Shown piece after piece: positions 1 through 64,000 of a DNA stretch of 64,000 nucleotides. The notes beneath the pieces are model-generated. The model did no database searches and was not told the origin of the DNA. It saw nothing but the letters and a program-made list of their open reading frames with translations. Position 1 is the first letter of the stretch. Each line of letters begins with the position of its first letter. The stretch comes from Dimorphilus gyrociliatus (Eukaryota; Animalia; Annelida), in NCBI GenBank assembly GCA_904063045.1, contig CAJFCJ010000003.1, positions 620,001 through 684,000 of the forward strand. The letters are read 5' to 3'. Both the position numbers and the translations under genes were made by a program.

Positions 1-2585
1 ACTAATAAGTAATAAGACACCGTTTGGACCGCAATTTTTCATTATCTAATTGTATTTTATAAAGTTTGCAGAGTTTTCCCAAAACGACAAAGACACGACA
101 AGCGTTTGTCCATTTCTGTCTTAAGCCTTTATTCATTTTCTTACTCTTTTCGAAAGATTAATATTACTAGCCATCTGTGCTTTCTATTTCGAAAAGAGGG
201 TAGTCTTAAAAACAGGCCTTTTTTTATTTGCTCTTTTTTAAAGTAAACGAAATATTTTTAGTAAAAAAGGCTAACAAAGGGAACGTGTTTTTCCGTATGA
301 ACGAAAGAGAGAATGACTAAGTCTTATTTACATAATTAATTAAAGGAAAAAAGGAGAAAGGAGAGAAAGAGAAAGAGAGAGAGAGGTGTGGCGAGGGAAG
401 TAGAATGTGAATAAGGAGAGGGTAAAGGAAAAGAGATACGAAAGTAAGATAGGGATAAGGAAAATAGTTAAAGAATTTGTCTAATAAGACGCTAAATGAA
501 CTCTATGTACACTATATATATATATATACAGTATATATAAATTAGAGAAAACCTTTTGCATAATTAAGAAGATACAAATGTATTAAATTACCTATAAGAA
601 AAAATAGTAAGATTGATTTTTTTCGACCAAAACACTTTTCGTGTTTGATAAGGATAATTATACTCGTTACTTGGATACTGAAAATAATTTTATATATATA
701 TGAGTCTTCCTCTCTTTAGTGTCTATCTCGAAGGATTCTTGAAATCATTTAGAGAGAGAGATTGAGTGAGGGAGGAAGGGAAGAGAGGTGTAATGAAGTT
801 ATATACAATATATATACTGTATATACTAATATATAAGTACTGCAGAGCTTAATTATAACAATAATACAGAGAGAATTAATGTAATATAATGGATATTTTA
901 AGTAAAAACAAAGCAGAATATCATCTCTTCATTTACATTTTTTCAATAAATATATCAATTATGAGTATATAGATGTATATCCCTTTGATCATTGATTTAT
1001 ACATATTGTATTTCTATAAACTCCAATCTGATTCTATTAAATAAATGTCAATTGGAGGATTTTCTATGATTAATTCATCACTCGAATACCGAAAAGTTTC
1101 TTCTCTCATCTTTACCTTTCCTATTACTTAACTCCCCATTCTCTTTATAAAGGTATTTTCATCTTTTAGCCTACGTTTCTTTTTTTTTCTTTATCCTTCA
1201 TTTTTTTTATCAAAGTGCATAGTACGTTGCCTTAAAACTAAACTTTATACTCCTCTCCTCTCTCAAACGGCGCGTGTTCTGATTCATACAAGCAGAGATA
1301 TCTTTATAATATATACATATATATATACGTGCACCGATGCTGGAGACATGGCTAGCTTTTGGCAGGTGTTTATCACTACTCTTTATAAATTTAATATGGT
1401 ATTAGTAAAAGATAGACAAGAATGAATGAACTATCGCTCCTATCGTGAAAGATGACGATTATAAGAGGCGAAAGCTATTAGCATAAAGAAAAAAAAGGAA
1501 AGACAGTGTCTACGCCGTTTCGTGATGCAATCTGGAAAAGAAAATATTTGTTGACGTGTTCGATGATAGAAGCTGACGCAGATAATGACGGATTATCTTA
1601 TGCTATACTATTAGATATTAACTCATATCTTACGGAAGTATGTTGAAAGTAGTCGATAGTAGGTTGTAAAGGGGAGTCCATTAATTATAAAAAATGACAA
1701 ATTATACTTTTTTGACCACTCTTTTATAAAATTATCTTCTATTAGGCCTACATGGTCCAACGTTTCCTCCCTAATAAGGAATAACTGCATAATAGGATAA
1801 AGACGTTGGTAGATTTTTTTCCCTTCCCTCCTTTCTATTTCATCTAAAAAAGTTGCCTTAAAATAATTATCTATTTAGGTGGAATTGTGGCAAACTAGGT
1901 AAATTACGTAATAAGGAGAGGTAATACTATCTTGAGTGTACGGTGCCCTATATCATAATAGCTTTTTAATCCAAGAGCTTTTAACGCTTTTTTCATATAT
2001 ATCGTATTGAATTTATATAAAAGAAACAAGATAATGAATAACTGTTCTTCCAGTTGAATAAAAAATTGAGAAGGACGACAGATGCTGACTAAGCATTTAA
2101 AAGAGAATGGTAGTTTATGTAAAACGCTAGGCTTGACTGATTTCATCCTTATGCTACTTGTTCCACGAGTATCTCTTTTTTAAAACATAGGCTCTCTGGC
2201 CTTTCACAGAGAATATTACTTAGACGGTAAAAGTAAAGTCGTATTTCAAAGAGGGTAGCAACATTTGAGATGCTCAGTCTTCATTTGCAAAGAAAAACAC
2301 TGTATTATGAATAATACGAATAGAATCCAAATATTCTATGTGATTAATAACGTTTTTCAGTTTTTTTTTTCTACTGGGTAAGAATATAAAAATACCATAT
2401 ACTGCAATATGATATTATCAAATATCATGAATGTTTATTGCACATGCTGTAGCATCACCTTCCACCTAGGAAAGCCTAGTTATCAAACCAACCTTCCGAC
2501 AAATCTTATCTCTATTTCCACCCACCGACCTTTGACCCCACCAAACTCCTCTACATAAACAATCTATGTCTTTTTTATTTTTCAG

Positions 2586-3718
2586 AATGGTGCTCAAGGC
2601 TCATGGCGCCTACTGGCCAAATGCGGAATAAACGAGGTAATATCAGTAAAAACGATTCGAAAAAGGTCAATAAAATCGGTGAATGATAGTCGTAAATCAT
2701 TGTCACCGATTCGCATGTTCCTGCCCCAGACACGCGTAAATACACGCCCAAGTTAAGCGTAAAAAACGGAACAAAACGGTTCAGAGAGCGGCTACCATAA
2801 AGAATTTTGACTTATAAATACATTTATATATATATATATTATATATAAATATATATATATATATACAGCATATTGAGCATGCATAGATGTCATCCTACTC
2901 CGACAAGGGTTTCTTTATAGAATAACTGCAAATAAGGTAAAGAAAATTACCCGAAGCAAGTACCTAATGTTCTCCTGTCGTTAACGATGATCACTTCCGA
3001 AGTTCTACCCCTAAGCTTTCTATTCTAGGCCTTTAAATTTTTCATTTACAACTCCTAACCTTTCGGTTCGTCTCCTTCAACGCCATCTATTGGGATATTA
3101 TACGAATTGCGAACGTTGTAAATACTTTCCTGCTTCGTTAGGAGAGATGCTAATTCAATGTTATCTCTGTTTCTCTTGTTCCTCCTCCTTTTGTTTGTTT
3201 TCCATTAAGATTTACAAAAGATTTATCAGTAGCTTGGACCTTTTTAAAGCAAATAAATTTAAGAGACTAATAACGATGCTGATAGCCTAAGAGGGTTCCG
3301 CTTTATTGTCGTGCAATTTATAGCCATAAATAATCAACTAAATTGAGTTAATTTCTTTTTTACGCAAATTCTTTTCCGATTGATATTCAATCAATTAAAT
3401 TCATAAATGTAATAGCTCCTTTTATTCTCCTTTTATCTACTTTCTTAACCTTTAGGGTACACCTGTCAAAGACAATGACGGTTCCTCAAACGACTCAGGT
3501 AGAGGAAGCGACGAAGGTACATATTGCAAATGTATTAAATTTTTAATAATCCTTTTCAATATTTTACGTTTTCATCAGGTGATCAACGAACTAAACTTGG
3601 TGGCAATCTACAAACTTTCCGCGATTGGTACCCATCTAAATCAAATCACGTTATTTATAAACGTGGTAAAGTTGATGTTCAACTGGAAAGAGACGATGTG
3701 CCAGAGTCTAACGTCTAG
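2586..3718 (+). CDS. 3' end (3 exons) of a gene starting left of the window; probable protocadherin cytoplasmic tail
   Basis: Exons 2586-2636, 3456-3516 and 3579-3718 have canonical AG/GT ends and join in frame: NGAQGSWRLLAKCGINE-GTPVKDNDGSSNDSGRGSDEG-DQRTK...DDVPESNV*. DSGRGS resembles the protocadherin DSG cytoplasmic motif, and ESNV is a class I PDZ-binding end. No ectodomain lies in the window, so the family call is an inference. Confidence 0.5.
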
Positions 3719-3919
3719 AGAGATTTTCAATATAAACAATATGCATAAATATATAAGTGTATATACAAAAGCAAAATGTATATACAGAAATATCTCTGTC
3801 TACCAATCCATCTCTTTTCATAAATATCTATATATCTCCTCAATCTCCCTTATCTCTCTCTCTCTCTCTCTTTCTTTTCTTTTTATTTTTCAATGTTTGA
3901 TTTGTACAAAGAGAAAACA

Positions 3920-3955
<36 letters not shown>

Positions 3956-4984
3956 TTTACATAGCATTACAAAACTGCACTGGCAGTAAGAAACAAGAAT
4001 GAACTTTTTACAGGCCTACGTCACTCTTTATATGATGTTAGTCTCAAAAAAAAACAAAAGTAACAAAATTGAAAAACTTGTTTTAGACTGATGGAAATAT
4101 TTCTTTCTTTTATTTCTTCCTTTTTTTGTTTTTTGAATAATAAAACAATTAATAATGAAATTAATTTGAATTGTTATTCTATTCGATTTTTTATATATTA
4201 CATTACAATAACATTTTAATAGGTTTGAGGAATATAATGAAGTGTTTACTGATTGTAATATAAGACTGTATCAATGAATATGGTAAACACTTGGTAATAA
4301 ATAGATTGATCTGGGTCAAATAAATAATTGTTTAAAGAACAAGCTTTCAATTTTTTTTCCCTTTTTTTTTAGGTTCAAGATTATTGGAAATTGTTAAGAG
4401 AAGAGGAAATAGGCGAGAAGAGAAATTAAAGGAAAGAGTGAAGATAAAAGGAAAAAGATATACATGCATAGAGTATTTCTGTCTATATATTGTCAAATAT
4501 ATATAAATAAACATACTAAATGAAGATGTTAATATTATATGAAATACCATTGTTTATAATAATTAGTATATTGATATAAAGAAAATAAAAAATTAAGAGT
4601 TAGTTGTTTGCCTCAAGATATAAAGTTTGCAAATAAAACTATAGAGTTTATGCAAGAGTTTTTAAAAAAGGATATAGAAAGAATCAATAGAGATCAATAG
4701 GAAAACAATTGCGGAAAACAAACTGGACGCAAAGAGAACTGCTAAGAGAAGAAAAGGTATGAAAAGAATAGGAACAATTTTCCCTCTATCCATTCACCCG
4801 TATTTATTTAGCACGCAGCCGCTCGATAAATAGGAGCGTGTCAAGCGCATTTCTACCGGCATTAATCGAACTCTTGTATTTACGGATAAAAAGAACCTTA
4901 ATAAAACTACTTGTCACGCCCAGATACGTGTTCGTTTGTAAAGATGCCATAGTCTTCCTGTCATTCGTAGTCCGAGAGAGGGCC

Positions 4985-5038
4985 TTACAACCAGCTTCGT
5001 CTCTCCTTTTCTTCATACGGCAGTTGATACATTGTCGT
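4985..5038 (-). CDS. Possible terminal coding exon of the minus-strand protocadherin (TTMYQLPYEEKERRSWL*)
   Basis: A strong pyrimidine tract plus AG ends at 5039, and the phase 0 matches the previous exon end at 8381. Intervening exons cannot be excluded. Confidence 0.35.
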   Translation of the reverse strand, partial: TTMYQLPYEEKERRSWL

Positions 5039-5100
5039 CTAGAAGAGAAGAGTGGGAAAAGGGAGATGATCAGAACCATTGAGTAAGTGAGTGAGAGAGT

Positions 5101-5102
<2 letters not shown>

Positions 5103-5139
<37 letters not shown>
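5103..5139. repeat. (GA)n microsatellite; similar GA/CT tracts near 6730-6760, 7135-7160, 22569-22604, 43953-43986 and 56673-56699
   Basis: Direct reading of the dinucleotide runs. Confidence 0.95.
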
Positions 5140-5145
<6 letters not shown>

Positions 5146-6726
5146 AGAGAGAAAAATAAACAAATACTGAGTAAATATTGCATAAAACATTTTTTTTGCT
5201 ACTATATGTAAATTAATATCGAGCGCCATCTTTGGTACATAATTAATAATTTATTAAAAGGATAACAAGGAATCGTTTGGCATTCGATAAAGTATAGGCA
5301 AAGAAATCGATATAAAGGTTAATAAAAGAGGTTAATTATTGAAGTCTTGGATGTATTTGTTGGCGCAGAACCTTTTAGTCTAGTTCCTTCTTTTCCTATT
5401 TCTACCACTTATACTTAAACAAAATAGTAGTAACTGGAAAACACATATCTATCTATGAATATTCATTACCTAATTTCTGAAGTATTTCACGTTCTTCGTA
5501 TATTCTTCTTGGCTGTGGACAGAATGAAAAGAAAAAATTAGAGATAAGAAAAACAAGCGCAGCTGTCCATTGGTCAACCGCAAAGAGATTTAATTGTTTG
5601 CTTAAAGAAATTGGGCATTAGTAAGATGAATGTCCAGCGTGTTGGACGCAGATTAAAAATACCACCGTTTTATTGTTCTAATTAAGTAGTTTTCAGGGAT
5701 TAAGATGATTAAGTAGTGCTCAGTCACGTTTTGCCTAATAGGCTGAAAAAATTATACGCTTTACCGTCGGCATTGGACGAGAAAATGACCGTTCTGCTCA
5801 GTCAACCGGTATGACAAACACTCTCTTGTCAAAAAACTCGAAAATTAATTGTCTTATATCGGATAGATGGCGCTCCGATTGAATGCGCCTCCCTCAAAGT
5901 TAATAATCTCTTTAGCCACTCATGAATATAATTGTTTGTAGGATAATCTCAATTAACTTTTCTTTATATGTTTCTTTATATTTTCTAATAAATACTTTAT
6001 CTTAATTATTATATTATTGTTATTAGCATTAGAAACAATAATGACTAGCTACTCCAAAATTAATTTGTTTGTAATTTACAAACAGATTTGATTGCTTTTT
6101 ATTAAATTCTCTGTATTTAGTTTATTAAGCCTTTATAGACACTTCCTTTCTCTCTGTCTCCTCCCCTTCAATCCCCCCGTTTTTTCCTCCTCCCCTTCCC
6201 CCTCTACTCATATACTTCGATTGCTAACATATATTTTAAATAGTGAAAAGAAAAGTTTGGAAAAAAGAAGGAATAAACAGAACTTAAACATCCGTAAGAA
6301 AAAAAAAGAAACTAGATAACGAGCAAATCATCAGTCGGACGCTGATTAGGGAGAAAAAGTCGATTGGAGAGATTGAAAAGGGCAGAAAAAGGATGAAATT
6401 TAAGATTGAGATAGAGGCTTTATGGGTGGTAGTAGCTTGTTGGAATAGACAGAGAGAGAGAGAGAGAGGGGGAAAGAGAGATAAAGAAGAGACACAGAAA
6501 AAGAAATTGAAAAACAGGAGGTAGGATAGGGCATTCAAATGGAAGGAATTGTTTATTTAGTTAACATACTTTTTATTTGGACTTAGATCTGTATTTATAC
6601 TAAAAAAAACCCAAATTTTTGTTGTTTGAATCCCATAATCCTTAAATCTCATAACTCGTTCTTAGTAATCAAAAGAGAAAATTCATAACTGGTTATTTTA
6701 TAAACGATAACTAGAGAAAAAACACA

Positions 6727-6762
<36 letters not shown>

Positions 6763-7136
6763 GTCTTTCTCTCTTTACATATACTTCTCCCTAGTAAACT
6801 TTATTCCGTCCTTCCTTACCAAACACGAGACTTTATAAATACATATAAAGTCAAGGTCACTTCTTATCATCTACTATTTACATAATACATCAGTTTATTT
6901 ATTTAATTGATATTAATATTATATTATATAGAGGAAAAAAGACTCTATATAGATATTTATTTATAAATTGTTTAAGTAATTCGCTCATCTTTCTCGTCCA
7001 CATCTTGCGATATATAAATTGATTAACGCGGAAGTAGATCGCTATATTATTAATATAGGCCTACATTAAGATAGGGAAGTGTAGAAAAATAAATTACTCT
7101 ACTTATATATTTCTTTCTCACTCTTTTCCCCCTGTT

Positions 7137-7167
<31 letters not shown>

Positions 7168-8380
7168 ACACACATGCTCTTTTACTTCCTTCCTCCCCCT
7201 TAAACGCTATTTCTCCACTGCTCATATCTTCTCTCTGCCCTTCTATTTCTTTTTTCAAAACATGCTCAAGTATATTCTTACACATATACAGAGTATACAC
7301 TTTATATATATACTGTATATATTTATTGTATATATTCTTAATGATAATAATAGATAGGCCTACGCGAAGAACTGATGAATATTAATTATTTGGTAAAATT
7401 ACCAAGAGAGTTTATATTTTGAAAAATCGAAGAAACATTTTTCTCTTAGCTAAGGCGAAACTTGAGTCTATTTTTTCTTTATTAAATTTACAGAAGATTA
7501 TCGCGTGATCGACTGTTTGTATTTATATTGTAGATATATTGGAACATGCTTGCGGATGTTTTTATTATTTTTGGCGTTTATTTCATGCCAGATGATGCGC
7601 AATTCTCTTCTTATAAATTTATACTTTCCTCTTTCTTCCTTGATTAACTGTAAAAATGTTTATATAAAGGGAATTGTTCTCGCCTCTCACCCTGATCTGA
7701 GTTTCTTTATCCCTCTTTCTCCATTTTATTTTCTTTTTAAGAAAAGAAAGAATTGAAGATAAAGAGGCAGAGAAGGAGAAGGAGATAGAGAAAGGAAGAG
7801 ACGCCTTCTTCTTGGTAAATTAAATGACGTCATGCACTTGTAAAGTCTATTAACGTTTTATTTTTCCGTATGAGTATTTAGTGTTATATTTTTCCCTTTC
7901 TTCCTTTCACTTTTATTACTTCCTTTTCTCCTTCTTCCTCTCGATTTTATACCTGAGATTTTGTCTGTTTGAATAGGAAGAAGACGACGAAAGATATTCC
8001 ATTTTTCCATTAATTAAACACACTGCCAAACCAGTCGCGTGATAAACCGACGTTTCTATATTTGCTCGCAATATAGGCCTAAGAAAGAAAAGTTCCTATT
8101 CTTACGGTTTATTGCGCTTTCTCGTCTTCATTGAATACATGGTAAAGCACTTAGACCTATTTTGTTCAATTAATTTTGAAAAAAGTCGCCGGTGTATATT
8201 GCGTGATTTTCAGTACGCTGAAGAAGGAAGTAACTCAAGAAAATACTTAGGGTCAATAGAAAGATGATTTAGAGAGCACCTGGCGCTAATATGAGTTTTC
8301 CATGAAAAAATTGCGCTTATTAGCGAAAATAATTAGGTTGTTCAATTGGTTACGTAAATGAAAAACTTGTTCATTCTAAC

Positions 8381-11300
8381 CTCGTATATTTTTGGCAATC
8401 TCTCGTGACCAGAACACAGTTGACTATGTGATCTAGAATAGGCTATTTCTCTTCCCCTCCACGACGAATTCTTCTCTCCGAACAATCGATGCTAAGGACG
8501 GTAAAAGAGGAAAAAATATGAGATGATAATAAGGGAAATACGATAAATTAAGTGAAATTAGTTTTGTACATTCAGCTAATTTTTCAATACTTAAACAAAT
8601 CAAGTCTATTCTGGCTTCATTTTCTCTTTAGTCATATGGATATAATCATAGGAGAATTTCTATTAAAAACTGTTATTTCCAGTAAAATAAATGATTAGGG
8701 ACGGAGAGCTTTGCCAAGCAATTTTATGTAATAATTAAAGGCTAGAAGTTCGGTAAGAAAGTACGATAAAATAATACTACCAGCAAGGAAAATTCATTGG
8801 TCAACTAAAGAATTATACTCACGTTTGCTACGCGCTCCTCATTATCCGATATGCATGAAACATCATCTTCAAAAGCGTATCTCACAGACCCATTGACCGG
8901 TACAACACCGCCATCATCTCCTCTCCTCTGGTGATTTTTCTTTTTCCTACGCCTCTTTCTTATCAGTACGCAGCAAATTATGATAAGGATAGCGAAGAGG
9001 ATGGAAGAACCTATTCCCAAGCTTGTTACTAGTGTAGTTTTCCCAAATTTATGAAAGAAGCTTGAAGACGATGCATCGACGATGATTTTGAATGATTTTG
9101 ATTCTGATAATTTGCCATCAGATATTCTTACTTCAAAGTTGAATTCTTCTTCCGAATGATCGTCTATCTGACCCTTTTGATGTTTTTACCAAAACATTGA
9201 TAAGAAAGGGGAAAAGGGACGGAAAAAAGAAGCAAAAGTAACGATTAAATCATAAATTATTAATAGAAAATATAATAAAAAACTATACATTTAGAAACAA
9301 TTCTCCATCGGCCGTTATTAGAAAGAGACGTCTATAGCGACGTTGCGTGATTTCGAATGTTAAATTCGTCCCTAAATCCTTATCTGCCGCCCTTATCTTC
9401 CCAATTAACGTTCCGTAACCAGCGTTTCTACTAACTGAAAATGTTAGCCCTGCTTCGTCGTAAAAATAAGGCTTTTCGTCATTCTTGTCTAATACTGTAA
9501 CCAAAATCTCTGCTTTATCGGAAAGGGAAGCGTCCATGACGTCTCTAGCTACGGCATAAAATTTGTATGAACTTTGTAATTCCCTATCGAGATCTCGTAG
9601 CAATCGTAACTTCCCCGTCTGTCTTTCAAGACTGAACGCTTCCGGGCCGTCTAATTCGTAGACGGTTTGGTTGAAGGGTGAAAGATCGAGGTCAACAGCT
9701 GTTAATTTTCCTAGGAGCCCCCTCCAATTCTCAGTAACGTTGAACTCGTAGGCTTTCTTCTCAAAGATTGGACGTTCGTCGTTGCAATTGTTAATTCTAA
9801 TAATCACGTGACCAGTTGATTGTCTACTAGGTTTTCCGTGATCTCGGACAGTAACTCTAAAAGAGAAGTTTTGCTGAATTTCAAAGTCCAATTTTTTCTT
9901 AAAGTATGGGAAAATTTTCTCGATTTGTTCTCCTTTCAATTGCAGAAAGAAAGGTAATTTATGATTGTATATGTTGAAAAATTTGTACTACTTATGGACA
10001 TAAATAGGCCTAGAATTTTCTCTTTTACCTTTATCTTCAATAGAGAGCCATAATTGAAAAAATGATCATAATAGGCTTTAAGAGACTTATTCTTCTAATA
10101 CTTATAACTTAAACATAATAAAAAAAGAAATAGCAACTGAGATCCTTGAATAAGAACCCATACTTTAAGACAAAGAAGCCCACTAGACGGATCCAACTGG
10201 AAAAAGTCGACGTCGGAATCAATCAGATAAGAGAGTTCGCCATTCGGACCGATATCGCCGTCATTCGCTCGAATACGCCCGATTACTGAGCCAACTATTG
10301 CCGTTTCATTGACGTTCATTTGAAGGGAAGAATTCTGTAGGATAGGGTTGTTGTCATTCACATCCTTGACCTTTACTGTTAAAGACTTCCAAGCGGTCCT
10401 TCGTGGATGACCTTTATCCGCACAATTAATCTTTATACTATAAGTATCACGATCTTCTCTGTCCAATTTTCGTGTGGTTACAAGTTGATATGAGTTCACG
10501 AAAGGTTTTATTTCAAATGGTTCACTAACTGTCGGAGAATTGGTTATATACTTTCCACTACTATTTGGATATGATACATTAAATATAAATATATGTGTCT
10601 TTTATGAACCCTCTCCACCTGTCCAATTAGTTTAATTACCTTGATGATATTTCTTGGATATGGAATATAAACAGCTCTTCCTCCTCTCGGCTCTGTTTGA
10701 TGCTAATTGCATCTTCTATAGAGTTTTAGGGATTACAGTACAATATTCATGGAGAAATGTCTATACTGGCTCTACTGTACGCTGCTATTTTTCGAATGAG
10801 CGATATTCGGTTAAATATAAAAGTTATATACTGGAGTTGAATCTCCTATCCCTAATATCCTAATTTCAGTCATATTACAGAAGTAAGACTGACAACTAAT
10901 TAGCAAGATAAAGGAACCTGGTAACTTCCTAATTATGTGTTCACCCTATGGATAAATTTGGCTAATGATTAAAGTTGAAGCAAAAGGAATAAATCCGTAT
11001 GTCATATAGCCGCATTTCATTGCTATCCTCATCATTATTAATGCAGGTTCTTTAAATTACTCCTTCTTTCCAAAATTACTTAAATGACAGATAATCATTG
11101 ACACAGAACTACATTTTTGATGAGAAACAAATTTCCATGTTGCCACCCCCAATCTCCACCCCCTAACCACCTATTCCCTGTTGATTTATTGACGAAGACT
11201 TAATTTTTCAAAAGGGTTTATGAATAACCAATTCTTCGACGAACCTGAACATTCTAATTCGCCATTTCTGCCGTCGTCTTTGTCCTCTAACAGAACTCTT

Positions 11301-13170
11301 GCTACGAACGCTTTTGTTTCTTGATCTTCGTTAACATAGGCAACTTTTGACGAAGTTAGAGTATCGATAGTAATCTCTGGCGGATTATCGTTAGCGTCTC
11401 GTACATTTACAATAACCCTAACAGGAGTGGAGCATTTTTTAGGCGTTCCTCTATCGCACGCCTTTACTGTGAAAAGATACCGGCTCTTTGTTTCATAATC
11501 CAATGGAAATCGTGAAAAGATTTCCCCAGTCTTCTCCTTTATCCTAAATTCATTATAAGATGCTAACCAATAAGTTACTTGTCCATTTCTCCCAGCATCT
11601 CTGTCTCTTGCAACTACATGACCAATTGGCGTGTTGATATGATTGTTTTCTAAAACACTACAATTCCCAGGGCGATTTTAAAATGTTATTTTAATCAGTA
11701 ATCATTATAATAAAATAGAAGAAACATTAAAGAAATAAGGAGGATAATGATAAAAAGAAGATAGGAGAGGGGAAAATTAATCAGATTAAATATTAGTAAT
11801 TTGGTTAAAAAGGGAGAAGGAAAGTAGGGAAGAATGAGTATGGAAAAAACTTGTTTTTAATCTTTTTTTAAGTATATAAAGAAAAGCAAATTTTAAAAAC
11901 GCCCCTTATGTTGTATGATGATCTTTGAAATTGAGGCTCATTATCGTTATCGTCCTTTATTATTAAAGTCAAGGGTAAGGAAGTCGACTTTGGAGGATTT
12001 CCTCCGTCAAAGGCTCTAAGTGTAAAGTGGTAGGAATTGATTAATTCTCTATCCAATCTTGAACTCAATACCAAATAAGGTTCGACGAATTGCGCTTTGC
12101 GGCGCGTATGAAAGGAGAATGTGGACGAATGTTTATTAATTAGTTTATAGCCTTTTATGGAAAATTGGCCGGAATCGATATCTGTGGCGATTGGTAGGAA
12201 GAATTTTGTAGAAATTTGCGAGTTTTCATTGATTTCTAGTTGAGTTTTAGCATTCTTAAAGCGATAAGAAACCGTTTTTTTTTTCTTTTCTCTAGATTCC
12301 TTTTTTTTTTAAAAAAAAATTGAATATAGAAAATAGAGGAAGAGAAAAAAAAATTGTATATTATCCATTTTACAAGAAGAGATTACAAGTTCAACAATAT
12401 TAAGAAAGTTGCATTATAGAATGCGGTAGGTTGAAAAAAAGCAGATTTATATTACAGAAAAGGCAACAAAAGAATGGTTAATGCTTTTCAAGAAGTAAAG
12501 AGCTTTAGGAGACGACCACGTTGTGAGAAATATGTCCCTGATTGGCTTACGTTGCGTCTAGTAAAATTCTTACATCTCAGTATACTAATATAATGATAAC
12601 TGATGCAAAACAGGATGATAGAGACAAAGTGGTAAACAGAGGAGGAAGGAAAGAGAAGGATGGTGAAAGGGTGAGAAAATGATGGACAGGTGTACATATA
12701 ATAGTATTCGAGAAGGAATATAAAGAAACGGGAGGAAATCTTACAAGTTTTATTCCTCTAACTTAATCAATATTATTGATAAAACGGTTAAGTATCACTT
12801 TAAAAATAGGAGCATTATCGTTACGATCCTTTATTAGTAAGGAGACCGGCAAGAGGCGGAAGTTAGAGCCGTCTAATACCGCTATGCCAAAGTTTAAGGG
12901 GCATTTCTTAAGCTGGGCGCAAATCGAATCCCTATCTATCCGGTTAATTGCCTCGAGTATGCCATTATTGATTCCAAAAAGTGAGGTAATATTGACTTTA
13001 GACGCGCTAGTCGTCACAATTCGAAACTTACTTGACGCCGGAACTCTTACATCCGCCGTCAAATTTGCCACAATTGTTCCGTTTGGTATTTCTTCGTAAA
13101 TACTATAGTCCAAACTTACGACGTAAGTTATAGTGCTGAGAATAACAAAACAAGTAAGAGAATGCAGCAT
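8381..13170 (-). CDS. Protocadherin with 7 cadherin repeats, signal peptide, TM helix and cytoplasmic tail (3' end uncertain)
   Basis: Exons 13170-12799, 12254-11905, 11657-11245, 10528-10164, 9897-9289, 9173-8823 and 8491-8381 join in frame. The protein has signal peptide MLHSLTCFVILSTITYVVS, repeated DRE/DYE/DFE, DxD and DxNDN(x)P calcium-binding motifs, and TM segment GIGSSILFAILIIICCVLI followed by RKRRRKKK. The intron 2 junction is non-canonical (see findings). Confidence 0.92.
9897..10170. repeat. Perfect 14-bp inverted repeat closing protocadherin intron 4
   Basis: TCTTAAAGTATGGG at 9897-9910 and CCCATACTTTAAGA at 10157-10170 are exact reverse complements. They span both splice junctions of the intron (10163-9898). 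Confidence 0.95.
10531..11240. repeat. 16-bp inverted repeat (15/16) closing protocadherin intron 3
   Basis: GTCGGAGAATTGGTTA at 10531-10546 pairs with TAACCAATTCTTCGAC at 11225-11240. The intron is 11244-10529. Confidence 0.93.
11659..11915. repeat. 15-bp inverted repeat (14/15) plus a 5-bp outer helix closing protocadherin intron 2
   Basis: GGGCGATTTTAAAAT at 11670-11684 pairs with ATTTTAAAAACGCCC at 11890-11904. After a 6x6 internal loop, TACAA (11659-11663) pairs with TTGTA (11911-11915). Confidence 0.9.
12256..12803. repeat. 23-bp imperfect inverted repeat (19/23) closing protocadherin intron 1
   Basis: TTAAAGCGATAAGAAACCGTTTT at 12256-12278 pairs with AAAACGGTTAAGTATCACTTTAA at 12781-12803. 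The intron is 12798-12255. Confidence 0.88.
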
Positions 13171-16100
13171 TTTTTCTTTTCCCGCGTTAGAAGTCTATGC
13201 GTCAAGCAGGCGTCTCCTTAACAAATCTTATTCTCCAAAGCCTTGCACGCAACCAAAGAAAAGGAGAAAAGGAAAAAGAATAGCTTTTAACAGTATCCAG
13301 AATAGACGCTCACTTTAGACGCCTCTGCGGGCGTCACTCGAAGCCGCTTTACTAATCTCGTCTACTTCGACCATCACTCAATCAAAACCGTTTTATGAGA
13401 GAAAATAACGGTTGTTTGCCAATAGACGATTAGAAGTTTTTCGGTTTGTATCGTTCGGCTAGGAAACACCCGATTCGTCTGAGGCATTCACAGTCACGTG
13501 ATCAGTGCGTCACCGTGTGTTAAATTCGGTTTGACGGGCGGAAAACTCAAAACCGGTGTCCATAGCTGCTTTTAAAAGAAAAAGTATTATTTTTTCACCA
13601 CTTTAGCTCAATGTCGGAATTCCGCTTGTTTCCACTTCCCTTAGCCTACTGTATATTTTATTCTTTTAACAATTCTGTTTTATACAATCTTAGCAGATTG
13701 ATTACCGTATGATGGCAGCACTGGGCAATGTTAGTCTTTATCCATTATTCCCTTCCAACTACTATATTATAAAATATATAATATAACAAGTTGCTGCAGC
13801 AAAAGTGATTCCCTTATCTCTAATCTAGCAATCTCAATTTTTTCTTCCTGGAAAACCGTTACCATATTTTAGTAAAAAAGAGAAAAAGGACGCGAGACGA
13901 GAGACGTTACTTCATCTTGTACTTAAATAAACGGAAATGAGAGCCAAATATAGTAAAGAGAAACAACTTTTTAATCATATTTAAAGAATCCTTTGGGATG
14001 CAAACAAAAGAAACGATTTCTACCTTATTAGTATTTACTTTAAACAACTACCCAGCTTCGCTATAATTGTCAAATTGCAAACCTTACTACAGTATATAAA
14101 AATAGAGTATCGCCATCTTACGGTAAACACAAAAAGTAATTTTCTCATTAAGCCCTTTGTCTCTCTTATCTATTATCATTTATATTCATACCAAATAAGA
14201 AGTTTTGTATTTATATGCATCATAGAACAAAAAGATACAATTAATAACCATAATTATTTATACATAGAGATTAAAAGATATTTACATAGCCTATCGCCTT
14301 CCTTTCCTTAAATAAAGATATAAGCGCTACAAGAGTTCTTAAGATAAGCCCCAATTTTTCCTTTATCTCTTATTTGCTTTGCATTGAACCCAAGCAATTA
14401 ACGACCAAAGTTAAGGCTAAGCAGCATTGGTTTTCGTCTCTACCGCCCTCTTTTTTAATAAACTATGGTAAATCGTTAGCAAAGAAGTTATTTCGACGAT
14501 AAACAATAATAATGTAGATATTAATATATGTATATGATGATAATTATGTTAATTAGATAGCATTTTTCTACTGGAAAAGAAGTAATAGAGGTTAATGAGA
14601 ATTGAAAGAGCGTAAGATATGCACTTAACTTATCTTGATCGGAATTCGCAATAGGAAAATTTATACAGTAGGTTATTTTTCATCGGGATTATACCGTTAG
14701 GGGAAAAGATTTCAATGTGGATGGAGAAATGAATTTGTCTAATTCCCTTTTTTATCTCTATTCTATTATTCAATTGAAACTATTAAACTAGAATAAAAAC
14801 TGTATATTCTCTCTTCATTCTCTCCTCTTGATTCTTTAAATTTCTTTTGAAATGTATAAGAAAACTTCTCGTCTAAATTGTTAATCTTAACGTTTTACCC
14901 TTTCATTTCATTGAAAACTTCTTAACACGAGTTTATTTGACTGTTTTTGTTCGCAATAAAGTGTTTATAAAGCATTTTAGACTTAAGGCAAACGAGATTT
15001 AAACTAAACAGAAAGTAAATAAAATTGAAGTGTTAAAGAAAAAAAAAAAAGAAGGTTAAAAAAAAATACAAACAAAAACCGTCTAATCAAATAATTTAAT
15101 AGATTGGACGTCAAACTATTTATATATATAGATATATAAAAACTATACAATAGTTCAAAGTTGTCGGCCGACTTAATCGATGGGCGTCAAATAGGATTAA
15201 AGAGAAAGGGATATGAAGAAAAATACTATTAGTGCCAGCAGATGTCGCCCTTCTGCGTCGGCGGTTAACAGATAAAAGGGATACAGGGGATGAGCAATCA
15301 ATGGCACGCAATCTTATTAATATTGACCATAAATGTAATGTACCACTAATTGAACACTTATCTAGTGCGAACCAGCAAATCACAAGAATTATGTAACATT
15401 AAAGAAATTTTTAAGACATCAATAGACTTTACCGCCTTAGACGTACCTTTAACATTCCGTGACATTACGTTATAAGAAAATTAAATTGGGGTTAAATTAA
15501 CACGAATTAACCACACGTGGAGCTTTTTATTAAAAATAAAATAGGGAATAAAATATAAAACATACCTTTCTCCGTCTTTCTTTTTCTATATCTTCTCCTC
15601 TCTCTCTCTCTTTCTCTCTCCTTTTTATTTAATTATTATTTTAAAGAGGGCGTTACTATTGCGTCATTTAATTCCCGTGCAAAGCACGAAAGGTGCATAT
15701 GTCTTTCCTCACGTCTTTTTTTTCTTCTTATAGAAAGTAGGCCTATCAGATAATAAAAGACTTTCTTTCATGAATATATGTATATATCATTGATATTATT
15801 AATATAAGCTCACTTAATCTTTTCAATGATCAAACATCAATCGTATCATGTCAATGTATAAAATTGATGTTATCTGCACGTATCAATTGTCTAACATCAA
15901 CAATTATTTACGTATCCATTCTCAAATCTTTTATTCATCCAATCTTAAACCAATAAACCCTAGATAACGGTTCAAAAATTAGGCCTATATCATTTCAAGT
16001 GAGAAAAAAAGGGTTGAAAGAATGATAGAATGAAAGAAATACAGAGATATTCATTATTTCTTGTTTTTATTTTGAGGTGGTACTATATTGGTTTTGTTTA

Positions 16101-17148
16101 ACGATTCGTATTCTATAGTTTTTTTAACCTTGAAATATTTATAAATATAACGTTAATTGTCATCCTCCGTCCTCTCCGTCTCCCCCTTCTCTCCCCTCTT
16201 TTCTTTGCCTTGTTTTTCGCGCCGTGCGTACGCAAGCAGCTGTTCTGACCTCTGGTCCTCTTTGTGCTTCAATTAGTCTCTTTTCAATCATCACTAATCA
16301 CTTTCTTACATTCTCTGACGTAACATTTACGTTTTTTTCTCTACGGTTCTTAAAAATTTTTAAGAAGGCAAAACATTCTATTAATAAAACATTAACTTTT
16401 CCAATTAAAACTTTTTTTTTTAAAGAAAAAACTTTCTTAATTATTAAACTTTTTTTAATGTAAGAAGATAAAGTTGTCTACTTCAGCACAAACATATATA
16501 TATATATATATACAGTATATACATATATATAATTGTTATATGTCCTATATTTAGCTCAATAGAATATATAATTATTTATTTAAATTGTTTTTGAAGGACA
16601 TTTTTTTGTGAATGAATTTCTGAATGGAAATATAACAACTTTCTATATATACAAGTACTTTATTAAGAATATAGACTACTTTGCTGAATGTACAAGCTGA
16701 GGAGACGGGGGAAAAAAAGGTGTTAAATTTGCAGTATTCCTACGAAAATCAAAGAAAGATACTACTCAATTTAATATGTGAGCCATTGAAAAAATAAGGT
16801 ATATCTATATAGACTATATTGACCTATTTAGTGATATAACTCTCAAAACTAACTTTTTCAAGTTCGACCTTCTAGATGCTTTAAGTATTAGGAACTTTAA
16901 TTAAAGGAATATATATATATACATATATATATATGTATAAATGTATATAATACATAACAATAAAACACCGCCTTCACCTTAGATTTTTTGACCAATAGAA
17001 AGTGGTATGACAATTATTCGACCAATCAGCGCCCGTTTCAATTCCGCCTAGCTACAGGTAACTGAAAATAACTTCTGAAAAGAACTCAAGCTCATCTAGT
17101 TCTCGCCACGCGAAGTGTGAACAATATTTAGGAAAGAATCCGCCAAAA

Positions 17149-20100
17149 ATGCTACGAACTGTCGAAGAAAAAAAGGAAAGGCGAGACGATGACGAAGAAT
17201 ATGGAAGAGCAATTGCTACAACTTCGTCCGCATCGTCTTGCTGCTATAATAATGCTCCTTACTGCCAATACGAAGAAGATACCAGATACTCGAATGTATA
17301 CGGACAATCTCAAAACTATTACGTTAACGTGCCCGAAGATTATCAGCAACGAGTCGTCAATCCACGGATCGTTCAACCGAACTTGCAATCATCCGTTTTC
17401 CTCTGTAATAGAGAATTATGGTTAAAGTTCCACCATCATACAACCGAAATGATCATTACCAAACAGGGCAGGTTTGTATCTTTTTTATCTACTCATTTTT
17501 TAATTTTGCTGTTCGTTCACTACCTTCGTTAAGTACTGTAGACTACATTTACCGCATATATATATCTTTTACGTTGAGTAACTACTCAATAGTTTTGGGG
17601 AAATATTTTTTTTAAGCCTTACCAATTCGGCTATGTAACAGAATAATATAAACGACAACTTTTTTCCCGCATTAAGCTCTCCATAATTCCTACAATGTAT
17701 GTAAAGTAGGATAAAAGTTTGTTTTCTCTTTTCTTTAATATGTAAGGAAGAAGATAAGTAATGATAAATTAGATGGAAAAAAAGATAGAAAGGTAGGAAA
17801 GAGCTGGAGAGGGAAAATAGAGAAACTTTTTAACAAATTACCCACGACTAGATGACTGAGTATATAACAGGCAGGCGTCATAATTGACGTCATAGAGATG
17901 ACTATCTGTGAGTGGCGAGTTGGAGGGGGTTTTCTCGTCAAAGTGCGATAAGGAAAAAAGTGAAAAGATAAGAACTGCATCTTACAAGTTAATTATTACG
18001 TTGCCTATATTGAACATTCAAGTTGGATAAAGAATGCCGTAAAGGCATTAGCAACTCGAATAGATGGTTTGAGTTCATTGTTATGTAAAGTTCCGGTATG
18101 TAGAAAAAAGAAAGATTAAGGTAACGATCTAACTCGGCCAAGTCAAATTATCACATTAGAGCGTTTATGGTGAAAAATGATGTCACAAAGATATTTATCA
18201 ACGACACGCTTATGACGGGACGGTTCGAATTGGAAGATAGTTACGTAACGAGCGCTTCTCTTTTCAAGTGCTCCCAAGCGCAGGTGTTAGCGTATATATT
18301 CAACAATCTCTTTTCAAAATGCACTCCGCAAGAATGACACAAGTCGACAAATGGTAGTTAAACAAAAAGAAAAAACAGTCCAAACACTAACGAGGCGGCA
18401 TTATACTTCACTTTAATCGTTATCTCCTTTCACAGACAACCGCTATTTTACGCACTCCGATATTCTTGTCAACATTATTTATTTGTTTATTGTCTCTCTT
18501 TTTTCGTTTTTCTTGTTTTTTTCCCCCTCTAATATATCTTTACTATATTCGACCTACAGGAGAATGTTTCCAACTCTACAATTTAGTCTAACTGGCTTAG
18601 ACGCTAATAAGTATTATAATGTTTTCGTCGAAATAGTCCTCGCTGATCCTCAACATTGGAAATTTCAAAGCGGTGAATGGAAACCTACTGGTCACGCTGA
18701 TCCACTTCCTAAAGGTTTGATCATTTAGTTTTGTCACTATTTGTCTTTTCCTCATTGTATTGTGAAGACACACGCGTTACAATAGAAATCAATGATCGTT
18801 TAGACTTTCTCCTTTCCTTTCTCCCTTACCGCCCCATGCTACTTTCAAAAAAGGCTAATTTAATCGTTCAAAAATGTCGTAGCGAAGTCTGTATAGGCGT
18901 AATTTTAAAAAAAATTAACATTTGTCCAATCGGACGGTAAAAGTTCGCGAAAAACAAGGTAATCAAGTGTAGCTGACCACGTGGGTTGCGGACGACCACC
19001 CGTGGTTGATCGGCTCGTGACAGCCGTGTTTTGTTCTATCAACTCTCCAACAAACATAATGATTTTTCTATCCAGTTTGATTTGACACTGGAACGAATTT
19101 TTTTCCATCCATCTTTCTTTTCATTTGTCTTTTTTTTTCCCTTATAATCATTTCATTCATTCGAATGTAGTAAAAATAAACAAAGTATTTAGGGTGACAA
19201 ATTTCTTCAATAGTTACATTTTCTATTTTTCACACTTGGAGAAAAAAAATATTCAATTAGCATTTTGTCCAAAAAAAGAATGAAAAGAAAAGGAAACTGG
19301 CCCAATGTCGAATTAATTAGGATTTTTTTTCTACTATTCTTATTTCTTTTCTTTTCGATACTTTTTTATTACTAAAAAAAGAAATGAATAGAGAAAAAGT
19401 AAAAGTTACATCATAATATTCTATTTATAAATCGAATAAAAATTTCGATTTTGTAAATGAAGGGAGAAAATGAGCGTTTAATAAGAGATATATATATATA
19501 CTGTATATATATTGGTGCAGTATGTAAATAGGAGCTCGTATATTCGTTTAAAAAGAATTGGAAGCTAGATAAAGTCATAGGTGATAATAGGTATGACATT
19601 ATCACTTCGAAACGACTTCCGCAACAGATAACAATAGAGTAACGCTAACGACGCCTTATTACGCTTCTTTTGACCATTGTGAAGAATAACTTGTAATAAG
19701 AAAAGTATTTCTATTCATTCTCTATATTTCTATATAGTAGAGAGGATGTACGTGAATGAGTGAGTGAAAAACGGAGGGAGGGAGGAAGGAAGATAGGGAA
19801 AGACGTTTTGTATTTTGTTTTAATATAGAAATAATACAGTTTTATGATAGTAATTAGTTATTAAATATTTCTCTTATACTTATAGATGGACGTGTATGTC
19901 TCCACCCTGATTCACCAAATACAGGAGCTCATTGGATGAAGCAGGATGTACTATTTTCAAAATTAAAATTAACGAATAATAAATCTTGTAAACAAGCTGG
20001 TTATGTAAGTTATACATATAATAATAACAATAATTATAATAATAATAATTTTCGTCTGTACCTACAGATTATCTTAAATTCTATGCACAAATATCAACCA

Positions 20101-20592
20101 AAACTTCACGTCCTTAACCTAGAGGCGGATCCAAATAGTGAGAGGACATTACAAAGTATAGCCTTTCCTGAAACTCAATTCATAGCTGTAACGGCTTATC
20201 AAAATACAGATGTATGTATTTTTTATAGACTTGTATTTGTAATATAGTCGCATTTATTAATATCATTATTACTTTTTTCTCCTTCTTAGATAACGGAATT
20301 GAAAGTTAACCACAATCCGTTCGCCAAAGGTTTCCGAGACAATTACGATAGAACACTTACACCTCCCAATGTTATGGAATCAAACTATTATTATCCTCCT
20401 GTACAAACACCGCCAAACTATTACGTTCCCAACTCAGTATACGACATGACTCCCCCTCATAATTCTAGTAGTAGTAGCAACGACGATATTCTTACACCGC
20501 CTATGACGAAAAGACGGAGGACGGCAGAAGATAATTACGTTGCCACAGCATATTGCGGACAATACGACTACAATCAAGGCTACTACCATTGA
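17149..20592 (+). CDS. EOMES: T-box transcription factor of the Eomes/Tbr1/Tbx21 subfamily, 347 aa
   Basis: Exons 17149-17471, 18560-18714, 19886-20004, 20068-20211 and 20290-20592 total 1044 nt. Subfamily-type motifs are [42 protein letters not shown] and [14 protein letters not shown]. Confidence 0.92.
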
Positions 20593-21023
20593 CTTATTGA
20601 CTCTATTTAATCATTAACCAAGGGAATAGTGACCAAAAGACATTCAACTTTGGACATAATCTAATGTTAAAGTATAGTTTGTTTTCTCTTTTTTTTTTTT
20701 CTTTTTAAGTCTCTGTCAATGTTAGTGCTTTAAAAATGAAAAGGGAGTATGTCAAATAAAGTTGAGAAACGTTTAAATTTAGCTGTATAGATATAAAAAT
20801 ATAAAAAACAAGTTGTTGTTTAGGTGAATAATTAATAACATCATGACTCATCATACATTATTTTTAAAACGAACAAGAAAACAGTCTCTCTCTCTAAAAT
20901 CATTGTTCAGCAGAAAATGTATTAATAAAAGAACGCGATATATATCTATATTTAAATAAATATTTATATATATAAATTGTAAATAAACGAATTTCTCTTG
21001 TATGTATAAAACTATTAACTAGT

Positions 21024-21038
21024 AGCGCCATCTACCGG
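21024..21038 (-). promoter_or_regulatory. CTCF-like motif between Eomes and the zinc-finger gene
   Basis: The reverse strand reads CCGGTAGATGGCGCT, matching the CCxxxAGRKGGCR core. Confidence 0.6.
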
Positions 21039-22564
21039 TAGACGCTATCCGTTACTTTTCGTAATAAAGATAATAAAATATCGGAAAGAAAAATCAATTA
21101 ACTTTTGAAGTAAAATTTTATTACAGTAAATAATTTTGTTTTATTAACAAAAAAAAAAAAAAAAAGAAGAAATAAGCAGATTTTTACACTAAGAATAAGG
21201 CTATTTCGTGCATCAATTTTTTTTTCTTTCTCTTTTTTTTTTTAATTCCCTGTATAGCACAAACTTTTTTGTCATAATTTATAAAAAAATAAAAACTATT
21301 CATTTATATATAAATATATAAACACATAAGTTTTAGACAAAAAGAAAAAACAATGTATAAAACTATACAAACACATATATATATATATAATATGTATTTG
21401 CTTAATTATTTATACAATATACAAAAAAAAAAGTGAAAGAAAAAGAAAGAAATTAAAACATTGTTTTGGGGGAAAGGGAAGGAAGAAGGGAAGGGAATAT
21501 AAAAAATAAAATTTTAATAAACTAAATCAACTACATGACGATTAAATGGCCTTTTTCTTTTTCTCCTCTAAATAAAGGATGAAAAAAAAAACAAACAAAA
21601 GAAGAAGAAAAAAAAAACCAAAAAATTCTACAATTTTAAAAAATGGCACGTATAATGCGTATACATGAGCACAATGTAGAAATGAAAACTTTGATTGCAT
21701 ATAATATTTTCGTATTAATAGAAATGGTTCACAAATTTAAAATAAAAAGATAAACAACAAAAGAAAAAAAAAACAATACAAAACAAAAACAAAAAAAAAC
21801 CTATAAACTAAAAAAAAGTTTTTCTTTCTTTTTGTTTTCTTTCTTTCTTTCTTTTGTTTTTTAACTTTTTGTTTTTGTTTTTTACATAATAAGGCACGTA
21901 TGAGCCGAATTTTTTTATACAAGTTTTTTTTTAGAGAAGCACGCAAAGAGAGAGTAAAAAATTTTAAAAAGTTAAACAAGATTTGAGATGAAAAAGACTT
22001 ATGGGTGAACTAACTTTTTACTATTTATACACTTTTTCCTCTCTATCTTTTTTCCTTTATATAAAATATTTAACAACAAAGTTTTGCTTTCATTTTTCGT
22101 TTTTTTTCTCCATTGAAATAATAAAATATAATCACAAGTCTCGTAATGTCATAGGTAGATTCATTTTATATCTATCTGGCCCACCCTAACCCGTACTCTT
22201 ACCCTCCTCCCCCCCTCCACCACATCTTTATTCTCGTCTACCCACGTGAACACAGGCGGTGAAATATATTAAAGAGTTAGGGGAAGAATTGAAAAAACGA
22301 AAAATAATCTATTTTTGGTGTAGAGCGAAAAACAAAAATATATTTCTTATCGTTAATTCTCTCCCCTCCCACCTCCGTTGTTTTGCCTTTGAATATTATG
22401 AAAGAATAGAAATTTGCCCATAATCCATCTTTTCTCGTTTTATCTTAAATAATATAAAAAAGAAAAGAAGGAAATAAAAACTATTGATCTTTTAAATTTT
22501 GATGAGAAAAAAAACCAAAAACAAAGAAGAAAGTAGTTTTAGTAGAGTATTTTCGCTTTTTCCC

Positions 22565-22606
<42 letters not shown>

Positions 22607-22900
22607 AACTATACATCACCTAGCACAGGTATCACAGTTCGTCCTCTGAATGGCTCAATAATGAAGAAAAACAGTTTATCCAATAGTTAGTCTTTTTGCA
22701 AAAAAAAGCATACGTTGTGCTTAGTTGTGTAAAATTTTTATAAAAAAGTAGACGGTAGATGCTATTAATATAATCTCAAGCGTTAGAAATAGAAAATAAA
22801 GGAGAGAAGTAATAACTTGGAACGTTAGCGAAAGACTATGTTGTTTGGGATTGGGTCTAAAAATTCTCACTCACTCTCTCTTTCACGCTTTTGTTATCTT

Positions 22901-23098
22901 TCAGGGGATCTCCACTTCGTGATACCTCTTCATATGATTTCTGAATTCACCTTTAGTGATAAATCCCTTATTGCAATGGGAACAATTATGCGGCCTTGTA
23001 TCATCATGTGTCCATTTATGGCGTCGAAGATGCGATTTTTCTTTGAACGATTTGTGGCAAATGTCGCATGTAAATGGCTTTTCCCCCGTGTGCGTTCT

Positions 23099-23135
<37 letters not shown>

Positions 23136-26100
23136 GATATATATATATATATAAGGTATATCTTATACTCTATATTATGTCATTTAAATAGTAATGAATA
23201 CCTTATATGATTGTCCAACAGAGCCCTGCAAGTAAACATCTTTGTACATCGGTCACATTGAAAAGATCTTTTCTTTCGGTTCATATCCTTATCTGGCGTT
23301 CTAATTGGAGACATGGTAATTTGTTGGGACATCATGGCTTCTTCCTTGGGCGATTTAAGTTCGGTGTATGTCTTGTCTGGTTGAGCGTTCCAATGCGTCG
23401 GTGGTCCACCAGGATATTGTATTTGATGCATATTTTGGTTGTGTTGCATCATCATGGTTGTATGTTGTATAACAGGTTGGTATCCCATAGGACCGGAAGA
23501 TTGGAGTTGTGTCATTTCTACTGAATGACCTAAATCTTGTGGAACGCCCATAATAGGAACAGGAATATTTGAGGGAGGGTGAAACGGAATGGATTCAAGG
23601 GTTTGTAAGTCGGGTTTTTTATCTTCTTCCACCATTTCTCCTGCAAGATTAGTTGTATCATTGTTATTTTCTTCCGGTAAAATCCCACTAGCTCGAGCAA
23701 TAGAGCAAATGTCCAATCGAGATTTAACATGCTGATCGAATTTTATTAAAAAAACCTCACTACCAGCCAGTGTAATTCCTATTAAACCATCAACCTAAAC
23801 ATAAAACAAAAAATATATGAATATAGATAAAAAAAAAGCATAATAAAAAGAACTATAAAGACAATTATTATCTGAATATTCAACAAATCAATATTCAAAA
23901 CATAAGAATAAGGAGCAGGCTTTTTTTTTATATTATTTTTTGTTTTTATTTTTAATAATTCTTTTTTTATTAATAAATCTACATAATTAAAAAAGACAGT
24001 TATACGACAACTTTTCTTTAATTATACCTTTTTAATTAAACGTGTTATATACAATTTTGTTCATTTTTTGTGTTGTAGAATATATATATATATATAGATA
24101 TTCAGTATCTATATTAAAATTTTCTTTATTATTATTTTACACAGAGACTGTTCATATTAAGATTAAAAAAAAGTATAATAGTATTGAAGAAAAACGATCT
24201 CTAGTCGAGTGTTTTATAATTGTTAGCTTTTTAAGTGTGTAAATAATAATATCGATTATTCGGTTAATGAAACCATTCATGCGTTAATTTCATTACCAAA
24301 TAATACTTTTTTTATTTTAATATAAGAAGGAATACATACAGTATATACAGAAAATATATACACCATACACCAAGGTTGTAAAAAATGTATATCATTCAGT
24401 ATACACGGTATAATAAAAAAAAATAAAGATTATATTTATAGAAAATGAGGACAAACTGAACAAACAACATCAAAATTAAATACCTGTTTATACTAAATAT
24501 ATTATCGATGTTGCTTGTTTTAATACTGTTTTTTGTCTTAGTTAAAGATATTAACTTTGTTTTTCTTGATTAAAAGTAAATTTGTTTTACAAGACACTGT
24601 ACTTTTTTTTTTGTTATTGAAGTATGACGTTTGCTGAAAATTAATATAGAAAAAGAAAGTAAATTTTCCAACTATACAGATTTATTTAACGGTTTTATTT
24701 ATATATCATACATGTTTGTTTAGATAAAGAGAAAATGAGACAGAAAACTTCACCGACGCCATTTTCTTTTTGTTTTATTTTGGTTTTTTCTCTTTTTTCA
24801 ATAGTATCAAAATTATTGGGATTAATTTGAATATGAGAAAAAGATTTAATTAGGATGTGGACAATTTTCTAGGACTAGTAACAAATAAATAAGAATGGAC
24901 GTATAGGAGTGTCTCTCTTTCTCTTTTTTTCTTCTCTCGATACGTTCTATTAAGTTTTCATTACAAAGGAATTTTAGCTTAATATCACCATTCAAATATG
25001 GCTTCCTTGTTTAGTAATACTGTCACTACCATTATACTACCTTTAACATAACAATTCCTTTTTAATACTTTTTTTTGTAATTATTGTGACGTTTAAAAAA
25101 AGTTGTTTCTTTGTAAATAAAAAATGATTGGCACAAATAAAGAGAACTATTAAAACTAACCTGAAAATCTATATCTTTTAATGAGCTTTTACACAACATC
25201 ATCACTGTATCAAAAATTAGTCGTTTTATTCGAGCTCTTTCTACTTTATGCATCTGTGGACCAGAAACAAAATCTTCTATAGCCGATTTGCATTCGTCAT
25301 TTTTCATTGTTATTGGTCCATTTTCATCCCCGAATTCTGGAATACTCGTAGCTGGTGAATCGTCATTATGATCAATTCCAGTTGAATTGACAACCTGTAA
25401 AAAGACAATTATCACTTATCAAAAAGTCATGAAAGATAATAAATACATATAAAAATACATTAACATCCCGGCAGGTAAGAAGTTAAGTGTTTGTTAAAAT
25501 GTAACAAAGATCGTTTTACGCCTATATAGTTTTTGTCTCCAGGCCTTAAGTGTTTTATTTATTACTTTTTTTTTTAAATCAGGGACGTAAAAAACGATAC
25601 AAAAAATAAGGATATCCCTTTTTGCCTATATAAAGGGTTCATAAATAGGGTAGGGGCAAGGAGGAAGGGAGAGGGGAGGGGGTCAAAGGAAGCAAAGAGA
25701 ATAAAAAGAATCGTTCCATGGTAAGAACATGGGATAATAACAATAAAAGATAATATCAAAAAAGGCAGAAAAAAAGCATTAGATATTTGTAACCCCTATT
25801 ATTTAAAGACCTCTATAAATTTTATATATGGTGGTTCCTGTGTAAATTTCTTTCTAATTGATCGTTAACTCCTTCTAAATGCAATAATCGTAATATTGTA
25901 AATGTAATAATAGCTCAATATATATATTAATCTTTATGATGAATACAAAAAACTGGCTATGTTAGTAGTTGAAAAAAGTTTTGCGAACAATATTTCTGGC
26001 ATCGCATAATAAAACGAGAAAAAAGGGACTTTAACAAAGCTATTAAAGCTTGAACACAGATATTCTCCCTTGAGACAATATACTAGTTAAAAATATGAGA

Positions 26101-26491
26101 TCCTTTATAATTTATATGAATGCTTCATTCAAAGTTTAAGACAGCGGGAGTACTAGAGAAGATTATTTTGTTTTGTTTTGTCAAGAGAGCTTGATTATTG
26201 GTCAGTGTAGCGATTGTTGAGTAACGTTTAAAGTATTCAAGGCCGATTTATTCATGTAATTAGAATAAAATTTAAAAATAGAGATAAGAAAAGTAGTAAT
26301 GCATGCGTAAATTAGAGTAAAATACTTACAGCTTCATTGATTTTGATTAAAATCACTTCCTTATTGGCACTTAGAGTAACACCAATTAAACCGTCTACTG
26401 TATACTTATTTTCACTGGCCAAACTAAGTCTACAAACGTCCATAACAGTGTCTTTAACATGTTCGACGATCCGTTCTGAATTTTCGATCAT
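22901..26491 (-). CDS. C2H2 zinc-finger protein (3 C-terminal fingers) with two copies of an N-terminal VDGLIG(V/I)TL module, 394 aa
   Basis: Exons 26491-26330, 25394-25161, 23794-23202 and 23096-22901 total 1185 nt. Fingers are CDRC..HIRTH, CDIC..HKWTH and CSHC..HMKRYH, with a TGEKPF linker. The start codon is less certain because an acceptor at 26498 implies an upstream exon. Confidence 0.82.
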
Positions 26492-28017
26492 GTTCACCTG
26501 TTGACAAAAAGGTTAGTGTACGCACCGCCATTTTTTCTATGATTTCCGCTTGTCAAGTAACTTGAACACTTCAAATTGACTAAATATCATCTTAATGAGT
26601 GTTTCACGTATTTTATAACTGTTAAAACGACCGTATCAACAGTCTAGGCCAATTTAGGTCAGTTGACGCAGGCCAAAAGGGCATGAAGCGAAACAACCAG
26701 TTTATCGTTCAGTAAAACAGATGATTAAAGTTTGTTAGCTCCGTAACAAACGCAGGTTTAGTCCCAAATTAGTTTGAGATAATAAGATTTAAGAAAATGT
26801 GTCACTTACAAGTTTGTGCAAAATGTTGGGGATGGAAGATTTTAGATGACTTTTTCATAAAATGTTTCCTTGATTGGCCTTCGCTAGGGTTGACGGGATT
26901 GAATTGTTGAACAACAAACCGAAAGCTACGATTTGACCCTTGAACGCCTATTAAGTAATATTTTCCAGAATAGTAGTGTGCAGAGTTCGCTTTTCGAATT
27001 TTCCGCAGTTGATTTTTCTCGGGAAAATGACAGTTTGCTAAAAGAAAACTTTAAAAGCTAAAACCAGAGATTGTAGATACAACGAAGGCCGCCACCTATC
27101 AGTTGATTCAGAATGCCTTGTCCCAGGCTGAAAAAGTTTTTCGTCGTTAGGGGGCGCCACATTTAATCATAAAATTATAATATATTTCTATTGTCGAATT
27201 CTATAAGCCTCGTTTTGGTTGCGCGCTTTATCAAATACCGTGAGATAATTGGTTGGAATGCGTGTAAACTAAAACCAACAAACCAAATCTTTCTAAATCC
27301 AGGCCCTCTGGTCGTTTCAACCTCCTGACCTCAATTTATTAAAGTTTTTTTTATCTGGTTATGAAATCTAAACCCAAGAAAAATCGCCCCTAATGCCTTT
27401 ATTTGTCTTAATCTATATGTGAAATATTCGAGATATGATGCATGTATTTATTTCACAATAAGCTTTAATGTAGAAGTAAACATCTTGTATTTATGTTTGA
27501 TATTCTTATATCAAGAAAATGATAATAACAACATGATTAACAAAGGAATTCTTGTTAACTTTATATATAAATATTATATATACTGTATAACATATACAAA
27601 TACAGGTTAACTCTTTGTTGTATATATTTATCAATTTAATACAAACTCACCCAAAATTTCCATCATAAAACTATTAAATTTCACTTTAATTAAATAAAAA
27701 CAAAGCAAAACAAAGCTCAACAACTAACAAACAATAGCTTATTTAATATCAATTACACCGATAGATGGCATTTTGGCTTATGATTATTGTAATTATTTCT
27801 TAATTACGAACTATTTTCATCATTTTTCATCATTTACTTATATAAATAACAAAGATGTGGATAATTGAAGGAAATATTTAAATATATACATATTTATATA
27901 GTATATGTATATATGCTATATATAGAACAGAGAAATTTTTGAAAATGAAGTTTATTCAAGTAATTTTATCTTTTAAAACTCAGTAGGAACTATTTTAATG
28001 AATTTGTCAAGCAATTA

Positions 28018-28035
28018 AGTATAAATAGATTCTTC

Positions 28036-28066
<31 letters not shown>

Positions 28067-28071
28067 GTATA

Positions 28072-28100
<29 letters not shown>
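28018..28100. repeat. (TA)n microsatellite; many shorter TA tracts occur throughout the window
   Basis: Direct reading of the dinucleotide runs. Confidence 0.9.
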
Positions 28101-28103
<3 letters not shown>

Positions 28104-28191
28104 CAACACATGTCATGTTGCAATGTGATAATTACGATCTGAATCTAATTAGTTAATTTAATATTATAGAGTAGAGAAATCCCTTTATTCC

Positions 28192-29050
28192 TCAAGTTGT
28201 GTCCAATGAATTATATTGGCTATAGTCTAACCTTTGCGATTGACCAATTACTCCGTTACATTGTAAGTAATGCTTCTGAAGGGAATCGATCATAAGAAAT
28301 CTTTTAGAACACATTTGACATTCGAATGAATAATCTGATAATGAATCATCTCCCAACATATCTCTACTAATACCGTCTTCTTCAGTTTCTATAGAAGACG
28401 ATTGATTTAATAAACTAGATCTAGACGTAGCTGTTATATTCACTTCTGATAGTAAATTGTATAATTGCGATTTAACTTGTTGACGAGTTTTAATTGGTGT
28501 AACAAGCTCTGTTGTAGCTTTATTTATTTGACATATTCTTTGAAGTTTTTTTGTAAATTCAATAATCTTTACTTTATAGCGTAAATTTTCATTTTCAATA
28601 GTTCTTATAAAATCATCCTTTTCTTCAAGCTTCTTTTCATACCTTTCTGCTATATTTGAAAAGCATTCAAATATCTTTGAAGTATAACCGTTTTTTTTAA
28701 ATGAATGACTTTTTGCGATCTCATTATGACCTTTGATATGACTTAATCCGTCCTCATTCCCAGCCAGTTGATACAGTTCAATGGTCAAAGCTGAGAGCTG
28801 TGAATTGAACGATTTCAATTCCTTCTTTAAATCATTATTTTCGTCTGCTAAAGATTTTAATTCGTTATCTTTCTTTTCGAGAATATTGATTAATTTTATA
28901 ATTGATTGGTTATTTGTCCCCATTTCCTCATCTAATTTTGAGTTAATATTGGAAAATTCGTTCGGATCATTAAAATCACTGAAAAATAAGGAATTATCTT
29001 TAAAAAATTAGTTCTTTAGCACTCCAATACTCGGACGAAAATATAGACAT
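28192..29050 (-). CDS. Coiled-coil protein with one C-terminal CCHC (UBZ/NEMO-like) zinc finger, 268 aa
   Basis: Exon 29050-29031, a 52-nt GT-AG intron and exon 28978-28192 total 807 nt. The protein has heptad-like K/E/L-rich stretches and C-x2-C-x12-H-x3-C (CQMC...HYLQC). Confidence 0.7.
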
Positions 29051-30068
29051 TTAACTTATTCATTGAGTAATAACGTATCGAATGATTTGTTTTATAAAAT
29101 AAATGCAATATTACCTTGTACCTTCTATATTCGACATATTTTTAAAATTGTATCTTCCTTTTAAAATAAGGCAAAGAGAAAAAGCTTAATTATGATCAAT
29201 AAATTTTAAATGGTGAGAATATTACAAAAGTAAAACTTGGAAAACACACAAATTATGGCCTATATACATTCTTTTTTCGTACCATTTATAGAGTAAGAGT
29301 CAAAAGAAAATACTCTTCCAATACTCTTTTTATGATAAGAAAAAAGCTTATTGTTTTAATAATATTGTCATTCTTATATTTTTTATAATAGGCTATTTAT
29401 ACCACATAAAACATTTATTCTACATTTAATCAATTGCGATATCCTATTTTCTTTTTCATATTTTCGTTTTTGAATGGTTTTTTTTTCATAATTTCTAGTT
29501 TTACATTAATGAATTTCTTTTAAAATAGTTCTACTTTCATTATTAATAAAAAACTTGTATCCTACAATAGTCATTATTCGAGTTTTTTATGAGAAAATCA
29601 TGGAATATCTTTGCTTTTGACTAAAGTCTTTGGCTATATTCCGTAGCAGATGATAAAATGGCGTATTGAATTATAGGAGAGAGCTGATTGGCTGGATTTC
29701 GTTAGTTTTAAGATGTATATAGGCAACCACATACCTACATCGTCTGCTACGGTTGAAAGATACAATTTCGACAGATTAAACTTTAATCGCTTTGAAGTAG
29801 AATATATTAGAAAAGAAGCCAATAAAGGTTGGATATAAGTAATTAACATCGTTATTTAATACAATATACAAAAGTATCGTTTTATAATTAATAATGTCAT
29901 TTTTCGACATGAAAGGATAAATTAGTTCGTCTAAGCACTGTATTTTAAGAAATTTCTCATATAGATAGTACGCAAATCAAGTCAAGATAAATCGTTAGAA
30001 GAGCTAAAGACTTTTCTCTCAAATAGTGATAATTAATTAAGAACAAACGATGCGCACCTGATTTATTT

Positions 30069-30082
30069 GTTTCCATGGAAAC
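30069..30082. promoter_or_regulatory. Perfect palindromic RFX X-box
   Basis: GTTTCCATGGAAAC matches the X-box consensus GTTNCCATGGNAAC and lies 217 bp upstream of the ATG at 30299. Confidence 0.75.
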
Positions 30083-30298
30083 TAGTTGAATCGATTATCA
30101 AAAGAAAAAAAAAGTTTCATGTGGTTGTCATTTGGCTTTTTAGATTTCTCAAGCTTTCATCCTCGTTTGAGAGCAAAGATTTTTCATTGGAAAGAGTACC
30201 TAAAGTAACTTCAATCAGTAGTCGTTTATTCGATCTGCAGCAACATTTTCCTTTATCATTGTTTTACATAATTTCGCTACTCTGCTCAATAGCTAAAT

Positions 30299-32192
30299 AT
30301 GCCGGGAGCTCCTGGCCAACCCCCAACTCCAACTCTTCATCCAAGAACCAGACCAGAAGCGAACGAATGGGCTCTTAAAATGAGGAAAACAAATGACTGG
30401 TTTAGACACGATGGAGGAAATGTAGAAGAAAGAAAAAGATTACCTAGAAAATTACAAAGCGAAAAAGCTCACGAAATTGCGGATAAAGCCAGAGGTACGT
30501 GTCAAATAATGTAATAGAAAGTTCAATAGAGTGTCATGAAAGGAATAAATAGCTGCGTTTCTTAAATCTATATAATTATATATCCTCTGAGAGATGTTAA
30601 TTACCAAAACGACGCTTTACTTTGGTTTTATTTTACAATAAATGATAAAGGAGAAGAGAAATACCTGAGTTTTAAGACATGTATATGCTATTTTATAAAA
30701 AAATTGTAAATAAAAAGATGCTCATGACATATGAACAAAAGAATCGTGAAGATAGAGAGAAGAGGATGAAATTTTTATAAATAGCTGATGCAACATTTTT
30801 CAGAAACGAAATCTCTTTGAAGGAAATTTCCTTTTTTTTGCCTTTTTTGCCTTTTTAATCATACATTTCCTTTGACGTTTCTCTTAACAGGTATGGCTGA
30901 TGAATGGTTTACTCACAATGCAAATGGCTCAGCGGTAAAACCAAGAAAATCTCGATGTCCCAGTGCCGAATCTTTAAGAAATTCGAAAATGAACGGTGAA
31001 TCGTCCAAGTGGTTTAAATTTGATGAAAACAAAAATTATCATACACCTAGGGCAAAACATCGTTTAACCGAATCGTCAGCGTTTGAAATTAAAGAAAAAG
31101 CTAAAGGTCAGAGTGATCAATGGTACAAACACGAACATAAGAATCCTGAAGAAGTTTTTACTAAGCATCGAAGTCCTTCGAAGGCTTGTAAAGATAACTT
31201 GGATAAGATGAGGGCTAGTTCAGATTGGTATGTACACGGAGATAAAGTTAATCAAGTCGTTCATTACGAAAAACATAGACTTACTGATGTAAACGGTAAG
31301 TTTAAGGCCTATATTTTGTCGCATTTCCTGACTCGATACAAATTTCTTTTATTTATCAGCTGAAGATTATCTTCAAAGAAACAAGCATGGATCTGTGTCC
31401 CAATGGTTTACTCATGATCACGACGATGACATCGATGAACAACCATACAACTCATCTTTCAGTAAAGGAAACATAGTAATAAAGAGATATCTACATGATC
31501 TTTATCATTACTAATGAAACATATCATTTCAGGATTCGGAAGATTGGTTTAATCACGAAAACGCACCTAAATCTATACCGAAGTCTAAAAGACAAGTCTC
31601 GGAAATGGATAGCGTTCTAAAACAAGATGGTAAAAGTGATCCTTTTTACAAAGAGTATGTCTCTAGAGTAAAACCGGAAGCTAGAGAATGGGCAGAGAGA
31701 AACGTCAAAGGCTTAATGGAGAAATTGATTGTGCATGACCCGGAAGCCAATCCAGCACCTCCAGCAGCAGCTAGAGTTGTAAAGCCAGAAGCTAAAAAAA
31801 CATATGAGATGAGCAAAGGTGTTATGAGTAGTTTGTTGGAAGGACACCCGTCTCAGGCCATTAAAAAGAATAACGTAGGAAGAAGTGTCAAACCAGAAGC
31901 TGCAGATACGGCGGAGAAACACGCCGGTGGAGGCATGAGAAAGGTATTTGCTAATAGACCTGCAACACCCGGTAGAAATGGTGGAGCAGCAAGAGCAATT
32001 CCACCAGAAGCTCGTGATTGGGCCGAGAGAAACAAAGGGACTGTAGGGCAGGTTCTTAATCAAAGCACCGACTTCACACTAGCAGGAAAGCCAGCTCCAA
32101 AGTTAGCTTCTAATAGTGGAAGACAAATTGCTATGAAACATAGAGGAACAGCTGGTCCTCTAATATTTAGTCAACCCGTATCAGTACAATGA
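30299..32192 (+). CDS. Uncharacterised tandem-repeat protein (WFxH and PEAxxxAxxxxG repeats), 458 aa
   Basis: Exons 30299-30494, 30891-31295, 31360-31475 and 31533-32192 total 1377 nt. About 11-12 repeats of roughly 25-35 aa are visible by eye. An extra 5' exon is possible. Confidence 0.8.
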
Positions 32193-32549
32193 ATTTTTGT
32201 CAATAATCATGCTGATTTTAGAATCAATTATACACTCTATATGCATAATTCTTGAATTAATAAATTTCAGCATTACTTTACTATGTGCATTAACAACAAA
32301 AAAATAAAAAGAAAACTGTTAGAGGTAATTGAAAGAAGCATTTCCGGTTTAAAATCTTTTTAAATATTGAATGTAGTAAAACAAATGACGAAGTTGTGTT
32401 GTATAAAGTAAAAAATAAAGTTTTGTTTTATTAAAAAAAAAAAGTGAAGAAATTGTCCGTTTATAGAATTGTTTCTTAGTTTTGCTAGGTGAGTAAAAAG
32501 CTTCATTATAAGTCATACGTTTAAAATTGATATAAAATATTCATGGTAT

Positions 32550-34153
32550 TCAAGGTAAGACTTGAGCGTGTAAAAATAAGACACCGGTTGGATTAACTTC
32601 ACCATTTAGGGTATACCAAGGTTTGTATATACCATAACCGAAGCTTTTTCCTTCAAATACTTCAGTGAAGTTCCACCTTGCTCTCCAAACAAAGCCCAAG
32701 TCTGAGAGTTTATAAGATATTCTTTTTGGACCACCGGCAATATTTTCATACGTTATGGCCAGAGCGTAACTTCCGACTGGAGATATCTCTTTTCTCCAAA
32801 CCCTTACTTGACCATCAACCCTTATCTGATAGCCCATTTTACCAAGAGGATCTTGGTTTATTGATATAGCTAATTTGTTCAACAATATATCACGGGATGC
32901 TTTATTCATTTGCCTTACATCGGCTGAAATGTAGAGAGGAGCTGATACAATGCACCAGAGTGCCATCTGTAGTTTTTCCTGATTGAAGCTTAGACCAAAA
33001 TTTCCAATTACTAGCTATTTATGGAAAATAGAAATGACTACGTTATAATAAGATTAAAAGCTTAATCGACAAATTAAATTAACCTGGTCTGGATCATTCC
33101 ATTTCCCAGGTCCAGTAATATTTGATAAAGTCCTGCTATGGTCACCTAAAAACTTCATTGTTTGGTGAATAGAAGTCCACTCATCTTCAATATCGTTATA
33201 AGTTCTAAAAGCGTTGCACGTTTCGGCCACAAGTCTCATATCAACCTAAAAAGCAAATTGTGATTATATTCTCACTGTCCTGGGAGATTTTAATAACAAA
33301 CTTGTGAAACATATGATGGCCATTCGCAAAAGTATAAAATATGTCTTCCTGTTGCATTAAGAGCCTTCTTCATATCGATATAGACTAATAGAAACAATTG
33401 CAGATAAAAATATGAGTATGGCAGTTAACGAAATGGATATATTAAGTAATATATACATTACCATGATTGTAAGCGCTCTTTGAAGGCATAAAACATCCAT
33501 CAAACTTTAACATATCAACCTTTAAGAGTAAATCGCTATAATTATCAATATTGCTAGTGTTTTAAATGTGAAATATATTACTTTCCAATTAGCAAATGTT
33601 TTAGCATCTTGATCAATATGCCCCCAACTTCCTGGGTATCTTTGACAAGTCATATTACCAGGGTCTTGATATATTCCAAATTTTAGATCTTTATTATGTA
33701 AATAATCAGCTAAAGCGGGAATACCGCTAGGAAATCTAGTTCTATTTGCTACCAATTGTCCGGAATGGTCTCGTTTCATTTCAAGCCAGCAGTCATCGAT
33801 GCTTACATATTTGTAGCCAGCCTCCTTAAAACCGTACTTAACTAGAGCATCAGCGGTACTCTTAATTAGATTTTCACTGTTAAATAATAGATATATAACT
33901 ACATTTCTTGAAAAATTATAAAGTTCCACTTTTAGAAGAATAAATAATAGAATTAAAGGAAAAAGACAAATAAAAAATGTTATAATAATAACCTTATACA
34001 ATCGTTTGGATAATTTACGCAATCTATATTGCACATGAATCTTTCCCAAGACATCCAACCCATTGGTGGAAGTTTAGCTAAGCCGTTATCTAATCCATCA
34101 ATTTTCCACAACAAAAAACACAAAGCAAAGATAATCTTTACGAGTCCTTTCAT
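32550..34153 (-). CDS. GH27 alpha-galactosidase / alpha-N-acetylgalactosaminidase, 407 aa
   Basis: Exons 34153-33993, 33876-33582, 33519-33462, 33384-33302, 33245-33084 and 33014-32550 total 1224 nt. After a signal peptide come [36 protein letters not shown] (nucleophile) and GKWNDPDQL. Confidence 0.93.
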
Positions 34154-34790
34154 TTCCTTTATTATCGCTCAACTAAACAGTAAATTTTCATTAATATTGA
34201 ATTGCCTATGCAATACTAATCGTCTATTTTTTTCCTTATTTCAATATTATTTTGTAAATAAAAAATATTTACAAATTAGTTAAAATTACAGCCAGATTTT
34301 GGATAAAAGAAATTTTCTTGGTAAATATTATCCCTTTAATATAACAACTAGTACTTCCCACTTTAGTTAAAATGTCTAAAAAGTTAAAGTGATTAAAATA
34401 AATATATCTTTACAAATTAGTTTATAAGCGTAATTGAATAATTTTTCTTTTCTCTATGAATAGAAAACTTTCAAAGCGAAACTTAACTAAATAATTAAAC
34501 AAAAATTACAAAAAATACGGTAAGTACAGGAAATATTTAATTTTAATTGAATTATTAATAAAGATATATCTTTTAGATTGCCAGTAGTAGTTTATCTAAA
34601 AAAGTTGAGATGGATTTTTGGTTAAAAACAACCGGGAGTAAACAAATTTAAATATTCTTTTTAGAACAAACACTAGTTTGCGCAATGATTAGTACAAATT
34701 GTTTATAAATAAAGCAACAGATGTCACTTGTAAACAATATCCCATAATGCATCCTACACTTGCGTGGCACAAACCGGAACCAAAACTATC

Positions 34791-36490
34791 ATGCGTAACT
34801 TACCGATATTAGTTGTTTTGTATTTTATAGTGGCTATTTCAATTGTTTGTTGTGGGTAAGAACATTTAGCGTGATATTTAAAATGAACTTTTCATTTGTG
34901 TTTAAAGAATCTTTAAATTAATTAATTTTTCAAAGTTATTAGGAGAGATTTCCTAATTTCATCAAGTTTATTTATTTCATTTTTCCTAGCCGCGACTTCT
35001 ACAAAATCTTAGGAGTTAATCGAGATGCGACAACTCACCAAATAAAACGGGCATACAGAAAATTAGCTAAAGAATGGCATCCTGACAAAAATAAGGATGA
35101 TCCAACAGCTGAGGAAAAATTCAAAAACTTAGGAGCAGCTTATGAGGTATAGTACATTCATAAATAATTAGAGGAAGTTAAATTAATATATATATACTTT
35201 CTTAACTTAGGTTTTAGCTGATACAGAGAAGAGAAAAGTTTACGATAGACATGGTGAAGAAGGATTAAGTAAACAAGGTCACGACGATGGTTTTGATCCA
35301 TTTTCAAAGTAAAATCAAAAATAACTTGTTAAATATTGATAAAGTGATAAATTTAATTATTTATAGTTTTTTCGGCGAGAACTTTGGTTTCAATTTTGGT
35401 GGAGGAAGAGAGAGAGATAATGAAACTCCAAGAGGCGGAGATCTCGTAGTAGATTTAGAAGTATCCTTGGAAGAGTTGTTTAGTGGTAATTTCGTGGAGG
35501 TAAGAAATATATCTTTACGTCGCAAATAGTTTTCAAATTGTTATTTAAAATGTCTATTTGTCTAATTTCTTCCTCGTAATATAGATAGTAAGGTATAAAC
35601 CTGTAGCCAAACCTACCTCAGGAACAAGACAATGTAATTGTAGACAAGAGATGCAAACTATACCTTTAGGCCCAGGCCGATTTCAAATGGTGCAAAAGCA
35701 AGTTTGTGACGATTGCCCAAATTATAAGTAAGTTCAAGTAGTAAAAAACACAAGGGCATAGTTTTAATATATTTTTAATAATAAAAAAAGAATGGTTGCT
35801 GAAGAAAAACTGTTAGAAGTTGAAATTGAACCGGGCATGGTTGACGGTCATTTGTATCCATTTGTTGCTGAAGGTGAACCACACATTGATGGTGAACCAG
35901 GAGATTTGAAATTTAAAATTGTGCAAATGAAGTATGATTTCATTTTGTTTCGCTATATACGAAGTCATTACAATGTTATATATTTCTTGTAGACATCCCA
36001 AATTTGAAAGAAGAGGAGACGACCTGTATACAAATATTACTATTTCTCTACAAGACGCGTTAATAGGATTTGAAACTGAGATAACTCATTTAGACGGTCA
36101 TAAAGTTAAACTTGTTAGAGATAAAATTACTTGGCCAGGAGCTCGTATGAGAAAGAAGGACGAAGGAATGCCTAACTACGACAATAATAATGTTAAGGGC
36201 ACCTTATTCATTACATTCGATGTAGAATTTCCAAAGAAGGGTTTAACCACCGAAGAAAGACAAAGTAAGCTGCAAAAAAATTCACCTAAATTCATATTTT
36301 CACTCTTTTGAGGTCTCAAAGATAAATCAATAAATAAGTAATAAATAAAGTCCTCAGCCTCATTGAGTGATTATATCTTTCAGTTGGATTGTTAACATAT
36401 TTAATCCTTGTATTTTTTTTTTCAGGTATAAAAACAATACTGCAACAATCTTCAAAACAGACTATTTACAATGGTTTGCAAGGATATTAG
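34791..36490 (+). CDS. DNAJB11: ER co-chaperone DnaJ subfamily B member 11 (ERdj3), 357 aa
   Basis: Exons 34791-34855, 34990-35146, 35211-35308, 35367-35499, 35585-35727, 35791-35931, 35993-36264 and 36426-36490 total 1074 nt. The protein has a signal peptide, a J-domain with HPD, CNC...CDDCPN cysteines and the characteristic YNGLQGY* end. Confidence 0.95.
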
Positions 36491-36670
36491 TTAATGTTGT
36501 TTAATAAGTTATTTTTCCTCTATAATTTGAGGGATGGTTGTTCTCCAGCCATGTGTCATTGAAACCGCCAACATTATTTTTTTTTCATCGTAATAATGTT
36601 TTGTTTTTCAAATTTTCCTCTAGGCCCAAAATGGTTAGAGTTTAGGCAATTATTAATTATTAAATTCTCT

Positions 36671-38528
36671 TTAATGTCTAATAGAGACCATTTTTGTTCT
36701 TGATTTTTTACTTCTTCTTACACTGTCATTGTCACTCACGTCTGAATCTTTCGTCGTTATACTCTCCTCATCAAAGCAAACCGTTTTTTTTGTTTTATGG
36801 ACGGAAGCTTCAACTTGTGTTTGAAAAGCTCTAGATATAATTTCTTGTCTTCTGGTAAGCTTTTTCGGTTTGCTTACAACTTCTTCCTTTGATGGAGGTA
36901 CAAAATCTTCATCATCCGAATCATCACATCTTTCTTGTTTGTGGCTCAAAATTTCGTGTAGCTCATCGTCGGAAACTTTCGAAAAAAATGAAAATGGGCT
37001 GTTTATTTCGTATTACCAAAAATCTCTAACAACTTTTAATTGTACGTGAGATTTGAATAACTAATAAACAATTGAACGAAGGAGTAAAAAAAAAACAATA
37101 AATCTTACAGTTAATATCGTCAATATCAGCGTTCTCATCTAAGCTCTGGCCCGGGTTGATAGTTTTCCATTTATCGAACTTTTCCATACTCCTGTAATAT
37201 TCGTAATTAAATAATCACATTTCAATAATCAATAGAAATAAAAGTACAAACGCTACTAAGTTATCATAGAATTTTTGAGAGGAGTAGGATATTGAAAATG
37301 TATCCCTTTTCAATGCTAAATCCATTCTATGGGCGTGATAACTATCTAGTATTCCTTTATAATAATCAAGATCTTCATTTGCGACGCCAACTTTTTCCAA
37401 AATTGGTTTATCTTCTTCAGGAGCAGAAGCGGGATTGTTTATTTCAAGTTCTTTAAATATACTTTTACCAAATCTAATAGAAAAATACGGTAGACCCTGA
37501 GGAGGTAAAAAGTAGTTTCCTTTATAATATACAATAGAATAGATAAGAAATAAAAAAAGCGCTTACAATTGATTCCTTTACTACAAAATCAAAGGCTTGC
37601 AGAGTTTGCATTTTTCTAAAACAATAATAAACGTCATATTGTCCAGTTTGTAATGAATGGTCGGACAAGTCTTTAAAGTATTCAAATTTCTCCATTGTAA
37701 TAGGAATTCTAACTTTCGGTAAACATACTTGAACATTGAACAGGCAATATAAGCAATATAATACAGCAACCACTTTTAAGACTTCAGCATTATCCAGCAT
37801 AGATAAAACTCTAAAATAGCTAATTAGTGTTGTTACTCTCACCATCTTATAAGATGATTTTTGAAAAAATATTGTATGGAAGTTTTGCTCATTCCATATA
37901 GTGAGGAAGTTTTGAAATCTTAATTCTCCAATATTAACGAAACCTCTTATTAAAGATCGTAAGTCCTTTTCTAAACCTCTAGCCAATAGCACAAGAATAG
38001 CATCTTCCAACTGTAGAAAGTCTAAAGACTTGCATTTATCTAGAAATAAAATAAAATTAATAGAAACATTTTTCTGTCATTAAGTTAAAACAAGGAAAGA
38101 ATCGAGAGTAAGCCTTTCAATTTCTATTTTAACTAGCTAAATAAACCCAACGTGGATCAGTTCTTGAAATAGAACACCAATTAATAATATTCACTATAAA
38201 AGTACAGGTGGCGCTTCGCAAGAGCAATATCAATTATTGCACATGTTCAAACAGGGAAAGTTTAAACAGAGTTCTCCCTTAACCTACCAATACTAGCTTC
38301 AGCTGACAATTGCACACTCTCTAACTTAATAAAAGTTCACACTAGGTAATGCTCGCTTTATAAAAATGACTTGATGGGAAAAAGAAAAAGGTTTTAATCG
38401 AAAAGAGGAATAATAATACCTCTGTCATCATTTTCATGCAACTCCAAGGCTGTTTTTAAATGGGATCGCTTTTTTGGTTTTACCTCATCACCCAAGACAT
38501 CGTCGAGAATACCCGTAATTCCAAACAT
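36671..38528 (-). CDS. SNAPC1: snRNA-activating protein complex subunit 1 (SNAP43), about 404 aa
   Basis: Exons 38528-38420, 38039-37567, 37496-37252, 37191-37109 and 36975-36671 total 1215 nt. LRFQNFLTIWNEQNFHTIF, AVLYCLYCLFNVQ...KVRIP and YDVYYCFRKM resemble the SNAPc43 N-terminal domain. An alternative in-frame ATG lies at 38585. Confidence 0.8.
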
Positions 38529-38848
38529 GATTACAATCTTCGCACTAACGTAAAATCGTAAAATCTTGGTTGAATGAATGCGCATGCGTGATCATTTGGC
38601 ACCAGGTGGCGTGAATAAACAACCGTATCCGCCATTATTGTTATTATCGTCCGGAATACGATGGATTTGAAAGCCGCTTTTCGCACACTATCGGCCCTTT
38701 AAAAACCGAATAAACGCGATGGTTTGGTAAGAATCGACATCGAAAACGGCAGAATTGGCATAAATTCCGGAAAGATTGGCAAAAACGGCCGAAAATCGGC
38801 GTTTCCAGCCGTGGACGAGTCAACTGGGACTTGACAGGGGTGTTCGGT
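38529..38848. promoter_or_regulatory. Bidirectional promoter SNAPC1/EPC1
   Basis: Head-to-head starts are 320 bp or less apart in a GC/CpG-richer patch. It contains NRF1-like TGCGCATGCG (38579-38588) and CTCF-like CACCAGGTGGCG (38600-38611). Confidence 0.65.
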
Positions 38849-41800
38849 ATGAGTAAGCTTTCGTTCCGTACCCGCAATTTAGACGCTCAGAAACAAATGG
38901 GCGTCTATATTCGCGATGAAATTCCTGATATGGTCGCAGATTTCGCGGTTATCAGCCGCGCTGTACCGCAAATGCCTACTGGCATGGAAAAAGAAGAGGA
39001 AGCGGTAAGTCGACATTTCTAGTACATTAAAAACTCGTCCATTAGCCGCCATATTGGATTTTAGTAGAAAACCCGGTTAAAGTTGGCGCGCATTTTTCTT
39101 TAAAATAAAATTTTTTAGATGGATTACATGTGCAACATGTCCTCTAAATTTTATTTTACCTCATGCCGTCTTCCTTTTTTATTTATCAAGTCGTTTAAAG
39201 CTATTCTCTGTAAAGTCACGTGACTTATATTATCGTGGGATTTCCCCGCGTTTTTCGTTTTATAGGCCTATTAAACTCCCAACTTTTGCCATGATCAACC
39301 CTAAGTAAACTTAAATAAGAATTTTTACAACTGCATTTTATACAAATATTCGTACTATTATAAAAGAATATGCTCTTTTATATTATATACTTGTAATTCT
39401 AGGCACGTTGCTCTATAAAAGACGAAAAAAATTTTAATTAATGCTCAGTTAAATTTGATTGTTTTATTATAAGTTTTTTGATGTTTAAAATGAAACGAAA
39501 CAAAATTTGACTATACTTTACATCGAATATTATTTAAAAACTGCTAAAACAGTTTCCAATAATGCCATAAGTTATTCATTATAGTGATATGAATATTGTA
39601 ATATATCTGGTATAATCATTTGATAATAGTTATTATACTACATAATAATGATTCTTGTATTACTTCTATGTTCATAGTAAATTCTAATATTCTATACGAG
39701 AGCTATAGTTTAACTGTACACGTTGCTGTAATTAAAGTACGCTATTTGCGGGTATTATCATATTCAAATTAACAAAAAAGACAATGATATATTCATAATA
39801 ATATTATGCATCGTATTTTTGGATAAAAGAAAAGTATGTTGAAGTAAAAATCAAAATTGGTTGATGTTATCATTTCAATTGTTATATAAAGTCAGTTGTA
39901 AAAAGAGAATAGATTTAAAAAAGTTCTCAAAAAAATACTTTTACAAAGGAAACTTTAGAATGAGAGGTTTTTTGAAAGGAAATGAAAAAGTTGTACATTT
40001 CTTATGTATATACGCCATCTGTCGGTCTTGTATTGAGTTACATTTTTATCCAATTTACTATAAAATAATCCTATAGTCTTTCTTAATTTTGCTTTTGATA
40101 TGCTTTTCATTGAATATATGTATAGATGGTTAATTACACTGAGTAGAAGATGTTCAAACATTTATAATTATTCATATGTTATGTATTCGCGCAACATGAG
40201 ACAAACTTAATACAACGATACATTTAATGTAAAAAGTATAGATTTGCACTTGATATTTGTCTTGAACAAAATTTATGCATGTTCTATTGTAGCCAAAAAA
40301 GAAATAGTTTATATTGTTCTATCTTCTTATTTTGCAATTATTCATAATTTTTCTTTTATGTTTCGTACTACAGGAGCATCACCTTCAGAAAGCATTGTCC
40401 GCCCAGCAGATCCACGGCACGACGGAGAATCGTGTTATACCGACGCCCGAAATACATGAAATCCTCGAACGCTATGAAAAACTATATAGAACCGATTGGA
40501 AATGTCCAAAACAATATATTCATTTACAAGCATGGGGGGTAGATCAAGAAGAGGTTGATTATGATATGGACGAAGAAGATGAAACTTGGCTAAGGAATGA
40601 GGTACGGAAGTTCGATTTGACCAGCGACAAATTTGAGAGGATGATGGATCGATTAGAGAACGCCAGTGGACAAGTGGTTGTGAGTCTGAACGAGGCCAAG
40701 ATGCTCTTAAAAGAAGATGATGAACTAACAATAGCCGTTTATGATTATTGGCTTAGTAAAAGATTAGCTAATCAAGCTCAAACTCTCATTGCCAAAGTTA
40801 AAACAGACAAAAGGGATGGTACTGGCTCCAGTGATCCTTATGTTGCGTTTCGACGGCGAACCGAAAAAATGCAAACCCGAAAAAATAGAAAAAATGACGA
40901 AGCGTCGTTTGAGAAAATGAACAAATTACGACGAGATATAAAGAAAGCTTTGACAATTATTGATTTAGTAAAACGACGGGAAAAGAGTAAAAAAGAGCTT
41001 TTAGAGTTTACCAAGGAGGTATTCGAAAAACGGTACTATTGCGAGGATTATAACGGCGAATTGGTTGCCGAAGCAAAGAAACAACGAGTGGAAAAACGTC
41101 CAATGTTTAATTTAACTCAGTCTTACCAGTGGCCTATTTCTTGGCAAAATGAATGGAATGAGGAAACAACTCAGGCTCCGGCCAGAAAGAAAAGAAAGTA
41201 CGAGAAGAAGAGGCGTATTAATCATCATTCTGCAGAGAGATTACCACAATATAATGATTATGACGATTTCGTTGTATCAGAAGAAGAGAGTGTTAGCTCT
41301 GAGGAAGAGGAGGAGGTTGATGGTACTTTCTCATTTAGGAGAAAACCTGGTAGCAAATATCTGGCACCAGTTTACGAACCATGTGAACGATTTGCTTGGA
41401 CTGCTCCTGAAGATGGAGGGGTTGGTGACGAAAGATTTAGATTTTCATTGGTTTCATTTGATAAACCGAGAAGGCATTGTGTTGGCTATGTAAGGAGGAG
41501 AATTGGCAGAGGCGGCAGGGTGGTATTCGACAGAGCGAGAACGGAATGGGACCAATACTGTAGGAGTAAAGATATAGGGAAGGACATAAAATCACATTAT
41601 AGCAATTGTGAACATCGAAGCGTCCCGACAGCATCTATTTCGAACGTGTCCAGTTTTGGAACGCATAAAGACGATCTAATCAAAGCGGAAAGTGCTTCCA
41701 GGGAGAAGCAAATTAACAGCTCGATTGTTAAAGATTGTAACGAATCCGATAATCGGTTAACACCGATTGACAGGGACACCGTGAGAAATACGATTGCCTG

Positions 41801-41897
41801 TTTGAGTGTTCAAAATAGTCGAACTGCCGCCTTGAAAATTAACTTAAATAAGAGAGCGCCTGCAGAATTGGTCGAATCGGCTAATTGTATCTTTTAG
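38849..41897 (+). CDS. EPC1: Enhancer of polycomb homolog (NuA4/TIP60 subunit), 559 aa
   Basis: Exons are 38849-39004 and 40374-41897. Motifs include MSKLSFRTRNLD, RAVPQMPTGMEKEEEAEHHLQKA, DYDMDEEDETWL, DPYVAFRRRTEKMQTRKNRKNDEASFEKM and GYVRRRIGRGGRVVFDR. Confidence 0.95.
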
Positions 41898-41976
41898 TCT
41901 TTCAGCGCCGGTTGCGAAACGGTTCGTGTATTGAAATGTGTTCAAAGACAGTTAGTTGAATTGTTTATTACGGGGA

Positions 41977-42232
41977 TAGATGGCGCTGCAGAACTTTTGC
42001 TTTATACATAGCAGTAAAGATTTTCAGGTTGTAAAAAAAAAAACACAAAAAAGGTGAAAAGATTAAAATGATTAAAAAAATCTCTTCCTTTATAAAACTA
42101 AAACATCAGAATTTATTGCCTCCAACTAACGAATAATTTTATTCAAAACCTTATTAAACAAAACCAAGCAAAACAGTAAGGTTAATTTGTACTATTTTTA
42201 AAATTTGATATCTCTGCAGCGCCACCTAACGG
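41977..42232. promoter_or_regulatory. Convergent pair of CTCF-like motifs downstream of EPC1
   Basis: TAGATGGCGCT lies at 41977-41987 (+) and CCGTTAGGTGGCGCT at 42218-42232 (-). Confidence 0.55.
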
Positions 42233-43947
42233 CATCGGTATCATTCCGTTAGCAATATTATGGGCCATAAGTGCCAAAAAAAAGTGATTTTTACTTTGTT
42301 GTTCCTATGTGTTTATAGTAAGTAAAGATGTCATTTTTATTGATCGAAAAATTATAAAAGTTCGAGCATATGCGAAAACTGTCCTTTATAAAGTAGCCGT
42401 TTTGAAAAAGACAACTGATTGCCTTTGAACACACTAGTTGTTTGTGTGTTGGAAGAAAAAAATATATATATTAATTGAGTTTCGCACTGCCTCGTGAACA
42501 TTTATTTTTTAAATATTCTGTGATAGTAAACACTCTTTTCTTTTTTTTATCGTCCCATATAGATTTGACGTCTTTTTTCCGGGCAGCTTTCGCATAATCT
42601 TGTAAATAATTTGTATATACACATGTATAAATCATGTACAGTAACGATATTTGAGTGTTTTTTGTTGATAATAAAGAAACCCATAAAGTTTGTTAGTTTG
42701 TTACTAATTGGCGATCAAATACTCAGTTTTTTTTCTCTTTTTGTGATTTATTTTTTTTTCCTATTATGTATATTGTTCATATTTTTCAAAGAATGACCAA
42801 TAGCTTCTTCTGACAAGTAAAATCATTTATTTCTATATATATATATATATTTATATATATTATATAACTATCATTATGAAAAATATCTCGTATGGCTTTT
42901 GACCATATATACAGTATATAGATATAGATATATATATATATATTCTATATTTTTTTTGCTTTAATTGCTAAATTTACTCACATGGATTAGAAAATTAACT
43001 TCTTTCTTATATTGAAAACTTTGGTCTATATCCATTCTGACTAAATATTAACCTACTTGGCAAAAAGATATAAAATAAAAAAAAAAAACATAAAAACTCG
43101 TCAAGGTCATAGGTCATTAAAATTTTTATATTTTTTATTTTCTCTTTGAGTTAATAATTTTTTATGATGTTGGACAATTTTATTTTGTTTCTTTTTTTTA
43201 AAAAAAACAAAGAGTCAGATAAGTGACTAAAGAAATAATAGAATTCTATAGCCTTATTCCACTTCCTCCACATAAGAAAAACAATTATTAAAATTGTTTG
43301 TATTGTCATGTAGAAAGTAAAGATACCGTGTCTAAATTCTATTGTTGGTAAGATATCAACGTTTTTTCTTCTATCAAAAGAAATTGAGTTAAAGCGGAAG
43401 AGCTATATTAAATATTACGAAGAAAGCTTTTAGTCTTAGTGTTATTAAAAAATTGTTACCTGATCTTTAAATGAACAGGGTTACGTGTCCAACTTTTCGT
43501 GAACGTGATATTATCCCTCTGGTCAGAGTTGATTAAAACCGTGGTATATAAAATTACAAACGTTCATTTAATAAATTTAGCTGAAATAACTATTTAAGCT
43601 TATTGATTATACACGCTAAGAAATTAAGGTAAATGTATTATGTATGTATATTAGATAAATATTAATAAAACGTGACTAAATGATCTAAGTATCTATCATA
43701 CCGCTAATGTTGTACTTTAAATGAACACGAATTCGTCCAGGTGTATGTTTTTCAACGTCAACGTCTAATTGTTTCGGTTAGGCGTCACTTGAGCAACGCT
43801 CAAAGCGGTGACGCCCATTGTCCCGCCTTTCTGCGGCAGTGCTATTAAGGAATTCAAAACTATGTAGAAATATATATGTTTTTCAATTTCGTTCTATTCG
43901 TGTAATTTAATACTTACTATGTACATAAAAAGAAGGAAAAAGAGCAT

Positions 43948-43989
<42 letters not shown>

Positions 43990-45660
43990 TGGGAGGGACT
44001 GAGGGAGGAAGGGAGGGGCAATTGAGAAATAAAAACGTTAAATGTACAGAAAAATGGAAAGATAGAATAAAGGTAATGAATAAATTCGGGATAAAGAAAG
44101 TTTTCAGAAGATTAATTATCTATGAAAGGATGTCGGAGAACAAAGAGTGAAATTATAGAAACTGAAAATTAAAAACAGAATAGAGATTATAATATCCATC
44201 AATAGATAATCTAGCTATATGAAAATAAAGACAAATTCATGACAATTATCCATAGAAAACAATTTATTTACCATCAGTTAAACTTGTCTCCGATAGAGAA
44301 ATTTAATGCTTTTGCAATTATTGAATCGGTAGTATTACATTAATAGTTTATTAATGCATTTTTAACAGATAAAATCTTCATGATGAATAAATAAAAATTC
44401 ATTTTTTTCACATCTTTTTTAATTTCAAATTTTAATATTAGAATTTCTATTTCACTCTTTAATGAATTAGACTTCGTTGCAGACGGTTCTTATACTCTTT
44501 GGTTTGTTGTTTTTATGTCGAAATATATAAAAATCTACGATAACTTCTTGTTTTAGTATATGTCATTTTGTCTTTGCATTGAAATTATAAGTATTGTTGC
44601 TTATAGGTTTGACCGTCTGTTCGACTGTATTGTTGTCTCTACTACTGTCCCCCTCCCCTTCTGCTTTCCGTGTATTACTTGAAGAATTGTTAAAAATGTA
44701 CTTCTATATTGATACATTAAATGCGTAGGTTGCAAAAAAGTATTAGCTTTCAACGTAGTGCAAAAATACATTAGCTTTTGTTAATTAACCATGCAGCAGC
44801 AAAATTCCAGGTAAAAGTCTTTACAAAGAATTTTATATCTGAGACAAAGTTGAATTGAAATATTTACTAAAATCAGTTGTCAAGACAACAGTATTTAATG
44901 ATGCTTATTTAAAAAAAAAATTGAACTTAGATTATATATAATTAACTATACGATTATTAGTATTATCTCATTGTTTTAGATATAATATCCAAAGAGTGTA
45001 TACTTTTATAATAGATTTATTAAAGGTTTTAGTGTTTTTCATAATCAAATTGGCTTTATATTTTCTAACCGTAACTTTTAAACGGAAGTGAACTTATACA
45101 TCTACATTAATTCTTATATGTAAATTAATAAAAAACTTAAAAAACTATTTTTATATTAGATGCATTATACTAATATCACTGTTAATATAAAATATGCTTA
45201 TTTACGTAAGTAATATATTTTTGTCTTCTACTAGAATATTGTATGATATGCTAAGTCTATTTTTAACTTGAAAATTCATTATGACGCAAAAATGGGAAAC
45301 GCCAATGGCGACGCTCATTCGCTAAAATATGTACTTTAAGGCGAATAGCGGTCGATGATTGGTTGCTTTACATTACAATGTAAGACGCGTATAAAAATGC
45401 GAATCCGAATGTGTTGTATCACTTGCTAGTTGAGTGAAACCGTCGAATTATTCCTGCTGGTCAGGTTATCTCTGTCTCTCTGATTATTTATACGATACAG
45501 CTTATCAGTTCACCAAAAAGTTTTATTTCATGTAAGATTCATTATTGTTTAATAAAAATTAAATACAGAATTGATTATGTAAATTATGCAGAGATATTTA
45601 ATATTTCCGCGTTGCTCATTCGTTATTTGCAATTTATTACCTATTTTTCTTCATTCCAGC

Positions 45661-48600
45661 ATGAGTGATCGAGGAAACTACTGGCAGCCTAATTTCCCCA
45701 ATATGTACAACCCTGAAATGTGGAATTTCCCTCAACAACCAAATATTCGACCCATTCAAAATGAGGCGTTGCAGCATGTTCAACAGCCGACAACATCCTC
45801 TCACGGGTTAGTAGAAATATTATATTACTTGGAACTTTTTATAGGGAAAATATAAAAAGAAATGAGGTCAACGAAAAGGTTAATCTCTCTAGCTGAGTTA
45901 AAATTTATATATAAAATTATTAGAGCCCAATTTCTTTTTTATAAGAAATCTATGATTAGAAGAGTTTCTTCTTTCATGATTCAATCAGCAAATATGTCCA
46001 TTCACTGGGTCTGTTAAGCGTTTATATTCAGTTTAAAATAGATCTAGTAAAGATTTTAATAGATGTAAAGAATCTGCTTAGAGAGGGTAACTTAATAGTA
46101 TTAGCATTAATATTAAAGTTCATATGTTTTATTATCACTAAATATCTTTAAATATAACGTTTGCGTCTTCTTTCTCTATTCCTCAGTAGATTGTTCTTTG
46201 TTTTTTATTCCCAGATTAAATAGAATATTATCTATAATATGTTTTAAAACGGAAGTGAATTATAAGCGTATAAGTTTTCATAGATTACGTTTGCTTTTTT
46301 TCTGACCACACCCTTTTTTTCTGTTAGCATCAGTAATAAACTAGTAATTTAATATCTACTTTATACATTCATATTTAATTTCAATCTTTCTCTCTCTTCC
46401 CTATACTATTACTTTATTATAAAGACGTATCATATTCTATTACATATCGATGACCATAGACTACAGAAATATGGTACTGTACTATCTTAGAATAGATGCT
46501 AAAAGCGGACAAAAACGTAACAATAGGTCAAATGATTATTAAAAAGTTGATTTTATTTTTTACAACTGTACTTTATTTATTAGAAGTAGAAAGAGTTGTT
46601 TTGTCATAAAAGTGAATTTTTAACAAATAGATGGCACTAGGTTAGACTATCAAAATTATTATTAATTGGTATCTTCCTTAATATTTTCTTACTGCTTATT
46701 TTGTCGAATTAATTAATTATATCATTAATATTTGATATCATAAATATATATATAATTGAAAGAGAGAAAAAGCGAGAGAGAGAGAGAAAGACCAAGCTTT
46801 CTATTTGTACATTTTGTTTGAATAAACTAAAAGGTGTTGGCAGATATGACCAAGTTTTTTATGACCTTTGCCGGCAGATAAATATCTCATTTTCTATACT
46901 AATTTCTTATTTTATTTCCTTATTCTTTTGAAAATAATTAAACCAAGGGAAATAGATAGAATTGATAATATATCTATAGTATATGCTGTGTATGCAGATA
47001 GCTATACGTATCGTAAGTAATTCTATTCAATGGTGTTTCATAGTAAAACATATTGATTAGTAATTCAAGCAAAAAGTTATCATTTTCTCTATATAGAAAT
47101 ATGCTACTACAGTTCAAGTTTAATCATAGACATGACGTCACCTATGTTAAATATGCAATAGATTTTAGCCAATAGAATTTTTGTCGGATGTCATGTGACG
47201 TGTGTGAAAAAATTTAAACTTGTCAGACAGAGGCTGGTCCTCGTTCATGCTAATCATGAAATTCTTTAGGTAATGGATTAAGCGTAAAAACATAAAAAGT
47301 TAACAAACTTTTGAACAATTAATTAATGGATATTGTTTTACTTTACAAACAGGTCAACTAAAGGAGCATCCAAGCAGAGGCGGGACCTCATAAACATTGA
47401 AATAAATCATTTAAGAGAGCTATTGCCGCTACCAGAATCTGCTAGGCAGAGACTGAGTCAGCTACAAATTATGTCTTTGACTTGCGTTTACATTAGAAAA
47501 TGTAACTTTTTCTCTCATAGTAAGTATACCTTTATAACTCCGTTTAAATATTTTAATGAATATTAGTCTGGTCACGTATTCAATATTAACACTCTATTTT
47601 TTTTCTCTAGTTTTCTCCACCATTCAACAACAAGAAATACCAGTTTTTGAATTTTCTCAAGTAAGAATAACAATTATTATAGAATTTCTAACAATAGTTG
47701 TATTGAAATCGCCTTTCAAAGATTTTATTGATTTGTCCACTTTTATTCAAGAAAAATACCAATTTAAATAGAGTTTTTTTTAATATTAACCTACTTTTAG
47801 GTTTTTTTTCTTTCAACTTTGATATAACGTTCTTTCTTTTTTTTATCAAAAACAGTCGATGCCCGGATTTTTGTTAGCATGCACAAAAGCTGGAAAATTA
47901 CTGTACATCTCCGAAAATGTTACAGAATTTTTGGGTCATTCTATGGTAATTATATTAATCAGTTATGTAAGAATTATTAAAGAACTTATAGAAGGTCATA
48001 AGCGAAAATTAAGGAGACGTTTGAATATCATTTTTAATGTTGAATTAGAACTTTCTATTGAAAAAGAGAAATTCTTCGTAAAGCGCCATTGTAAATGGCT
48101 TGGGAAAAAAAATAGTTCTTTTGTATAGTTTAAGATTTTGTTCACCTTGTTTATTTAAACTAAATGACTTTATTTGACAAGAATAAGAGGCGTATGAACT
48201 TGACATGTATACCCTTGATTTTTTTCCAACTGCGCAGTATTCTAAAAATAGCCCTATATACATAAACCACTATATTTCAAACTTGAAGAAAGTCTTCAAC
48301 TTCAAAATTGGGCAATTCAAGATAATTTTTCAAATGAAAAAATATCCCTTATCAATTCTTATCAGTGAAACTAGGCGTTGACTTTATAAACATTATCAAA
48401 TAAGAGATTACCTTTTAGGCTTTATAGCTCTATGTGTAAAAGATGTGAAGCATGTTTTAGTAAAATCGGTTAAACAAGCAGCAATAATTGTAATAAGACT
48501 GTCATTATAGAGAAAATAGACTAATTGGGTTAATCTTTAGGTACCGCACGACCTACTTTAATACAATACGTATTTGAACAACTAATTCATCAGATTTCTT

Positions 48601-50885
48601 TTCAAAAGAGGGAATCTACAGAATAATACAATAAACTAAAGGGATATATATTTGTATATATATACTGTATATATATATATACAGAGAGAAGGCAAAGAGG
48701 TGAAGGTAGGGGGGGGGGGTGATTTCAATGTCTACTTAAGAAAGGTCTTTGAGTACAGTCGCAGAAAGTTGAATGGCCTTATTTAATAAAATATACTTTA
48801 CATAAAAAAAAAACTATATTCAACAAGCACGTATCTATAACAATCAGATATGAAAAATTCATGCACACATATTATAACCCAAGCAGTAATTATTGTTCAA
48901 CGGTCAGCAATAAAAAATGTTAAGATAAGACGTCATATATAGATAAGAAATAGGTCATATTAAGAGAAAGGTAGTAATGCTGACTTTTAAATTAACCAAT
49001 GGCCTTTTAAGAAAGGGAAAAAATATTTTTGAAAAACTTTAACAAAGAATTGAATATAGAAGGTTTTCTGGAAAAGATTAGTCTTTAAGCGTCTATTGTT
49101 TCCTAACCTTCTCTTAAATTATAGTTGAATTAGATATTAAATCTATATTAAATGCCAACATTGAAAGCAGATTCCTTATTGGCTAAAATTGACAGATTAT
49201 ATTATAATTAGAAATAGGATACATTTAATTAAATGATATTTTAGACTTTTCTTTTTCCACTAAAGGTTGATATGATGACCCAAGGAGATTCCATCTACGA
49301 CATAATTGATAAGAGAGATCATTCTATCGTACAATCTCAATTAGCCAATGCACCCTTTAATCCTAACCCTTTAACCGGAATGGATGAACGCAACTTCTTT
49401 TGTAAAATGAATGTTTCGAGAACTCTAAGGAGACAGACTGGATTTGGTGATCACAAAGTGATGCACATTCAAGGTCATTTTATTCAAGCTCCGCAGCAAT
49501 CCGACTTGGCTAGACAACCAGTTTTCATGGCTGTGTGCAGTCCTTTGATAACACCCGATGTTAAGGAGAGTCTTATTCAAAATAATACAATGGTTTTTCA
49601 AACTGTGCATTGTTTGGATATGAAATACATGGAAATGGCATACAATGGTGAATTCCATTTAGGCTATACTGAGAATGAGATTCAAGGACTTTCCTGGTAC
49701 AAGCTTATTCATCCAGAAGATGTACAAGAAGCAAAGGAGAAGCACAGTCAATTGATCAAATCTAGCCACGAGATGGGTTGTATGCTTACTCTAAGAATGT
49801 TTGCCAAGGATGGAACATGGATTTGGGTGAATTTGGTTATGCACATAAGACAACCAACTGCTTGCAATAACGGAGAACCAGCAATCGTTTGCATAAATCA
49901 TGTGCTAAGAGAAGCCGATGCGGTACATTTTAAGCTACAAAGTCAAATGTATAGCTCCCATATTGCAAGATCACCTGAAGTTTTAACTCAGTCTGGCTCT
50001 AGCCCATCGCATAGTATCACTCCTATTCGAGTCGAGAAAGATAGCCTTCCTCCGTTTTCTGGTTTCGCTACACAGTTGGAGTCACCTTCATCGGTACAAA
50101 GTTCTACTCCACCATCAGCTTCACCGTCTTTTACACAGTTGTCCGACAAACCAACAATAAAGCAAGATATTCAGAACAGAATCAAAAGAAAGTTGGATAA
50201 TTCTAGCAATGCGAAGAAATGTGGAAGGCCTAAAAAAGCAAGACTGAATTCGAGCAGTTCGAGTGGATCTGGAACTTCAATCGAATCATTCAATCAGCCC
50301 ATTTCTGTACACGGCAGCGTTTGTTACGCTCCAGTCGAAGAAGCATCCGATGTACAATACATCAGTAACGTCTTACCTAACTGCTTTACACCCATCAATT
50401 TGAAAGCTGAATCACAAGTAGACTTGGGCGTTTACGATAAAATCGAAGATATAATCAATATGGATAGATTCGAAGATAATGAAGAGACGATAATGGATGA
50501 TACTAAAGCTAAGATGAAAGTTGAAATACCGTGGTCCCTTTTGACACCAGATTCTTCCCCAATTCGATCACCACCTATAGAAGATCTCGAGAATCGGACC
50601 AATTTATTGGCTGACGTAACAGAAGTTGTTAATCAAGATCAGGATTTTACGACTAGACCTCAAAATTCTGCTGATTTACCAACATTGGACGTATTGGCTC
50701 TAGAAGATTACTTGGATCAAGTTGAGAGTCCTGCAAAGGATGAGACGAAAGATGAAGCTGAGAATTTACTCTTCCAGCTAAATGATTCTCAATTATCACA
50801 TGTCGTTGCTATGGTAACAGACCTACTCGTCAATATAATGGCACCTCCCAGTGCCAATCAAGAGTCACCGAAAGTACATTGTTAA
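45661..50885 (+). CDS. NPAS4: bHLH-PAS transcription factor of the NPAS4/dysfusion family, 690 aa from the distal first exon
   Basis: Exons 45661-45806, 47353-47519, 47611-47660, 47856-47945 and 49266-50885 total 2073 nt. The b[29 protein letters not shown]...[17 protein letters not shown] is family-diagnostic. PAS-A contains PGFL...[22 protein letters not shown] contains [10 protein letters not shown], and the tail is S/P-rich. Confidence 0.9.
47133..47269 (+). promoter_or_regulatory. Putative proximal NPAS4 promoter and alternative first coding exon
   Basis: A full CRE TGACGTCA (47133-47140), CCAAT (47169-47173) and GTCATGTGAC (47190-47199) precede ATG 47247/47256...TTTAG|gtaatg (47269). 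This exon splices in phase 2 to 47353, giving M(LIM)[11 protein letters not shown]. Confidence 0.6.
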
Positions 50886-52497
50886 GCACAAAAATTATTC
50901 TTTTTCTACATATTTTGAGGCTGTCAGATGGTAAGAACTTTGGTGAGAAAATAAGGCTGGCCCAAAAATTTAAAAAGTTCTTACTGTCTCACAGTCAAGT
51001 TTATGCTGGACATAAATTCATTTTAATCGTAATCGTGTTGTAATCCTTGTCATTTTGTATGGTTTGTGTTTTACATTACTATTATCATATTTTTCTCGTA
51101 GTGATTGCTAACTGTGCTGGACATGGTTTATATTAATGTTGTAAAAGAGGCTGGACCTCTACTATCGTTACAAAAATATTTTTGCAACTGGTTTGCTTAG
51201 TTTTTAATACATTCGGGCATCGGTGTATTGTGATTATTAAATTTTCTAGTATTTTCTTAAACATTCATTATAAAAAAAATGAGACAAAAGCAAGTGTAAT
51301 TCACAAAGTATAAACAAACAAAAGAGTCAAAGAGTTCGAAGAATAACAAAGAAGAAAAAACAAACAATAACAAAGAAAAAACAGAGTCAATTAACACTTT
51401 TAATTCGATTAAAATCAATTTGTCAGAATTAGATACAATTAATCTATGTCACAGTTGATATTGTTTGAGGTATGTGTCTTTTTTTTTACTATAAAATTAT
51501 ACTTGATAAACAAAAACAATAAAAAATGACAACATATTCATACAAAATTTCTATATCGATGTGAATATATTCTGTGCATTTTACGATACTTTAAAACATT
51601 CAACAATGATGATATACAAAGTTCATACAGTACATTGAAATCTGTATAAAATAACAGGTGAAAAGTTCACCAGCAGAGAAACGCAAGACAGCGAGGAAGA
51701 GCTACATCCAACAAGAAAGCTTATTAATAAAAATGTAGAATGAAGAAGATATGGCGATGACAACAGTATAATCGTATTGTACACATATATAGATATAGCA
51801 TTGAATACAAAATGTTAAATGGGACTTTTTAATAAAACACATTTGAAACAAAGGTTGGCCGATTGTCTACAATTCAATTTTATATACATATATACTGTAT
51901 ATAGTAATATATAGCAAAAGAGAGTAACGACTTATCATTGATTGTTAAATATGAGGAAATATGAAAGATTTCTTTTTATATATTGAATAACAATTTCAAT
52001 TTAAGAGCCGTTTTTTTACCGAACTTTTATGCCTATAATAATTGTGTTCATATTTGTGAAGTAAATATATAAGTATAAGAATGCTAATATTCGTCTTAAA
52101 AGTATATATATATATAAATTTATATATTTTTAAAAAATGTCAATAGTTGTTCTAATTATGTACTTTAATTATGGATTAATTTGAGCTTTTTCAGTTTAGT
52201 AATTAGTATTTACTAAATAGAAAGGAAAATCTAAAACAGAACAAAATCTTCTTTAATATACGCATTCTGAGAAATGCTTAAAAAATAGAATTAAGAGAAT
52301 ACCAAAAAGGAAGAGAGGAAAAAGTGTCTTTATATAAATTTATATATATATATACATAGATATTGATGTATATATGAATATAAAAAACAATATATTTTGT
52401 TCTTATTTGTCACTTTGAAGCATCACAGAAATATTCTTTAACTAGATGATGCAATACTGACAATTTATAAGCACGAGATCATGTCAACCTATTCCGT

Positions 52498-54071
52498 CTA
52501 ATTTTTATTAGACAATGATTTTGAATTCCTACTTCGCAGGTTGTAGTGAACATTATTTTTGTTAGCATCAAAGTATATAGCGCCATTTTCTTTTCTGATA
52601 CCAGTTGATGTCTTTATATTGGGCATTTCGTCACTGAAATATACCATTAAACTAAAGCCTATAACTATGATTACGTTAACAAGAGCTACTGCAGTAAAAA
52701 CGTACACTACTGTAGAAAAGTAATCAAAATTTACGTGTATGTCATTGTTATGCAAAAGACTATCAACTTCTTGCCTAATTGCCGAATACTGTAAATATGC
52801 GCCTAAAGAGCTAAAGAGGTGAAAAAATTGATGACTATGACCGTAAACATCAAATTTTCCCGGGAAAAGTCTTTCCGGTAAGTGGGTGAGGTAGAATAGG
52901 GAAGCTGTAGCCGCACAGGTAAATTGTTTAATATAAGTTGAGAGAAGAGGGTGACTGCATTCTTCAGCTTCGCAATAAATAATTCTGGCAACGATAGGCG
53001 AACTATCGTAAACGTAAGGTATGGCAAAACTCATGACTCTTAATAACTGCAATGAAACGAATAAAGAAGGGAGAATTAGTAAGGAAAAAGTAATGCTAAA
53101 AACTTTATAAACTTTAAGATATCAATACTGTAGGAGGTAAAGCTAAAAATAATCAGTTTAATCCATAACTGTCTTTAATACAAAGCTGACAAAACTTTGT
53201 AAAAAGTACTTATATTAATATATTATGCTGAAAGGCGTTCCTTTATTCTTTGTCTAGTAAATCCTATAGTTAATTTATGGGAAGTGATAATTTTTAAGCC
53301 TATTTTTTTGAAAATTACCTTAGTTGTTAAACCGCTCTTCATAAATCTAGTTAAACAGATGAGCGTAACGCTTAAAACGGCATTTAAGCAGGCAAATGTC
53401 ACGAAGTGTTCGAAGAAGAATTGATGACGTAGAAAATGAGGAAAGGTATAAGCTCTAATTAAAAAAGAACAAAAGAGTTATTGACATTCAATAAGTACTA
53501 ATGTTCAAAAAATAAAACAATAGTTGAATCATACTTGTAAGCTATGGCCGCTCCCAGGCTATAAATTGAAAGAGCCCAGTAATCGACGAAGAAACAAATA
53601 TTTCGGGCTTTTTCATTTAACGTGTTAAATAAATGAGCTGTTGCTGATGCTAAAGGAAAGCAGCAAAGGGAGATCTGTAATTAAAGAACAACTGTTAATA
53701 GACTAGTAAAACTATGACGAAGTGACTTACTAAATATACTAAAAATGGCCAAGATTCTTCTCTTGATGAGTACAGCAGGAAACAATCAATGGAGCAATAG
53801 ATAAAGTAAAGTCCACACAAAAAATGCGACCATACATTTATAGTTTCGTTGTTGGCTTGAAAAACACTTTTAAAGCACTAAAAAACACCAAAAGAAGAAA
53901 CGTTAAAATTTTACTCTTCAATTCAAATCTAATAGTTAAATTTACTTCGAAAGCAGAGGATTTTGGATTACGATAACCGGTTAATATACCAATTTCGTGA
54001 AAGGATTGAGGTACTTGATGTTTGTAGAAAAGTAACGACGATGATTCTGATTTGTTGTATTTGTTTTTCAT
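52498..54071 (-). CDS. PAQR family membrane progestin receptor-like protein (PAQR5/6 type), 365 aa
   Basis: Exons 54071-53946, 53877-53731, 53674-53535, 53454-53319 and 53046-52498 total 1098 nt. Motifs include [24 protein letters not shown]...ICFFVDY and [20 protein letters not shown]. Confidence 0.9.
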
Positions 54072-56673
54072 AGTTTTTTCTTTATTTTATCTTTAAAAAA
54101 CAAAAAAGAACCAAATATTAACAGAAATAGAAAATATAAGTTCAATCAAGGTTATTTAGAGGATTAAAGTATAATTTATACCGAATTTTGTGTCTATATT
54201 TTGTTCTTTCGTTTTGTAAACATATTTTAATAAATAAAACTACCCATCTAATTATAATCTACTTTTATGAAGAGAGATTTAGTACGTTAAAAATCGATTT
54301 GGGCACATTGACCTAATTACCGCTTGATTTCTGCTATAGATATATACTATATATTACCACATGTTCGGTATTGATAGCATATCTGATTTAGTAACACTTA
54401 CCTATTGCTTTAAGACAAAAATTCCTAATAAAATTACTAAAAAGCTAAGGGAAGCAAATGCAGACACATGTAGTAAAAATCTTAAGTTTATGCCATATAA
54501 ATGTTTATTGTGCGTTGCTGAGTGATGAATTGGATGAGCGATAATACATCATTTTTAGGCATTATTATTAAAAGTAGTCTTTATAAAACTTTTAACTTAC
54601 CGATCATATTAAAAGCCGATTTAAAAATTATTTAATGTCCATAAATTTTAACGAAAGCATAAAGCTATTGAAATGGAATGGTAAATATCGATTAGAAGTT
54701 ATCTCACATGCTACACCGGAAATAAGAGCAGAATATTAATTAACATAATACATACTGAGGAACACTAGAACATTCTCCTCCATATCAAGGTTATGCAAAT
54801 ATTCGAAAAGACGTTAAAACGAAAATAGCAGATATAGAATAAAGTGTTTTCAATCAATTAGTTTTCTTTTTTAGAGAAATAGAATAGATGCTAATAGATA
54901 TTATATTTCTAATTAATTAAGTATGAAATAGAGAGGGGAATGAAAGAATAGAATACTAATATACAATTTTATGTTTAAATTCATATTTCTCATATTATAA
55001 TTAGTATATAAATTATATATATCTATATATTAGTATATATATATATATATTAATTTCTAATTACTTCCCGCATATTACAAGATGACAGATTTTTATATAC
55101 ACTGTATAAAAGAATTAAAAAACTTACTTAACCCTCCTTTTTAATACTTTTAAATATTAATAATAACATAGATAATAGACTTTTTAAAACTATACTCTTC
55201 TAATGAAGTTAAAATAACGTAATTTTTTTGTCGTACTATCATGTAGATACTTGCTTTCTCCTTCAGGTCGTATCATTCACCTCGTATATACTGTATTTAG
55301 ATAAGATACAATTCAAACATATTTAGAATGTATAGGCTTGTAGTACATATATAGGCGTAAAAATGATAGATTCTATTGTTTTTGGCCTGTAAATTCCTAT
55401 AGAATTTTATTTCTGCTATGTGCATTAGAGCATATTCTATAAAGATTTTCAATATCATATTAGGCTTATATTAGTATATATTAATATATATATATAGTTT
55501 ATATATATGATATATGTCAATGAAAAACATAAGAAGCCTTTTTTCTTCTAATTTTACTGTATGGTTTAAGAACACTTTCTTTTTCTATTGTTACTGTGGA
55601 ACAGATATTCTTACATTACTCAATCTGAAATAATTGCCAACAAACCATGTCCATAATACTTTTATTGTAATACTATCAGCTGGCTTACCGTAGGATGAAA
55701 GAATACTCGAACAGAAGAAGGACAGAGCGAGAGAGAGGGAGACAAACCGACAGAGAGGAAGAGGTACACAGATAGATAGATAGACAGACAAACATATAGG
55801 GAAAACTACTGCGACTCTTTGCGGTTAATGAGAAAACTGTAGCTGTCGTTCGAGCAATCTGCCACTTAAATGTAAATCCTACAAGTAAAACCGTACAGAA
55901 TAATAAATAGGTCAATATTTTGCCAACAAACCTAAATCAAATAACTAATACAAAGATTATAGATATAAAATAAAAAAAACCTATATAATAACCTAATCCA
56001 AGTGATAAAGGCAAACAATTTTAAAACAATTGCTTATTCTTCAATGCATACTGAAATTAAAAAAGAAAAATGATACCCTTTTTACTATATAAGAAAGTAT
56101 AAAAAGCTTTCAAAGAAATGAATAATTAAATTAGTTAATAATAATAACAATTTATGAAATATTTAAATTAAAAATATTTGATTTCTTTCTTTCTTTACTA
56201 AAGATTATAAACAATGAATTCTGAAATACTTGTTCAATGAATAATAACACCCTATGTATTTTCTATAAATGTATCATTAATAGATAAAGAATATCTTTTG
56301 ATAATCAAGTGAAAATATGTCAACGGTAAGAAACGGTAAGATAAAAAAATATTATAATATTTTAATAAACTATAGAGTATATTGAAACGATGGGAATATA
56401 GTAAGGTTTACTCTCAATTCATCAAAATATCTGACTCATCAATATAAACGATTCACGATGTTGTTTTTTTTGCCGAAATGCAAAACTTGGACGAATTTCC
56501 TTACTATTCCTGTAATAAACAGTAATGAGTGTCTTGAAATTGAATTTACTCATTTAAATATTTTATCTTCTATTTCTTCACGTATAGAGTAATATCATGT
56601 TAAGAATAAAATTATTTAACATGTTTGTCACGTAAACTATTTCTTTTTACTTTATTTTCTATTGTTTATGTAA

Positions 56674-56704
<31 letters not shown>

Positions 56705-57596
56705 AGAGAAATTTGGAGAGGGATGGAGAGAGAAGGAAGTAGAAAGACTGTTATTAACATAACCTTAATCTTTATTTGCATAAATTCTATTAATGCTGTA
56801 ATAGAAAAGTCTTACACTTCAAACATTTCATTTACTTAAGCAGGAATTTCTTTAATAATTTCTTATTCATAAATTTCGGATGTTAGTGTGCTTATTCTTG
56901 AATGTCAGTAATTGTGCTCCAAGTACGATTCACTTAATAATAATAGGTTATTAATGCGTTAAATATGACTAACTACCCCTGAATGTAGGATGATATAGAT
57001 GGCAATATTGGTAAGGTTTAATACTACTACTACTGCCACCTACATTCATTCAACAATGAAACTGAGAGAAAAAGGAGAATATCTATAAGGCAGAGAGAAA
57101 AATTAAACTAAGAATACGAGAATCGGAAACATCTTTTTAAACGATGAAAAGAAAGCGCTATTTTCGAAAGAATGGAATAAGCTCAACGTTATTATATAGA
57201 TGTATTCATCTGAAGGGAGAAAAGAAAAGAACAATTGTTAAAGCAAAATTGTGAAAACTAGTTTTTAACAATGGCCTTTCAAAGTTCAACATATGGGGTT
57301 AAGATCATTTGTAAATTTCATCAATAATCTCACTTTTTCTTAGCCTTTATCTTTGTTTTTTTCAGAATATATTTACGTCTAAATAATCCAATTAATTTTC
57401 CCCTTTCTCTCTTCTTTACTTCGATAAGATTTATTTGAATAACGTTATTTATTTTCTGCATCTTTGCTTAGCCTTTTGGGTTGCCTTTTAATAAGGAAAA
57501 AGGGAAGACCACATCCTTATAGAATGCTGACCTAACGAACTTTTCTCTCATTGATTCCACAACCGATTTTTTATAGATGGATTATATCTTTCTTTT

Positions 57597-59708
57597 CTAG
57601 GCAGCACTTCCCTTCTTAGACTTATACCATTCTTCTATTTCATCTATGGTTTGGGGCAAGGGACGTCTTTCCGTTTCTGGTAGTAAAATGATGGCAAAGG
57701 CAGCGATAAAAGCCAAGATACCATAGCAAATTGGTGGGATATAATTAAGATATTTGTTGGCAGCCTGACAAAGAATCAGAATAAGTATACATTAGAAAAA
57801 TTTAACGTAATTTCTAGGATAAAAAACGAACGTAATGAGCACATATTGGTGCAGCCATAGCTCCGATTCCTCCAAATGTATTAGCAACTCCTAATCCCGA
57901 TGACCTTTCAAAATCCAAGGTTGTTAAGTAATTTATATAAGTAATAGGCGTACCTGAGAGTAGTTGGGAACAGCTCTTTCGTAAATATTACAGTAATGCT
58001 AAAAGCTGAACTTATCGAGAATTTTCCTAATTGAAAAAATGCTAAAACCAGCTTAGATTTTAAGTTTTCATTATTTAACACTTTGGGTAAGACAGAGACA
58101 ATAATTACGGTGGATCCTGTTAAGATGAGAAAACCAAAAACTGGCATTCGTCTGCCAAATCTGTTATAGATAAAGATGCGGAGTGTTATGTTTGCTTACA
58201 TAATATACCTCTGTTTTCTTTTATACTGTATATAGAGATTTTTAATTACTTTGTAGCAAAAAGAGCAGCAATTGCGTAAGCTGGAATTTCTACAAGAACA
58301 CTTAATGAGAAGTTAAAGAACCTATCGCCTGCCAATGCTGGTGTGCTAAGCGTTAGACCATAATATATGCAATTGTTGACGAACCATAAAAGTGCTGTTA
58401 TAATCATATGTTTTATCAAGCATTTGTGTTTGAAAAGGTCAATAAAATTATATTTCGTTTTTCTTCTATTCTCTTTCATTCTATTGTCCTTACTTTCTTG
58501 CCTTTCCTTTTCATTCTCCTCGTCTTCTCGTTTTGTATCTAGTTCAAGGAGATATTCACTGTTCTTTTCAACGTACTTTGTACATTGAATATATTTTACA
58601 CCGTTCAATTTGGCTATGTTTTTTAAAACCTCCTCTGTTTCTTTCTCCCGTTTTTGAGCTGCCAACCAAATGGGAGATTCTGGTAGAAACCAGACAAGAA
58701 CAATCCATAAAGCAGAAGTTGTTGATGTAAATAGGGATAAATGACGCCAATTTTTTATAAGATAGGCACTTGTAACTAATAAAAGCATGGAAAAAATAGC
58801 TCCAAACTGGCACATGGTTCCAACGAATCCCCTCTTGGTCGAATCAAAAAATTCAATAAGTAAATTAGAGCTTGAAATGATAACAATCTGAAAAAGAAGT
58901 GAAATATAAAAGTTTAAAAAAGACTTTGGGGAGGGAATTAGCAGAATATTTAATTAATTATTTAAATTCTTACAGTAAGAATTAATCCTAGAAAAAATCT
59001 AAATGCAGTAAAAGCGTAGAAATTAAACGAGAAACTCGTCAGAATTCCTACTAGGACAGCAATACTTTGACTATATAAAAACATTCTCTTCCTCCCAAAT
59101 TTATCAATCATTACACTCCCAATAATTTCGCTGCACAGGTAACCAAAAACCAAAACCATTTGACTTATTTCTACCATCATACTCTTGGAACAAACTAAAT
59201 TCCACTGTTAACATTGTGAGAGAGAGAGAGAGAGAACGGATGAATATGATGATAAATAAATATAAACATGATGAAATAAAACGAAAATATGAAGTTCATC
59301 GATTTACCTCCATTGCTATTGTCGTATATCCACTTGATTTATAATCATAGCCGTAAATGCATTCTTCTGTCCAATTTTGACTTCCATTATATCGAAATGA
59401 GCACGAAGATATTTCGTCCTTGCCCATTACTATAGATGAGATATTTTTGCTTGGCATTTTACATACAAATGGAGGTTCCCATCCTATAGTAGAACATCAA
59501 TTGCCTTATATATTACTAATATACAGTATAGATATTGTATTATATAAACAATAATTTATAGTAAATTTGAATTAAAACCTATGAAGATAATAAGTAATTC
59601 CTGTCTGGTGAGTAGATCAAAACTTGAAATGCTTAGAATAATAAACATATAGAGGCTATAACGTTTAAATCCTCCAACTTGTCTTAAAACATAATCTATA
59701 TTTATCAT
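57597..59708 (-). CDS. SLC22 organic cation/anion transporter (MFS), copy B, 540 aa
   Basis: Exons 59708-59579, 59483-59308, 59204-58974, 58887-58250, 58160-57954, 57904-57832 and 57764-57597 total 1623 nt. Motifs include WNLVC, DKFGRK, PESPIWL, ELFPTTLRSSGLG and LPETERRPLPQTI. Confidence 0.92.
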
Positions 59709-60558
59709 GATATGAAATCGTTCAATATCACTGGTAGAGAATTTTTGAATGACACAAAACAGGCGAAATGTTTTAGAAAGGATAAAAGATCGATATATAA
59801 CTCTTTCAATTTCGTTCCCCTTTCACTCCAAAATCGGTTTTTTTTATATAAAGTAGATGATGCCTAGTTTCTCTTCTGGAAACTAAAATACATAAAATTA
59901 ACTATGAAGAAATTGGCTATTAGAAGATTTAAACTTTTTTATTACCTTTTAAAAGATGAATGACCGAATCATAGACGCTTATAGATATATGTTCACATAT
60001 AAAAAAAGCATAGTATAGTATCTCTTTTCCTATTCCTATTTCTCTTCTCCTTCTCTCCGTCTCTCTATCTCTCTCTTTTTTTTGTTCTGAATAAATTTTG
60101 TCACGTTTTTATTAATACTAATATCGACTTGTCGTTAAATGGCAATTCCCTCTATATCTTGCTGTTTTTTGGTCATTATCGATTACTAGTTTGGCAAATG
60201 CTTCTTTTTATTTCTTTCCTAATTTCTCTTCCATTCCGCTTCTCATCTCTTTTGTATAATAATTCACGATTATTTATCTTAATTAAAGTATTGATTAGCT
60301 TATAATTAATCAAATTTTTACAATATATTCAATAAATTTATTGCTCCTATAGAGTATTGTGCAAATTTAAAACAAAAATATGGTTAATTATAATGGAATT
60401 CTTATTGATTTTAGTATAATTTAATAATTAGAGCGTCAACAGACAGTTTCCATGATATTGTATACGAGTACATAGTAATCGCTTTTACTGTAAAATAAAA
60501 CCTATTCATGCATATTCAAAACAAACCAATTGTTATGTTTATACTAATTTTTCAACTT

Positions 60559-62532
60559 TTAGGCCATCATTTTTGTCTTCTCTTCCATAGGATTTATATC
60601 CAATTTATAATCTTCTCTCTTTGATCTCATGCAGAATTTCGTTAACTGTGTTCTAGGTATAAAACATAACTTTTGCCCTTTTCCAAAGTTTTCAGCATCC
60701 TGTCGATTTTCTGGCAGTTTTTTTCCGTGAGTTTCAGGTAGAGTCATTATCAATAAACCGCTTGTCATTGATATAAAGCCAAAGCTCAAAGGAACGATAT
60801 AATGATTCACGTTGTCCTATGAAAAAAAAATACTAAATTAAATTTTCTTAATTAAATAATTAGTTAATTAATTGTGATTAAACAAGTAACAAACTAGATT
60901 CTGGGCAAATGGGGCAAGTATGGAACCCACTCTTGCCATTGTTGAACAAATTCCTAATCCGTAGGTTCTCATTGTTGTGGGGGTAAGTTCTGGTGTAACA
61001 ACGTAAAGTAAACCAAAGCTCATTGTTATACAAAACTTTCCAAACAAGGATAAAGCTGATGAACTAGTACCGGAAACAAATGATGCAAGAATACAACCCA
61101 AACCTCCAAAGACCATAACACTAGAAATTGGTAGTCTTTTTCCTAAGTAATACATGACGAAAATATTTAGGGCGTAAGCTGGGAATTCGACGGCTCCCGA
61201 TATAATGAAGTTGACATATTTATCGCCGGCAAGTGATCCAGTATTCAACGACAAGCCGTAATAAACTAAGGCATTAACCGCCCAACATAATCCAAGATTG
61301 AGATATCTGCAAAGAAGAATTCTACTTCTTAGTAAGTCACTAAAGGTCTCTTGTTTGACATCAGATTTAGTTTCTACAACATCCAAATAAATATCGTACT
61401 CCTTATCTTCATGTCCATTTAACCTTTTAATCTTGTTAAAAATTTTCATCGCCTCTTCCTTCCTCCCTTGAACAAGTAGCCACCTTGGACATTCGTCCAC
61501 AACAAAGATAGTTATTAACAGATAAACAAAAACAATTCCTGGGATTGTAAGATAAAAACTCCTAAAGTGTCTATAATATATAGCTACGACTCCCAAAAGA
61601 ACATAGAAAATAGACCATCCTAGGTTTATAATTTGCGATGGTAGTAACCTGGCACTTTTCCCAACTATTTCAGTAGCTGTGTGATTACGTAATGTTATTT
61701 TAAAGCTTGTGTCGTGTGTGTACAGTATATAGATATTACAAATAAAATAAACAATGTAGAATAAGATAACATACCATGAACAGTATGAGTGTTAACTACG
61801 CCAAGTGCGATTCCTCCAAGTACCATTTTTACAAAAACATAAAAGTAGAAATTAAAATTAAAAGCAGCCCCAAAAAAAGAAATAAATTCAACGATAAAAG
61901 CCATGATTATCACTTTTCTCCTGCCGAACTTATCGGCTAAGTGCCCTATTATCATATTGCCCAACATTTGGCCAATCGTCATAAATGAAATGATTGAACT
62001 CTTTAGCCAGGCCCTTTCACAAACAAGATCATACTGCAGAGCAAAGTCCAGAAATAAGAAAAAAATTAATGAAATCAATATAAACATTTAGAAATATGAA
62101 GCGAATATTTTTGCTTATATTTAGAAAGAATACAATATCAAAAGAGATAGAGAGAAGAGCAAAATGATGATGATAAAATCAAACCTTAGTTGCTACTGTC
62201 TCGTCGAAATCCTCCTTGCTGTAAGTCCAACTGTCACAGGTCAATATTTTACTTGTTGCATTCCTATAATGTGCTACCACTCTACATTGCTCCCTCGTAA
62301 CATTGACGACATCCTCATCCAAAGTTCCGTTGTAATTGCAAACATGTTCTGGGGTATAAGCAGTCCAAACAATACTCATCATATTAAATAAGGCTGATAA
62401 TTCACAGAACATAATATACACTTGAAAGCATTTCTGATAAAACCCATATTCTCCTGTTAACTCGAAGAAACGATCTACCGTCACTTTTTCAAAAGTATTC
62501 GATTTAAGATTCCCGTTTTCAGGTTCTTTCAT
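60559..62532 (-). CDS. SLC22 organic cation/anion transporter (MFS), copy A, 548 aa
   Basis: Exons 62532-62185, 62033-61775, 61676-60895 and 60816-60559 total 1647 nt. Motifs include YDLVC, LADKFGRRK, ECPRWLL, ELTPTTMRTYGLG and LPETHGKKLPE. Confidence 0.93.
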
Positions 62533-64000
62533 CTTATTTCCTCTTCAAACTTCTATTTGATGATTATAATTAGTAAATTAATATAAAAACTTCAATTTAT
62601 ATGTATATTTATACATTTGCATACGTTTGTTTTAAATATTCAGTATGCTACCAGTGTACCAGTAAATAGAATGAATAAATATTTATCAATCTATCGTTAT
62701 ATAAATGGTATATGTATTATGCTTCTGAATTGAATTGTCTTCAATACGTTGTATAGTCTATTTTGTCATCAAAAAGTTCACACTCTACTATACCGCCACC
62801 TATTTTGTAAAAGCTTTCAAGCTCGTTTCTCTCTTTTCTTATACACGTGCAAAAAATCTTAAAGAATTTTAGTGCGTAAGAATTAGCTTTTACACACGAT
62901 TCTTTAACTAGATGGCACTATAATACTTTTTACATAAAACATTATAAATTATTAATAAGAGAATAAAATATGAACGGGGAAGAGGAGCAAGGGAGAGAAG
63001 GAAGGAAAAGATGAGTAGAACCTCTAAGCGAAGTAAAACAAGTGAAATAGAACGTATGCATAGAGGAGATCATTAGTGTTTTTATTCTACTTCTTTCATA
63101 GATAGAATGATTAAAGATATTTGAAAATTAAAAGGATAAAATTCTCTTCCTTTTCCGTTTTCTCTAAAAAGAGAAAGTAGAGCGAATGATATAATTTTCT
63201 GAATTTATACGATGATTAGAGGACCTAGTTCTTCTTCCTTCCTTTCCATTCCTTTTCTTTTTGATTGTATTTTTTTATGCTATTGTAAAGTATTACTTTC
63301 TATAACCATTCAAGTTATTGTTTTTCTAGTAAACAAATGCAAATAACGTAATGTTAAATAATAATAATAATAATAGTAAATAAAAATATAACAAACTGTT
63401 AACATACGCAACGACTTTTAGTGATTTATCAATAATACAAAAATCACCGTTCAGTATCAAGGGAAATAAAAGATTACTGAAAAATAATCTTTCTGATCTC
63501 AACCGTCCAGTGAGGGAAAAAAAGCAGAAGAGAGTTTGGACTGTAACTAACCCTTCTCTGCCCTCTTATTCTTAAAATAAAATAGGAAAAATGCGACGTT
63601 AATATATATACAAAGACTTGAGAGTGTGAAGGAAAAAGAAGAATGGGAAGAATAAGATGACAGTAAGAAAGGAATGAATGAATGATGGAAAACTAAGAAA
63701 GAGAGCTTTTATTTTAATAATAATAAAAGAAAACTATATAAACTGTCCAACTTAATTGAGATGCTGAAAACTATGACTATTGGCTCTTTTCGCAATTGAA
63801 TGTTATATTTCCGCAGTTTTAGTGATTTAGTTATACATTTCGCCAAAAACTGTTAGCTGTTTTGTATAAATGATGTCTTTTTTAGATCAAATATTTTAAC
63901 CAACGACGCCATCTGTCGCGTTCGATTTGAAAGACAAGGGATGAAATGAGAAGGCTGCTGGCATTTGGAAGAGCACTAATCGACGATAATCAGCTAGGGT

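What the first reader, a model, noticed from the sequence alone, without database searches (positions are those of the whole stretch)
9897..12803. Four consecutive protocadherin ectodomain introns are each clamped by their own terminal inverted repeat
Seen: introns 1-4 (544, 247, 716 and 266 nt) have 5' and 3' ends that are reverse complements (19/23, 14/15 plus 5, 15/16 and 14/14). The arms start within 0-4 nt of the donor and end within 0-12 nt of the acceptor. The four stems are unrelated in sequence, the donors are weak (gtgata, gggcgt, gttcgt, gtatgg), and introns 2-4 lack a good pyrimidine tract. Intron 6 of the same gene has a canonical donor, a pyrimidine-rich acceptor and no stem, and most other introns in the window show no stem. 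Rough arithmetic: a 14/14 match is of order 1e-8 per register at this base composition. Known: protocadherin ectodomains are typically encoded by one very large exon, so these introns are probably lineage-specific gains. Inference: this is either a class of DNA-transposon-born introns (Introner-like) or introns defined by RNA pairing that juxtaposes weak splice sites.
Basis: partly seen in the sequence, partly recalled or inferred. Interest (0 to 1): 0.88.

Follow-up and report, generated by a model that had tools for sequence, protein, structure and literature searches.

The report
Conserved terminal stems clamp four introns
Four neighbouring introns of a protocadherin-like gene each begin and end with sequences that pair with each other; a related species has kept these pairings while the rest of each intron drifted, so the stems probably help the cell splice out introns with poor splice signals, and they may be remnants of old transposon insertions.

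Summary
They are 12255-12798, 11658-11904, 10529-11244 and 9898-10163. Intron 2 is a non-canonical GG-AG intron. Each intron has a terminal inverted repeat that is rare in random same-length segments (P 0.0003-0.003 each). Introns 5 and 6 have none.

New here is the orthologous locus of a related species (L001). There the arms are 130/138 identical, against 1075/1597 for intron interiors (Fisher p 1e-13). One base pair changed on both sides (U-A to C-G), one changed from G-C to G-U, and the GG donor is kept. The terminal stem is in the minimum-energy fold in both species. A stronger inverted repeat outside any intron is not conserved.

Best reading: the stems are RNA helices under selection that bring together splice sites with mediocre donors and no polypyrimidine tract at the acceptor. 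Introns 1 and 4 read TTAA|AG...CT|TTAA, and splicing restores the coding sequence with one silent change. This fits an old Kolobok-like MITE origin, but I found no other copies. The first-stage scan noted similar introns, often with GA, GG or GC donors, elsewhere in this genome. The closest known cases are introners, teleost structure-dependent introns and euglenid intermediate introns.

The parts
5483..13170 (-). Protocadherin-like gene. Coding exons: 13170-12799, 12254-11905, 11657-11245, 10528-10164, 9897-9289, 9173-8823, 8491-8381, and a next exon ending at 5512.
   Evidence: Spliced contigs of X9 and X1-X3. The loose end at 8381 matches window 5483-5512. Pfam PF08266 Cadherin_2 and PF00028 Cadherin hit the orthologous ORFs.
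12255..12798 (-). Intron 1, 544 nt, GT-AG, phase 0. Reads TTAA|AGTGATA...TATCGCT|TTAA-G.
   Evidence: Joint 12254|12799 in X9 and X1; sequence.
12781..12807 (-). Intron 1 5' arm. It includes the last 9 exon nt and the donor.
   Evidence: Identical in L001.
12252..12278 (-). Intron 1 3' arm. It includes the acceptor and 3 exon nt.
   Evidence: Identical in L001.
11658..11904 (-). Intron 2, 247 nt, non-canonical GG-AG, phase 2.
   Evidence: Joint 11657|11905 in X9 at depth 78, and the same junction in X1-X3. GG is also present in the L001 genomic contig.
11890..11904 (-). Intron 2 5' arm GGGCGTTTTTAAAAT, flush with the donor.
11670..11684 (-). Intron 2 3' arm ATTTTAAAATCGCCC, ending 12 nt before the acceptor.
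   Evidence: U-A to C-G and G-C to G-U changes in L001.
10529..11244 (-). Intron 3, 716 nt, GT-AG, phase 1.
   Evidence: Joint 10528|11245 in X9.
11224..11240 (-). Intron 3 5' arm GTCGAAGAATTGGTTAT (positions +5 to +21).
10531..10547 (-). Intron 3 3' arm ATAACCAATTCTCCGAC (positions -19 to -3).
9898..10163 (-). Intron 4, 266 nt, GT-AG, phase 0. Reads TC-TTAA|AGTATGGG...CCCATACT|TTAA-GA.
   Evidence: Joint 9897|10164 in X9 and X1-X3; sequence.
10157..10170 (-). Intron 4 5' arm TCTTAAAGTATGGG (7 exon nt plus 7 intron nt).
   Evidence: Identical in L001.
9897..9910 (-). Intron 4 3' arm CCCATACTTTAAGA (13 intron nt plus 1 exon nt).
   Evidence: Identical in L001.
9174..9288 (-). Intron 5, 115 nt, GT-AG, no terminal stem (internal control).
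8492..8822 (-). Intron 6, 331 nt, GTGAGT donor, strong pyrimidine tract, no stem (internal control).
5513..8380 (-). Intron 7, 2868 nt, GT-AG, strong pyrimidine tract.

Best explanation
Introns 1-4 are true RNA-spliced introns. In each, the two ends form a 14-27 bp helix in the pre-mRNA. The helix is kept by purifying selection. It loops out the intron body and holds the 5' and 3' splice sites together. This compensates for poor linear signals: mediocre or GG donors, and no pyrimidine tract next to the acceptor. I infer that removal is still spliceosomal, because three of the four introns are GT-AG and the fourth is G-purine...AG.

The helices most probably began as the terminal inverted repeats of small non-autonomous DNA transposons inserted into a once less interrupted ectodomain coding region. 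For introns 1 and 4 this would be a TTAA-targeting, AG...CT-ended (Kolobok-like) element inserted at xTT-AAG. Splicing from the element's GT to the AG formed by the target-site copy plus the next host G removes exactly the element plus 4 nt. That leaves AAA in place of AAG, both lysine.

Shown: the boundaries, the repeats, their statistical excess, their conservation, and the folds. Inferred: that the helix is needed for splicing, that the spliceosome does the cutting, and the transposon origin.
For: - RNA contigs give the junctions.
- Terminal complementarity has P 0.0003-0.003 per intron, and is absent from introns 5 and 6.
- In the orthologous locus L001 the exons are 75-94% identical and the intron interiors 55-73%. 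The arms are 130/138 identical (Fisher p 1.1e-13).
- In intron 2 one pair changed on both sides (U-A to C-G) and one went from G-C to G-U. In intron 3 both arms changed at the same two stem positions, so a mismatch moved by one position.
- Full-length folds keep 20-25 expected end-to-end pairs in both species, against 0-5 for introns 5 and 6. The stem is in the MFE and centroid folds.
- Three G-U pairs lie on the sense strand.
- The strongest non-terminal inverted repeat nearby (13859-13882 / 14448-14471) is only 13/24 conserved in each arm.
- There is no pyrimidine tract at the acceptors of introns 1-4, unlike introns 6 and 7.
- Introns 1 and 4 show the TTAA|AG..CT|TTAA geometry in an identical register, with +1 pairing with -7. 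Kolobok is defined by TTAA duplications and RR..YY termini (PMC9587614).
- The observed mRNA junction reads TTTAAA|AAT. Precise DNA excision would give TTTAAG-AAT, so this is splicing.
- First-stage notes report further such introns with GA, GG or GC donors in the same genome. These are unchecked leads.
Against: - Only two genomic lineages could be compared, so covariation rests on one double change and one G-U change. Two pairs are lost in intron 3.
- In introns 1 and 4 the helix buries the donor itself, which in known systems tends to inhibit U1 binding.
- The register between helix and splice sites differs among the introns: +1:-7, +1:-13, +5:-3 and +1:-7. No single geometry is evident.
- Introns 1 and 3 also hold other highly conserved blocks, so conservation alone does not prove a role in splicing.
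- On the transposon origin: the window and L001 hold no second copy. The four arm pairs are unrelated in sequence. Introns 2 and 3 have no target-site duplication beyond the AG/CAG repeat that splice consensus gives anyway. TTAA is a palindrome and common at 31% GC.
Confidence: 0.55

Rival explanations
1. The stems evolved in place, without any transposon. Ordinary introns with weak signals acquired end-to-end complementarity by point mutation, because it improves splicing in a compact AT-rich genome.
For: The four arm pairs are unrelated and single-copy. Introns 2 and 3 have no target-site duplication. The introns are old enough to be shared by three lineages. Selection on pairing is shown.
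Against: Building 14-23 bp of complementarity by point mutation four times in one gene is improbable. Introns 1 and 4 share the same TTAA|AG..CT|TTAA-G layout and register, and restore the host codon exactly. That is what an insertion predicts, and selection for pairing does not require it.
Confidence: 0.22
2. The inverted repeats are inert relics of transposon insertions (classic introner-like introns). They have no role in splicing, and ordinary splice signals do the work.
For: TIR-bounded, transposon-derived introns are known (PMC11282704, PMC9860276). Introns 1 and 4 have the TTAA geometry.
Against: Neutral relics should decay like the intron interior. The arms are 94% identical against 67% (p 1e-13), and the changes keep pairing. 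A neutral inverted repeat nearby has decayed.
Confidence: 0.08
3. The helices are conserved for a purpose other than splice-site juxtaposition. Examples: control of intron retention, stable or circular intronic RNA, a double-stranded RNA substrate, or paired DNA-level regulatory sites.
For: Introns 1 and 3 contain other strongly conserved blocks with CCAAT-like and TAATTA-like motifs, so these introns carry regulatory information. Unspliced coverage of the introns is appreciable in X9.
Against: The arms sit at or within 12 nt of both splice sites in all four introns. They coincide with missing pyrimidine tracts and a GG donor. No Rfam family matches.
Confidence: 0.1
4. Removal is independent of the spliceosome and guided by the helix, as proposed for euglenid nonconventional introns.
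For: There is a terminal helix, no pyrimidine tract, and one non-GT donor that is conserved in two species. The first-stage scan notes many GA, GG and GC donors in this genome.
Against: Three of the four introns are exact GT-AG and the fourth is GG-AG. The helix-to-cut register is not constant. The euglenid +4..+6 / -8..-6 pattern is not seen.
Confidence: 0.04
5. Chance complementarity in AT-rich DNA.
For: Window-wide counts of inverted repeats are near the Markov controls.
Against: Per-intron P is 0.0003-0.003 in four of seven introns, and the arms are conserved in a second species.
Confidence: 0.01

Closest known systems
Introner elements / MITE-derived introns (Micromonas, Aureococcus, dinoflagellates; in animals the tunicate Fritillaria borealis)
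   Same: The intron is bounded by terminal inverted repeats. In introns 1 and 4 one splice site lies in the element and the other is made from the target-site copy, so splicing removes the element plus one duplication. Non-canonical donors are tolerated (review PMC11282704; PMC9860276).
   Different: No multi-copy family was seen, and the four arm pairs are unrelated. The introns are old and shared by three lineages. The arms are under purifying selection. The borders are GT-AG or GG-AG, not the AG-AC / AG-AT of Fritillaria.
Structure-dependent introns of teleosts (RNA structure replaces the need for U2AF2, PMC4691745)
   Same: Complementary sequences at the two intron ends bridge the splice sites. 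The conventional pyrimidine tract is weak or absent.
   Different: The teleost stems are made of (GT)n and (AC)n simple repeats. Here the arms are unique sequences, and two of them include the donor itself. Independence from U2AF was not tested.
Euglenid nonconventional and intermediate introns (PMC4770533; PMC11282704)
   Same: A terminal helix brings the ends together, there is no pyrimidine tract, and a transposon origin is suspected. Intermediate introns combine canonical borders with such a helix.
   Different: The euglenid pairing has a fixed register (+4..+6 with -8..-6) and variable borders, and excision gives circles. Here the register varies and the borders are essentially canonical.
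Kolobok superfamily non-autonomous elements
   Same: TTAA flanks and 5'-RR...YY-3' (AG...CT) termini with terminal inverted repeats in introns 1 and 4 (PMC9587614).
   Different: No transposase, no other copies and no sequence similarity to a described family were available. TTAA is palindromic, so it also simply extends the stem.

Membership tests
Introner / MITE-derived intron | Terminal inverted repeats at the intron ends | tested here: met
   14-27 nt arms in introns 1-4.
Introner / MITE-derived intron | Target-site duplication flanking the repeats, one copy spliced out | tested here: inconclusive
   TTAA on both sides in introns 1 and 4, with exact frame restoration. Introns 2 and 3 have none beyond an AG/CAG repeat that the splice consensus explains.
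Introner / MITE-derived intron | Many similar copies at unrelated intron positions in the genome | tested here: inconclusive
   No second copy in the 64 kb window or in the 11 kb L001. The rest of the genome was not available.
Introner / MITE-derived intron | Lineage-specific or polymorphic intron positions | tested here: inconclusive
   The junctions of introns 1, 2 and 4 (intron 3 at a similar place) recur in the mRNA of the related organisms A/B (X1-X3), and all four introns are present in L001. Deeper comparison failed.
Kolobok-type element | TTAA target-site duplication and RR..YY termini | tested here: met
   Introns 1 and 4 read TTAA|AG...CT|TTAA. Definition from PMC9587614. Not met by introns 2 and 3.
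Kolobok-type element | Related autonomous copy with a Kolobok DDD/E transposase, or similarity to a described family | not testable with these tools
   Only one window of the genome is readable, and no repeat library is offered.
Structure-dependent introns (teleost type) | End-to-end complementarity bridging the splice sites | tested here: met
Structure-dependent introns (teleost type) | Arms made of (GT)n / (AC)n simple repeats | tested here: not met
   The arms are unique sequences.
Structure-dependent introns (teleost type) | Splicing without U2AF2, dependent on the stem | not testable with these tools
   Needs biochemistry. Only the missing pyrimidine tract is shown.
Euglenid nonconventional introns | Non-canonical variable borders | tested here: not met
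   Three of four are GT-AG and one is GG-AG.
Euglenid nonconventional introns | Fixed pairing register +4..+6 with -8..-6 | tested here: not met
   Registers are +1:-7, +1:-13, +5:-3 and +1:-7.
Euglenid nonconventional introns | Excised as circles after conventional splicing | not tested
U12-type introns | RTATCCTT donor and TCCTTAAC branch site | tested here: not met
   The donors are GTGATA, GGGCGT, GTTCGT and GTATGG.

The most novel reading that the evidence does not exclude
This animal genome may hold a genome-wide class of introns whose recognition depends on a terminal RNA helix. The helix would substitute for the +2 U of the donor (allowing GA, GG or GC donors) and for the pyrimidine tract. 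That would be an animal counterpart of euglenid intermediate introns, born from transposon ends and then fixed by selection as splicing signals.
Probability: 0.3. Interest if true: 0.85.

Novelty: new variant of a known kind. Interest (0 to 1): 0.66.

Why it matters
Transposon-born introns are mostly known as young, multi-copy elements in protists and in one tunicate. Structure-dependent splicing in animals is known mainly from simple-repeat introns of fish.

Here the two ideas meet in one gene. The stems are old and single-copy, and they look like transposon ends. They have been kept by selection across species, at introns with poor linear signals and one GG donor.

If the class is genome-wide, as unchecked scan notes suggest, it offers a tractable animal system for two questions. 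How does an inserted element become a permanent intron? How far can RNA structure replace splice-site sequence?

Tried and rejected
- The profile-free search of 1.84 billion representatives with exon 5 returned only giant multi-repeat cadherins. It gave no orthologue for comparing intron positions in other phyla.
- Rfam found nothing real in the region.
- blastn of the introns against the window and L001 found no other copies.
- The introns are not whole-length foldbacks. The complementarity is confined to the ends.
- The window-wide scan for inverted repeats showed no further clear intron-terminal stems. The T-box hit flanks an exon. The hits near the enhancer-of-polycomb (EPC) gene lie inside its intron 1 or past the stop of its long reading frame.
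- Precise DNA excision at TTAA is rejected, because the mRNA reads AAA and not AAG at the intron 1 junction.
- The U12 type is rejected from the donors.
- I tried to identify the organism (atlas search, papers). Nothing was conclusive and I make no claim about it.
Full report
**Gene and boundaries.** The region holds a protocadherin-like gene on the minus strand. It has an N-terminal Cadherin_2 domain followed by Cadherin repeats, according to the Pfam hits on the orthologous ORFs. I laid contigs of four public runs on 7450-13400.

Run X9 is 100% identical to the window and contains spliced contigs. It is therefore RNA of the same organism. Its joints skip:
- 12255-12798 (544 nt)
- 11658-11904 (247 nt)
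- 10529-11244 (716 nt)
- 9898-10163 (266 nt)
- 9174-9288 (115 nt)
- 8492-8822 (331 nt)

A loose end at 8381 matches 5483-5512, which gives a seventh intron at 5513-8380. Its coordinate for the first donor is about 5 nt too high.

On the gene strand the borders are GT-AG, except for intron 2. There the only registers allowed by the 2-nt ambiguity are GG-AG, GG-TA and AG-GT. GG-AG is the one that holds in both species. Runs X1-X3 come from related organisms (about 93% identity in exon 5). They show the same junctions for introns 1, 2, 4 and 6, and a similar one for intron 3.

**The repeats and chance.** The arms are as follows:
- Intron 1: 12781-12807 with 12252-12278. This is 19/23 Watson-Crick in the core, or 24/27 pairs with G-U and exonic pairs counted, around a 3-nt internal loop.
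- Intron 2: 11890-11904 with 11670-11684 (14/15).
- Intron 3: 11224-11240 with 10531-10547 (16/17).
- Intron 4: 10157-10170 with 9897-9910 (14/14).

Against 3000 random segments of the same length from either strand of the window, the ungapped score has P = 0.003, 0.0013, 0.0003 and 0.0003. The duplex energies (-18 to -25 kcal/mol) lie 3-5 standard deviations below the null. Introns 5 and 6 are at the null.

The window as a whole has no clear excess of inverted repeats. What is unusual is their position at intron ends. The complementarity is confined to the termini, and the introns are not whole-length foldbacks.

**Comparative evidence.** A search with exon 5 found one related ORF, P0001, at 81% identity. 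Its 11,070-nt Logan contig L001 carries the whole orthologous locus with all six introns. Exons are 75-94% identical and the interiors of introns 1-4 are 55-73% identical.

The arms are 130/138 identical, against 1075/1597 for the interiors (Fisher p 1.1e-13). The arms of introns 1 and 4 are unchanged.

In intron 2 the GG donor is kept. The innermost pair changed on both sides (U-A to C-G) and the outermost went from G-C to G-U. In intron 3 both arms changed at the same two adjacent stem positions, so the single mismatch moved by one position. One terminal pair was lost.

Full-length folds keep the terminal helix in both species, with 20-25 expected end-to-end pairs against 0-5 for introns 5 and 6. 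It appears in both the MFE and centroid structures of introns 2 and 4.

As a control I took the strongest non-terminal inverted repeat near the gene (13859-13882 / 14448-14471). It is only 13/24 conserved in each arm, which is no better than the 68% identity of the surrounding upstream region.

**Signals.** The last 25 nt of introns 1-4 are 50-59% pyrimidine, with runs of 4-7. Introns 6 and 7 have 86-91%, with runs of 12-14. The donors of introns 1, 3 and 4 are mediocre but no worse than those of introns 5 and 7.

**Origin.** Introns 1 and 4 both read TTAA|AG...CT|TTAA followed by G, in the same register, with donor G+1 pairing with position -7. If an element was inserted at xTT-AAG, splicing from its GT to the AG formed by the second TTAA plus the host G removes exactly the element plus 4 nt. 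AAG becomes AAA, and both encode lysine.

Kolobok elements are defined by TTAA duplications and RR..YY termini (PMC9587614). The observed mRNA reads AAA at the intron 1 junction and not the AAG of an empty site. The contigs therefore reflect splicing and not DNA excision. In organism B the mRNA has AAG there. This is most simply an A-to-G change of the last exon base, which would still pair as G-U.

Several points count against a transposon origin:
- Introns 2 and 3 have no target-site duplication.
- The four arm pairs are unrelated in sequence.
- Neither the window nor L001 has another copy.
- The introns are shared by three lineages.

**Interpretation.** The stems are functional RNA helices that juxtapose poorly marked splice sites. 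They probably descend from transposon ends.

I give the functional-helix part about 0.6 and the transposon origin about 0.5. The buried donor in introns 1 and 4 and the variable register remain unexplained.

**Known parallels.** The nearest known systems are these:
- Introners and the MITE-derived introns of Fritillaria (PMC11282704; PMC9860276; bioRxiv 10.1101/2025.08.15.670264).
- Teleost structure-dependent introns (PMC4691745).
- Euglenid intermediate introns (PMC4770533).

I found no paper linking such introns to annelids. The one compact-annelid genome paper I read does not mention them. The organism of this window was not established.

First-stage notes of this scan report similar introns at other places in the same genome, often with GA, GG or GC donors. 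These are unchecked leads and I did not use them as evidence.

Noticed in passing
window 12355-12545 (inside intron 1): A block of about 190 nt is about 95% identical to L001 and more conserved than the flanking exons. It contains GCCAATCAG (CCAAT-box-like) and CACAACGTGGTCG. It could be an intronic enhancer or an internal promoter. An RNA-run contig of organism A also covers 12369-12579.
   Followed up: partly
window 10875-10935 and 10600-10700 (inside intron 3): Two blocks are highly conserved against L001 (about 90% and about 96% identical), with no indels in the second. They contain TAATTAG / TAATTAAACTAATTGG homeodomain-site-like motifs and an AAG|GTAATT donor-like site. They could be enhancers or an alternative exon.
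   Followed up: partly
window 13859-13882 / 14448-14471: A 24-nt imperfect inverted repeat (score 18) lies upstream of the gene's start codon, spanning 613 nt. It is not conserved in L001. It could be a MITE, chance, or a 5'UTR feature. RNA coverage beyond 13400 was not examined.
   Followed up: partly
window 13702-13716 / 14112-14126: Two inverted AAGATGGC / GCCATC motifs (YY1-site-like) lie upstream of the gene. Each is fairly conserved, but their mutual pairing decays in L001 (10/15).
   Followed up: partly
window 39194-39919: A TTAA-flanked inverted repeat (TTAA|AGCTATTCTCT...AGAGAATAGAT|TTAA, score 13) lies inside intron 1 of the enhancer-of-polycomb gene. It is a possible small TTAA-targeting element and the only other one of this shape in the window.
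   Followed up: no
window 41937-42433 and 41977-42228: Two nested inverted repeats (22 and 16 nt arms) lie just past the stop of the long enhancer-of-polycomb reading frame.
   Followed up: no
window 30869-30884 / 31696-31711: A perfect 16-nt inverted repeat spans an exon, an intron and part of the next exon of a repeat-protein gene.
   Followed up: no
window 12799 (last base of exon 1): The mRNA of organism B (X2, X3) reads AAG where the window and L001 read AAA. This equals the hypothetical empty-site sequence. It is also explained by a single substitution that keeps a G-U pair.
   Followed up: partly
window 6444-7166 (inside intron 7): Long (GA)n and (TC)n tracts form low-complexity inverted repeats within the 2.9 kb intron 7.
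   Followed up: no
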